From Selaginella moellendorffii (Eukaryota > Plantae > Lycopodiophyta), in NCBI RefSeq assembly GCF_000143415.4, contig NW_003314267.1:3161407-3225406 (forward strand): a stretch of 64,000 nucleotides of DNA, written 5' to 3'. The translations under genes were made by a program, and so were the position numbers. Positions within the stretch are counted from its first letter, which is position 1. Each line of letters starts with the position of its first letter. The notes under the pieces are model-generated. The model saw only the letters and a program-made list of their open reading frames with translations. It made no database searches and was not told the origin of the DNA. This document shows, one piece after another, positions 1-64,000 of this stretch.

Positions 1-30
1 TTCAACATAACATACAACATGTTAATCCTC

Positions 31-770
31 TTCCATCCTTCTGAAAGGAGGGGATGATATGAGGTTTAAGTGTATAATTATGATATGCTATACTAATATT
101 AATATAGTGGAATTTTGATAGCCATTAAATTGGTTTTAATTTGGATCAGTCACTTCTATATATAAGCTATGTTTTAGGGTTAATCAAATATGCATATTTC
201 TGTATTCCATTTCAATATTCCATACACTCACAAAGTTATACATTATATTTAGCACAAGAAGCCTCATAGATAGTAACTTAAGAACTAATAAAAAATAACA
301 ATAATATATGTATGTATATGATATTGAAATGGAATACAGGAATATGCATATTCAATTAGCCTTAAAACCTAGTTTATATACAAAATAAGTGGTCCAGATT
401 TAAACCAATTTAATGGCTATTAAAATTCCACTATGTTATAACATATTATAATTATACACTTAAACCTCAGATCATCCCAAAGGATGGAAAGAAACTAAAG
501 TTCTTTGGTTAATGGTTTGGGATCTGAAGGAATATAGAGGCATTAGTGTATTTGTAGGTGGTGTCAATTATTGTTAATCCTATTATATGAAGCACTTTAA
601 TCATTATATATGCACAATTGTTGAAGGATCAACATGTCATATGTTATGTCAAACCTTATCAATTTGTGATATAAATTGCTGCAACCCTTGATACAATCCC
701 TTTCACTTAGCAAAAAGCCCCTTAAATAAACCACATGCTATAAGATTTTGAAAATGGAAATTTCAATTGT
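31..770. mobile_element. Two tail-to-tail 3' ends of one LTR-retrotransposon family (+ copy: PPT and LTR about 45-300; - copy: partial LTR, PPT and 3' internal region about 321-770)
   Basis: 31-218 is an imperfect inverted repeat of 321-489. 31-300 matches 12110-12372 directly, and the reverse complement of 320-770 matches about 11835-12290, the 3' end of the gypsy remnant. A purine tract GAAAGGAGGGGATGA precedes the LTR, which ends ...AATAACA at 300. Confidence 0.7.
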
Positions 771-2109
771 ATTTATTACAAAAGAATATTTTTAACATAT
801 TCTATAAAATGCAATAAAAATTCAAAATATTCTTTAAACAATAATAAATATTCCAACAAATATTCTTTAGTCAACATGCTCCTGCCCCAGAGCATGAAAA
901 TTTTGGGTGGCAGCACTACAAAGAGCTGGAAGTGTATCTTTGGAGCTTTGACCTTGCAAAAGCTTTTGGTTAATCTAAGCAAATAAGAGAAATGCAATTT
1001 CAAGCTCATGCTAGTGTCTCACTTTTGTGACGTTTTCTTTGCCATATAATGACTACGAGAAGACCTGTAAATCAGAATGCCAAGGCAGCCATAACATCAA
1101 TTGACAAAACCTTGAGTTTGTTTGTGGGTGGAGCAGAAAAAGAGTGCTCTAGCTGCAATATTTTAATTTCATAGCATATGCAGTTCAGCATCTAGTTGGC
1201 GTTAAGCTTGACCAGACCATGTCCCATGAGTGGACACCATTTACCCACATGAGGCATCTTTTGTACAGGAAATTCTTGTTTTGGTTCACATTGCTGTGCG
1301 AATTGCGTTTCCTCTACACCACCCAAACTTTATCTAGGACGCAAAATGACAAGGCAAAAGCAAACTTTGATGTGTGATGGCGTGATTGAAACTCTATGTC
1401 AGTTGCCGACGGGATATTTCGATACATGGTCCCTGATCCTGTTGCAGTCCATTTGTTCACGAGCTTCCTTGTGACTAGGAATTGGTTCAAGAACATCCCC
1501 GAGTTGTAGGCCGTGGACGAGCACTTCAAGAGAAGCAGCTAAGAATACACAGTACTTTTCGCCTTATGATTTGATTGGGGATTACATCAATTATCTCTGA
1601 ATTATCTCGCTTTGTTCTCCTTCAGTGAACCTAGGCCTTCTAAAAGGAGGTATTTTCCTTGCTTCCGTGACCATGGCCATCCATGTTCCAGTTGTGCGTG
1701 GCATGGCAAATCGAGAAGCCTTGCTAGTAAGAACCCTGCTCTGAGGAATTCTGAACATTTGCTCAAATGAAGCACAATGTAGGGACAATTTGGATTTTGT
1801 TGCTCGGTATCTGATTGACGACGTGCGTACAAAGCTACAAAGTCATGCTACTCAAAGATTCTATATCCTTTACAAATGTACAGCATTTGCCTCAAGGGGC
1901 ATTTTCAAGGTACGCAACTACTGCTTGTCCTGGTTCACTTGGCCTTGTAATCTTTCATTCTACCTAGTCTACACCACCACAACCTTCTCTTGTTTTGGTG
2001 TTTTGGTTCTGTAAGGATCAAAGCAGACGGTCCTCTGTGGTGATAAAAAAACTCCATTTGTGTTGCATATACCCAAGGGTGGGATATTGGATACATTATG
2101 TTTCACTGT

Positions 2110-4650
2110 TCAGCGGCCTGATTCGCTTGGATACATCACACTTAACTCTCGACTCACGCCTCCGGAACCACCATCCTCGAAAATTCTTGGGAGAGGTGGT
2201 GCTGGAACTGGAGCATTCTCCTCGAGCATCTGGACGACTTTGCTCATGCTGGGCCTGGACTCCGGTTCCGGCTGGATGCACCAGAATGCAACCCGAAGAG
2301 CCATTTCGAACTGCTCCCAGTCGATGGTCTCGGCCATCCTCGGATCTGCTGTCGATTTCATGTTTCCCGTTGCGCACTGCTCAAATGCCCAGACTGGGAA
2401 GTACCAGCGCCCGCTATTCATGGCTGAGGGAGTGAACATAAACTTGTCCCGGCCGCTCATCAGCTCGAGCAGAACCATTCCAAAGCTGTACACGTCCACC
2501 TTTGGAGTGATTGCAACGTTGCTGATCCACTCCGGCGCCATGTATCCTCGAGTGCCTCTCGCCGTGGTAACGTTTGCACTACTCTCTCGCTTCATCAGCT
2601 TCGCGAGCCCAAAGTCAGAGACTTTTGGACGGAAGTTGTCGTCCAAGAGGATGTTTTGAGGTTTGATGTCGCAGTGGATGATGCATTCCTGGCACTGCTC
2701 GTGGAGATAAGTGATTCCTCTTGAGATGCCCAAGGCAATTGCCAACCTTGTTTTCCATTCACACAAAGTTTTAGGTACCTGGGAGCTCGCTTCATCCGCT
2801 TGTAGGCCTGGAGTTTCATTATTCTTCCCATCCTGGTCCGCTTGCGCTGCAAACAGGACTTTTTCCAGGGAACTATTTTCCATGTACTCGTAGACAAGTA
2901 GCCTGTGGCTTCCTTCGGCACAGTATCCGAGCATTCGAACCAGATTGATGTGGTGGATTTTTCCCAATGTTGCAACCTCGGCCTTGAATTGTTTCTCTGC
3001 ATGAGTAGCCATCATCAAGCTCTTCACGGCCACCAGAGATGTACCGTCTGCGAGGACTCCTTTGTAAACCGTGCCAAATGCTCCAGCTCCAAGCTTATCT
3101 TTGAAATTGCCAGTCGCTACTTCAAGCTGGTGATACGTGAACTTGGTGACTACTCCATCAACTTGGTCCAGAGCTTGTGACAAGCGCTTAATCCTTTTCT
3201 CGGTGTAGAGCCACCAGATCACTCCCGCTGCTAGAAACAACAAGAGCTCGGCAGCAGCAATGGCCGCAGGAATGACAAGTTTGAAAGCTTCTCGGACTTG
3301 TTTCAGCTCGGCATAGCTCTTGACATTGGTTGCATTTACGATAGTCGAGAAGAGCTCATTAAGAGGAGCCTCGGGTTGAACCCTTGAAGCTGTCGAGACC
3401 TTGAGGAACACCAGAGACGGAGCCATTTCGTCGGAGGGAATCTGGAAACCATTATAGATCACACCTGGAGCTGGACCTTTAGTATAACAGGTGCCGTGAC
3501 GATCAACTCTGTATACAAAGCCGAGGCATCCACAGTCTCTGTCACAGCGGCGTCTGCATCCCTCCAGAGAAGTGGGAGACAGGTCTTTCACGTAATCGTT
3601 GCCATTGTAGCTGGCTCTGTCCACGCGCACCCAGTCGTGGTGATTACTAGAGCCATTGCAGCTAAGTTGCAAGGGGACGTCGTAAGTGCAACCTTGGTGA
3701 TGGTCTTGTGGATCGATGAAGTGAAAACCAGGAGGGCACACGCACGTGGACCTAGGAGCATATGTGCACAAACCAAAAGGTCCACACACTCCATGGATTT
3801 GGCACTCGAGAAGCATTGCCTGCCATACGATGTTCCACGAGGAGTTGTCTGTTGAAAGGCCGTAGATCCGGAGGTTTCCACTGGGTTCCAGCTTGAGCAT
3901 TCTCATCACTCTTGTATTGGCGAAGGTGAAGTCAAGTGAATATTGGTAGTTTGAGACGTTGCTTGCATCAGTGAAGGTGACTATGCCACTCGAGTTCATT
4001 ACCAACCTGGAACTTTGGCTAGTTGAGTTGTTTGAGCCAGTTGATGATGAAGGCAGATTCTGTGGGATCGTCCAGTAGCTTGTTAAATTCTTCAACTCGG
4101 GAGCAGCCAAGAATATAAGCTGTGCCGAAACATCAGTCATTTGCAAACTGTATCTCCCAGATATCAAGGCTTGCCTGCCTTTGAAAACCTGATCTTGGAG
4201 CAACGTATCAGTCGGGAGGTTGAAACTTTGCCACAAAACTGAATTATTGCTGTGTTTGAGCACAAGATTTCCATCATCTTGCATGTCCAGTCTCACACCA
4301 GAGCAATTGCTGCTCTTGCAACTCACGATGACTTGAGCCACCCCATTATCCAACACAAACAATCCTTGGGCTTCATTAAGCACAAGCTGGGCATTTGCAG
4401 TCACTCCTTTGAGAGCAGTGGCAGTCCAGATAATTGTCTCAACGGAGCGGACCCTGATTGCAACATTCAACTTACCAGGAGCTCCAGTGTCATTGACGAA
4501 ACCAAACCCAAAGTTCTTCCCTGGTGAGATCAGGATTTCATCCGCCTTGAGAGACTCACCTGTTTGAATGCTGCTGCCCTTTTCAATTTCGCTCGCTAGA
4601 ACTGCCACTGGCAGTATCAATATGAACAAGGCGACATTACAGAATGCCAT
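2110..4650 (-). CDS. G-type lectin S-domain receptor-like Ser/Thr kinase (SD2-like), intronless
   Basis: First ATG is at 4650 (MAFCNVALF signal peptide). B-lectin motifs (DDGNLVL, WQSFNLPTDTLL), EGF-like CQIHGVCGPFGLC, PAN-like Cys pattern, TM helix, and kinase motifs GAGAFG, HCDIKPQN, DFG, RGTRGYMAPEW. Confidence 0.95.
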   Translation of the reverse strand: MAFCNVALFILILPVAVLASEIEKGSSIQTGESLKADEILISPGKNFGFGFVNDTGAPGKLNVAIRVRSVETIIWTATALKGVTANAQLVLNEAQGLFVLDNGVAQVIVSCKSSNCSGVRLDMQDDGNLVLKHSNNSVLWQSFNLPTDTLLQDQVFKGRQALISGRYSLQMTDVSAQLIFLAAPELKNLTSYWTIPQNLPSSSTGSNNSTSQSSRLVMNSSGIVTFTDASNVSNYQYSLDFTFANTRVMRMLKLEPSGNLRIYGLSTDNSSWNIVWQAMLLECQIHGVCGPFGLCTYAPRSTCVCPPGFHFIDPQDHHQGCTYDVPLQLSCNGSSNHHDWVRVDRASYNGNDYVKDLSPTSLEGCRRRCDRDCGCLGFVYRVDRHGTCYTKGPAPGVIYNGFQIPSDEMAPSLVFLKVSTASRVQPEAPLNELFSTIVNATNVKSYAELKQVREAFKLVIPAAIAAAELLLFLAAGVIWWLYTEKRIKRLSQALDQVDGVVTKFTYHQLEVATGNFKDKLGAGAFGTVYKGVLADGTSLVAVKSLMMATHAEKQFKAEVATLGKIHHINLVRMLGYCAEGSHRLLVYEYMENSSLEKVLFAAQADQDGKNNETPGLQADEASSQVPKTLCEWKTRLAIALGISRGITYLHEQCQECIIHCDIKPQNILLDDNFRPKVSDFGLAKLMKRESSANVTTARGTRGYMAPEWISNVAITPKVDVYSFGMVLLELMSGRDKFMFTPSAMNSGRWYFPVWAFEQCATGNMKSTADPRMAETIDWEQFEMALRVAFWCIQPEPESRPSMSKVVQMLEENAPVPAPPLPRIFEDGGSGGVSRELSVMYPSESGR

Positions 4651-4899
4651 TGCGATCTTGCGAATTTTACGATAGAAAATGTTTTGTAAAGGTCCTCTCC
4701 CCTCCGTGTCATGCACGGTCACGACTTGAAGCAGTCAAAAAGCAGACGTCTATATCTTGACTTGAGGTTCTTATATCACGACCGGTTTGGAGCCTATCCA
4801 CATTAGATAACAATTCTAAACGAGACGAGTGGTTTGACTCGCTCCTGGAATAGCTAAGATTTCAGTTTTTATGGCCTGAAGGTTCCATGTCCTCACCCC

Positions 4900-7281
4900 T
4901 CATTCAATCATCCTTGGGAAAGGTGGCTCTGGCACTGGGACATTTTCCTCAAGCATCTCCACGACCTTGCTCATGTTGGGCCTGAGGCTTGCATCGGGCT
5001 GGACACACCAAAATGCAACCCGCAGGACCATGTTGAACTGGACCATATCGATCTTCTCCGCCATCTTTGTATCCGCGATGGAACTCACACTCCCAGCTAC
5101 ATAGTGCTGAAAAGCCCAGATTGGAAAATGCCCGCGTTCCGAGTTCGTGGCAGGAGCGCCATCGACTGGAATTATTTTTCCGCCACTCAGCAGCTCGAAG
5201 AGGACCATACCATAGCTGTACACGTCCACCTTTGGAGTAATGGTGACGTTGCGGACCCATTCCGGTGCCATGTATCCTCGAGTTCCTTGCACCGTGGTCA
5301 CGTTTATGGTTCTTTCTCGACTGGCCAGCTTCGCCAGTCCAAAGTCAGAGACTTTTGGACAGAACTTCTCGTCGAGGAGGATGTTTTGAGGCTTGATGTC
5401 GCAGTGGACGATGCATTCCTGGCATTGTTCATGGAGGTAAGTGATTCCTCGGGCGATGCCCACAGCGATTGAGAACCTTGTCTTCCAGTCACAAAGACTC
5501 TCATCGATGTCTTCGTTTGAGATTATGGATTTCTCCAAGGAACCGTTTTGCATGTACTCGTACACGAGCAGCCTGTGGCTTCCTTCGGCACAGTATCCTA
5601 GCAGTCGAACCAAGTTGATGTGGTGGATTTTTCCAAGGGTTGTAACTTCGGCTTGGAACTGCTTCTCTGCTTGAATCTCCATCTCTATGTTTTTCACGGC
5701 CACGATAATACCATCTGGGAGCAATCCTTTGAAAACCGTGCCAAAGCCTCCAGTTCCAAGTTTGTCTTTGAAAAAGTTTGTAGCAATCTCAAGCTGGTGA
5801 TACGTAAACCTTGTTGCGCCTCCCTCAACCTCCATTTGTTGTTTGATGTGCCTTACTTTTTCCTTGACGTGGTGCCCATAGACAGCTCCACAAATCAAGA
5901 ACACTACAAGTTCAGCAATGGCAAGCGCCACGGCCAACTTATGCTTGATCGGTACCTCCACCTCCTTCACAAACAAGGTTTCCATATTGTTTGTTGCATC
6001 CATGTCTGTAACATATAAAAGTTGATTTAAACTGTGATCATCCTCGGCTGGCACGGAAGTATCTGATGCAGAGATTTTCAGAAAGAACAGATTCTGCCCA
6101 GATGCAATCTGGAAGCCATTATAAATCACTTGCTTTGGTCCCCTGGTTGAATCTGGACCTTTGAGAAAGCATTGACCTGAGCCGTCAGCTCTGTAGGCTA
6201 TCCCAAGGCAGCCACAATTCTCTTTGCAGATGCTCTTGCAATCTTCAAGGGATATGACTGAGATGTACGTCTTGTCATTGTAAGTATAGTCAGTTCTTTC
6301 CAAACGCACCCATCTGTTATCGGATCCATTGCAGCTTTTCAAGGGGACATTATACTCACACCCTTTGGAATGGTCACCTGGATCCACAAAGTGAAACCCT
6401 GGAGGACAAGTGCAGACGAGACCAGGCCTGTATGTGCAAATCCCGAAAGGTCCGCACATCCCAAAGACTTTGCAGTCAGCTGTCAATGCTTGCCAAACTA
6501 TATTCCACGAGGAGTTATCCTGGGTAAGGCTGTAAACTCGTAGAGTTCCATTGCGTTCTAGAGTGAGTCTCCTCGCTACCTTTGGAGTTCCAAAATCCAG
6601 CACGTAAAAGTACGAGTTTTGTTCCCGGTTAATGTACCAGGGCCCTTGACCGTCGGTGAAAGTAAGAATGCCGGTCGAGTTCATCACCAACGTTGATGCG
6701 TTGTTGGAACTAGTCGGGGATCTCTGGACATCCCAATATGATTGAGAATTGGACTCCGGAACTGCATAGCTTTTTAACCCTATAGAGTTTTGGTTGAGGT
6801 ACAAACTAAAGCTCCCCGAGCGAAGGATATCTTTGTTGCCTTGGATGAGTTGGCCTGTGAGCAAGGTATCGGTTGGGACATCGAAACTTTGCCAGCTGCC
6901 ACTGCTTGATATGACCACAAAGTTACCATTGTCCTGTAACTCCGCACTTGCAACACTAGGAACATTTGCAATCGTTATTAGTTGGGCCCCGTCCGAGACA
7001 AATAGGCCCTGGGCAGTGAGTTGGAGGCGAGCATTAGCAGTAAAAGCAACGCTAGGTGCACCTGGTGCAGTCCAGACGATTGTCTTCAAGTTGATGTGGT
7101 GGAACCTGATCACTAAGGTGAACTTACCAGAGGCTTCATCATCGACAAATCCAAGCTCAAAAGTGTTGTCTGGCGAGACTAGGAATTGATTTACTGCGAG
7201 AACATCCCCGACTTGCAACGATGATTTGCCGTTGGCAAGCACTACAAGAGCAGAAGCCAAGAACAGCAACAGCAGCGGCAT
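4900..7281 (-). CDS. G-type lectin S-domain receptor-like Ser/Thr kinase (SD2-like), tandem paralog
   Basis: 793-aa ORF with signal peptide, WQSFDVPTDTLL, EGF/PAN cysteines, TM helix, and kinase motifs HCDIKPQN and QGTRGYMAPEW. Collinear with the adjacent paralog. Confidence 0.95.
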   Translation of the reverse strand: MPLLLLFLASALVVLANGKSSLQVGDVLAVNQFLVSPDNTFELGFVDDEASGKFTLVIRFHHINLKTIVWTAPGAPSVAFTANARLQLTAQGLFVSDGAQLITIANVPSVASAELQDNGNFVVISSSGSWQSFDVPTDTLLTGQLIQGNKDILRSGSFSLYLNQNSIGLKSYAVPESNSQSYWDVQRSPTSSNNASTLVMNSTGILTFTDGQGPWYINREQNSYFYVLDFGTPKVARRLTLERNGTLRVYSLTQDNSSWNIVWQALTADCKVFGMCGPFGICTYRPGLVCTCPPGFHFVDPGDHSKGCEYNVPLKSCNGSDNRWVRLERTDYTYNDKTYISVISLEDCKSICKENCGCLGIAYRADGSGQCFLKGPDSTRGPKQVIYNGFQIASGQNLFFLKISASDTSVPAEDDHSLNQLLYVTDMDATNNMETLFVKEVEVPIKHKLAVALAIAELVVFLICGAVYGHHVKEKVRHIKQQMEVEGGATRFTYHQLEIATNFFKDKLGTGGFGTVFKGLLPDGIIVAVKNIEMEIQAEKQFQAEVTTLGKIHHINLVRLLGYCAEGSHRLLVYEYMQNGSLEKSIISNEDIDESLCDWKTRFSIAVGIARGITYLHEQCQECIVHCDIKPQNILLDEKFCPKVSDFGLAKLASRERTINVTTVQGTRGYMAPEWVRNVTITPKVDVYSYGMVLFELLSGGKIIPVDGAPATNSERGHFPIWAFQHYVAGSVSSIADTKMAEKIDMVQFNMVLRVAFWCVQPDASLRPNMSKVVEMLEENVPVPEPPFPRMIE

Positions 7282-7486
7282 TTCTTATGTATTGCACGAA
7301 GTCACAGACTCACAGAACCATATATTGGGGGCTCCTCTAGAATATCTCAAATGTGTTGACTGACCGGACACATTTCTCGGCTTTTGACTTGACAAGCGCG
7401 TTATCTTAAGAAACTCATGCCCGTCAGATCGAACCAGATCTAACGGCCAAAAGCTTGCTCTAGCTGAAATGCCGGCATCTCGTACG

Positions 7487-8476
7487 TCAAAGGGTAGAGC
7501 ACTTGTTCACGAACTGGATCATCTCTCCATACGAGTAATCCATTTCTCCCTCGACCTCTGGAAACAGCAAGAAATGGCCGCGATTTGGATACTCGACCAG
7601 CTTTGCATCCTTCCCAGCTTTCCGGAGCTCCTCGTAGTACTCCACCTGGCGGCTGTGGAGCACGTCTCGAGCTCCCACCACCACCAGCGATGGCGGCATT
7701 GGATCGATCTTGGCGATCTCCTCGGCACTTGGAACTCTACAGTACTCGTGGTCGCGGTTGGTACCCTCCGGGAGACAGAATCGCCAGAAAGTATCGCAGT
7801 CCGCGAGTGTGAGAACGTCGGGCTGGACGAGCGACTGGATCTCGGACTTGGATCTCTCCTCGGCCCCAAAGAATGGAACCACTGGGAAGAGTCCTTTGAT
7901 CTCCAGCGGCGAGAGGTCGCTGTGGATCGATCGGGCGGCCATGTAGTGGACGATTGTCCCTCCGGCGCTGCCGCCCATGAGGAAGATCCGGGAGAAATCA
8001 GCGTTTTGGAGCCAGGGGTCGCGATCCATTGGCGATTTCTTGGCCTGGGACTGAAGCCACTGGAGAGACACGAAAGAATCATCGAATGCCACCGGGAGGC
8101 GGTGCTCCGGGGCGAGCCTGTAGGCGACGGAGACGACGATCATCCCCATTTTGTGGGAGATTCCACTGCAAAGGCCATGGAAAATGCTCGAAGCAGGGGA
8201 GAAGGCGACGAATCCACCGCCATGGAAGTAGACGAGAAGCGCGTGCTTGCCAGTGGAGCTAGCATCATGGACCACGGTAGCCGATTTGGGAGCGAAGATT
8301 CGAGCCCACATTCCCGTTCCCTCGTCCAGAATCACGTCCTTGCATCCAATTTCGCCCTTTTCGAAGCTGGGATCAGCAGCGCAATCGGGCCACTGGGGCT
8401 TGCTCGTCCGGACGACTCTGCCATCGCTATAGAGCTGGACGCCTCTCACATCGCCCAGCAGCTCGCAATTCACCAT
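7487..8476 (-). CDS. Carboxylesterase (CXE / HSL-family alpha/beta hydrolase, GID1-related)
   Basis: HGGGF oxyanion motif, YRLAPEHRLP, nucleophile elbow GGSAGG, Asp (ARDVL) and His (RGHF), so the catalytic triad looks intact. The ORF-track start at 8497 is GTG; the first ATG is at 8476. Confidence 0.9.
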   Translation of the reverse strand: MVNCELLGDVRGVQLYSDGRVVRTSKPQWPDCAADPSFEKGEIGCKDVILDEGTGMWARIFAPKSATVVHDASSTGKHALLVYFHGGGFVAFSPASSIFHGLCSGISHKMGMIVVSVAYRLAPEHRLPVAFDDSFVSLQWLQSQAKKSPMDRDPWLQNADFSRIFLMGGSAGGTIVHYMAARSIHSDLSPLEIKGLFPVVPFFGAEERSKSEIQSLVQPDVLTLADCDTFWRFCLPEGTNRDHEYCRVPSAEEIAKIDPMPPSLVVVGARDVLHSRQVEYYEELRKAGKDAKLVEYPNRGHFLLFPEVEGEMDYSYGEMIQFVNKCSTL

Positions 8477-9261
8477 TGCCGCCCGCGCAGAACTCACAAC
8501 AAGGACGAAGAATTTAAAACAGAGAGCCGGCGTTGGAGCCCTAATCCGTCCAAGAACCCTAAAGAACGATTTTCGGGCCGGAGCAAGAAGACGAGGCTAT
8601 AGATTCCTTCATCCAAACGCACAACAGGAAACAAATTTTCTTCTACATCGCTCAAAAACTTTTTTCATATATAAATCACAACAGGAGCCCTAATCCGTCC
8701 AAGAACCTTCCAACTGGACAATGCAATGGATGTAAGATGATTATTGAAGAATGGATTATTCATATAAGACTACCAGGGGAGAAAGAAGTGAGTGAATGAG
8801 CAATTCAATGTGGAAGAGGCTAGATAGTCACTGGAGCACCAGTTATGCATGGGACTATACTCCTGAACTTCTATGAACAAAGATATATTTTTAGCCACCG
8901 CAACATTTAGGCCTCTCTGAATGTTGGATGATCAGGTCAATTAGTGTGTCCCTGCGTTCTTCCATCAAGGGAAGATGGGTGCAAGGAAGTACAATCAAAG
9001 GGGAAGATGTCAAGGTCTTGTGCTTGGAAGTTTAGTGCAGGGAAATACAAATGGAGTTGGAGATGTGTTCTGTACTAATAGATTCTTTCCACCTTGAATT
9101 GGCATATGGAGAACAAGCACATTTTTTGCTCATGTTTATCTACTGGCTGCCATGTGAAGAGGATGTATGCTAGGAGGATTTGGCATGTGCTGGGACTGCT
9201 TTTTAAAAGTTCATTTTGGGCTTTCACCCCACAAAAAATAGTAATTGGATTGCATAAATTT

Positions 9262-9771
9262 GCATTCTCATCACTCTTGTATTGGCGAAGGCGAAGTCAA
9301 GTGAATATTGGTAGTTTGAGACGTTGCTTGCATCAGTGAAGGTGACTATGCCACTCGAGTTCATTACCAACCTGGAACTTTGGCTAGTTGAGTTGTTTGA
9401 GCCAATTGTGGATTCTGTGGGATTGTCCAGTAGCTTGTTAAATTCTTCAACTCGGGAGCAGCCAAGAATATGAGCTGTGCCGAAACATCAGTCATTTGCA
9501 AACTGTATCTCCCAGATATCAAGGTTTTCCTGCCTTTGAAAACCTGATCTTGGAGCAATGTATCAGTCAGGAGGTTGAATATTTGCTATGTTTGAGCACA
9601 AGATTTCCATCATCTTGCATGTCCAGTCTCACTAGAGCAATTGCTGCTCTTGCAACTCACAATGACTTAAGCCACCCCATTATCCAACACAAACAATCCT
9701 TGGGCTTCATTAAACACAAGCTGGGCATTTGCAATCACTTCTTTGAGAGTAGTGGCAGTCTAGATAATTGT
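9262..9771 (-). pseudogene. Partial duplicate of the lectin-domain region of the first S-domain RLK
   Basis: Near-identical to about 3897-4438 (e.g. GRYSLQMTDVSAQLIFLAAPELKNLTSYWTIPQN) but carries deletions and frameshifts, with no start and no kinase domain. Confidence 0.9.
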
Positions 9772-9789
9772 TTTAACAAAGCTGTTATG

Positions 9790-12372
9790 ATTTGGCACAA
9801 AAAGACAAAGATGTAATTTCCTTAAATTATGCTATGCTACCTGATGAGGTTCTTCATTATCTAACCACCCTTGAGCTACCTCGAAAGTTCCATTGCACCC
9901 AATTGGCAGCCACACTTGATAAGTTACCTTACCAATGTGCTTTAGTAGTTTATATGGATCAACATATCAATGAAAAAGTTTATCATTCTTCCTATTCTAC
10001 AAAAGTATTAAAGTGTTCTACCGCTCATTTGATGAAAAGATCATTTACACAAAAATGAGAATGAAATTAAAATGATTATTCTAAGCAAAGTGCAATATTT
10101 CAATTGAATTGTCAATCATCTTTTTGATCATATTACACTGTTATGAGGGTTGTTGAAGTTGTTAGCATCATCTTTCATTTGATCTAAGGATTGCAAGCAA
10201 GCATAAATCTCAAAAAGTTATTGACGACTCTTTTAGTTTTGGCATGTTCAAACTATACTTGACCTTCCATTTTATATGTGAATGTTTTTTATATTGATCT
10301 CAGGGGTGTATTGATGCAAAAGAACATAAGTGTGCATGATTAGAATCATCCCATTACATATATCAATTATATGTTACAACCAATAGAAGTGAACTACTTT
10401 ATACATAAGAGTGTTTAGTAGCAATTTTGGGTTTCAAGAAACATTATACACATTTGCATAATTCTTAAACATTACTAAAAAGTGATCATATTACAATTAC
10501 TTCATTATTAAAGCAAAGAAACTTAGATGGTTATACAATTCAGTGGGCTTTAAAGCTTTGGATATATAATATTGTTAGTTATTGCCTAAGGAGTTGTATG
10601 GCTTATGTAAACACTCTTACTCAAGCTCCTTTATCTTTTTCACTCTCTTCTCCTATTCTTGACAAGTTTGTAATTCCAATATTAGTGGATTTTTGGATGA
10701 GGATTCCATGCCAATAGTGATTGATGTACTTAATGTTCAATGTTTATAAGGTATGGAGAAAAATTTGCCTTTTTTTAATGAGGTTCATGAAGTTAAAAAA
10801 GTTGAGCTATGGATTTGAAGACTTCGTAATGGATTTGAGAATCCTATGTCATGCTATTTTAATATTTATATTCTCAATATCACTTTAATAATGACCTTAT
10901 TTATTTTGTTAGGATAAATCTTGATGATCATTTACAACTGGTGGTACTTTTGGTCTTTATTCCATGTTTTCTCCATTCTTACCATGACTATGCTATTCTC
11001 GGCAGGTATATAAAATATCATTATATGACTGAAAAGCTACATAAATATTTTTATTAGTTAGAGATATGATATGATGTTATCTAGTATATGTGTAGTTGTA
11101 TTTAGTGCCAAGCTCATAATATTCCCCCTTGCGCTGCAAAAGGACAGTTAGAGTTAATTATAATTTCTTGTTTATTTGAATTGGTGCAATTTGATTTGAT
11201 AAAGCCTTTTTCAACAATTAACTGTTAACAATAAGTATGTCATTATTGTTTTTAGTTACTTGACTCATTAGGTGAAAGTTAGTGTTATTGCTAGTGCATC
11301 TGCAATTAATATTACATAATTCCTCCTCAATTGGGTGGTGTTCTAGCATTTTTGTCAAGAGCAACTTTTCTCAGATAATAATTGTGTATTTATGGTTGAA
11401 GTGTTTTATATTTTAACATCTCCATTAAAGATATGCTATACATTCATGAGTGTTTATCATCCATAGACAAATGGTTTGGTAGAACAACTTGTTCATACCT
11501 TCAAAGGGATAGAGGGTGGAGTATGTGATTTTCAACATTTAAACTAAAATGGTTATTTGCTGTTTCTTTAGTATGCGTATGTTATAAGGCTACAAAGTTC
11601 TATTAATACTTCATCATATAAACTCTTATATGGTTATGATATGATATTACCAATGGACTTAAGTGTACCTTTGCGATTGCCATAAGCTATTGATGCTAGG
11701 TCTTAAATTTAGTATTTAATAAAGATTCTTCCACTAGTTCAAGTAGAATCTACTAAATACTTATGTTGTGTACAATTAGGACAACAATGGCACTACAACT
11801 CAACTTACAAAGTATAAAGTAGATGACTTGATGTTAGTTCATTTTCCAAATCTTACAATATATGGTTTGTTTAATGTGCTCTTTGCTCAGTGAAAGGGAT
11901 TGTATTGAGTGTTGTAATAAGTTGGACCATAAGTTTATAAGGTTTAGCATGATATACAAGAAATTAATCATCCAAAAATTATTTATATATAATGATTAAA
12001 ACACTTCATACAATGAGATTAGAAATAATTGACACCATCTATAGATATACTAATGCCTCTTTCTAATTTTCCTCTAGATCTTAGCCCATTAATAAAAGAA
12101 CCCTAACTGCCTTTCATCCTTTTGAGAGGAGGGATGATGTAAAGTTTAAGTATACAACTGTGATGTTATATATTAATATTAGTGTAGTGGGATTTTGATA
12201 GCCATTAAATTAGGACTATTTGCTTTTGTATATAAGCTAAGGTTTTAGGGTTAATTGAATATGAATATTTCTATATTCCATTTCAATATTCCATACACTT
12301 ATAAAGTTATAAATTATATTTATCACAAGAAGCCTTATAGATAGTAACTTAAAAATCAATAAAGAAATAACA
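9790..12372 (+). mobile_element. Decayed Ty3/gypsy LTR retrotransposon (RT-RNaseH-integrase remnants, PPT, 3' LTR about 12138-12372)
   Basis: Degenerate motifs in gypsy order: LVVYMD (RT, about 9940), ECLVAILGFKKHY...KSDH (RNase H, about 10410-10490), NKYVIIVFSYLT and YHP*TNGLVEQL (integrase, about 11230-11490), SYKLLYG. PPT GAGAGGAGGGATGA is followed by TGT...AACA. Confidence 0.8.
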
Positions 12373-14711
12373 ATAATGGTATATATATATATATAGTATC
12401 CTAAGCCTCTTAATAGATTAGAAAATGAGATGCACTTTATTCATAAGCCCTTTCCCTTAATATTTGAACTTTTATGCATTATCTAATGAGTCATTTTCTT
12501 TAGTTACTTACAACAAAGTTACATACTGAATAGAATAAAAATAAGTCATAAAACATATATATAGTAAATATTATATTTGAAAGAGAAATTTATAAAAAAA
12601 CATTACTAATATTTAAAAATAATATTGATAAAGAGTCCTACATGAGTTATTGTTAAGTGTTGTTAAATATATGCTTCATACAAAAATAAGATATATACAT
12701 AGCAATAGTTGATGAGGTTCATAGTAATTGCTTAGTTGTTGTAGAAATTTTTATTCCTAGTATAGTAGCAAATTTTTTGGCAAGCTACACTGAGTTAATA
12801 TAATTTAGATTTTGTAGGCTAATCAAAGACTGCTTGTTGCAATTTGCTTCTAATGTTCAAAATATTTACTATAATGTGAGTATTATTTTCTTGCTTTAGA
12901 AAACATGTTATTTAGGTATTGCATGAATGATATGGATTTATATTATTTCTTGGTAAGATAACCCTAATGACAATAATTTTACAAAACTTTATATTCTTGA
13001 TGATACTTATCTCTTTCCTATGGGACTTTGAGACAGTTGTTTAATTTAAGAACTTTGTGGTTGGGGTGTCTTGGTGTAAAAAGTCAACTACATGGATCCT
13101 TGATTAACTGTTGCTTGGTGCAACCTCTTTGATTGAAACAACAATTTTTTCTAAGAAAGGTGACCTTTCTTTTGTATTTCTGATGTAATTAAGTATTTGT
13201 TAAAAACACAATTCTAACATGACTATGTACCTCACTTATTTGTTTGAATTGGCTCAAAGTTAAAAAGGTTTGTATTTCAAACTTGTGGCATACTGTCAAA
13301 TGTTTATTAAAAGAAAACTGAGTTTTGTTTCCTTTCAAAAGGAATAATTCATACTTTAAACAATTGTGTTCTAGTCTCAAAATGTTTTTATTTTATGGTT
13401 TGTTTAGTGACTGATTCAGAACAATGATAATTAACTTTTATATTTACAAAACTTGAAAAATGCTCACCATGAGATGGACTCATATAGGTACACAACCTCC
13501 TAATAGACACATTTTTTTCTTTGATAAACATCAAAGTCTGTGAATAAATTTTACATATTTTTATGAAGGGGTAAGAGTTTTGAAGATTCATTTCTTTGGA
13601 AAGCTATTTTATTTTTCTTATTATTTTCAAAAGATGCCATCTCAGACTGCGAATTATATGAGGAAAAACTATCGGAGTAGTTGCATATAGATACTTCAAC
13701 CTAGTAGTTGCAACTTTATTCCAAGATTATTAGTAGTTGGATGTAGATGCTCCAGCCTTTTTTCTCATAAAATTCCATGATAATAAATGTCAAGTCTCAA
13801 AATGATAATGTTATTTGTTACTAGTAGATAGTAAATACTCCAAGTAGCTAGCTCCAACCTCTACTAGTAACAAAAAATGTTATCATTTGGACACTTGTTT
13901 AAAGAAAATCAGAAAAGGAAAGTGCAAAATAATGTTATTATTTCACATATCCTCATAAGTTCCAGGAATTCATAAGAATAATACTGAATCTTTTGCAAAT
14001 CTGATTGTATACCAAATATATATTTGTTTACAGTCCACTTGTGAACTATATAAATAGTAGAGAAAGTTGGTACACCGAAAGCTGGTATAGAGAAAGTTGG
14101 TAAGTTAGAAACTTTATATTACATAAGACCAGTGTTTTGATTATGACTCATACAACATTGAGTCGTATCATGTCCCATCACCATATGTTTTTCTTGGCAT
14201 TATCATTGAAGAAAGTCATATTCATTTCTTCATCCTAACTTGTGTATATCTTTTAAAATTTCCCTATCTGTAAGGCTAATATAGCTTCTCCACGGCTGCT
14301 ATTCATAGGAGTCAAGATCTTATGCGACAAGATCTAAAACAGGTTGTACATGCGTAAATCACAAACAAATAAAATATTCCAAATCTATTTCATAGAAATT
14401 TTCTAGAACTCAGGAAACAGTTGCAATGAGGCCTCATCAAGCCCAAATACAATCCCCATTTACTTGGAGATTCCACTCGAAAGTAGGGGAAAAGGCGACT
14501 CATTAGTTATCACATAATTATCATTGAAATATTCCGGCACAAGACCTCAAAAGCCCTAATTTGGGGCAGCGACGCGGCGATGGATTTCTTCCCTCCAGAT
14601 CCAAATCGGTCAGGGAAATTTTTTAGCCGGTCTACGACCTTGTTCTTGTTTTCTTCTCTTTGGCGCAATTTGTCTCGTCAGTGATCAGCCCACGATCTGG
14701 CCGCTGTGTCC

Positions 14712-14846
14712 TCACACGTAGCGCCGCGTCAACGGTGAGATGGCTGCCACGGATGTGGAATTTTAGGTGGAAGCTCATGCCTGCTCTTTAACTGACGCTT
14801 GTAGCTACCATTTGCATGCAGTGAAAAAAACGTCTCAAATATAAAT
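14712..14846 (+). promoter_or_regulatory. Putative ABA/desiccation-type promoter (ABRE-like ACACGT plus CGCGTC coupling-like element, RY-like CATGCA, TATA)
   Basis: CACACGTAGCGCCGCGTC at about 14713-14730, TGCATGCA at about 14813-14820 and TATAAAT at 14840-14846, upstream of a desiccation-related gene. These are short motifs only. Confidence 0.45.
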
Positions 14847-14952
14847 GCGAGAGACTTCTTCCTCTCCTATGCTGACCCAACCCAAGGTATCACATTTTTC
14901 TTCCTCTGAGCTTCGTAGCTAGAGATAAAAAAAGAGAGAGTTTGCAAGTGCG

Positions 14953-16058
14953 ATGGGTTTGATCTTTGGAACTAGCAGTGTTGTGGTTTTGATCCTCCTT
15001 TTTTCTGGATTCTTTGTTAGCTATGCTCACGACGAGGAAGCGTGTGGAGAGGTCTCGTCGGCTGCGTTTGCTCCAAAAGGAGATGTCACGCCCGATGACA
15101 AGAAGTTACTGGCATTCCCTTTGAATCTCGAGTACCTGGAGACAGAGTTTTTCGCTTATGGGGCTCTGGGCTATGGCTTGGACAAGCTTGATCCCGGCCT
15201 TGCGGAGAATGGCCCGGCTCCAAAGGGTGCGCAGAAGGCCAAGCTCGACATTCTGGTTCGTGACATCATCGCCCAGTTTGCTCTGCAAGAAGTTGGTCAC
15301 TTGAAGTAAGCAAAGTTCTCTCTGTTTTTTTCCTTTTATGGCATTCATTCTTGCTCTTTCTTCTTAGAGCAATCAAGGGGGTTGTAAAGGAAGAAGGCTT
15401 CCCAAGGCCTCTGCTGGATCTGAGCGTGGAGAACTGGAACACCATCATGGAGAAGGCATTGGGAATAAAGCTGGATCCTCCTTTCAGTCCTTACGAGAAC
15501 AGCTTGAACTACATGCTAGCGAGCTATGCCATTCCTTACGTTGGGCTCACTGGCTACGTTGGTGCGAATCCTCTCACTCAGAGCTCTGATGGAAAGAGGG
15601 TAAGCAAGAAAAATCCCATTTTTCCTCTTGGTTCTTCAGGTAGCTCTAAAGCTTGCTCTTTGTAGCTCCTTGCTGGGCTCCTCGGTGTCGAGTCCGGACA
15701 AGACGCAGTTATTCGGACCTACTTGTACGAGAGAAAGGACACGGTGGTGGAGCCTTACAAGCTTACAGTTCACGAGATCACCAGCAAGCTCAGCTTGCTT
15801 CGAAGCAATCTGGACGACGCCACCGGCATCGACGACGAAGGCCTGGTGGTTCCAAAGTGTCTGGGGGCCGAGCAGAAGATCGAAGGCAACATTCTCGTGG
15901 GCGATAAGTTCTCGCTGTCCTTCGCTCGGACTCCACAACAGGTTCTTGAGATCGTGTATGGAACCGGCGATGCGAGAAAGCCCGGAGGTTTCTATCCCGA
16001 TGGAGCGTCCGGAGCCATCGCCACCAAGCTCAGGAAAGCTGCCAATGTCTACTTCTAG
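14953..16058 (+). CDS. Desiccation-related protein PCC13-62-like (ferritin-like fold, secreted); 3 exons
   Basis: Exons 14953-15305, 15368-15599 and 15666-16058 are joined by GT-AG introns in frame. Signal peptide plus family motifs FPLNLEYLETEFF, QEVGHL, IPYVGLTGYVG, LLGVESGQDAVIR, GGFYPDGA. Confidence 0.92.
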
Positions 16059-16162
16059 AGATTGAAAGAAAAGTTTGAGTGGAGAGGAGGACTCTGTATC
16101 TTGTCTCTTGCAATGGACAGTTTCTTTCAGTGCTTTCAAAAGCAAGAAAAAAGAGTTTTTGA

Positions 16163-17426
16163 CTAGCTCGACACGTAGAACCAGTAGACCGCTGAGTAAG
16201 GCGACAGGAACACATCGCCAACTTTTGGAGCTCTCGATACTTGCGGTGGCAAACCACCCCTCGTGGAGCGTCTTTGAACATACGTCACCCCTCCGAAAAA
16301 GTATCTGGGACCAAGAACAGCAACAACTTGTAAGTTTCTGGCAGAACAGAGAATCCGATCAAGCTTACTTGTCTCCGGTGTTCCCGGTTGCGTGGAGATC
16401 CGCCCAAGAAATACTATCGCTCGTGGCGGGCCTCAAAGTATTCACAGGCTTTGCCGTCACGGTGCTCGGCGAGGCAAAGCTCGACCACGTCGGTTGTCCA
16501 CCGCGAGCGTCCTTGGTCTCGAGAAAGTAGTGGTCGCCAATCACCTCCTGGCCGGGAATCGAAGAAAGCAGCGCGGACGCATTGAAGAGCTGCCAGGCCG
16601 AGCCATCAAACCTGTAGTGCTGGAATCCCTCGCCAAAGAGCAAGAACAGTGGCCGAGTGGAATACTTCGCGTCGATGTAGCCGTGGTGTCCCTCGATGAC
16701 GTCGGAGGCTTGCTGGGTCCAGAATACGTAGTCGGATTTGTATGGAACTGCTTGCGTCATGCCGCCGACTTTGCAAATCTCATCGCTTGGAGCGGTTCCT
16801 CCGCGAGTTTTGATCCTCTGGATGTAGGAGGCTCTGCCAAGTCGCGTGTGTCCACTGTGAGAGGTGGCTTGCACCAAGAGATCGTCGATGTTGCCTCGGC
16901 CTCCGGATAAGTTGGTTATGGTCTTGCCTGGTCGATCGATCACGAAGAGCAAGAACAATGTTAGCGTTTGAGATGAATAGCAATGCAGTGAAAGTTTCGA
17001 TAGCTTTATACCTGTGACCGTGCTCGAGGGGAGCTCGGACGAGGAAGAGCCCGGGGTTTTGAGCAAGGACCAAGTTGCTCGGCCTCCTCCAGCATCGGGT
17101 TTTGGAAGAAAGTAGTGGAATCCAATCAGGGTGTGGAATTTGGCGTCGAAGAGCTCGGCCTCGGCTCTGTCGAGGGCCCAAGAGAGATGGCCGGTTTTGT
17201 TGACATCCACGCACGAGTAGATTTGGAAACCGCTGGCTGTCACCTCGAAATCAATCCTGGAAACAACGAAAAGAGGAAACCAAACTTTAGAACCATCGTC
17301 GAGAGAAACTCTTTTAGTTTTTTCGTACGAGTTTCCATCTGGTGGAGAGAGAGAAATCTTGGCTGCCTGGAGCAGCAGAGGGAGAACGACCAGTATGGCG
17401 ATGAGAATGCCTCGATCTTTCTCCAT
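16163..17426 (-). CDS. Secreted protein with two tandem DUF3455-like domains; 4 exons
   Basis: Exons 17426-17329, 17256-17012, 16927-16369 and 16304-16163. Each repeat has GFQxY..W..A.L..IG.HYFL..GG..TW..STVT.K..[S/T]Y[I/V]QR..TRGG..P..PY...Y.F, matching the DUF3455 pattern from memory. N-terminal signal peptide. Confidence 0.75.
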
Positions 17427-17972
17427 GCTTGTGGCTATGGAGCTTTGTTCTATCTTTCTTTTCTTTCTTGGTGGTGCTTGCTTGCTAGAACTCTCTTGGG
17501 ATAGCGCCAGTGTCGATCGAATTGCTCTGGAATTGAATGAGTATGGTCGGGCGCTATTTAAATGGAAGAATGAGAAGACCCAGTCGCGAGACGATGGAGC
17601 GCGTCATGCACAGCGACTGTGCACTGAGTCCCGACCATATCGAAAAGACTGCGCCAGCGCCGTGGCTGTTGCTCCGGCGTATGATCCATGCCAGAAGAAA
17701 CAATCGGCAAAACCAAATCAAAAGCTCTTCCGTTTTGGAAGGCCACTGGAAGAAGAATTTGAAGTGGTATTCATCTCTCATTCCTCTTCTTGCAGTGGCC
17801 ATCCAACAGAGAAACTTTCACCGCGAAAATACACACAAAGAATATTCGAATAGTTATATTCTGTTAGATTCCGCATGACGTGGCACTCAAGATAACGCAA
17901 AGGTGGGGACCCTTCTTATTTTAGTTTCACAAGTCACGCATCTATATCAATTGGAAGAACTCACGAGTTTCT

Positions 17973-18698
17973 TCATTGATTCTCGGGAGTGTTGCTAGAG
18001 TTTTTCGTGTTCGCTTGGATTTGCAAGGATGATCCTTGTTGTTGGTGGTTGTGTCTTCCACCTCCTCCGGCGGATCCATTCGCAGCAGCTTGCTCCTCCT
18101 CCTCCTCTTGCCAGCTCGATCCTTGCAAGCGCAGCAACTGTAGCCTCCGAAACTCATCGTAGTGCGCTCGCCGGAGCTCCGCGAATCGCTGGTGTTCTTC
18201 TGGGCAATGGACATCGTCTATATGAACTATGATCCAGGCAAAATGGAACCTTGATCTTACCCCGGCGATCCTCGGTTTCATCCTCGGACGATGTCCACCC
18301 ACTGCTCCTCCGCCATCTCCTCCCGCCGGTGCCGTTGCTCGAGGACGACGCGAGTAGCGCGCTCGTGACGGCCTCCGGATCCACGGACGAGGATTCGTCG
18401 CAAACTCTCATCCCGTCCAAATCGTCGGTCAGCGGTGAGATCATCCCTGGAAAGTGGACGATCCATCTCTTGCTCGTCTTCCAAATGGAGGAATTCTTAC
18501 CGTCGCTGGCCTCCGGGGCGTGATACGGCGTCTTTGGCTCCGTGATCTTCTTCTTGGGGCTCTTGTTCGCTTCCAGGTAGTCGAGATTGTCCTCGTCCCA
18601 CGCGACGCGAGCTCTGATCAATCCAAGAGATGAACCGAATCGCTAGAAAGCGCATTGCGTTACCTCGCCTTGGATCTGCCGCTCTTCTTCACGCTCAT
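17973..18698 (-). CDS. Protein phosphatase 1 inhibitor-2 (IPP-2 family), multi-exon
   Basis: ATG at 18698 (MSVKKSGRSKAR) splices to ARVAWDE (RVxW PP1-binding motif), KITEPKTPY and FAELRRAHYDEF. Stop at 17973. Confidence 0.9.
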
Positions 18699-18716
18699 CC
18701 TCCTCGACCGCGACGC

Positions 18717-18728
18717 CCTAAAACCCTA
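18717..18728. promoter_or_regulatory. Telo-box-like motif CCTAAAACCCTA
   Basis: Lies between the PPR stop and the inhibitor-2 ATG. The identical 12-mer occurs at 55906-55917 and 57511-57522, each just upstream of a minus-strand ATG. Confidence 0.55.
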
Positions 18729-18740
18729 GAGCGATGGAAG

Positions 18741-20591
18741 CTAAATACTTTCTCTTCTTCTTCCTCCACTCGATCGATCGGCCAGGGCGCTGGCGAGCAG
18801 CACGTAGGACGATGCCATCTCCGGCTCCAGCACTGATGCATTCCCCGCTGCCTGCGCCGCCAGATCCACGTCGCGCTGCGTCGCGCTCGCACCGAGCAGC
18901 GCCCCCCAATCCGTGGCGTCCGGCGAGAACGGCATCGATCGGACGAGCTCCTCGGCGTGCCCCAGATCTCCCGATCGCCCCAGCAGATCCACCACGCACG
19001 AGAAGTGCTCTCGCGAGGGCCGGATTCCCCGATCTTGGATCATCGACACGAAATATTTCCAGCCCCGGTCGCGCCATCCCAGCCGGCTACACGCAGCGAT
19101 GGCGCTCATGAAGGAGAATCGATCGGGGTCCAGGCCCTGGAGCTCCATCGCCTGGACGAGCTCGATGATCATGCGGTGGCCGGACTCGGCATACACGCCG
19201 ATCATCGTGTTCCAGCAGACCAGATCCCTCTCCGGCATCGTCTCAAACATCCTGCGCGCTCGATCGAGATGGCCGGCGTGGGAGAACGCCGCGATCATCC
19301 ACGTCCACATGACTGGATCGCGCTCCGGCACCAGATCGAAGAGCGTCTTTGCCCGATCCAGCATCTTGCCCGATATTACGGCGCCATCGCTCTCTCCTGA
19401 TCCTTGCTCGTGGAGATTCTCGAGGAGCTCCGGCCGATCGACGCGCAGGGAATACGCCGCGAGGAGCGCGCTCCAAGAGACCAGATCCCACGCCGGCATT
19501 CCATCGAAGCGCGATTTCGCCGCCTCCAAATCCCCGCTAGCGGCGTGCGCCGCAAGCATCGCCGTGCACGCCACCATATCCCACGCCGGCATCGCCTGGA
19601 ATGTAGCCGCGGCCTCCCGGATTTGCCCGTGGCAAGCGTACGCCTGGATCATCGTCGTCCAAGACATAGGGTTTCTCTCGGGCATATCATCGAAGATCTC
19701 CTTGCTGCGCTCGACCTGGCCGGCAAGCGCGTAGATCTGGACCATGGCCGTCCACGACACCACATTCCTTTCGGGCATCGCATCAAACGTCGCCCTAGCG
19801 AGCCCTAGATGCCCGCTCTCGGCATATGCGTGGAGCATCGCGGTCCAAGACACAACGTTCCTCTCGGGCATGGAGTCGAATATTCTTCTAGCTTCAAGCA
19901 TATGCCCACCTTGGGCATATGCCGTGAGCATTGAGGTCCACGTCACCACGTTTCTCTCGGGCATGGCCCAGAAGAGGCCCGCGGCTTCTCCGAGCAAGGT
20001 GTTTGCACCATACGCCGCGATTAGGGCATTCCAGGAGATGATGTCCCGGGCGGGCATAGAGTTGAACAAGCGCCTTGCTGTCTCACAATGCCCACTTGTG
20101 GCATATGCCGTAATTAGGGCATTCCACGCGGCAATGCTTTGCGCGGGCATCGAATCAAAGAGCGCCTGTGCCTCATGAAGATCCTGCCGTTGTGAAAATG
20201 CCGCGATCATGGCCGTCCATGATACGAGGTTGTGCTCGGGCATGGAATCGAATATCCTTCGCGCCTGAACAAGATGCCCATTATCGGCATATGCCGTGAG
20301 GAGGATGCACCACGAGTAGACGTTGGGCTCGCCGATGGATTCGAATATCCCTCGCGCGGCGTCGACGTGGCCGCACCTTCCATACATTTGGATGAGGAGA
20401 TTCGAGAGGAGTCTGCTATGGCCAAGGCCCCTCTCGAGAATCGAGCAGTGGATGCGCTTGCCCTCGCCCACATCCCGGCAGCTTGCTAAGAGCCGAGCAA
20501 ACGAATCCTTGGCGGAGGTCGTGGCGTCGCCCGACGGAGCCCTAAAGTCGTCGAGCGCTTGTCTTGCGAGCTCCAAGGCATCATGGCGCAT
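18741..20591 (-). CDS. PLS-class PPR protein, SS-motif rich, truncated E domain (organellar RNA-editing specificity factor candidate)
   Basis: Array of 31-aa repeats (VVSWTAML.AYA..GHL..AR..FD.MPERN) followed by P2-L2-S2 and E1 (DWGALLGAS). No DYW domain. Confidence 0.93.
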   Translation of the reverse strand: MRHDALELARQALDDFRAPSGDATTSAKDSFARLLASCRDVGEGKRIHCSILERGLGHSRLLSNLLIQMYGRCGHVDAARGIFESIGEPNVYSWCILLTAYADNGHLVQARRIFDSMPEHNLVSWTAMIAAFSQRQDLHEAQALFDSMPAQSIAAWNALITAYATSGHCETARRLFNSMPARDIISWNALIAAYGANTLLGEAAGLFWAMPERNVVTWTSMLTAYAQGGHMLEARRIFDSMPERNVVSWTAMLHAYAESGHLGLARATFDAMPERNVVSWTAMVQIYALAGQVERSKEIFDDMPERNPMSWTTMIQAYACHGQIREAAATFQAMPAWDMVACTAMLAAHAASGDLEAAKSRFDGMPAWDLVSWSALLAAYSLRVDRPELLENLHEQGSGESDGAVISGKMLDRAKTLFDLVPERDPVMWTWMIAAFSHAGHLDRARRMFETMPERDLVCWNTMIGVYAESGHRMIIELVQAMELQGLDPDRFSFMSAIAACSRLGWRDRGWKYFVSMIQDRGIRPSREHFSCVVDLLGRSGDLGHAEELVRSMPFSPDATDWGALLGASATQRDVDLAAQAAGNASVLEPEMASSYVLLASALADRSSGGRRRESI

Positions 20592-20667
20592 TGGACATGG
20601 GTAGAGCCACCTAAGCCCTACATTTTCAAAGCGCTTTGCGCGGGAAGGGCTAGGGTTGGGGATTTTG

Positions 20668-22248
20668 ATGGAATGGAAGATCTACGAAGCACTGAGGTCT
20701 TGCAATAATCTCGCGGAGCTCCGAGAAGTCCACTCCAATCTCCCTGCTAAGAATCATCCTCCCAGGCAGGTCTCCAGCTTGCTAATTGAGCTCTATGGCA
20801 AGTATGGGAGCGTGATCGAGGCCCGCCAGGTTTATGAGCGCATCCAACGCCCAGATCTCTTCGCGCGGAGCGTGATGATGGTAGCCTATGGCCGGAATGG
20901 GTATCTAGAAGATGCCCAGCGCACATTCTGGGCCATGCCGGAGCACAACGTCGTGACGTGGACGTCCATGATTGGGCTATACGGGCGGGCCGGCCGCGTG
21001 GACGACGCTAAGTGGCTTTTTGACGCGATGCCCATGTGGAACGTGGTGAGCTGGAATGCCGTCGTGGCAGCATATGCCCAAAATGGGCATCTGTTCCAGT
21101 CGAGGAGGATGCTCGAGGAGATGCCCGAGCACGATGCCGTGTCTTGGAATATCCTCCTCTCGGGGCTGGCTAGGGTTTTGGATGTGGCGGGCGCCAAGGC
21201 GGTGTTCGATCGCCTCCCCGAGGTCACGATCGTGTCGTGCAACATCATGGTCGCGGCGTATTCATCGATCGGCTGCTGGAATCTGGCGGAGGAGCTGCTG
21301 GATCGAATGCCCGAGCAGAGCGTCGTGTCCTGGAACACGGCGCTGTCGATCTTGGCCCAGAACGGGCATCTCGGCCAGGCGAAGATCGTCTTTGACAGGA
21401 TGCCGGAGCGGAGCGTGTTCTCCTGGACGGCGATCATGACGGCGTATTCCAGTGCCGGGAAGATCGACGAGGCGAGGAGCTTGCTCGATCAGATGCCGGA
21501 GTGGAGCGTGGTGGCTTGGAATGCGATGATCGCGGTCTATGCCCGGTCCGGGCATATGGCTGCTGCCGAGAGCGTCTTTTCGGGATTGCCTGAGAAAGAT
21601 CTCGTCTCCTGGAACACGATTCTTGCCGGCTATGGCGAGAATGACTCGCTGGAGCATGCGAGGTATGTGTTTGATTTGATGAGCGAGAGGAATGCTGTGT
21701 CCTGGACGGCTGTGGTGGTAGCATATGCCCAGAAAGGGGAAATTGGAGAGGCCAAGAAGCTGTTCGCTATGATGCCTGGGCAGGAATTGGTAGCCTGGAA
21801 CGCGATTATCTGTGAGAGTGGGCGAAGCTCTAGGCACTGCCGGGATTCCATGGAGCTCTTCCACGAGATGGTGTTGCTGGGTGTGGATCCGGACGAGGTT
21901 TCTTTCACGGGAGTTCTAAACGCTTGCAGCCATGCCGGATACTTGGATCGCAGCTTGCACTATCTCTCGAGTATGTGGAGCGATCACGGCTTGACGCCCA
22001 TGAAGGAGCAGCTTTGCTGCTTGATAGATGTTCTTGGTCGAGCTGGGCGATTGAAGGAGGCCGAGGTGGCGACGAAGAAGATGAGCTTCAACGGTGTTTT
22101 GGAGTGGAAGGCGTTGCTAGCGGCGTGTAAGATCCATGGCGACGTCTCTCTTGCGGCTAATGCAGCCAAGCGTGTTCTTGGTTTGGATCCAGGGAATTGT
22201 GCTGCGTTCAAGCTGCTCCAAAACATTTATTCCGAGAAGATGGAGTGA
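20668..22248 (+). CDS. PLS-class PPR protein, SS-motif rich, truncated E domain
   Basis: First ATG at 20668. 31-aa repeats, CLIDVLGRAGRLKEA and WKALLAACKIHGD. Ends within E2, with no DYW domain. Confidence 0.93.
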   Translation: MEWKIYEALRSCNNLAELREVHSNLPAKNHPPRQVSSLLIELYGKYGSVIEARQVYERIQRPDLFARSVMMVAYGRNGYLEDAQRTFWAMPEHNVVTWTSMIGLYGRAGRVDDAKWLFDAMPMWNVVSWNAVVAAYAQNGHLFQSRRMLEEMPEHDAVSWNILLSGLARVLDVAGAKAVFDRLPEVTIVSCNIMVAAYSSIGCWNLAEELLDRMPEQSVVSWNTALSILAQNGHLGQAKIVFDRMPERSVFSWTAIMTAYSSAGKIDEARSLLDQMPEWSVVAWNAMIAVYARSGHMAAAESVFSGLPEKDLVSWNTILAGYGENDSLEHARYVFDLMSERNAVSWTAVVVAYAQKGEIGEAKKLFAMMPGQELVAWNAIICESGRSSRHCRDSMELFHEMVLLGVDPDEVSFTGVLNACSHAGYLDRSLHYLSSMWSDHGLTPMKEQLCCLIDVLGRAGRLKEAEVATKKMSFNGVLEWKALLAACKIHGDVSLAANAAKRVLGLDPGNCAAFKLLQNIYSEKME

Positions 22249-25200
22249 TTGCAAACAATGATATCATCTTCGTTGGCGACCACCTTCTAGCTTCACAGGC
22301 AAAGTGAATCAAATCAGGTTTCTCGTCAACTTGTCAAGATTTTGTTTTTGCAGGACTTCCTCGGTAGAAATCGCGAAGATCGTCCTGTCCACAGTGAAGG
22401 ATCTGAAAACTTCGAAGGATCCAGATTTCAAAAATTTCAGAACTTTGGAAAGCTCTTTACCTTTCTATTGGTACGTGTGCATTCTAAACTCTTTTTTCCT
22501 GGATGAAGTGATATCGTTTTTTGCAGCTGGTCCAGAAACCCCAGAACTATTAAGTGCGAGTTTCGGCAATGAGCCTCTACTTTGCTCCGGAATTTGGATC
22601 ACGCTGTACAGTATTCTGGTGTTATTGCTTGAAAAGGTTTACTTGAAGTTCCAGTTCACATCTCGAAAGGTAAATCTTTTTATTTTCTTTTCTCGTGTCT
22701 TGGTAAGGACGCTCGAACTGGTTGTTTGTACAGGTGCAGCATATAGACACGAGAATTGATTATTGTACCAATGCGAGCAGAAACAAATCCTCCAGGTTTG
22801 AAATTTCCACGGGCGTGCTGTTGTGCACATCTGATTTTATTTTTTTGTTGTTGTTTGTGGTCTTACTAATGGTATGCTACTGCTCTAGTAGCTGCTATCT
22901 GACGGTGCTACTGCACTTACTCAATGATCGCGTCATTCACAGCGTCGTCACTCACGGAAGTCAGTAAGTGTGCGTCTTTTGCTTCGTTCTGGTTATCAGG
23001 GTCCGTCGTTGCTCATTAGCAAATACCAATGGCTTACGCTACGTGTGCTTTAGGTATTTTCTCCTGTATTTGCTGATAACGACTTGGAAGACGACCTTTG
23101 CAACAAGGCGAGAGAGATGCTACAGGTACTTTCTCTCTTTTTTTTATCAAGAAGTATTGATGTATGGATCACTGTTTTGTCACAAAGAGCTCTTTGTGTT
23201 TTTGTGTCAGGGAGGCATTGAAGGTGTCCGTCCGTCCATGAAATCCAGCTGGTAAGATTCACAAGCAATCCTTTCTTTTTATGTGGCACCTAAAGCCAGG
23301 GCGTAGCATCTAGCACGATGAACTGTTACTGCTTGGATCATACTTTGAAACGGTTTTTTGTTTTCTTACCAGGGGCGGGCTTGTCGCGTGCTTTGCTTTC
23401 GCATTAAGGCGCAAAATCGGAAGACTAACAGCACAAGTGCTGAGCCGAGCAAGAACATAAGTAAGAGAGCGCTTGGGCTTGTAAGTATCAAGCACGCCAT
23501 CTCTTTTCCAGCGCTGATTCACGTGTTTTTCAGTGCCATCCATGCGAGAGGGCGGGGCTATTCTGGCTCGTTGACTTAAAAGCTAAGCTCAAAAGTGGAG
23601 CTTCACAGCAGGAGTGTGGGCATATTCTCGGGCAATCAATTTGGCGAAAGCAACAGAGAGGGTACATACAAAGCTCCCTCGTCTTTATTCAGGTGAGTAA
23701 TATTTTAGCTGGCATTCCCAAAGGGATGACTGGATGGTGATAGATATATTTCTTTTCTGTTTTTTTTTTTCCTTCTATGCTTTGCTGCATCATATCGAAA
23801 CTGCTTCTGAAATGCATCCCCAGTAGTGTCATGGAATCGTCTCTGCAAGCTACGTATCGAGAAATTGTTTAAAATGTGTCTAGAAGTCGTCTGGGCCGCT
23901 TGACCATGGAGTTACACCTTCTCGGTGTCATGAAATGGACAAGTGCGGGTTTAGAGTTCAGTCCCTCTTTCTTTCTCTCCCGCTTGTATGTATTTTATGC
24001 TCTTGTTTGCATTGTTTTCTGTTTTGTTTATCTTTCACTTTCTCGCCTGCTAACACATCTGCTGGTCCACAGATGGGAGCAAAACTCAAGGGGGGTGGGG
24101 TTGGAGATGGTGGGGATCGAAAGAAAAGGAAAAGAGGTGGCTCCATTTAGAACTTGGTGGCTACGGCCCCTGGCGCCTTCACTTAAAAGGGGTCGGTGTC
24201 TTTGAGCGCATATCACTGCTGACGCTGTAGCGAGCGTAGAAGAAGTACGTGGAGATCTATAGCCCAGATGCACAGCTCCAAAGTCGTGACCCACCACCAT
24301 CTTTTGAGAACGTCAGCCTCCCGCGCAAATGATTTTGACAAGCTTGGCGCAGCTGCTTTCAGGACCATCTGGTATTTATATTATCTTTTCTGCTACAAAC
24401 AATTGCTAATCATGATCTCTCTCCAGGGGTGGCTTGGGAGGGATTTGGAAAACTCTGGAGCTTTCTTGTAAGTTGGAGTGGGTTTTATCATTCGTGTCCT
24501 GTCTCTCGGCCCAGTCCAGGGGTTTTTCTTTCTTTCCTTCTTTCTTTTTGCGATGCTCAGATTTTGTTTGTTCCTGCGTGGTGTCGGTAGAATGGTGCCT
24601 TCGCAAAGTGGAGGTTGTATCACTTTCCTTGGGGTCTGGGGTCTGTCCTCCTCATATGCGTCCTTTTTATTTCACTTTCTTCTGTACTTCGAATCTTCTG
24701 CTACTCTTCTTCTCTCTTTGCCTTTGTTTATAGTCAATCCCAGAGTTTACTCCACCCCATTCGCCCCAGCTCAGAGGAGCAAAGAAACAACAGGCCAGGC
24801 TTGAACCAGCCCCATATGCTTTTCTTTATGGTGCCCATTAAATGGAATCGTCCCTTGTCTGATTGCTGGCCGGGGCTTAGTACAGATTCATTCACTCATG
24901 AAGTTTGCTTGTTTGTTTCCCGCAGACTCAAACTTGAGGGACTGAGACTTGCTTTGGCGCTTTTGTTTTACTACTGGTGCCGAGAGAGCTGAGTGGCCGC
25001 ACAAGCTGCCGATTGCTTTTCGTGTGGTGCCTGCGTCTGCGGTGTACATTCTCTTCCGGTACTCTTTACTTTACGACCAGCTAACCTCTCTCGTAACTTG
25101 TAAGAAGATGCTCCTGTGACCGACATGCCATCACCATCGCCACGATGTGTCCGTGTATCTGGCTGGCTACGATGCAGCATCGTAAGTTCCTAGGCAAAGA

Positions 25201-28194
25201 GAAAAGAGCAGGGAAAGAAAAGATAAACCAGTTTTCACTTGCTTCTCAGATTCTTTCCACTGTGATCCCGCAATTAACCACTGTTTCTTTCTTTCTCTCT
25301 TGTCTTTTCCAGGTCTTGCTGCTCGCTCCTGACGTCCCATATTCAATGACACCGAGACAAAGGCGAAAAAGGCATGTCACCCAGAGTTTGGATGGATTGG
25401 CCTTGGATCCATGTCACTCGAACTCAAAGACAGGGGCCGCTGCTGCTCAAAGACATTCAAACGATTTGTCGCGGGAGCCTTCATGGACCACAGCTGATTA
25501 TGGCCGGGCTGTTTTTCTGCAGAGGCAGGCAATTTGTGGAGTATCGGTTTATTCCTCGGCTTCCAATCTACATCCGGAAAGGCATGGCTGCAAGGCGGAA
25601 CTTAATACCCGCTGGACTGGCCCCTGCGCCTCGAGAGCGAGGCACCAATCAAGTTATCGCAATCCGGAGGCCGCATTCAATGGCCAAACTTACACAGCAA
25701 ACCAACTGGAAGACACAGCGACACACTCACCACTACTACTACTACTACCACTGCTGCTGCTTCACTTCGCATTCCCCGGCATTACTCGCGCGACCAGATT
25801 GCACCAGGTTACGCATTTACTGTTAACAACAGGTTCGTTTCTTTTCTTTTACCTTTTTCTGCATTGCATTCTTCTTCAGTCGGGAGTTTATCATTCGCCA
25901 ACTTCGTCAGTCAGTTCCTTACTCTTTTTTTTCCCCCCAGCTTTTATTTTGACGCAGCTCGCTCAATCTCCGGTTTGAGGCACAGAATCAGAACAACGAC
26001 AGACGGCTACAACATTATATATTTACTGCCCGCCGACGACCACACCACACTCGGCATTAGTTTTCTCTCCTAATCTTGCGGAGCTCCACAAGGAAAAGGG
26101 TCAAGTGCAATGGTTTTAGCGAGGTAAGCTCCCTCGTTTTCTTATAATACTTTGTGTTGTGTGTCTAAGGGCTAAACTTTGAGTTTCCAGACGAAGCAAC
26201 GCAAAAGCCCAACGCTTGACCCTTCGGGAGGGGCGGACGGGCACAGAAAAAGATTCTCACATCTCTGTAAGTTATTCCAATAATGCTCGGCGATGGACTT
26301 TGTACGTGACTCGAAGCATGTTGTGCAGTGCTTTTTCTTCTTTTTGCAGTGCTCCCCAACTTAAATATCTTTGCGAACGTTCAAAGCAACAAAGGAAAAG
26401 AATGGCGATTGGGAATTAAAAAAGAGGAAACTCTCCCGGGCGAGATGATATTTGGAAGGGCGGATCAACGCGAAAGTCTCTGGAAGAATAGTTGAAAAGG
26501 TGATATGTTCCTGTGCGAGGATTTGGGCTGTGTGCCAGCGCTGGCTCTGGATCCATGGTCACGCAAACCATCCAGATCGAATAAAAATTTTATTTTGTCC
26601 GAGAAAATCCGAGATTCCTTCCTGCTAACTTAATCCAGATCTCACATGCATGGACTAGTTTTTAAGATCGAGATTATCTGCTTCAGTCGTGCCAAACTCT
26701 TATTTTTATGCTTTCTTTCCAAAGGGTGACGCATGCATCAACCCATTGTTTGTTAGTTCGTTCGTCCCAGAAGCTTATTATTGTATTAGAATCATACGAG
26801 CGTCATAGTTTAGAATAGCGATAGAGGGACCCTTTTTTTCTTTGCTGCGCATCTTGCATAGTATCACACATATATTCAAATCTTGCTGGCTTGGCTGGCG
26901 CGATTACAAACAATATGGAATAAACTTTAGACACACGGTGTGTGATTCGATTCGGTATAGCAGTTGGTGTTCACTCATTTTTGGAATCGGCATCTGCCGC
27001 CGCTCGGCCAGACAGAGATTCCCTCCTAGGTCGTACAGCGGCGGGTGGCCACCCGCCACTGGCCCAAAGAAATGCCCGCGAAAAGAATATCCTCTGCGCT
27101 TGCTCCGTACCGTAGAAATTGTCACAGTGAAACTTCCGAGAAAACAATGTCAAACAAGAGATTTGATCTCGTGGGGGGAGCACATCAAGTAAGTTATTAA
27201 TCATGGGTGCATGCATGAACCTCTCCAAGCTCGCGTTTTCTAGGGTTTGTAGGAGATACGTATTATAGATGGGAACTTAAGTATGATTTGGCTCGGCTGG
27301 AACTAAATCAGACCCAGACAACCGAATCGATTGAAACTCTCAGTTTTGGACTAGGCCGTAGTTGTCTTGCCAAAATCTGTACAATTCAATGCGCATAGGA
27401 AGCATCTCTATAGTGTGTGAGGTTTTGGCTCACTCACAGATGCCTAGCTTAGGCATTTGGGTTACGTCACTCCAAATCTAGGTTAAAAGTCTACACTTCA
27501 CACACGCGAGATACTCTTTGGCCAATCAATCTGATCTGACCAAGTGCTTTGCTTCCTTGTCAACGGCCACTGGGACGGGGTAGGAATATGCTTGGCCAAT
27601 ATCGGCAATGATTCCCTTTGTGGTCGTAGTCGTCCCGGTCGTCGTTTTCAAGGCGATACGTATTTTCTACCTTTTTTTTTTCTTTCTCTACGTTTGCGTG
27701 AAAGCTTTGGATCATTGTCAAGTATGGACAAATGTAAATATGTGATGTGTGTGTCACACAGTTAGCCAGCAAACTGTTAAAGGCATTTTGATAACAAAAA
27801 ATCTGCCCTCTGGGCATTTATTTGTTTAAGGAATGGAGGTGAAAGGTATAGCCAGCCACCTTTGGAATCCAAAACACCAGGAGCTAGTTAAAAAAATGTC
27901 CAGTAAAACAATTTTTTAACCCTCACCCCCCAAGTGAATTCCTGCTTGGAAAGACACAAAAGCTTTGTCTTTGGCACTTAAAGTGTGACCCTCAAAAAAA
28001 AAAGGAAGGAAAATGCGACTTTTTTTTTTTCTCGCGCCACGAATATGCCAACGAGAAAGAATCCCCCCCTATATTTCATTCTTTTTGGCATTCATTGTTT
28101 CACGCCTCACGGAATCACTACCTTGTTAGACAGAGATACATACATAGATAGACAAGATGGATAGGGAAATGGGAAGCTTTATTCCCTCCTCCAC

Positions 28195-28221
28195 ACTACT
28201 ACTACTACTACTACTACTACT
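28195..28221 (+). repeat. (ACT)9 microsatellite
   Basis: Read directly from the sequence, upstream of the GRAS gene. A (GATT)n run lies at about 28424-28456. Confidence 0.9.
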
Positions 28222-29057
28222 CGCTCACTCCCATCACTCCACAGTCACTGTTTGTTTGGAGGAGCTCTTGGATGATTCTTCTTGTTGGTGTCCTACTCCC
28301 AATTCGTGAAACATTCCATCAGAGTTTGCTTATTCGTGAAAGCCAAGGTAGATCTTCTCTTCTTCTCTCTTCCTCGCTTCTTCGTTCTTCTCCTTCGTTT
28401 TGCTCCAAATTCCACAGGGTAGCGATTGATTGCTTGACTGATTGATTGATTGATTGGTTGAGTGATTGGTCACAGAACCAAGCAACCAAGGGGCCACTCC
28501 ACCAGCGATCTCCGACATCCCTTGCAAGCCAGGCTACTCGCGAACTTTCTCCTTCCACCAACACGAGAAGTTGGGAGAACGAACGCAGGAAAGAAAGAAA
28601 AAGAGAGAGCTCTTACTTGCATGAGTCGCGGAGCTGCGAATTCGATGCGATGCGGCGGGAATTGGGGAACGTTGGCAGCAGCAGTGTCACTCGAGTGACG
28701 GGATCGATCGACCGTCTCTTCGTCGTTGCGAAGATCAATCCCGACCAAAGGTGGTGTCCGAACGATGCCGTCGACGAGGATGAGCGAAACGAGAGAAGAA
28801 GAGCTGCCGCTACTGCCACGGTGGTGAGTAGCTATGATACCACTCTGCTTTCTAGGCTCCAGGCCCATCAATTCTCCTCGTCCTCCTCCTTTTCTTGCTC
28901 CTCCTCTAAGCATTAACTCGAGGCCTTCTGCTTCATCTTCTTCTTCGTCTTACGCTGGCTGCCCGCTGGCCATCATCACGAACTCTTAGTCGTCGTCACT
29001 GGCGTCATTGATCGAAGCAAAGTTTCTCGAGATCCCAAAGTTCCTGCGGCTGCTGGA

Positions 29058-30674
29058 ATGCAATATCTCCATCTCTTGTGCTACCAAGAGCCACCGTCGC
29101 AAAACAAGCAGCTCTGCCTTGTCTTCCATGAGATGCAACAGCAGCCACCATCGTCTCACCAGCATCACCACCAGGAGCAGCCGCAATTCCTCGGCCACAC
29201 AGGAGGAATAGGAACTGGAGCTGGAGCTGGGACTGGATTTGGATTCGGAGTAGGCGGAGCCGGGAGCGAGGGTAGCAGCGGCGGAGCTGGGACTCATCAC
29301 AACGACGGTGGCTTGCGGGAGTTGCTGGTCGAGTGTGCAGCATCGGTAACGTCCTCCGACTGGCACCGAGCTATCCGCTGCCTCGTCCACCTGAGCCGCG
29401 CGGCCTCCCCGCACGGCGACGCGGTCGAGCGCCTGGCCTTCTACTTCTCCGCTGCGCTCGCTCGATGCCTCTGCTCGCTGTCCACTCCCTGCGCCTCGGA
29501 AATCCGGTCGCTACTCCGCTTGAACAACCTCCACTTCCTGCTCGAGGAGGACCAGCCGCCGCCATCTTTCGAGGATGACTTGTTCTACTACTCGGGCGGA
29601 GCCGAGGAGGCCTATCTCGCTCTCAACCAGGTGACGCCTTTCATCCGCTTCTCACACCTCAGCGCCAATCAGGCCATCCTGGAAGCCGTCGACAACGAGC
29701 GAGCCGTCCACATTGTCGACCTCGGGATCATGCAGGGTCTCCAGTGGCCGCCGCTGATGCAAGCTCTGGTTGAGAGGCGGCGGCTCAAGCAGCTCGAGGA
29801 GGAAGGGCAGCAGCAGCAACAGCAACAGCCACCACCTTCGTCGCCAAGTTCGTTAGAGCACGAAGAGCAATCCTCCGAAGTTGGCCGTCAAGCTCACGGC
29901 GAGGAGCCACCCACGTTGTCGTCCTCGTCCTCGTCCTCGTCCACCACCTTGACGCTGAGAATCACCGGCACCGGTCCCTCGATCTCGCTCCTCGAGCAGA
30001 CTGGAGCCAGGCTGCGAGACTTCGCACGAACTCTCCATCTCGACTTCGAATTCGACGCGGTCTGTACCACCAGCCGCCACGTCGTGGCTTCGCTCCAGCA
30101 GCACCTCGAGCTCCGCCGCGGCGAGGCGCTCGTCGTCAATTGCATGACACAGCTGCACAAGCTGCTGCCGGCTGCGCACCGTGCGGCACTGCCCCACGCG
30201 CTAGAGTTTATGAGATCGCTGTGCCCCCGGATCCTGACGGTCGCGGAGAAGGAGTCGGAGCACGACCTGAGCCAGAGCTTCCTCGAGAGGTTCCTGGTGA
30301 CGCTGGACCACTACGTGGCTGTCTTCGACTCCCTGGAAGCTACACTGCCACCGCGAAGTCCCCAGCGGCTGATGATTGAGCGGCTTGTCCTGGCCAAAGA
30401 AATATCCGGCATTGTCCTCGAGGACGGAGGTGGCGACGACGAGAACTTGGCTGTGGTCCGGCACCAGAGCTTCGGCAATTGGAGACGAGACATGGAGGCT
30501 GCAGGGTTCCAACTTGTACCACCCAGCGATTTTGCGATTGCTCAGGCAAAGCTGCTACTCCGGTTGCACTATCCTGCTGACGGGTACCGGCTTCTGGTGG
30601 AGAACCAGCACGGCTCCCTGTTTCTAAGTTGGCACGACAAGCCCCTGGTTGCTCTCTCCACTTGGAGTTGCTGA
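29058..30674 (+). CDS. LAS: GRAS transcription regulator, LATERAL SUPPRESSOR/MOC1 (SCL18) subfamily
   Basis: SPHGDAVERLAFYF, AYLALNQVTPFIRFSHLSANQAILEA, VHIVDL..QWPPLMQAL, LRITGTG, and the LAS-diagnostic AQAKLLLRLHYP.DGY and SAW-type end. Intronless. Confidence 0.88.
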   Translation: MQYLHLLCYQEPPSQNKQLCLVFHEMQQQPPSSHQHHHQEQPQFLGHTGGIGTGAGAGTGFGFGVGGAGSEGSSGGAGTHHNDGGLRELLVECAASVTSSDWHRAIRCLVHLSRAASPHGDAVERLAFYFSAALARCLCSLSTPCASEIRSLLRLNNLHFLLEEDQPPPSFEDDLFYYSGGAEEAYLALNQVTPFIRFSHLSANQAILEAVDNERAVHIVDLGIMQGLQWPPLMQALVERRRLKQLEEEGQQQQQQQPPPSSPSSLEHEEQSSEVGRQAHGEEPPTLSSSSSSSSTTLTLRITGTGPSISLLEQTGARLRDFARTLHLDFEFDAVCTTSRHVVASLQQHLELRRGEALVVNCMTQLHKLLPAAHRAALPHALEFMRSLCPRILTVAEKESEHDLSQSFLERFLVTLDHYVAVFDSLEATLPPRSPQRLMIERLVLAKEISGIVLEDGGGDDENLAVVRHQSFGNWRRDMEAAGFQLVPPSDFAIAQAKLLLRLHYPADGYRLLVENQHGSLFLSWHDKPLVALSTWSC

Positions 30675-31062
30675 ATCACATCCGCTGCTCGTATTGAAGG
30701 CCTCGTTTCTGAGATCGTTACTAGTCTCACAAACGAAGAAGAGAACCTCCTCTTGCTTCCTCTTTTCCTGCTAATCCCCCAAAAATTATTTTTCTCCTGC
30801 TGATAACCAGTGAAGATTAACCGGCCAAACCCAGAACTTTGCAGGATGGAGTCATTTGCCTGTTGTTGATAGTGTCTTTCTTTAACGAAACCCCCCCATT
30901 TTGTCGTTGATTTGATGTAACTTTCAGTAAAAGCAAACTCTGCGCAAACCTTTGCAATCTAAGTCTGTAACGTACAATGCGGTGTCAAGGACTAGAAGTA
31001 TATCAAACGGAACTCACACCCTTGAGCGGCACAGCAAAAATTCCGGTCGCTTCTCCTTCCTA

Positions 31063-33163
<2,101 letters not shown>

Positions 33164-33257
33164 TTAGTTGCACTGCGATTGTACATCCGCCGTTAAAAGC
33201 CAATGGCTAGGATAGATGAGAATATCCTAAGAATCATTTTGAAATTTGAAATTTTTG

Positions 33258-36200
33258 CTAGTCTTCTTCCTCCTCGTCCTCGTCTTCGTCTCCTTCTTCC
33301 TCCTCGAATTCTCCCTCTTCTTCCTCGTATTCTTCCTGTTCTTCGTGGCCTTCTTCCTCGTCAAAGAGCGATGAAATGCCTTCGTAGTCGATCTCTTCGG
33401 GCTGCGCCGCCTTCGCTGCCTTTGGCGTCGCCGGTTCTTCGCCTTCATCACCGCCGCCGCCGAGCGATGGACGCATTGAGAGCATTATCTTTAGAGGCAA
33501 GCAGCAGCAGCCACAGAGTGGTGTCAAGATCCCCATGCCCTGAAGCAAAAGTAGAACATAGAAAGCTGCAAGAAATTCCGAGTGAGATCCGGAGAACTGT
33601 GTGATCAACTCGGAACTTTACCCAGTGCTGCAGCCACAAGGCCTCCAACAAAGAAGAGGATCTTCTTGACACAAAAGTGAGCGATGAAGCATCCAATGTC
33701 GAATGCTCCAGGGCAGTTGCTGCATGGAAAAGTTATACAAGAACGAACGCTAAATGAATGAATGGTTTGCTTACTCGCATTTGCCGAGCAGATTGTTGAA
33801 GAGACCAAACATTTTCCTGAAGGGAGATGTCACGACATTGAACGCGCCCTTGGCAATTCCTTTGATTCCCGCTCCAATCTTTCCAAAGAAACCCAAACCA
33901 CCTAGTCCTTTCGCGAATGTATCGTTTTTTGATCCTGCTATTTGAACTCCACCCTGGTTACAAGCCACAAAATCAATTCATGACAAAAAGTGGTGGATCA
34001 CTGTGCACACATACCACTTGCGAGCCGTTATTGAAAACGGTAGCGGTGGTGGAGAACTTGGCCTCCTTGACATCGCAGTTTTCTCCTTCGGAATCACGGA
34101 GTGTCACTGCAGAGAAAGAAACAAACAGATTGAAAATAAAGAGACTGAATGCAATACCGATGCAGGAGTTTTTCGTTGCATCTGTGCTCCTCGTTATCAA
34201 TGTGTATAAAAAAGTTTGAGGAACATTGGGTATCATGGAAACCCTTTTTCCCTGAAACAAAATGCTAATCAGGAAACAGAGAACGGTGGAAGTTTGTGAG
34301 AGAAGAGAAACTTCTTTACCTCCAAAGGATTGATGTTTGCCGAACATTCCACCTACAGAAGAGACCAGAGTTAAAAGCCTCGCCATGCAGCTTCTAAAGC
34401 AAGTACTCACATACACGCCATAGGACGCCTCCAGTGATCCGTCATTCACCACTGTAAGCGTCAGAGTCCCGCCGGTGGACATTGCCTCAAAAGGCGGCAC
34501 CTCAACCTTGACAATTTTTCCAGTACTCCTGCAACCAATAAACTTCACAGCACATTTTCATCTGGAAAAATTGGAAGGAAAGAAGGATGAGCGAACGAAC
34601 TTGTTTCTCCGGAATGACACGTTATCAGCAGCAATCTCGATGGTTATCAGCGAATTTGTTGGGCTGACAGCAATTTGGAGCGCATCTGGTACCAAGCTCT
34701 GCAGTTCAAACTGTATATCCAACACTAGCGTGTGTGTAATTCGCTTACCCTGTATGATCCATACCGAAACAGACCATGGATGGCAAGCCGACCCTTGCCT
34801 AAAGCTGCCAAGTCTTCCTACAAGCTCACGTAGGATTAAGAAAGAAAACAAAGTTAGAGAAGCACGTACTTTGATGAAATCGATAAGCTGTTCACCGATG
34901 CACATCCCCAAAGCCCCGTCGCAAGTTCTTGGCTGCTGAGCATAGCCCAGGCAAGAGAGTCCAATCCTGTCGCATGCTGATCCAGTTAACGTGACTCTAG
35001 CCTCATCTACGAGCATCCACAATCTGCCATCCGCCCTTGGACTGCCCTGCTCACAAGTTTAGTCTTCACGAAAAACTATGAATGCATCGAGGACGCTTCT
35101 CTACCCTTGTAAACTGTTGCCAGTTACCGTCTGGTTTCTCAGCCTGGACGAGCATTACAAGTGAGCAACTAGCAAGACTTGCAAACCTGATATGTATACG
35201 TACCCTTGGTACGAAGAGATACCTTCCATCCAAAACCGGGATTTGTGTGTAAGATCCCAGATCTCCAATAAGGTAGGCAATAAAGGTCCTGGGACCATTA
35301 ATCGCGGACATCGCAGAGGGACTCAGACGGACAAATTCCTGGAACGAGAAGTGTGAGCCTCAAGACGAAACCTATTATCCGTGAACTCGCCTTGTTCCCG
35401 TTTTGATCTGTGAGTGTGATTGTTATTTCGAAACTAATGGTACCAGTTCGGATGCGAAACATGACACACCTGCACAAGCCTTGGTGCGTTATCACGCAGC
35501 AAAAGAAAAATAACACCAACAGAGGGAGAAGAACTCACCACATTTGGCCGAAGCGAAGGCAAAATGCATAGCCAGCGTCACTTATACCGCAATGACCAGG
35601 CTTGGGCATTCCTCGAAAGTGTTTGATTTGTTTGAGTGGCTTGCATGTACAGCAAAAGCCCTGCAAAAGGCAAGGCTGAAAAATCAAAGGACATAAAAAC
35701 TCCAAACGAAACTTACTGAGCTTCCTGGTACAACGTTTCCCTTTGAATCGCCCAGTCTGTATGGAGAAGATCACACAGGAAGAGTCAGTGTCACAAATGG
35801 ATCTACCCGAAAATCTGAAAGGATAGTTCTTACACTCCACAGGTTGCTTTATCGTTGAGCTTGGTGTTGCAGCCTTTTTTCTTCTTGATGACGCGCTCAT
35901 TTAGATCACCTGCAACATTCTATTCATCCAATCTCTTCTCGCACTAGAGCTCTTCGAGAGGAAGAAAAAGAGCCAAAAGAAAAGAAATGCAAGGCCTCAC
36001 CTTCAGGTACTCGAGCGCGTACTTGACAATGCTGTCCGTCTTGGCGATGTTCACGGAAATGGATTTCTCCAGCACTTGCTTGCCGTCGCGGCTCGTCGGA
36101 TCCTTGACCTCGGCGATGAGCGCCTCGCCATTACCCCCCTGGAAGAGCCAAGGGCAAAATTTCCAGAACCCTAGCTAGAAGTTTGGAGCTTACATCGCCC

Positions 36201-36373
36201 GATGGAATCGCGACCGTGACCAAGATCTTCTTCTTGCACTGGATGGCATTGGGATCGCCCGTGTTGACGCACACATCAAGATCGCTCTTGGAGATGGTCG
36301 TCATGTTGATGGATGGATTCCATAACAGCGCTTGCAAAAGAAAGAGGAGAATCCATTTTACCGCCATTTCCAT
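33258..36373 (-). CDS. HAP2: HAP2/GCS1 gamete fusogen (fusexin), multi-exon
   Basis: Signal peptide, ISKSDLDVC..CKKKILVTVAIPSG, GFCCTC..CLRF..W, HAP2-GCS1 domain WMLVDEARVTLTGSACDRIGLS..QQP..C..C..QL, NSLITIEIAAD, FEAMS..G.L..VVN.G..EASY, pre-TM C..C..FDIGCFI.H.C, then a TM helix. GT-AG splicing kept frame at the junctions checked. Confidence 0.92.
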
Positions 36374-36682
36374 CCAGTTTAAAACCGAAACTTTAACTGT
36401 TCCTTGGCGGCAAAGTAGATTTGAAAGTTAGGGTTCTTCACCTCCATTAAATTGATAATGGTTTTGTCCTGGAATGCGATGGACAGATTTACAAGTTCTA
36501 GTTGATGGAATCACGGAAGCGTTAAACCTTTTTTATGAGCGTTGCACACCCAGTGCCTCACGTAAAGAGAAGCAATCAAAGGAATATATAAGCGATGATA
36601 ACTTCGCTCAAGTTCTAATCGATCGATATCCATCGATCCAAAGCAACGAACAAAGGAAAACGAGATAAAACGAACGTCCATC

Positions 36683-37865
36683 ATGGGACTCAACATGAAG
36701 ATGCTACTGGGCATTCTCGGTAAGTAAACTCACAAACTTAGCTCTGACGATTTCACTATCTCCATCTCTCTCCTTCTCAGGAAATGCCACTGCTGTTGCT
36801 CTGTTTGGAGCACCACTGTAAGTATCATCCATCAGATCATCAAAAACTTCCAGAGATCAAGCAAACCTGAGAGTGGAAACTTGGATCTATCTTTGCAGGC
36901 CGACGTTCTGGGAGATCGTCCGGAGCAAATCCACGCAGGAGTACTCGGGCCTGCCGTACGTTTGCACGCTCTTCAACTGCATGCTGTGGATCCTCTACGG
37001 CATGCCGTTCGTGAAGCCGCACAGCATGCTCATCATCACCATCAACGCCGCCGGCTGCGCGATCGAGCTCGTCTACACCGCCCTCTACCTCTCCTATGCC
37101 ACCAGAGCCAAGATGGTATACTTGCAACTTTCCGAGGACCACCTTGGTTGGAATCCCTTCTTCGCGTTTCCGGACCCGGTCTAAACTTCTCGGTGAAAAT
37201 CCGTACTGCAGGTGAAGGTGCTGAAGATGCTGGGTGCCGTGGCTGTAGCATTTGGACTGATCACGCTCACCACCGTCAAGCTTGCTGACACCCACGACGA
37301 GAGAATAACCGTGGTCGGATCCGTCTGCGTCGCGGTGGCCATTGCGATGTACATCTCTCCACTGACTGTCATGGTGACGACGCAGAGTCTCTCATCTTTC
37401 TTTCTAACCGTGTCCTTGTTGCTGCCTTGCGTAGAAGCTAGTGATCCAAACCAGAAGCGTCCAGTACATGCCGTTTCTATTGTCGCTCTTCGTTTTCCTC
37501 AACAGCTTGGTGTGGACCTTCTATGCCGTTGTAACTCGGGATATCTTCATCGCTGTAAGTGTTCTTCCTTCCCTCTTTTTTTTTTTTTTTTGTTTTTTTT
37601 TGTTTTTCGATGTTACTTGAGAATCTGAAACCAAAAAACAAATTGTTGTTGTTAGATACCAAACGGACTTGGTTGTCTCTCGGGCATCGCTCAACTCAGC
37701 CTCTACGCGATCTATAGAAACAGCAGCAGTGACAACAGCACCGAGGAGAATACTACCAAGACAATGTATAACAATGCACTATGCAACATTCAAATCGACC
37801 AGCTGGGAGCAAACGGCGACGACATGAAGAAACCAAGCTGCAAACACCAATACGAGCAGCAATAG
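36683..37865 (+). CDS. SWEET: SWEET (MtN3/saliva) sugar transporter; 6 exons
   Basis: GILGN..ALFGAPL-PTFWEIVRSKST.EYSGLPY..LFNC.LW.LYG, MYISPL.VMKLVIQTRSVQYMPFLLS, IPNGLG. Canonical plant SWEET exon pattern, stop at 37865. Confidence 0.93.
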
Positions 37866-38009
37866 CAGGACTTTTAGAGCTAGACAAACACATTTTCTGG
37901 AAAAAGAAAAAATGGAACATAATGTCAGATAGAGCTAGCAAACAAGAAAGAAACAATTCAAGCTCGAGCAAAGAAAAAATTACTTTACCTGGGTGTAGCT
38001 ACAGCGAGC

Positions 38010-40460
38010 TTATTGTCTTTTGGTAGCACCGGTTCGACGAAGAGCAACGTAGAAAAGGAACCGAAACAGGACGCCAAATCCAATCGTAACTCCCAGGCAC
38101 GTCCACCGCCCCAGCTGCGTTATGTAAAACCGGTGCAAAACGTCGCTCCCATTCATCACACAGGTGTCTTCGTCGATGTCGCCATAGGAGGTGCCTTGAA
38201 GAGCACTCCTCACAATAGCCAGCATCATCTTCACTGCTGTCTCGTTCACGTCTTGAAGAGGAGTGCCGTACAGTATCTGCTTCCCTGTCTCGAAGCAAGC
38301 CCCGTCTCGAGAAAACTCGTTGATGAGAACAGCTTCGTACGGGTACTTGATGATGGAGAGATAGTGAAACCAGATCCAGTACCTGGGAATGCGTTCTCTG
38401 GAGATGAAGAAGCCACTGAGCAGTAGAAAATAGGCGAGCAGCGCCACGACCACGGTGTAGCCGAGCATAACGTTGGGAATCACCGCGGAGAGAAAAGTGA
38501 CGAAGGAGTTGCCCGCCCAGAACGATGCCCAGAGAATGAGGAACATGAAGAGGAAACCCGGCGCTCCACCACTCAGTCCCACTGTCCACCATATCGTCGC
38601 CGCAAATGCGATGGAGAGCAAGCCGAGGAAAGGCACGTAGATGATCGCGTTTGCGAGCACATACGACGACTTTCTGTAAGCGCTGTGAGCAGTCTCTCGC
38701 ATGAAAATGTACCTCTCCTGGAGAAAGACCGGCAGAGCATCTGCGCAGGTGTAGAAGGTCGTAGAGATGGCGAAAGCAAGAAAGCCCAAGCGCTCCTGGA
38801 CACCTTTCGGGCTGTGGTCCAAGTTCCAGAAGATCGTTGCCAGCAGACCGGCAGTGAGGATAACTGTGCCCAGCCGCATGAGAAAGAGCTCCGGAGTCCG
38901 CCTGATGTTGATCAAGGAGCGCTTGATGATGACGAGCATTTCAACCCACCAAGGATTCGCAAACCTCGCCACCTTTGCTCCGTTGCACCTGTCGCCACAA
39001 TCGTGTGCCTGGGCCCTTGCTGCGACCAGTTTTCCCCTTGAAATGCTGACGCTTATGGCTGTTTTCACGTCTACAGCGGGCCCGGACAGCAGCATCTCCT
39101 CCGGCCTGAGCTCTTTGGACGTCCAGAGCTTCGAAAACTCGACGAGGGGCTTGATTCCTCCTGGCGAGGAATGCAACTCTTGAATAAGATCCAGCGCAAA
39201 CTCGGTGCTGTTCTCGTGCTCAGGCACCGATCTTCCGTAAGCCGTGAAGTACGGGCCGAGTTCCGAAGGTGGTCCATTGTATACCGTCTGCCCGTGAGCG
39301 AGGAATATAAGTCGATCAACCAGCCCCATGATCCTGTAGCTTGGCTGATGGATCGACAGTATCACAACGCTTCCCGTCTGTGCGATCTTCTGGAGTGTCC
39401 TGACCACCATGTAGGCGCTCGTTGAGTCGAGCCCCGACGTAGGCTCGTCCAAGAAGAGAAGCAGCGGGTCGTGGATGATGTCGATTCCAATGGAAACTCT
39501 CCGCCTCTCCCCTCCGGAAACACCCCTCCTGCCTTCATCGCCGATCATGGTGTTGGCGACACGCTGGAGTCCCAGCTGCTCGAGCAACATCTTCACTCTC
39601 TCGACCTTCTTCTGCCGTGAGTGTGTTTGAGGCAGCCTCACGTTCGCGGAGAACATGAGTGTCTCCTGAACCGTAAGCATCGGGAAGAGCAAGTCATCCT
39701 GCATCACGTACGCCGAGATGCTCCTCAAGAGCCTGGTACCGACTTCCTCCCCGTTCAGCGTGATGCTGCCTTTCAAGCTTCCTTTCGCAATCCTCAGCGC
39801 CAAGGCGTCGATAAGTGTCGACTTTCCTGACCCGCTCGGACCCATGACTGCCAGGATCTCCCCTTCTCTTGCTTCTCCTGAGACATTCTCCAGCAAGTTC
39901 CTGGCTTGGTTGTCTTCCGGAATGGCGGAGCTGGAAGACTTTGTCGTCCGAAATGGCCACCTCGATCTTCGTTTTTCGTAGACCGTGTACGTGAGGTCCG
40001 AAAACTGCAACAGGATGAGCGGCTTCGACTTGTCGATGGAGTTCCACAGCCCGTCCAGATCTACCACTTGATGCGCTGATGCTATGCGAGGCACTGACCC
40101 ACTGGTGATGATACCTCTTGCGTTCTCGTTCTCCTTCTCTTTATCCAGGCTCTCTTCTTCCTCTTGCTGTAGCTTGCGTAACTTATTGAGAAGTTCTCCC
40201 AGCCGCGCGGGCTTGCTGATCGCAATCTTCCCCTGGACTGGCGTCGTGTGTGTCCTCTCCGAGGAGCTTTGAGCCGACGAAGCGATGCCATTTTCCTTGC
40301 CTTCGATCTCGCTAGCACTGCGTCGCGATGCTAGCTCCACGAACACCTCAGCTCCAGAGATAGGTGTAGGATTCGATTCAGTGACCTCCATCTCTGAGGA
40401 TCCAAAGAAAGGTGCTTCCTCGTGCTGGAAATCTCTTGATGGATGATGATCGCGATCCAT
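38010..40460 (-). CDS. ABCG half-size transporter (ABCG1/2/6/16/20-like clade), intronless
   Basis: Walker A GPSGSGKST, signature VSGGERRRVSIG, LLFLDEPTSGLD, ABC2 membrane domain (QERLGF, FYTCADALPVFLQERYIFMRETA). IIHDP and SAYMVV fit the ABCG1 clade better than STR. Confidence 0.93.
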   Translation of the reverse strand: MDRDHHPSRDFQHEEAPFFGSSEMEVTESNPTPISGAEVFVELASRRSASEIEGKENGIASSAQSSSERTHTTPVQGKIAISKPARLGELLNKLRKLQQEEEESLDKEKENENARGIITSGSVPRIASAHQVVDLDGLWNSIDKSKPLILLQFSDLTYTVYEKRRSRWPFRTTKSSSSAIPEDNQARNLLENVSGEAREGEILAVMGPSGSGKSTLIDALALRIAKGSLKGSITLNGEEVGTRLLRSISAYVMQDDLLFPMLTVQETLMFSANVRLPQTHSRQKKVERVKMLLEQLGLQRVANTMIGDEGRRGVSGGERRRVSIGIDIIHDPLLLFLDEPTSGLDSTSAYMVVRTLQKIAQTGSVVILSIHQPSYRIMGLVDRLIFLAHGQTVYNGPPSELGPYFTAYGRSVPEHENSTEFALDLIQELHSSPGGIKPLVEFSKLWTSKELRPEEMLLSGPAVDVKTAISVSISRGKLVAARAQAHDCGDRCNGAKVARFANPWWVEMLVIIKRSLINIRRTPELFLMRLGTVILTAGLLATIFWNLDHSPKGVQERLGFLAFAISTTFYTCADALPVFLQERYIFMRETAHSAYRKSSYVLANAIIYVPFLGLLSIAFAATIWWTVGLSGGAPGFLFMFLILWASFWAGNSFVTFLSAVIPNVMLGYTVVVALLAYFLLLSGFFISRERIPRYWIWFHYLSIIKYPYEAVLINEFSRDGACFETGKQILYGTPLQDVNETAVKMMLAIVRSALQGTSYGDIDEDTCVMNGSDVLHRFYITQLGRWTCLGVTIGFGVLFRFLFYVALRRTGATKRQ

Positions 40461-41177
40461 GGCAGCAGAGCAGGGCTTTCATCGCCATTGTGCTCTAAGA
40501 TAGCTGCCGATTAGCATCGTCTTGTGTCAGGGATCGAAGAGAAGCTCCTCTCAGAAGCTCAATCTGGAGAGAAACGATCGAAATATCACACCGAGGCCTC
40601 ACATTCCCACGATTTCACTCACCAGGAGCGAGGTATCGGCCAGATTACGAAACGAAGCTCCCTTGCGTCGATCAGCTCCGCCTAGAGAGAAATATATATC
40701 CCGCGATGAGACAAAAGCTTCGATCGCAAGCAAGAAACCGCCAAAGAGACTCGAGATTTCAAGAAATCCAAGAACAAACAGACACACTTACAAAGGGGAA
40801 GATCATCTACCGCAAGTAAAACGTGACGGCGCGCACAGTAGGGATGGGATCGCGACGCAATGGGCGAGCGAAGGGATCCTTATTGCCCCTGTTGTCCTTG
40901 GGCACGCTTCTCCATATCATTTAGGTTTTCCACCTGAGCCTCTTAATATCACTCACAGCAATTCCAGAGCCCGTCGCCATTTACGCGCCCACCCGTCAAG
41001 GAACTTCAAAAATTCAAACTGGAGGAGCCCTAAAATCTCTCCACCTTTTAATCAATCCAACCAACGCATCTAAGATAAGCCACCCACAAGAAATTTTCTT
41101 TACGGTGGATCACGGTAATGAAATCTTTGTTGGTCCAACACTGCAAGTTAAGAAAGTCTTTGGCGAGAGCATTAATT

Positions 41178-42969
41178 TTAACGCAGAGTTCCTGACAACT
41201 GATCGATGAAATGCTCGATGGTGACGAAGAACTCGACGATCGCAACTTCCAGCGGCTGTGCTCTACCCGATTTGTACGTGACCGTCGCCACCGAGTCTTG
41301 CGAGTAATCCATTTCTTCGTCCTCCACATTGCATCCTAAGATCCACCAAAACGTTAGCTCAAGAGATCTAGAAACCAAGAAAAAGGAGAGAAAAACATAC
41401 CAGCTTCTTTGAACACAGCTCCAAGCTGCTTCCTCATCTCCCTTATAATCGGAAGAAGCTCCTCGTCGTCGAGATTAAGGTCCTTCAACAGGTCGAGAAT
41501 CCCCTCCAGTGTTGATTCCATGTCGACTTTGCGGTTTATCAATGCCGTGCGTGACGTCTGGTTCACGTTGATCTTCACCTGGGTTTGTTCTAGCTTGCCA
41601 TCGACCTCATTCACCACCTGAGACACAAGAAAGCTCTTTAGATCATGCAAGTACTTTCTTCGAGCCGGATCTACCTGGAGGAGCTGGTTCACTAGATCAT
41701 AAAACTCACTATTCTGCCGCTGAGCTTGTTTAACAGAGTTGACAACTTCGTTGGGATCGTCGATACCGAGTACATCCATGATGTTTGCCAGGGCCTTAAG
41801 CTCGATCCAAATCCTCTGTTCTTCGCTGCATTCCTTTGGTGGTTTACCCCTCTGGCCAGTCACCTGAACTACCAACAAAAAACTCATGAGCGTAATAAGA
41901 AACTTGAGACGAGCAATCACAGGTACCATCATCTTACAAATTGATCCGCTGGGTTGACCACTTTCGACAAAGGCTCTGGATCCATTATAGCCCATCCTTC
42001 AGTTTCTCTCCACAAATCGTAGGCTCGCATGTCCGCCTCGATCTCGTGGATATCTAAACATCGAATCAAGCTTAGTAACCGCCTGAAAGGAAATGTATAA
42101 CCTGTGATCCGCTCCTCAAAGTCGTTTCTCTCCTCGTAAAAGAGATTGCTTTGCTTTATGCATTCCTCGATCGCAACCTCCATAACTGCAACTTCTGCCT
42201 CCATGTTCTTACGCACGTTTTCATAAAACTCTTTCTCCTCACTGAGCTCCTGCATCTTTGCCTGGAGAAGCTTGTTTTGCTTTTTCACCACGTTGAGGTC
42301 GATAACAGCCTAGCAAAAAATCCCAGATTAACAAGTGATCGCTATAATAATATAGCTGAAAAGGCACCTTTTGCAGCCGGTTTTCGGTAATCGCAACTCG
42401 TATCACAGCTTGCTTGTACTTATCCCTCGCATTGAAAATACCTCCCATGCTTTTCTTAGCTTTCCTCAAGCCAGCATATGATTCTCGTAAAGAGCCTTCC
42501 AGCCCTTCCAGCCTTTTGGCTTCAGATATGACCATCTGACTGAACTTGTCGGCCTCGGACTGCAGAGAGGTTGCTTGCCGACTGACATCCTAAAAACCAA
42601 AAAAGCTCTTCCCGTCAATCACAGATAAACTGCCATGTAGTGGAAAGTAGCAGCACCGGAATGTAATACGTCTCGATTTTCTCCCGAATCCCTCGATTCT
42701 CTGTTTCAAGACTGGCGAGCAAAGCCTCTTGCTTCCGCAGGATGTTCTCGCTTTCATTGTGATAGGATTGCCTGCTCTTCTCGATTACCCTGTAGTTCTT
42801 ATGAACCACCTTCAGCTGCATAATGATCACGATAAATGAATAAAGAAACAATGGAAAACTCTCACAAACAGCTTACATGTTTTTGGTTTGGACCTTCAAC
42901 GGGATTTCCTACAGATGAAAGCTCTTCCTCGCTTGCCGTTGACAGTTCCTCCTCCGCCTCTTCTGACAT
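41178..42969 (-). CDS. Coiled-coil protein resembling outer dynein arm docking complex subunit DC2/ODAD1 (CCDC114/CCDC63 family), multi-exon
   Basis: Spliced product has YRVIEKSRQSYHNESENILRKQ, MGGIFNA...ENRLQK.AVIDLN..KKQNKLL, SNLFYEERN, IMDVLGIDDPNEVV..AQRQNSEFYDLVNQL and FKEAGC. These are collinear with remembered DC2 motifs (RIMEGDRKAY.EESQN.IRKQ, MGG.NA..ENRLDK, TGI.DIDELV..F.EAE..NFSLFNYVNEL). Confidence 0.72.
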
Positions 42970-43112
42970 TTTGGCAGAATCTACCTAGTAGAGATTTGAG
43001 AACCCATTTCGCTTGAACTTTGAGTACCTTTTGCCGCGCTTCGAGACGCCAAAAGCTTTGCGTTCCACGTCAGCAGTCTGTTATTTAACAAAACCTCGGA
43101 ATATTCGCGTAG

Positions 43113-45868
43113 CTAGTGTTCTACTCGTGCCACGAGTTCTTCCTTTATCAGCTTCGAAAGATCGACAATCTGAAACATTCCCTATCAAAATGAGAAACAT
43201 CAAAACAAGAAATTACCCCAGGATAATGTCGAAGAGCCGCGGAGTAATGCTCCAGCGCTACAAAAACTCTTTCCAGCAAGTTCACAAGATAGTCGTTTTC
43301 GTCACCAAGTAAGTCCACCTACAAAGTTTCCATATAAACTTCACGGAAAACAAAAAAAAGCACAACCTCTTCCTCAGCCTTTCGTAGATTTCTGAGGTAG
43401 TTGCTTAATTTCCGTTTGCGATCAACGTCTTTCGCTTTCGTGTACTTGCTCAAGGACGCCATCCGCTTGTTGAGCTTCGCGATTCTGCACGTTTCACAGC
43501 AAGTCAATCTGTGGTAACAGATAGAAATGGCAAACCTCGCATCATTTTCTTCAAGTGTTCGTCCCACAGTCGCGAAATTCTCTGTTACGGTCTTCATATT
43601 TTTTTCGATGACTTGTCGCAGATCGTTGCGGGTATCAGAGATTCCTCGATGAAGGGCGATTACTTCACCACGTAGTTTTTTGTGATCTTCTGCTATTGCC
43701 GCCTTCACTTTTAGCACGTCATTCAGCTCCTTTTGTAGTGATTCTAGCCGCTGAGTTGCAAGTTCTAGCTCGGATCCTATGCGCGTCTTGTGAGCCCTTT
43801 CAGTTTCTAGCTGAGCAAGCACGACGTCTAACTGCCGCTTGATCAGACATGCGTCCTGCTTAACGTTCTGCAACTCCCCTTCCTTGTTCATCCTTGCTTG
43901 CTTCTCCATCTCTATTTGCTTCAAGAGTCTTTCCAGCTCCCCGTTCGAAAGATTTATATTGTGTTCCAACTCCTGAAGTTCCACCGTGAAAGCGAAGTTC
44001 TGACGCTTCTCGTCCTCTAGCGCTTTGAGTGCAGATTCGTATTCCATGCTCAAGACACTCAAGTCGTGCTGAACGTCTGACTGTGTTCTTTGAGTGCTGT
44101 CATCTGGCTTGGCCATTCCAGTGTCCAGCATCAGCTGCTGAATATCATTTTGGAGCTCGGAAACTAGAACGGGTAACTCCTCCGTGAATCTTCCGTAGTC
44201 ATTCGTAAACGATTCACTGCGTGACGACACACTGTCCGTGTCGCTGTGCTCGTCCATGCAAGCGCTTGGGGATGGTTGACAAGAATCACCTTGCCTTTTG
44301 TCCAGAATCCTGTCCAGCTTCTGTCTGCTATCAGCAAATTGCTTCTTCAAGATTCCAAACTCGTACTGGCCGCCTTCCAGCTTCAGTTTATCAAGCTCCT
44401 TGAAGAAATCCCGCTTCAACCTGAACATTTCCTCCGTCTTCTCTACCAAAACCTGTTCCTTTTCCCTTCGTAGCTTTGCGTTTTCTCTTTGAAGATCGGC
44501 AACCTGCGAAACGGTTTGACCTCCAACATCTTCGGTACTAATCGAGTCGGACCTCCCAACACCGGAGCTCGCAAGCTCCTGAAGTTTCCTCACGAAATAT
44601 TCAAGAAGAACGTCCAATTCAATCTGGTACTGATGATGTTGTTCTATAAGCCCTTCAGGAACATATGTCGTACTGGGAAGTCGTGCTCGACTTCGAGATT
44701 TGCAGTACCGAACATACTTTTGGAATTCCAAAGATCCCTGGCGAGCCATGTCCGTCCCTTGCGCCCTCCCCGGATCAAAGTCCGCAGCGTCCCTGATGTC
44801 CTCAGAAAAGCCCGTGAAGCAGTCTAGTATGAGCTCCTTCTCTAGTTCATCCATCGCCATTTTCGTCATTTCGTCCACCACCTGTTGCTGAGACATCGTG
44901 TTTTCTCCGCTACCCGGTATACTAACAGACTCGTCTGTGCCGAGAGAAGCCTTGTCCATCTCCGTTTCCTGTTCCACCTTCCTGTGACTATAAAAGTCCT
45001 CGACTTGCCCCTCGTAAACATCCATAAGAATGTTAATCTCCTGTTCATGCTGCGTTCTCTCTTCCTCGAGACGTGACTGAAGACCCTCCATTGCCTCCAT
45101 GCTTTCCTTCTGAACTTCGATCAAATGGGAAACTTCCTCGTTCACCTTCTCCAGCGCCGAAATCGTCGACACTAGTTCCAAGTTTTCTTCTCTCAGGGCC
45201 TCGTTCTCCGCAGCCACCTCCTCCAGTTGTTCTCTGTGCCTAGCCGCCTTGATCCTGATCTCACTCCTGAGCATCTCAACCTCTGAGCTCCTCTCCCGCT
45301 TCAAGTCCTCGATCTCTTCGCTGAGAGCATTGATCCTCCTTTGCTTGCCGGAGTCCCTAGCAACTATGTCCTTGATCTTCTTCTCGAGAGCAACACTGTT
45401 AAGGCTCTCGCCTTGCAACCGGAACGTCAAGTCTATCAAGTTCTCCGCCATCTTGGACAGATCCCGCTCCTTCTCCAGCAGACTCATCTCGTTCTCCTTC
45501 ATCTTTTCCAGAAACTCCGACGCAATCTTCTTCATCTTCGACGAGCTCTCCTCCGCTGCCCGGCTCTTCTCGCTCTCCAGCCGACCAATCTCCGCATTCT
45601 TCTCGGCCAGTAGAGCCAGAGACTCATCCGAGAGAGCTCTCACAATACCCCTCAGCACCGATTGCCCTACGACGCTGGAAACCACGATCTTGCACTCGAG
45701 ATCCTCGATGAGGCAATCCTGCGCTACCTTGAGCCGCGTGAAAGCATCCTCGTCGTAGCCGAAATCGCCCGACCCGCGCCTGGAAAGCGCTGCCTCCTCG
45801 ATCGCTGCCACTCCATTCTCCTTGATGTTGATCTGGTGCCTGGGCGAGGATTTGAATGCCGACGGCAT
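43113..45868 (-). CDS. WAP: WPP domain-associated protein (WAP)-like long coiled-coil protein
   Basis: First ATG at 45868 (the track start is TTG). [13 protein letters not shown], and a spliced C-terminus [52 protein letters not shown], typical of WAP. Confidence 0.8.
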
Positions 45869-46153
45869 TTTCGCCGCGCTGCCGTGCTGCCGGACCAGGA
45901 CTTCTAGATGCGCGGAGCTCGGATCTCTATACCCTAATCTAGGCGCCAAGGGAAAGTACCTCTATCGGAGAACCAGCGTGGCGCTAGGGCTGGGCCCTGG
46001 CGCTATATCCCCAGCTCCTCTTCCAGTCTTAGAACCATCCTGGCCGGGAATCGAACCATCGACCGATCTATTGGGCGGGAGATTCTAGTTTCGAAACTAA
46101 ATATTTCGTTGGAGCAGTTTAAGTAAGAACCCTAGAAAATATTTCCAAGGAGA

Positions 46154-47978
46154 ATGGAGCACCAAGATCCAGCGCTGTGGGATCACCACGAGGAAGGCAA
46201 TGCCAGCGGTGAGTACCACCAGGATTACGAGCATTACTATGGCGATCACGGCGGCTATCACTACGGGCAGGAGCAGCAGCCGCAGGTCGAGGCTCTCGAT
46301 CCGCTACACATCGAGGGCTTTGATCCAAGCGCGCGTCATCTAGACTACGACGAACAGCAGCAGCAGCATCTCGGCGGAGGAGGTGAGCACGATCTGAATT
46401 TCCGGGAGCAAGGGTTTGATCCCAACGCTTATTTCGACCAGGCTCATGACCCTCCCGGGCAGTATGATCCACAGCAGCACTATGATCCACAGCAGCAGTA
46501 CTATGATCCCCAGCAGCACAATGTCGAGTATGATTCACAGCAGCAGTCCTATGATCCCCAGCAGCACAATGTCGAGTATGATTCACAGCACTACCAGGCG
46601 GATTATGATCCTCAGCAGCATGGGCAGTATGATCCACAGCAGTATGATCCACAACAGCATGATCCACAGCAGCCCCAGCATCATGATGCTTGGTCTGGGA
46701 TCCACGACGCTTACGACCACGCAGGCCAAGCTGTTCACGAGGCTTACGACCACGCGAGGGATGCTCTACACGACGCTTACGACCACACAAAGCACGCTCT
46801 GGATGCTATCAAGGTGGGCGACGCTCTCGACCACACCAAGCACGGATTGGACAGTGCTTACGATCGCACCAAGCACGCAGTGGAGGGCGCCTGGGACACT
46901 GTGAAGTCTACCCAAGCTTATGGGAAAGCCGCCCAAGTTTTGGATCAGACCAGGGAGGCAGTGGAGGGTGCTCTTCAGACCGTTCGAGAAAAGTTGCCTC
47001 CACCGGTGGTCAGAGCGTATGATCAGGCCAGAGCCGTGGTGGAAAGTGCCGTGGATCACACGAAGGTGGCGTATGAGAGTGTTAAGACGAAGGTGGCTCC
47101 GACTGTTACTAGTTTGCTCAGCCAGCTCCCGTTTAAGACCGACAAGAACAGCCTCATCTTTTACGGTGCTAGGTAATTTTCAATGCTTTTTGGTCCTGTC
47201 GTACTGAAGATTTATGCCTTTGTAGTTTCGCTCCAGTGTTGGCTTTGTGATACTTCTTATGACAGTGATTCTCATAGCAATGAAGCCGAAGGGTGCGTCG
47301 AAAAAGTCCAAGCCGAAGGTGATAAATTATGACGAACTGATCGGCGCAATGACTGTAGAAGCTCCAGGTTGGCTGGCATTTTCCGCTGCTTTCAATCTTC
47401 TAAAACTGCGCGGCTTTTGTGTGCAGTATATGACTATACAAACGGTAATAAGGGGCCACTGAACTGGGGAGCAGTTTCAAAGGATTGGTTTCTCTGCAAC
47501 TCAGGCGAGCGGCAGTCCCCTATTGACCTGGTGAGTGCAAACGCACAGGTTGACAAGTCTCTTACTCTTGAGAAAGTGTTTGGATATCCCATGGGAAGCT
47601 TAAAGTCGGGTCGCTATATCTATCAGGTTTGCTTGACATCAAGTGCTAGCTAGAGTTTAACCGCTGTTTCTACTTCAGCTAGAGTTTCTTCTTCCAGGAG
47701 GCAATCTCATTATCGCTGCCCAAAAGTTCAGGCTCTACAAGATTCATTTTCATATGCCCAGCGAACACATGATCGATTCGACAAGGTTTGAAAGAAAATG
47801 CGAAATACCTCACAACTGTGTTGTGAACAGGTACAAGCTGGAGATGCAGATGATTTTTCTATCAGACCAGGGAGCGTATGCTGTCATTGCCGTTTTCTAC
47901 GATTCGGGTCAAGTCACCAATCCATTTCTCAATGAGGTAAGCATCTCAAATGGCATTTTCATGCATACTTAGCACTAT

Positions 47979-48024
<46 letters not shown>

Positions 48025-48372
48025 GATCATCAAGTGGAAGCCTACCACTCAACTCAACACAAACAACCTCAACTTGGGAACCAGTTTCTTTCGTTACTGG
48101 GGCTCATTGACAACACCTCCGTGCACACAAAATGTCATTTGGACCCTGATGACAGAGGTTTATTCTTTCTCTCACACCCAAACAACCTTTTGAATTCCAT
48201 CCTTGCAGGTCGTCCCAGCTTCTGATGATCAGTTCAACATCATCAAGACCGCGATGCAGGTATTCTTGTACCGAGCATTCTCCTAGTTCTAACCAACATT
48301 TTCTCTATACAGGAGTACAACGCGAGGCCCACACAAGATCTGAGAGGACGGCAAGTGAGCAAAAACTTCTAA
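46154..48372 (+). CDS. Type II membrane alpha-carbonic-anhydrase-like protein with long repeat-rich N-terminus; multi-exon
   Basis: Exon 1 (46154-47172) splices to 47237, giving TM helix LIFYGASVGFVILLMTVILIAM. Then alpha-CA motifs GPLNWG, CNSGERQSPIDL, HFHMPSEH, LEMQM, FRYWGSLTTPPCTQNVIW, NARPTQ. Stop at 48372. Confidence 0.8.
47984..48023 (+). repeat. (CT)n microsatellite in intron
   Basis: About 20 CT units forming the polypyrimidine tract of a CA-like gene intron. Confidence 0.9.
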
Positions 48373-48524
48373 ACCAAGTCGATGAACTTCCATGACAAGC
48401 ACAAAGAGTAAGCAGCGTTTCTATCTATTTGCCATGGCTTTGACAAAGAAGAAGAAATTTTGTTTAGCAGTCGAGAAGGAACTTCTATTCGACAAGCACA
48501 CGATACAAACAAGCATAATGTTGG

Positions 48525-49858
48525 TTACAATCCCAGGCCCACCGTTCGACCATCGCGTCGCCGCAACCCAGCCGAGAACTGCTTCTCCAGATCCTCCTGG
48601 ACGACGCGATGCTTGTCCTGAGGAACAGCCGCCGCCACCGCCGCCGCTGGAGCGCCTCCATCTCGCACTGGAGCGCCGCTGCCTTGGTTGGATTTTAATC
48701 CCTGCAAACGTAGAGGAGCAGCAAACCACACTCAGGCTCTGTAGGAGCGTTAGCACGTTTCATCACTGGCAGGAAACCTCCAAAAGCTTACTTACCATAA
48801 GTTTGTGGAACTTCTCCTGCCTCTCCCGGTCGGCGAATTGGACGGTGTCCCAGTGGCTCTTTCCAGCCGCGGGAGGCCCCTGTAGAGACACATTCTTAAA
48901 GAGAGGAGAGTAAAAAAGGAAACTTCTCTCACCTCGTTTGATTCGGCACGCTTTCCAGACCACAAGAGTTTCTTCTTTGCATCGGCGGTCATGAAGCTAG
49001 AACCTCCCAGATTCACATTCACTATACAGCAAGAAAAAGTTGTTAGCGTTCTCTCAAGTGAAAACATGAAAGCAAAAGAAGAATAATGGAAAGCTTATCG
49101 TCCTCTCTCAAAAGAAGAAAACTGGAATCGAGAGAGAGAGAGAGAGAGCGAAAGAAGAAAAGTGAAAAGCTTATCGTTGTCTCGAGAGAGAAGCAAAAGA
49201 AGAAAAATGATCTTGGCTTACCAGTTTGAGCTGCCTTGATTGCCGCATTCGTAGCGGCAGCTCCATCCACCTCCAAATTCTCATTTTGCGCTGCTCGAGC
49301 CTCGACACCATTGTGCTCGAGCTCGACTCTCTCTTTCCCATTGTCGGGAGATTTGGCGCTTTTTCCTTGGCCGCTACTCCCTTCGTCTCTCTCCTTGCGC
49401 TTGTGACTGTCCCTGTGACTGTCCCTGTGCCTCCCGTGATCATCCCTTTCCTTTCCTCTCGACCGATCCCTCTCCCTGTGCTCATCCCTTGATCTTCCCC
49501 GGCCCCGCTCCCAGTCCCTCTCTCTATCCCTATCCCTCTCCCTCTCCCGCCTCTCGCGATCCCTCTCACGCTCCTTATCTCTGCCGCCGTAAGAGTGAGA
49601 ATGCGAATGCGAGTGAGAATGCCGGCTCCCCCGAGACCTCTCTCTGTCCGATTCCCTGTGCCTCACCCTCGCTTCGTCCTCTCTTCTAGGACTCCTGGCG
49701 CGCTTACCTGTGAAATCGCCCGCCATAGCTCAGCCAAACGCCCGAAATATTTCCCAGACAAGCAGTATTACCTGAATCATCCGCTCCCGGCGAGCTCGAT
49801 CTCGACCTCGACGAGTGATGCCGCCGCAGCTGCTCGTGCTGATTTTCCTCCTCCACCT

Positions 49859-49892
<34 letters not shown>

Positions 49893-49994
49893 ATCCAGCG
49901 GCTGTGCCGCTTGCTCCTCTAGCGGTGCATTGGCCTCCGCCAGAGCACAGGCCGACACCGACGCTAGCGCCGAGAGCGCAGCTCCTCCCTCCAT
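48525..49994 (-). CDS. Arg/Ser-rich coiled-coil protein (RSRC2-like) with C-terminal SMAP domain, multi-exon
   Basis: RE/RD/RS-rich region, then AAIKAAQ, MTADAKKKLLWSGK, WDTVQFADRERQEKFHKLM, LEKQFSAGLRRRDGRTVGLGL*. Confidence 0.85.
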
Positions 49995-50116
49995 AGCTTC
50001 ACCCTAATCCAAGGGTTTGCTTTATTTATATACCCCAAAACTTCAACATGATTAGCTAACTAACAAATTTTTAATTAACACAAACCTAATTACTCACAGA
50101 AAGAGAACAATTCCTC

Positions 50117-51373
50117 TCACATTTCTATGAAGACTTTGATGTAACCATCCTCTTTGTTGAAGAGCTTGCTGTATGCTTCCGGCGCGTCCTCCAGCTTGAT
50201 CCTGTGAGTGACCATGAAGCTCGGATCAAACTTTCCACTCTTGACGTGATCCATCACCGTGTCGAAGTAGCGCTGGCACGGGCATTGCCCCGATCGCAGC
50301 GTCAAGTGCTTCATCATCAGCATGCCAATCCCAAAGTGATTGCAGTAGCCAAGGTAGTCCGCGATCACGGACACCCGCCCCCACTTCCTCGTCGCCAGAA
50401 GTAACTCGTTAAGAATGTCCGCGGTGTCGGTCTCCAACCCCACCGTGCGCTCCACCTTGTGAAGGATAGTCACAGGGAACCGGAACCCCGCCGCTTCGAT
50501 GCTCGCGTCCACTCCTCCCGGAACCAGCTCAAAGATCCTCTTTGGAACGTCCTTGACGGAGTTTCGATCGATGACTGTGATCCCCAGCTTCTTCTCCGCC
50601 ACCTCCAGCCTCTCCTTGACGAAATCTATCCCGACCACCTTGGAAGCTCCCATGATCTGGCACCACCTCGCGGCGCAAAGCCCGATCGGTCCCAGCCCCC
50701 AGATAGCCACGGTTTCACCAGCTTTCACTCCCCCGGCCAGCATCACGGCGTGGTAGGACGTGCACAGAACGTCCGAGAGATAGAGCGCCTTCTCGTCCGG
50801 GACCTCGTCCGGGATCTTGTAGCAGTTCACGTCCGCGAAGGGGACTCGGACAAACTCGGCCTGCGAGCCAGGAACTCCACCGAGCAAGTTTCCATAGCCG
50901 AAGATCCCAGAGTGCCTGTGACCGTAGACGAACTCGCTGAGCTTCGAGTCGTTGGTGGTGTCGCAGCCTGTGAACTCACCGCGCTTGCAGTAGTCGCACT
51001 CGCCACAGGCAATATCGAAGGCGATGACGACTCGGTCCCCGGCCTTGAACTTGGTCACCGCTTCACCCACCTCGGACACCACACCGCAGCCTTCGTGTCC
51101 CATGATCTGGCCTTTGGAGGTGTCGGGAACCTCTCCGGCGTAGACGTGAGAGTCGGAGCCGGAGCAAATGGTGCAAGCAGTGACTTTGACGATCACGTCC
51201 TTCGGATGCGTGATGACCGGCTTCGGTACCTTGTCCAACGAAATTGTTTTCTTTCCCTGCCATGTAATCGCTCGCATCACCTCCGTGTCCGATGTTGCTG
51301 GCCTCGTCGAGCCTTGAGCCACCGGGACCTTCCCAACTTTCTCATCTAGAGCCTGCGCGGCGGCGTTCATCAT
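50117..51373 (-). CDS. Zn-dependent MDR dehydrogenase, glutathione-dependent formaldehyde-dehydrogenase-like (YbdR-type), copy 1
   Basis: TIC.GSD.H, GHE, structural Zn site CGECDYC..C, GSQAEFVRVPFAD, LSDVLCTSYHA, Rossmann WGLGPIG. Intronless. Confidence 0.9.
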   Translation of the reverse strand: MMNAAAQALDEKVGKVPVAQGSTRPATSDTEVMRAITWQGKKTISLDKVPKPVITHPKDVIVKVTACTICSGSDSHVYAGEVPDTSKGQIMGHEGCGVVSEVGEAVTKFKAGDRVVIAFDIACGECDYCKRGEFTGCDTTNDSKLSEFVYGHRHSGIFGYGNLLGGVPGSQAEFVRVPFADVNCYKIPDEVPDEKALYLSDVLCTSYHAVMLAGGVKAGETVAIWGLGPIGLCAARWCQIMGASKVVGIDFVKERLEVAEKKLGITVIDRNSVKDVPKRIFELVPGGVDASIEAAGFRFPVTILHKVERTVGLETDTADILNELLLATRKWGRVSVIADYLGYCNHFGIGMLMMKHLTLRSGQCPCQRYFDTVMDHVKSGKFDPSFMVTHRIKLEDAPEAYSKLFNKEDGYIKVFIEM

Positions 51374-51641
51374 AGCGAGTGAGAAGCTTTGAGAAAACCA
51401 AAGAGCTAGCGAGCTTTCTTCCCTTTCCGGAGAAACCCGAGAAGATTTTCGATCGATCGCCCACTCGAGTTTTCACCAGTTGGAGAACTTCGGCTTGGTT
51501 GACACCTGTAGCTTCAACTAGGAACAGGTGGCAGCCACTATCCATGCATGCAAGTATATGCGTGGACAAATCTAGAACAAGGAAATCGGAAACCAGAGAA
51601 ACAAGAAAACTTGCCTGAGATCAGTCATTGCTTCGCACGTA

Positions 51642-52268
51642 CTTAGAGTTAAGCCGCGGTTCCTGATTTCTTTTCCTTCCCTGGAAAACTTCAAGTGAGC
51701 TTTCCTGCGCCCGTTCACGACTCTCCAGACAGTACTGAGCCTCCACGTCTTCGTTGGTTCAATGTTGTGGTTCTTCATCCGGTGAAGGAAGTCGGTTGGC
51801 ATCCTCTTTCTAGAAACGTAGACGTTTGTAGACCTTCACGTCACCGCAGGAGCCGTAGTTTCTCGGCCGAGTGTATGTCGCCCCTCTTGGAGCAAAGCCA
51901 CCAAAAGAGCTTCCGGTAGAAAGTTGTAGGGAAGGAAGCAACTATTGCCGATGTGCTCTGGTCCATCATCTCATCCAGATGTATGGAATTTGAGGAATCC
52001 GCTCGAACTTTTGCAGCACTTCCTCCAGCACCTAATAAACCAAAGGACTTGATTGCGGAGATGTAGCTGGAGTAGCAACTTGTTCGCTCTTGAGCAGCGT
52101 CCACATCCTGTCCACCATCTTCCGCTTTCCCAAGAGCGCATAGGAAACGGATTATCAGGTTGAGTAGCCGTGTGTCTGCCTCTTCGAAGTTCGTTCTCGT
52201 GGCAACAGCGGTAAGAAAAGCTGTGGTTGCCTCAAACTTCAAACACTCTGGCATGATTTTGAAACAAA
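51642..52268 (-). pseudogene. Deletion-riddled copy of the 3' part of the PPR gene at 54195-55898
   Basis: Collinear blocks match 54195-55338 (RTNFEEADTRLLNLI, ISAIKSFGL, KRGDIHSAEKL, HRMKNHNIEP), with many short deletions and frameshifts. Confidence 0.88.
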
Positions 52269-52300
52269 TCTGAGTCGGCAGCTTGTTTGCCTAGCACCAC

Positions 52301-52598
52301 GGCCTCGTTTGATTCACAAGAGTTTCTTTTTTGCATCGCAGATTCACATTCACTATACAGCAAGAGAAGTGTTAACGTAAAACATGAAAGCAAAAGAAGA
52401 AGAAAATGAAATGCTTATCGTTCGAGAGAGAGAGAAGCGAAAGAAGGAAAATAAAAAGCTTATCGTTCTCTGTGCTCTTGGGCTTGGCTTACCAGTTTGA
52501 GCTGCCTTGATCGCCGCATTCGTAGCGGCAGCTCCATCCACCTCCAAATTCACATAGAGCACAGCCCGACAAGAGCGCCATAGCTAGCTTCGCCCTAG
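52301..52598 (-). pseudogene. Deletion-riddled remnant of the RSRC2/SMAP gene
   Basis: Blocks match 48932-49280 (NLEVDGAAATNAAIKAAQTG plus intron) and about 49945-50007. Confidence 0.85.
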
Positions 52599-52678
52599 GA
52601 ATCTATATAACCCCAGTTACACTTGGAAAGTTTACTTTAAAACTAACTTAATCACAGAAGCTATAAGTATCTCCCTTC

Positions 52679-53932
52679 TCACATTTCTATAAAGACTTTG
52701 ATGTAACCATCCTCTTTGTTGAAGAGCTTGCGGTACGCTTCCGGCGCGTCCTCCAGCTTGATCCTGTGAGAAACCATGAAGCTCGGATCAAACTTTCCAC
52801 TCTTGACGTGATCCATCACCGTGTCGAAGTAGCGCTGGCACGGGCACTGCCCCCCTCGCAGCGTCAAGTGCTTCATCATCACCATCCCGATCCCAAAGTG
52901 ATTGCAGTAGCCAAGGTAGTCCGCGATCACGGACACCCGCCCCCACTTCCTCGTCGCCAGAAGCAACTCGTTGAGAATGTCCGCGGTGTCGGTCTCCAAC
53001 CCCACCGTGCGCTCCACCTTGTGAAGGATAGTCACAGGGAACCGGAACCCCGCCGCCTCGATGCTCGCGTCCACTCCACCAGGAACCAGCTCAAAGATCT
53101 TCTTTGGAACGTCCTTGACGGAGTTTCGATCGATGACTGTGATCCCCAGCTTCTTCTCCGCCACCTCCAGCCTCTCCTTGACGAAATCTATCCCGATCAC
53201 CTTGGAAGCGCCCATGATCTGGCACCACCTCGCGGAGCAAAGCCCGATCGGTCCCAGCCCCCAGATAGCCACGGTTTCACCAGCTTTCACTCCCCCGGCC
53301 AGCATCACGGCGTGGTAGGACGTGCACAGGACGTCGGAGAGATACAGCGCCTTCTCGTCCGGGACCTCGTCCGGGATCATGTAGCAGTTCACGTCCGCGA
53401 AGGGGACTCGGACAAACTCGGCCTGCGAGCCCGGGACGCCACCGACCAAGTTTCCATAGCCGAAGGCCCCGGAGTGCCTGTGACCGTACATGAGCTCCAT
53501 GAGCTTGGAATCGTTGGTGGTGTCGCAGCCTGTGAACTCTCCGCGCTTGCAGTAGTCGCACTCGCCACAGGCGATGTCGAAGGCAATGACCACTCGGTCC
53601 CCGGCCTTGAACTTGGTCACCGTTTCTCCCACTTCGGACACCACACCGCAGCCTTCATGTCCCAAAATCTGGCCCTTGGAGGTGTCGGGGATCTCTCCAC
53701 CGTAGATGTGAGAGTCGGAGCCGGAGCAAATAGTGCAAGCAGTGACTTTGACGATCACATCCTTGGGATGGGTGATGAGCGGCTTGGGGACCTTGTCGCA
53801 GGAGACCTTCTTCTTTCCCTGCCATGTAATCGCTCGCATCACCTCCGTGTCTGATGTTGCTGGCCTCGTCGAGCCTTGAGCCACCGGGACCTTCCCAAGT
53901 TTCTCATCTAGAGCCTGCGCGATGACGTTCAT
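52679..53932 (-). CDS. Zn-dependent MDR dehydrogenase, FDH-like (YbdR-type), copy 2
   Basis: First ATG at 53932 (MNVIAQ). Near-identical to copy 1, with all Zn ligands present. Confidence 0.9.
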   Translation of the reverse strand: MNVIAQALDEKLGKVPVAQGSTRPATSDTEVMRAITWQGKKKVSCDKVPKPLITHPKDVIVKVTACTICSGSDSHIYGGEIPDTSKGQILGHEGCGVVSEVGETVTKFKAGDRVVIAFDIACGECDYCKRGEFTGCDTTNDSKLMELMYGHRHSGAFGYGNLVGGVPGSQAEFVRVPFADVNCYMIPDEVPDEKALYLSDVLCTSYHAVMLAGGVKAGETVAIWGLGPIGLCSARWCQIMGASKVIGIDFVKERLEVAEKKLGITVIDRNSVKDVPKKIFELVPGGVDASIEAAGFRFPVTILHKVERTVGLETDTADILNELLLATRKWGRVSVIADYLGYCNHFGIGMVMMKHLTLRGGQCPCQRYFDTVMDHVKSGKFDPSFMVSHRIKLEDAPEAYRKLFNKEDGYIKVFIEM

Positions 53933-54194
53933 TATAGTGAGAAGCTTTGAAAAGAACAAAGAGCTAGCGAGCTAATTTCTTCCCTTTCCTTGTTGTGTTT
54001 TGATCGATCGTTCGCTCCATTTCTCCACTTGGAGAACATCGGCTTGGTTGACACTTGTAACGTCACCAGGAACAGGTGGCAGCCAGTATCCATGCAAGAG
54101 GAGAATCTAGAAAAAAAAAGGAAATAATCAAAGAGAAACAACAAAGACGTTGAAAAACTTGCCTCTAGATCAGTCACTGCTGCGCACGATATAC

Positions 54195-55898
54195 TTAGCT
54201 CTTTGGAATTAGGCCGCGGTTCCTGACATCTTTTCCTTCCCTGGAGAACTTCAAGTGAGCCATTTGCTGGTCCCGAGGTATCCTCCGCCCATTCACGACT
54301 CTCCAGACAGTACTGCGTCCTGGCTTGTGATCCCAGAACGATTCCAGTGTGTCCATGAGTCTCCATGTCTCTTCATTCGGTTCAATGTTATGGTTCTTCA
54401 TCCTGTGAAGGACGTTGGTTGGCATCCTCTTTGTAGAAACGTAGACGTTGAGCAGTGCGTTGTAGACTTTCACGTCACCGCAGGAGCCGTAGTTGGAAAT
54501 GAGCTTCTCGGCCGAGTGTATGTCTCCCCTCTTGGCGAACACCGGGAGCAAAGCCATCACTGTCTTGTAGAATAGCTTCCGGTCCTTGAAAGGAATCTCG
54601 AAAGCTTCGTCCAGCTTCTTGAGCGCGCTTGAGATCTGGCAAGTTTCAACGTAGCCAGTGACCAGAAAGTTGTAGGGAAGAAAGCAGCTCTTGCCGATGT
54701 GCTTCTCCATGAGCTTCTCCGCCTGGTCCATCATCTTGAGCCTCACGCAGATTTCCACGATCCAGATGTATGGATTTTGAGGAATCCGTTCGAACTTTTG
54801 CAGCACTTCCTCCAGCACCTCATATGCCTTTTCCAAGTCCCCGAACAAACCAAACGACTTGATTGCGGAGACGTAGCTGTTTAAGTCGGGAGCAGCAACT
54901 TGTTCGCTCTTGAGCAGCGTCCACATCCTGTCCACCATCTTCCGCTTTCCCAAGAGTGCATAGGAACGCATTATCAGATTGAGTAGCCGTGTGTCTGCCT
55001 CTTCGAAGTTAGTTCTTTTCAGCTCCGCGTCGAACTCCATCTCAATCTCCTCAAAACCGCCGACTCTTTCTCGGCACTGGAGAACCAGCCAGTACGTAAA
55101 AAGGACCGGCTTCAACCCTTTCTGCTTGAACCTGTAGTAAGTGTCCCGCAGCTTGTCGTGCCTGTCCCTTCTGAGATACATGTGTAGAACCGCGCTCCAG
55201 GCGTCGACGGACAACGTGCTGTTCAGCTCGTCCATCAATCTCTCCGCTCTGGCCGAGTCGTCCTCTTTCGCAACAGCAGTAAGAAAAGCCGTGGTTACCT
55301 CCTCCGTCCTCAAACTCTCTGGCATGCTTCTGAACAACGCCTCGCCTTTTGATGGCCCCAGCTGAAGACATAGCTGTGAGATCTCTTGCATGTATAGCTT
55401 CGAGGTCATTTCTACCAGGCGTTCTTCTCTCACGACGTTCATGAGCTACCAAAGAACATCAAATACAGCAGTTAGTTCAAACATTCCAAGGAAAAACATT
55501 TTAGAAAAATCAATGCTTACTTTTAGAGCTTGGACGTTGTGCCTGCAGTGAAGAAACCAACCAGAGACTTTAGCAGCAACGTCCCGTGACATCACATTTC
55601 CATCGGCTATCCAATTCTTGACTACCTCCGAAGTGTCGGCCTTAGCGTTGAGAGTCCGGCATAGGCTCACAACCTTCTCCTGCTCCGCATTCTCATTGGG
55701 TTCCTCTCCCTTGAATTCCCGGACAAACTTTCTCAGCTCTTTCATCTTGGACTGTTCCGAAACTGGTGCTTTGGCCTTCTCGCTAGTGTAGTACGGTGGA
55801 AGAGCGAAAGCTTCACGGCGATCCCACTTGGGCGAGAGACCAACCTTGCAAAAAGCTGCTGCTGGCCTCTTCCATATCCACCAGGCAGCAGTGCCCAT
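54195..55898 (-). CDS. P-class PPR protein, probably mitochondrial; 2 exons
   Basis: Exon 1 ends VQALK|gtaag (about 55521); exon 2 starts about 55447. 35-aa PPR-like helical pairs and a basic N-terminal presequence-like segment. Confidence 0.82.
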
Positions 55899-55918
55899 CT
55901 CGAATCCTAAAACCCTAC

Positions 55919-57509
55919 TTAAACCTCTGCTACCACGTTCTGTAACAGCTTCTCAGTCTCCTCGTCGGGCTCCACGAACCTCTCTAGCATTCTCTCCTTG
56001 AATTCTTTCGGAGTTTTGCCGGCAGCAATGTAGACTTTGAGCAGCTGGTTGTAGACAGGGGCCTCTCCAAACAGGGAGCTGTAGTGACCCATCACCTTCT
56101 CGGCTTCATCCACGTCTCTCCTCAAGGCCAGAGCCGCTAGCAAACCCATCACGGACTTGTACTCCAGCCTTGTTGGTCCCTTCTTCACCGCAGCTAGACC
56201 ACCCTTGAACTTCCCCAGTGCGTTCTTTGCGTCGCCTTTCAAAAGGTAGCCCGCAACGAGAGACTCATAACACCAAAAACTGTCTTTGAGTTCCTCGTCG
56301 GCCTTGTCTTTGAGGAGTTTCTCCGCCTCGTGCATCAACCCGGCCCTCGCATAAACATCGACCATAGCAGCGTATGGATTGTGCTTGCGATTCGGGAAGC
56401 TCGTCGTGATAGCCAGCAGCTCCTGCAAGACCTTCTCCGCAAGGGAAACATCACCAGCCATTCCGAATGCTTTCATGGCCGTCACGTAGCAGGCCTTGGC
56501 AACCTGGTGGCTTTCCTTTAGAGCGCTCCATATCCTGTCCACAGCCTCCATCTCTCGGAGATGACCATAAACTTCGAGCATCTCCTCGAGAACTCCTGCT
56601 TGAGCACTACCAATGTCAATCTCCTCCAGACGTTTTCGAGCGTCTGCCTCGATTCCCTCAAAGCCACCGGCGGCGTCCTTGCAAACCAAAAGTATCCTGT
56701 ACGTTTTAGCGTCTGGCTCGACCCCAGACTCCTTCATCCTCGTCAAAGTTTTGAAGAGCTTCCTGTGTTTGTCCCGTGCCAAGTACATGTCTAGCACGAC
56801 GTTCCATCCCTCGGTGTCCAAAACTTTGCCTTTCTCCAAGAATTTTTCTGCCTTCTCCACCCGGTTGTCCCTTATAAAGCTCGAAAGCAGCGCTCTGTTC
56901 ACGTCAGCCGTCCTCAGCTCCTCAGGGAAAGCGTCGTAAATAGCCTCCACACGACTGCATTTGTACTGACGGCTTAGCAAATCCAACTCCAGTGCAAGGA
57001 GTTGGCCTGACACCTCTGCTAGTTTGCTTTCTCTAGCGCCTGTCAAGAGCTACAAAGGAAAATCAAAACTCAAGACCATGAAGACTTCCACACAAAGAAC
57101 ATACCTTGAGAGCCTGGACAAACCTTCTCTTCTCGACCATCCAAGTAGCGAGCCTGGCCAAAGTCTCGCTGGACAAAACGTGCCCCTTCTCAGTCCACTT
57201 CACGACCGCTTGTAACACATCGAACTCCGGCTCAACCATTTTGGCAAGAACGGAGAAATCGTCAATTTCTTCATTCTCGACCCGGGCCTGGACGGAGAAA
57301 TTCCTGGCAGCAGCGACGTATTCCTGGCTCGTCGCCCCGCCCGGAAGAACAGGCAATGCAGGAATCCAAGCGCGAGACACGATCGTGGAACTAGAAATCC
57401 GACAGACCTGCGAGCTGTGACAGCGCAACAGCGATGTGAGAATGTTGGCGGAGATCGCTCGATTTAACCTCCCAGCCGCCGCCCCAGCGCCCCGGCGCAG
57501 CCCCGACAT
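55919..57509 (-). CDS. P-class PPR protein, probably mitochondrial; 2 exons; tandem paralog
   Basis: Arg/Ala/Ser-rich presequence. Exon 1 ends VQALK|gtatg, the same intron position as its neighbour. PPR-like repeats and a C-terminal YNQLLKVY..RM....EPDEET shared with the neighbour. Confidence 0.82.
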
Positions 57510-59796
57510 TCCTAAAACCCTAGAAAGAGAGTGGAGGGGTTTAGGGCTTATATGAATATCGAATTTAGTAGGGATCCTCAGAAGTAGAAACTGTTTTTAA
57601 TCTGAAAAGATATAGTTTTGGAGTAAAACAATATATTTTTAAAAAATAAAATACTAGAACAATGATTTGTAGTGCTTTTCCTGGTGATGAGATTTTGTGG
57701 CCTCTTACATAACTTTATCTTTGGTCTGAAAAAGACAAAAAGGAGAGCCATGTCTAAAGGAGTGTAACTCAATAGTCATTTATAATTTTTGTAAGTTGGT
57801 CACAATAATTTTGCAAGTGTAAGAGTTGATTAAGCATACTTTCAAAAAAAGAGTATAAGTGCATCATAGTAATAGAAGTTCAATTGCCAAATTCTAGCAA
57901 CTAGCTCTTTAAAACTTCAAGAATTCACCTTAAGCTCTTAAAGTCATAAATTTTGACTATGAGAAATTGTGGATATGAACTCTCAAGAATCTAGAAAAAA
58001 ATCTTCACTTCTATTGCCACTACTCCTATAAAGGGTTATTGTTTAAAACTCCAATCATGAATCCAAACTCAAAAGATTAAGAAAGATAAAATCATAGTTA
58101 TATTCAAGCTCTTTCTTACTGCCATGTGGTGTTTGAGGTAGTCAATACTACTTAACCACACCACATCAAGTTCTGGTGAAAGTGCAAGTTCTTCTCTTGC
58201 CATTTATGAGGCAGACATACAAGCAGGTAGTATGCTTTTTGTTTCTTTCTTTTTTGTGGGCAGTTTCGGTTTTGGGCTTTATAATCACATGCAATTACAA
58301 GCCATGAATCTTGAAGATAGCTTACAAGTGCATTCTTGTAGTGATTTTTTTGCTTACAATGATATGGAAAGAATAAAACTTACCACACCGAGTGACTCAT
58401 ATACTTTGTCCTTTCTCAATTCAAAGTGTTTGTGTTCTAGTCACCTAATACAACATCCAAGATCACAACTTTGAATGAATCATTATTCTACCTTCTCATG
58501 GTTTTCAACAAAGCCATTGTGACAACTCGATACTTGCTTGAGATCCTTTACAAAAGTGCCATTACTTATTACTTAGGATCTAGAGCAATATTTAGAGTGA
58601 CAAAAGTTGACATGGTTTTTCCCATTTTATTTTAACATTTTAGTGATGGCCAGGGAGTTCATGTTGCTAAGTTCACTTGTTGAATTGTATAAGAATCCAA
58701 TGAAAAGAAAAAAAGTAGTTCAAACACTCCATTTGGCTGAAGGATCGTTATGGTGGGGGACCTAGAAGTTGCACCAACTATACATACAATAAAACTCAGA
58801 CCCCCTATAGAGAGTATGTAATCACCAAAGTGAAGAAGCTGCAATTGCATGCCATTTTGATCACGGTGGAAATTTTAACCCAATCATTCCATGAGAGAAG
58901 CATAGTTCCAAAACACTTCCTCTTCATCTCACATTACAAAAAGAATTGGTGATAGTAGATCACTCATTCCCTATAAGAATATAGTGGTTTTTAATAGATT
59001 GTGCTACATACTTGTCTATCTGACAGTAGCCCAGATTGAAGTTGTAAAAAGAATAGGTGTTAGAAACATGTCACAAATAAAACCTTTGCCACCATCAGTA
59101 GCTGGGAATGCACACAGGTGGAAAAACACCATCTTTTAAACTCAAGTAAAATCATGGCTCAACCACAGGTGAATGTTTACCACAAGCTTATGTAGCATAT
59201 TTTGGTGACCCAGTTGTGCAAGATGCTTGAAAGCACTTGCTGATTCTGGAATAGGCAAGGAACTGGTTCTTCATTTCTCTAAAGAATATTCAACCAATGC
59301 TAATTGTTTTTACTCTCGTAATAACATTGTGGCTCTTTTATCATATCCCATATCCTATGCTTTGATGAAAGTGGCATTTGTTAAATCTGTTTGCTTGTCT
59401 GGCACGCTTTGATATGTATCTAGCAGCTGTGATGCATTTAACAAATGAGAACTTCAAAGGACATCTGATCCAAGAACATCTAATTACTTTAACAAATGAG
59501 AATGTAAAACCCTAGAGTCACACAATTTTCAAAATAGCTTACAGTCTTATGCCAGCTTCTTTCATGAAAGTGTACCTTATGTTGTCTAGAGCTGCTGTTG
59601 GTACCAGTCCAAAACTTGTAATGTAGACCTCTTTGCCATGAACAGCTTCTCTACATCTTGGATCAAAATGCTCTAGAATCAATAATGATCCAGAATCGCT
59701 TGAGACAATACTTTGCCACTTCTCAAGCATTGTCTGTTGCCATAATCTTATTGTTCATTGTCCCCATTCCCAGTTGTCAAGGACACACAAAATAAA

Positions 59797-59896
59797 NNNN
59801 NNNNNNNNNNNNNNNNNNNNNNNNNNNNNNNNNNNNNNNNNNNNNNNNNNNNNNNNNNNNNNNNNNNNNNNNNNNNNNNNNNNNNNNNNNNNNNNN
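59797..59896. other. Assembly gap (100 N)
   Basis: Run of N. Confidence 1.
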
Positions 59897-59929
59897 ATCC
59901 AGCATTTTTCTTGCGTGGATGAACAAACT

Positions 59930-60260
59930 CCAAAGGCATCATTCTGCCAGATCTCAAGAATTGCACCAAACTAACAGTTAAACATTTGAGTTACAACAAT
60001 TTGCATGGAATTATACCTTTGGACATCTCTCACCTACAAAACCTGTGGTGGCATTTGAACTCTTCAAACAGCCTGACTAAGAAATCTTGCCATCCTTGGG
60101 ACTGCTACCAAACAACATAGATCACCAGCTTGGAAACAACTCACTAGAAGGTGGTGTACCTCTGAAATCAAAGTCCAATTGGTCATGTTGGACCTAAGTG
60201 CGAACCAGCTCATCAATTTTTATATTAGTCACAATTACATTGAAGAAATTATTCTTGGAT
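59930..60260 (+). pseudogene. Degenerate plant LRR (receptor-like kinase/protein) fragment
   Basis: GIILPDLKNCTKLTVKHLSYNNLHGIIPLDISHLQNL, NNSLEGGVP and MLDLSANQL, broken by frameshifts and stops. Confidence 0.7.
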
Positions 60261-61142
60261 TGGCTCTTTGGAGAATTGTATAATCCTTAGAGTCCACTTC
60301 TCCAAGTGCCGAGGAAGGAGGTTGTTAACACTCTAGGGACTTTGCCTAGAAGATTTAGAGTAGTGTATAAATGAGTTGGCAACCAAGTGCCATTTGTTGA
60401 TACAATATCTGCTACTGTTCAAGATGGAATTAACTGGTCTTATCATCTTGCCTTTTATACAACAATATCACTCATAAGCACTTTTTTAGGAGTTTCACTC
60501 TTGCTCTTGTTTTTAAGTTAGAATTTTTAGTCCAAATGTGTTATACTCCTAAGACTTTTGCTTTGGCTATTGCCACATAACACACTTTTGACTCCATTTT
60601 AGGGCTTAAAGATTTGTGTTTTACACTTCAACTATATGCTTAACTAATTGCATGGAGCCTTACTTCAACACCACTTATTATTTGCTGTCATCTAGCCAAA
60701 CCAAATAACAGCCTCTATAGAAGAGGAAGTCCATATATATGTGGATAAGCTCCATCTCCTATATCTCTCATGAATCAGATTGTATTACAAGCTGAGTGGG
60801 AAGGCTTTAGCTTTGGCACACCAACTCTTGCTTTGAAGGTGAAATTACTTGGAGGAGCATTTGTATGATTGCTATGAGATCACCAAAATCCTAGTGCTCA
60901 TGGTTTTCTTCTTTTACCCTATGGTACTTTACCATAAAATAACTATGGAATGAAATCTAAACCCCTGAACACATGGCCAAAGATAGTAGAGTAAAACTCA
61001 AGTTTCAAGGCTTTGGGCCATGAAACAAAAGGACAGAGCTAAACTTTTGAACATATAGCTAAAGAGTCATTGTAAACAACTAAAAAGAACAACTTAAAAG
61101 ACAATATATAAGGTTCAATATAAAGGGAAAGGGCCCATGAAC

Positions 61143-64000
61143 AAGAGTGCACCCCTTTTTTCAATCGGTTAAGGGGTTTGGGATACTTAAGGTTAAGCTG
61201 TAAGCGACTAATTTTTCCATTCTACTTTAGTCACTTAACCACACCTCCGACAACTTGGAGGAGTCTCATTCACAACCTCCATAAGTCCCATTCAGGACTT
61301 GGGGCTTGCTAGCCCCGAGAATGGCATCCATGCCACTCAACCTTTGCACTTGGTCCAAGTGCTCCACATGTCCGATCCCATGACCGACACCCAAAGGTAC
61401 CATTGACATCTCGGCCCGTTACGCTATGGCCATGCCCATTCACCTTTGCTGCGCAAATGGTCCAATACCACTTGAATCACCATCCCGTCTCTCCAAGACT
61501 GGGCCATCTGTCTACGAGGGGTCATCCTAGATCCACTCCTTAGCATCCTTAGGATGCCCACAGACCTGGGGAATTGCCTTCCCCAAAGTCCCTTTGTCAG
61601 TTCCTACCAAGTCCCTTTCTGCCCCTGGCCGTGTTTGCCAACACTGCCACTGGATCGAGGCCCACAGGCCCGACCACTAAGTCCCACGGTCCTCTGGGAC
61701 TTCCTCACCACACGACTGTGTCCTTGGTCACTACCCCAGAGGACTGCTCCTCTTCCTTTCCACAGTCTGGGCCTTTGGGACGACATTTCGGAACACCGTG
61801 GCCTTACGCGAGCCACCTGGGTACTCTCCCCACCTATCGCCTTTAGGTGCTCTAGCCATGGGCTTAGAGCGAGGTTCCGTTGAGCCACGCCTGGTATCCA
61901 AGTAGGTAGTGCCACCCACACTTGGACTGGGAGCATCGGCCAGTCAATCTCCCGGGGGAACTAGAGCCGGCTCTTGAACACTTCACCAAGCTACCCCGCT
62001 TGTCGGTCCGTATTCACTCTAGTCTTGGACTTCCCAGTGGTCAGTTCATCACCCAACACTGGGTCTGGCCTTCCTGGGCCAAACTGGCCTTTCCTGGCCA
62101 AACTGGCTCCACTGCAGTCCTCCCCCTACTATACTTTTGGAGCTCACCAAACCCCCCAGAGTCTGGGAGACGAACGCTTTGGGCTTTCACCCTCTCAGGC
62201 TCCGGACTCGGACTCGGACTCGGACCCGGACTCGGACTCGAACTTGGACTCGGACTCGGATTCGGATTCGGACTCGGACTCGGGCTCGGGCTCGGGCTCG
62301 GTCTTGGCCTCGGCCTCGGTCTCGGTCTCGGTCTCGGTCCCGGTCTCGGTTCCGGTCTCGGTCTCGACTTCGGACTCCATCTCGGACTCCATCTCGGACT
62401 CCATCTCGGACTCCATCTCGGGTCCATCTTGGGTCCATCTCGGACTCCATCTCGGACTCCATCTCGGGTCCATCTCGGACTCCATTTCGGACTCCATCTC
62501 AGACTCCATCTCGGGTCCATCTCGGACTCCATCTCGGACTCCATCTCGAGTCCATCTCGGACACTCCCACGTGTCATGTGTTGGTCCTTTTGGGTCTCTT
62601 TTTGGAGCCTTGCCTTTTGCTCGCTTCGTGCTCGTTCCTCGAGCACTTCGTTGGGAGTTCCACTCCCGCTCTTGACTTTTCAAGTTGGAGCTTTTGGTCC
62701 AAACGTGTTACGCTCGTTTGGCTCTCGCTTCGGCCACTACCATGTGGCGCCCTTCCGGCTCCAATTTGGGGCCTAGGGATTTTGTGTCTCACAACTCCAC
62801 CACCCATAGACGAAGTTCGATGTCCTCATCGAACGGTAAACCCTTTCATAAAGTAACACCCACATGTGTTACCATTTCCATCTTTGGCACCTAGCCAATC
62901 TTTGCCTATGGTTTGACATCAAAGGCTCACCATGCCTTTTGCATATCCTCTAAGGAGGGTAGTCTCTCCAACTTAGAGACTGATTGGACCACGTATAGTG
63001 GTTCTCTCCTTTTATTGGTTTCTTTTTCTTTTTTCCTAAACCTCTTAGAGACCCTTCTCTAAGTCAATCCCACTACTCCTTCTCAAGTAGTTTCAATTTT
63101 CATCGCTATAACCTTTGCACTTTGGAACTTTGAATTTTGACTTCTTGGAGTCGATTTCCTAGGTGTCTCCGACACCTTGCCTTGCACCTTTTGTGCAACT
63201 CCACTTCCCATCCTAGGAAGTTCTCTACTCGAGGGCACCATCATCCTCTCTTTTATTTCGTGCCAAAGTTCCAGTTATCATGCTTTGTGCTAGGGCTGTT
63301 CATGGCCCTATCATTTGGTTACCTTACCGCTCCCTCCCTTGGAGCTTCCACTTTTGCCAAATTGGAGCATTTCGGAATCCCTCCTTGGAAACACACTTCC
63401 TTTCCCACAACTCGTTAGCGTCCAACACATTAGTGTTCCTCGCCTAACTTTGTCACTTGGATTCCTTCCAATGGATTCCACGGCCCTATCTTGGCCACTC
63501 ATCTTTTGCTCCTATCCGTTGATTGTTGCACCAAGCAACATCGAATCTCTACCTCCCTCCTTGAGGTATTGTTTCTATTCCATAGCAAAGACTCTTCTTT
63601 GCCAAGTCCGGAAGATGTTCACCCCTAGTACGTCTCTTTAGCATCTTCTGCTATGGGCTCTATCCACGGCCCAACTTCGTGACCCTCCCATGGGTCTTTT
63701 ATAGAGACTACTTTCCTCGGACTCACTATGCCATCGCACGGACATAGTTTAATTCCCTTAGGTGCTCTTCCCACTTGGTTATCACGACCAAGCCACACCA
63801 CCTTAAACAGTTCAATTTCAACATTTTGAACCAGGAACTTCATTCCTTAGCCAACCAAGGACCATGTCCTTATCTGGCCATAAGATCACCTAGTGATCTC
63901 ACCTTGGCACCTTAACAGAGTTGCCAAGAGGTACTTGGTCTTCTAGACCTCCAAGTTGTTGACTATAACCCCGGGGGCATCCCCCACACTTGGCGGTGCA
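61143..64000 (-). mobile_element. Probable internal/3' region of a degenerate LTR retrotransposon
   Basis: Minus-strand purine tract GAAAAAAGGGG followed by TGTTCATGGG near 61143-61162, GC-richer stop-riddled sequence, and an internal tandem array. No pol motif recognised. Confidence 0.35.
62200..62565. repeat. Compound minisatellite: (TCGGAC/TCGGGC/TCGGTC)n grading into (TCCATCTCGGAC)n
   Basis: Read directly from the sequence. It explains the overlapping low-complexity ORFs on both strands. Confidence 0.9.

Follow-up and report, generated by a model that had tools for sequence, protein, structure and literature searches.

HAP2/GCS1 is the ancestral eukaryotic gamete fusogen, and there is no settled view of what its cytoplasmic tail does. 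Arabidopsis HAP2 requires a positively charged C-terminus for its function, and neutralising the tail impaired it (Wong et al. 2010, PMC2841615). Positive C-terminal charge has also been described as a conserved feature of HAP2 orthologs (PMC2841615); it is a reported regularity, and no criterion of membership in the Pfam family. In many orthologs, the transmembrane helix is followed by a Cys-rich stretch, and according to reviews the effects of the tail vary between species (PMC8777248). An earlier note on the DNA studied here had stated that positive tail charge is reported to matter and that tail cysteines are a feature of algal and protist HAP2. The first agrees with the Arabidopsis work and the second with the literature (PMC8777248) and with the probably algal clusters described below.

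The window that we analysed is a 64,000-nucleotide stretch of Selaginella moellendorffii scaffold GL377571.1, and it contains a HAP2/GCS1 gene on the minus strand (36373-33258). We modelled its coding region (33258..36373) as 18 exons, with 17 introns of 50-81 nt between them; the resulting ORF has 694 codons plus stop. This joined 694-aa model was assembled to check openness, while searches used exon pieces or the public protein XP_024526222.1. We consider it probable that the gene encodes an ordinary HAP2 whose tail carries a real, lineage-specific, disordered and strongly acidic extension.

Regarding family membership, PF10699 was matched colinearly by eight stop-free exon pieces covering profile positions 18-514, the two largest pieces scoring 85.7 and 90.1 bits (cutoff 27.4), and both NCBI-annotated products of the locus carry precomputed PF10699 hits. 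The best matches by sequence and by fold were the solved HAP2 ectodomains 5OW3, 6DBS and 5MF1. 5OW3 gave the best PDB match, with E = 9e-36 by sequence and 3e-17 by fold, and the AlphaFold model retrieved 5OW3, 6DBS, 6E18 and 5MF1 as its top Foldseek matches (E from 3e-17 to 8e-14). Since this model covers the C-terminal 470 aa only, the fold comparison concerns domains II/III and the N-terminal third lies outside it; in this part, the predicted ectodomain has the class II fusion-protein fold of the solved HAP2 structures. Every invariant Cys column of the HAP2 alignments is occupied in XP_024526222.1, and exon 5 of our model carries the FCCxC motif. A hydrophobic N-terminus follows right after the first Met at 36373 (signal peptide judged by eye), and the predicted topology is that of a type I protein, in which a signal peptide comes first and a single transmembrane helix lies towards the C-terminus.

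The stem Cys motif starts at 33779, in the exon before the penultimate one. The penultimate exon (33622..33719, minus strand) encodes part of this motif and the first half of the transmembrane helix, ending in phase 1 with ...AAAL and a G at 33622. The last intron follows (33566..33621, minus strand; 56 nt, TGG/gtaaag ... ttcttgcag/CT), with its ttgcag acceptor ending at 33566. The last exon (33258..33565, minus strand) encodes the second half of the helix, the juxtamembrane motif, the Cys cluster, the acidic tail and the stop (33260-33258). Read from 33565, it gives (A)FYVLLLLQGMGILTPLCGCCCLPLK..., then GGGGDEGEE..., finishing EEEED before the stop. The earlier note had derived a transmembrane segment, CGCCC and an acidic tail from splicing gtaaag to ttgcag, and we found the same junction in RefSeq, with the C-terminus of XP_024526222.1 identical to that predicted from the window DNA. 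The transmembrane helix (33537..33670, minus strand; residues 353-378 of XP_024526222.1) is split by this intron, and in the AlphaFold model the helix runs over the splice junction at residues 368/369 with pLDDT values of 85-95. A genomic ORF of the liverwort Riccia sorocarpa, which has no intron here, aligns gap-free over the Selaginella junction (E = 9e-7), as do 13 other HAP2 proteins. The splice of the last intron is, at the level of sequence, supported by homology.

Directly after the helix, the membrane-proximal module is retained, with G-I-L-x-P-L, CGCCC and LPLKI. The CGCCC cluster (33501..33515, minus strand) is a candidate palmitoylation site, probably modified in this way, and lies in register with the KCCCRG and KLCCGR clusters of probably algal orthologs. 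Of the algal/protist type of tail, the Cys cluster is present, with the polybasic part down to one Lys and one Arg. The 80 aa that follow CGCCC (33261..33500, minus strand) comprise 35 D/E, 4 scattered K/R and 1 His, for a net charge of -31 and a pI of 4.05, an acidity far above chance expectation. This tail is predicted to be disordered (AlphaFold pLDDT below 50 over residues 396-470), and no Pfam family matched the tail exon. A YEGI motif at 33386-33375 precedes an acidic run at 33362-33261, both on the minus strand. The terminal E/D/G run is encoded by a degenerate 21-nt (7-codon) tandem repeat of 4.6 copies found with Tandem Repeats Finder (33261..33359, minus strand), from which the 33 C-terminal residues derive.

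We then compared the two haplotypes at the protein level (second haplotype: XP_024532247.1). Exact look-ups aimed at the DNA of the second haplotype, made with two proteins and with the single-exon GRAS and ABCG proteins encoded nearby, led only to the scaffold of the window itself. In the tail, they differ by five substitutions and one in-frame Glu codon indel, within the repeat, and the acidic frame is kept in both. Because both haplotypes share the frame, a sequencing indel, which the earlier note had named as a possible cause of it, is refuted. Divergence amounts to 6/80 positions in the tail vs 2/390 elsewhere (Fisher p = 4e-4), and only 1/353 residues differs in the ectodomain, which argues for constraint. 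Codon usage scored +25.8 bits for the acidic frame vs +0.8 and -45.9 for the other two.

To place this charge among orthologs, we used 143 further HAP2 tails, each 10 residues or longer, a set without moss, hornwort, fern or other lycophyte. The only net negative tail among them belongs to a Closterium model of 1831 residues, by appearance a probable fusion. The angiosperm tails (n = 116) range from +2 to +22, with a median of +9 and a pI of about 10, in keeping with the earlier description of them as His-rich and basic; the Cryptomeria tail has +24, and 24 other tails have a median of +5. The Selaginella tail is a charge outlier among these 143 tails. The net positive C-terminus, given as a conserved ortholog trait (PMC2841615), is absent in Selaginella, with -31 vs the angiosperm median. 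As far as the gene model goes, the charge-reversed fusogen variant that the earlier note had proposed is supported by both haplotypes, the homology of the splice, codon usage and this outlier status. The acidic tail appears to be lineage-specific, on a thin sampling without moss, hornwort, fern or other lycophyte tails. For the comparison among lycophytes, ferns and bryophytes suggested in that note, the closest land-plant C-terminus obtained is the short, weakly basic one of the liverwort Riccia. A profile built from bryophyte, lycophyte and charophyte HAP2 gave 26 matches, none from a moss, fern or other lycophyte, and a representative search with one exon piece gave 28. The full-protein search was dominated by acidic words and gave one match, and the matches listed by the profile search were nearly all from angiosperms. 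Short matches were fragments, mostly from metagenome collections. Among other liverworts, Marchantia HAP2 lies on the V chromosome with a gene span above 400 kb, and the Calypogeia HAP2 model, with a tentative last exon, probably runs into the homologous intron.

One could argue that the charge was reversed in a single step: an ancestral Lys/Arg tail of the AAG/AGG type would have undergone a +/-1 shift close to the GGC repeat that immediately follows the Cys cluster, turning its codons into GAA/GAG, and the present tail would be recent and possibly functionless. We regard this as unlikely. Frame +1 stays open across the entire tail (85 codons) and looks like a typical basic HAP2 tail, with a net charge of about +34, and nearly all other HAP2 tails are basic. 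In addition, the tail changes fast between haplotypes, and its Glu codons show a GAA:GAG ratio of 19:9 vs 34:81 in the window's other genes (Fisher p = 3e-4), GAA being the codon that shifts to AAG. However, the copies of the 21-nt repeat are not independent, which confounds the GAA excess, and basic alternative frames with AAG-only Lys codons follow automatically from any GAR-rich acidic frame. Codon shuffles of the acidic frame gave mean net charges of +29 and +26 in the other two frames, and 12% of them left frame 1 open for at least 74 codons (p = 0.12). The basic tails that the earlier note had seen in the other two frames are indeed present, but they are no independent observation: these frames are basic because the acidic frame is built of GAR codons, and we rejected them as a meaningful signal. 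The Lys/Arg-rich third frame, open for 85 codons (33230..33484, minus strand), has a codon-usage score of +0.8 bits and is unsupported as coding. Codon usage prefers the acidic frame by 25 bits, and this frame is present in both haplotypes. The frame-1 peptide had no composition-corrected similarity to any of the other HAP2 tails compared that have 20 residues or more (best E = 0.8), and for none of the three tail frames was any similarity to other HAP2 tails left after that correction. From the frameshift-derived tail of the earlier note, the GAA:GAG skew remains, weak and confounded by the repeat. Distinctly doubtful is the further proposal that the sole Selaginella HAP2 works in sperm with its net -31 tail, so that positive charge would be no general requirement, the reversal having come about by one +/-1 frameshift and then repeat expansion.

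The public annotation raises a different concern. NCBI shows two adjacent HAP2-domain genes, with 226-aa and 470-aa products, 11 nt apart, and the RefSeq HAP2 proteins of both haplotypes all lack the N-terminal third. Together with one weak acceptor in our model (intron 2, 2.4 bits), this would fit a decaying gene or a wrong model, in which HAP2 is broken or the mRNA ends otherwise and no working fusogen ever carries the acidic tail. We consider this very unlikely, since a well-formed, predicted GC-AG intron of 52 nt (35339..35390, minus strand; AAG/gcgagt ... ttccag/GAA) joins the two annotated half-genes in one frame and restores the 694 codons. The junction peptide across it, ...NGNK/EFVRLSP..., agrees with the family consensus, and the joined model stays open. 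If this intron is recognised, the HAP2 gene appears to be intact at 694 aa, and the public annotation, split in two at this very intron, can be corrected. The near-identity of the ectodomain between haplotypes and the complete set of invariant cysteines also speak against decay. The ATG of the next gene lies 142 nt beyond the HAP2 stop, too close for another HAP2 exon to fit in between. No HAP2 paralog was seen for S. moellendorffii in protein sequence searches, and the gene appears to be the sole HAP2/GCS1 of this species, with one 90%-identity cluster holding both haplotypes. A literature search found no report of Selaginella HAP2 expression.

A downstream acceptor (gcttcag; AG at 33541-33540) opens a short frame (33448..33541, minus strand) that ends in ARRRR plus stop (33450-33448), as the earlier note had read. 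With a matrix made from the 16 other acceptors of the gene, it scores 8.9 bits vs 5.6 for the annotated one, inside the range of those other acceptors; its pyrimidine tract is 87% vs 67%, and the resulting intron would be 82 nt, 1 nt above the longest in the model (intron 2, 81 nt). Nevertheless, the proposal that this acceptor is used in some cells or conditions to yield a short ARRRR isoform, switching tail charge by splicing, is highly improbable: the product would have GHGDLDTT... in place of AFYVLLLLQ and all after, with 14 hydrophobic residues and then two Asp, losing half of the membrane helix, the G-I-L-x-P-L motif and the Cys cluster; the acceptor scores well because the transmembrane codons (Phe/Leu/Val) are T-rich and are followed by Gln CAG; it lies 26 nt past the first AG; no such isoform is in RefSeq for either haplotype, isoforms X1 and X2 differing in their 5' part alone; and basic frames are a trivial product of GAR codons.

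In the reading that we favor, an ordinary HAP2 with a real acidic extension, fusion would be expected to proceed as in every HAP2, with one transmembrane helix holding the class II ectodomain in the membrane. This helix is completed by the last exon, which keeps the membrane-proximal module and then adds an extension of about 70 acidic residues, whose end would have grown via slippage of the GAR-rich 21-nt repeat. If translated in sperm, the acidic part would be a fast-evolving appendage, tolerated or regulatory, lying outside the fusion machinery. Any role would most likely be to govern the place and timing of HAP2 arrival at the sperm surface, and YEGI, a YxxPhi-type sequence directly before an acidic cluster with a CK2-type serine, may act as a trafficking motif by analogy. 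Given the need for a positive C-terminus in Arabidopsis (PMC2841615), the acidic tail might also mean impaired or altered function. Also counting against our favored reading are the lower score of the main acceptor than of the downstream one, the thin sampling behind a lineage-specific tail, and the split public annotation, whose repair relies on a predicted GC-AG intron.

Selaginella HAP2, a natural ortholog that combines the conserved membrane-proximal module with a charge of opposite sign, lends itself directly to a test of the tail's role. Should it support fusion, the electrostatic model, in which a basic tail lies against the inner leaflet, could not hold in general. Failure of its tail in swaps would point to partners or regulation particular to the lineage, in a plant whose sperm swim.

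Furin-type tails of type I membrane proteins use a YxxPhi motif and an acidic cluster for sorting. The analogy lies in a tyrosine motif, like YEGI in Selaginella, with an acidic cluster that includes Ser directly behind it, both in a short disordered cytoplasmic tail; there is no homology, and the Selaginella acidic run is much longer and repeat-derived. We know of no HAP2 for which sorting of this kind has been shown. With Arabidopsis thaliana HAP2/GCS1 (At4g11720; 5OW3) and other angiosperms, Selaginella has in common the family, the fold, the stem Cys motif and the single transmembrane helix, and the angiosperm juxtamembrane G-L-F-x-P is in register with its G-I-L-T-P. Angiosperm tails are His-rich, net positive and without a Cys cluster, whereas the Selaginella tail has a single His, the reversed charge and CGCCC. 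In HAP2 of the Chlamydomonas and Tetrahymena type, a Cys cluster stands directly after the transmembrane helix, as in Selaginella, where it is in register with those of two probably algal orthologs; Lys/Arg runs follow the cysteines in algal-type orthologs, while in Selaginella one Lys and one Arg give way to the acidic run. The closest land-plant C-terminus that we obtained is that of Riccia sorocarpa HAP2 (ORF L004:5672-5923), whose transmembrane helix, G-L-L-x-P-L, L-P-F-R-I and CCC cluster align gap-free to the spliced Selaginella sequence. Riccia, uninterrupted by an intron here, reaches its stop 13 residues after the Cys cluster, while Selaginella continues with its acidic residues, which marks the acidic part as an extension.

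To establish the identity of the gene, we looked for HAP2 domains in stop-free pieces of the minus strand between 36427 and 33261, and found PF10699 (HAP2-GCS1) Pfam matches that are colinear and run from profile position 18 to 514. Using one exon piece as query, a representative search returned a public protein of 470 aa (P0001), which cluster look-up gave as XP_024526222.1, 'protein HAPLESS 2-A-like [Selaginella moellendorffii]', with XP_024532247.1 and XP_024532248.1 as the second-haplotype proteins. Exact look-up mapped P0001 to scaffold GL377571.1 of GCA_000143415.2, where it has the same neighbours as in the window, namely genes for ABCG, SWEET, TIP49 and GRAS proteins. Solved HAP2 ectodomains match P0001 by sequence (5OW3, E = 9e-36), and its AlphaFold model gave the HAP2 ectodomains 5OW3, 6DBS and 5MF1 as fold matches. 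In all searches the queries were exon references or the public protein, while a joined 694-codon model served for the open-frame check.

Regarding gene structure, P0001 maps on the window with 12 exons and 11 GT-AG introns of 50-72 nt. The NCBI annotation places a separate 226-aa HAP2-domain product (35323-36373, minus strand) directly upstream of the 470-aa gene (33258-35311, minus strand), with 11 nt between them. By sequence reading, a 52-nt GC-AG intron at 35390-35339 on the minus strand (AAG/gcgagt ... ttccag/GAA) puts both half-genes in one frame, and the peptide across this junction agrees with the HAP2 family consensus. With five more upstream introns, the HAP2 model becomes a single frame, open over 694 codons from 36373, whose N-terminus is hydrophobic and resembles a signal peptide; the upstream part of the model is provisional because the acceptor of intron 2 is weak. 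The N-terminal third is missing from every RefSeq HAP2 protein on both haplotypes. At the other end, HAP2 is followed on its own strand by a TIP49/RuvB-like gene, whose ATG lies at 33115, 142 nt past the HAP2 stop. This interval (33116-33257) has no room for a further HAP2 exon, and the 3' UTR and poly(A) site of HAP2 have to lie within the TIP49/RuvB-like promoter and 5' UTR or overlap them. Beyond the ABCG and SWEET genes, about 5 kb upstream of HAP2 and on the same strand, another gene (41178-42535, minus) carries an ODAD1_CC domain, which marks a flagellar component for outer dynein arm docking. The proximity of two sperm-related genes may be a coincidence. The window also contains an assembly gap (a 100-base N run, 59797-59896) and a 4-kb stretch (10001-14000) with 27-29% G+C, compared with about 50% elsewhere.

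The last HAP2 intron (33621-33566, minus) is followed by an exon (33565-33258, minus) coding for the membrane helix's second half, then GMGILTPL, CGCCC, LPLK and a tail with a long terminal Glu/Asp run. The 80 residues after CGCCC include 35 D/E and 4 K/R, with a net charge of -31 and a pI of 4.05. This confirms the Cys cluster and acidic tail that the earlier note had read from this splice, and supports its charge-reversed variant as a fact of the gene model. Four independent lines, drawn from sequence and structure prediction, indicate that the annotated splice is correct. RefSeq uses the same junction on both haplotypes. In our protein alignment, the spliced sequence pairs gap-free with 13 other HAP2 proteins from the helix through a conserved Gly-Leu/Ile to where the algal Cys clusters sit. 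The liverwort Riccia sorocarpa has no intron in the homologous region, and its continuous genomic ORF (L004:5672-5923, in CM100800.1) spans the Selaginella junction gap-free (E = 9e-7), taking in G-L-L-x-P-L and L-P-F-R-I. Finally, the junction, between residues 368 and 369, falls inside a single helix that AlphaFold predicts for residues 353-378 (pLDDT 85-95). The pLDDT falls below 50 for residues 396-470, consistent with a disordered tail.

As for its origin, Tandem Repeats Finder detected a 21-nt unit (4.6 copies, 75% identity) at 33261-33359, covering the terminal E/D/G run. The haplotype indel also falls inside this region, so repeat slippage accounts for at least the final 33 residues. 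Derivation of the tail from a basic ancestor by a frameshift is attractive but weakly supported, and we give it a low probability: GAA outnumbers GAG in the tail (19:9 vs 34:81 elsewhere), but the copies of the repeat are not independent of each other, the apparent AAG preference in the Lys/Arg-rich +1 frame is forced because each next codon begins with G, and no tail frame showed similarity to other HAP2 tails once composition was corrected. A functional tail-charge switch by splicing, also proposed in the earlier note, is not supported and is unlikely judging from the sequence, though the downstream acceptor may be used at a low level. The downstream acceptor with its frame ending in ARRRR and the open Lys/Arg-rich frame are present as first described, and that acceptor scores 8.9 bits vs 5.6 for the annotated one. 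However, its pyrimidine tract is made of codons for FYVLLLL followed by the Gln codon CAG, and its product would have 14 hydrophobic residues and then HGDLD, without the conserved juxtamembrane motif and Cys cluster. Shifted GAA/GAG reads as AAG/AGG or RGA codons, and when the acidic-frame codons were shuffled, the two shifted frames averaged net charges of +29 and +26, so basic alternative frames arise automatically; owing to the low T content of the strand (11.5%), 12% of shuffles had a frame-1 opening at least as long as observed. With a codon-usage score whose training set was the remaining HAP2 exons together with the ABCG and GRAS genes, the acidic frame scored +25.8 bits, the Lys/Arg frame +0.8 and the remaining frame -45.9. 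A sequencing indel as the cause of the acidic frame is excluded, given that the second haplotype keeps this frame and its charge (-30 vs -31), its extra Glu being in frame.

What these results show is a HAP2 whose ectodomain, helix and membrane-proximal module are ordinary and which ends in a predicted disordered tail, lengthened by the repeat, with a net charge of -31. The tail evolves faster than the rest of HAP2, holding 6 of the 8 haplotype differences (6/80, against 1/353 in the ectodomain and 1/37 in the helix region; Fisher p = 4e-4). Selaginella HAP2 would drive fusion as other HAP2 proteins do, with a Cys cluster that is probably acylated, and the acidic extension could either have drifted under tolerance or regulate the protein's delivery or retention. 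By analogy, its YEGI and the acidic cluster with Ser that comes after it are arranged as in known sorting tails.

To contextualize this charge, we located the transmembrane segment and tail in 152 of 185 collected proteins, with approximate boundaries set by a hydropathy window. In this set, which is without moss, hornwort, fern or other lycophyte tails and in which the Calypogeia C-terminus is ambiguous, angiosperm tails (n=116) range from +2 to +22 (median +9), the Cryptomeria tail is +24, and algal, protist or unnamed tails (n=24) have a median of +5. The one other negative tail belongs to an 1831-aa Closterium model with a 'tail' of 1133 aa, which is probably a fusion. Over windows of 30 residues, the lowest charge is -23 for Selaginella, and named HAP2 proteins go no lower than -9.

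The Marchantia polymorpha HAP2 match (P0162, V-chromosome locus tag MPTK1_Vg00525) has a gene range above 400 kb, and its model stops within or just past the transmembrane helix. At its end (L005:13925-13990), the Calypogeia fissa HAP2 model probably runs on into an intron (ILG/gtaatg) that matches the last intron of Selaginella in position and phase. Lying 1.5 kb downstream (L005:15311-15991), a product of 165 aa that was called separately is very Lys/Arg-rich and finishes in an acidic Ser/Asp run; it may be either the missing HAP2 tail exon or an unrelated gene. In Riccia, the stem, transmembrane helix and tail are spliced out of the deposited 570-aa model (KAL3681912.1); an uninterrupted genomic frame at L004:5528-5923 encodes all three, with a short tail that contains CCC.

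Although the protein record is already public, our literature search for an acidic HAP2 tail or Selaginella HAP2 returned nothing on the point, and we found no description of this feature. In Arabidopsis, neutralising the first His-rich domain impaired HAP2, and a positively charged C-terminus is described as the feature conserved among orthologs (Wong et al., PMC2841615). Many orthologs carry Cys-rich polybasic stretches past the helix, some tails are nearly absent and others exceed 500 residues, and tail effects vary by species (Pinello and Clark 2022, PMC8777248). Compared with Riccia HAP2, whose weakly basic tail ends 13 residues past its own Cys cluster, the Selaginella tail continues for 80 residues with a net charge of -31.
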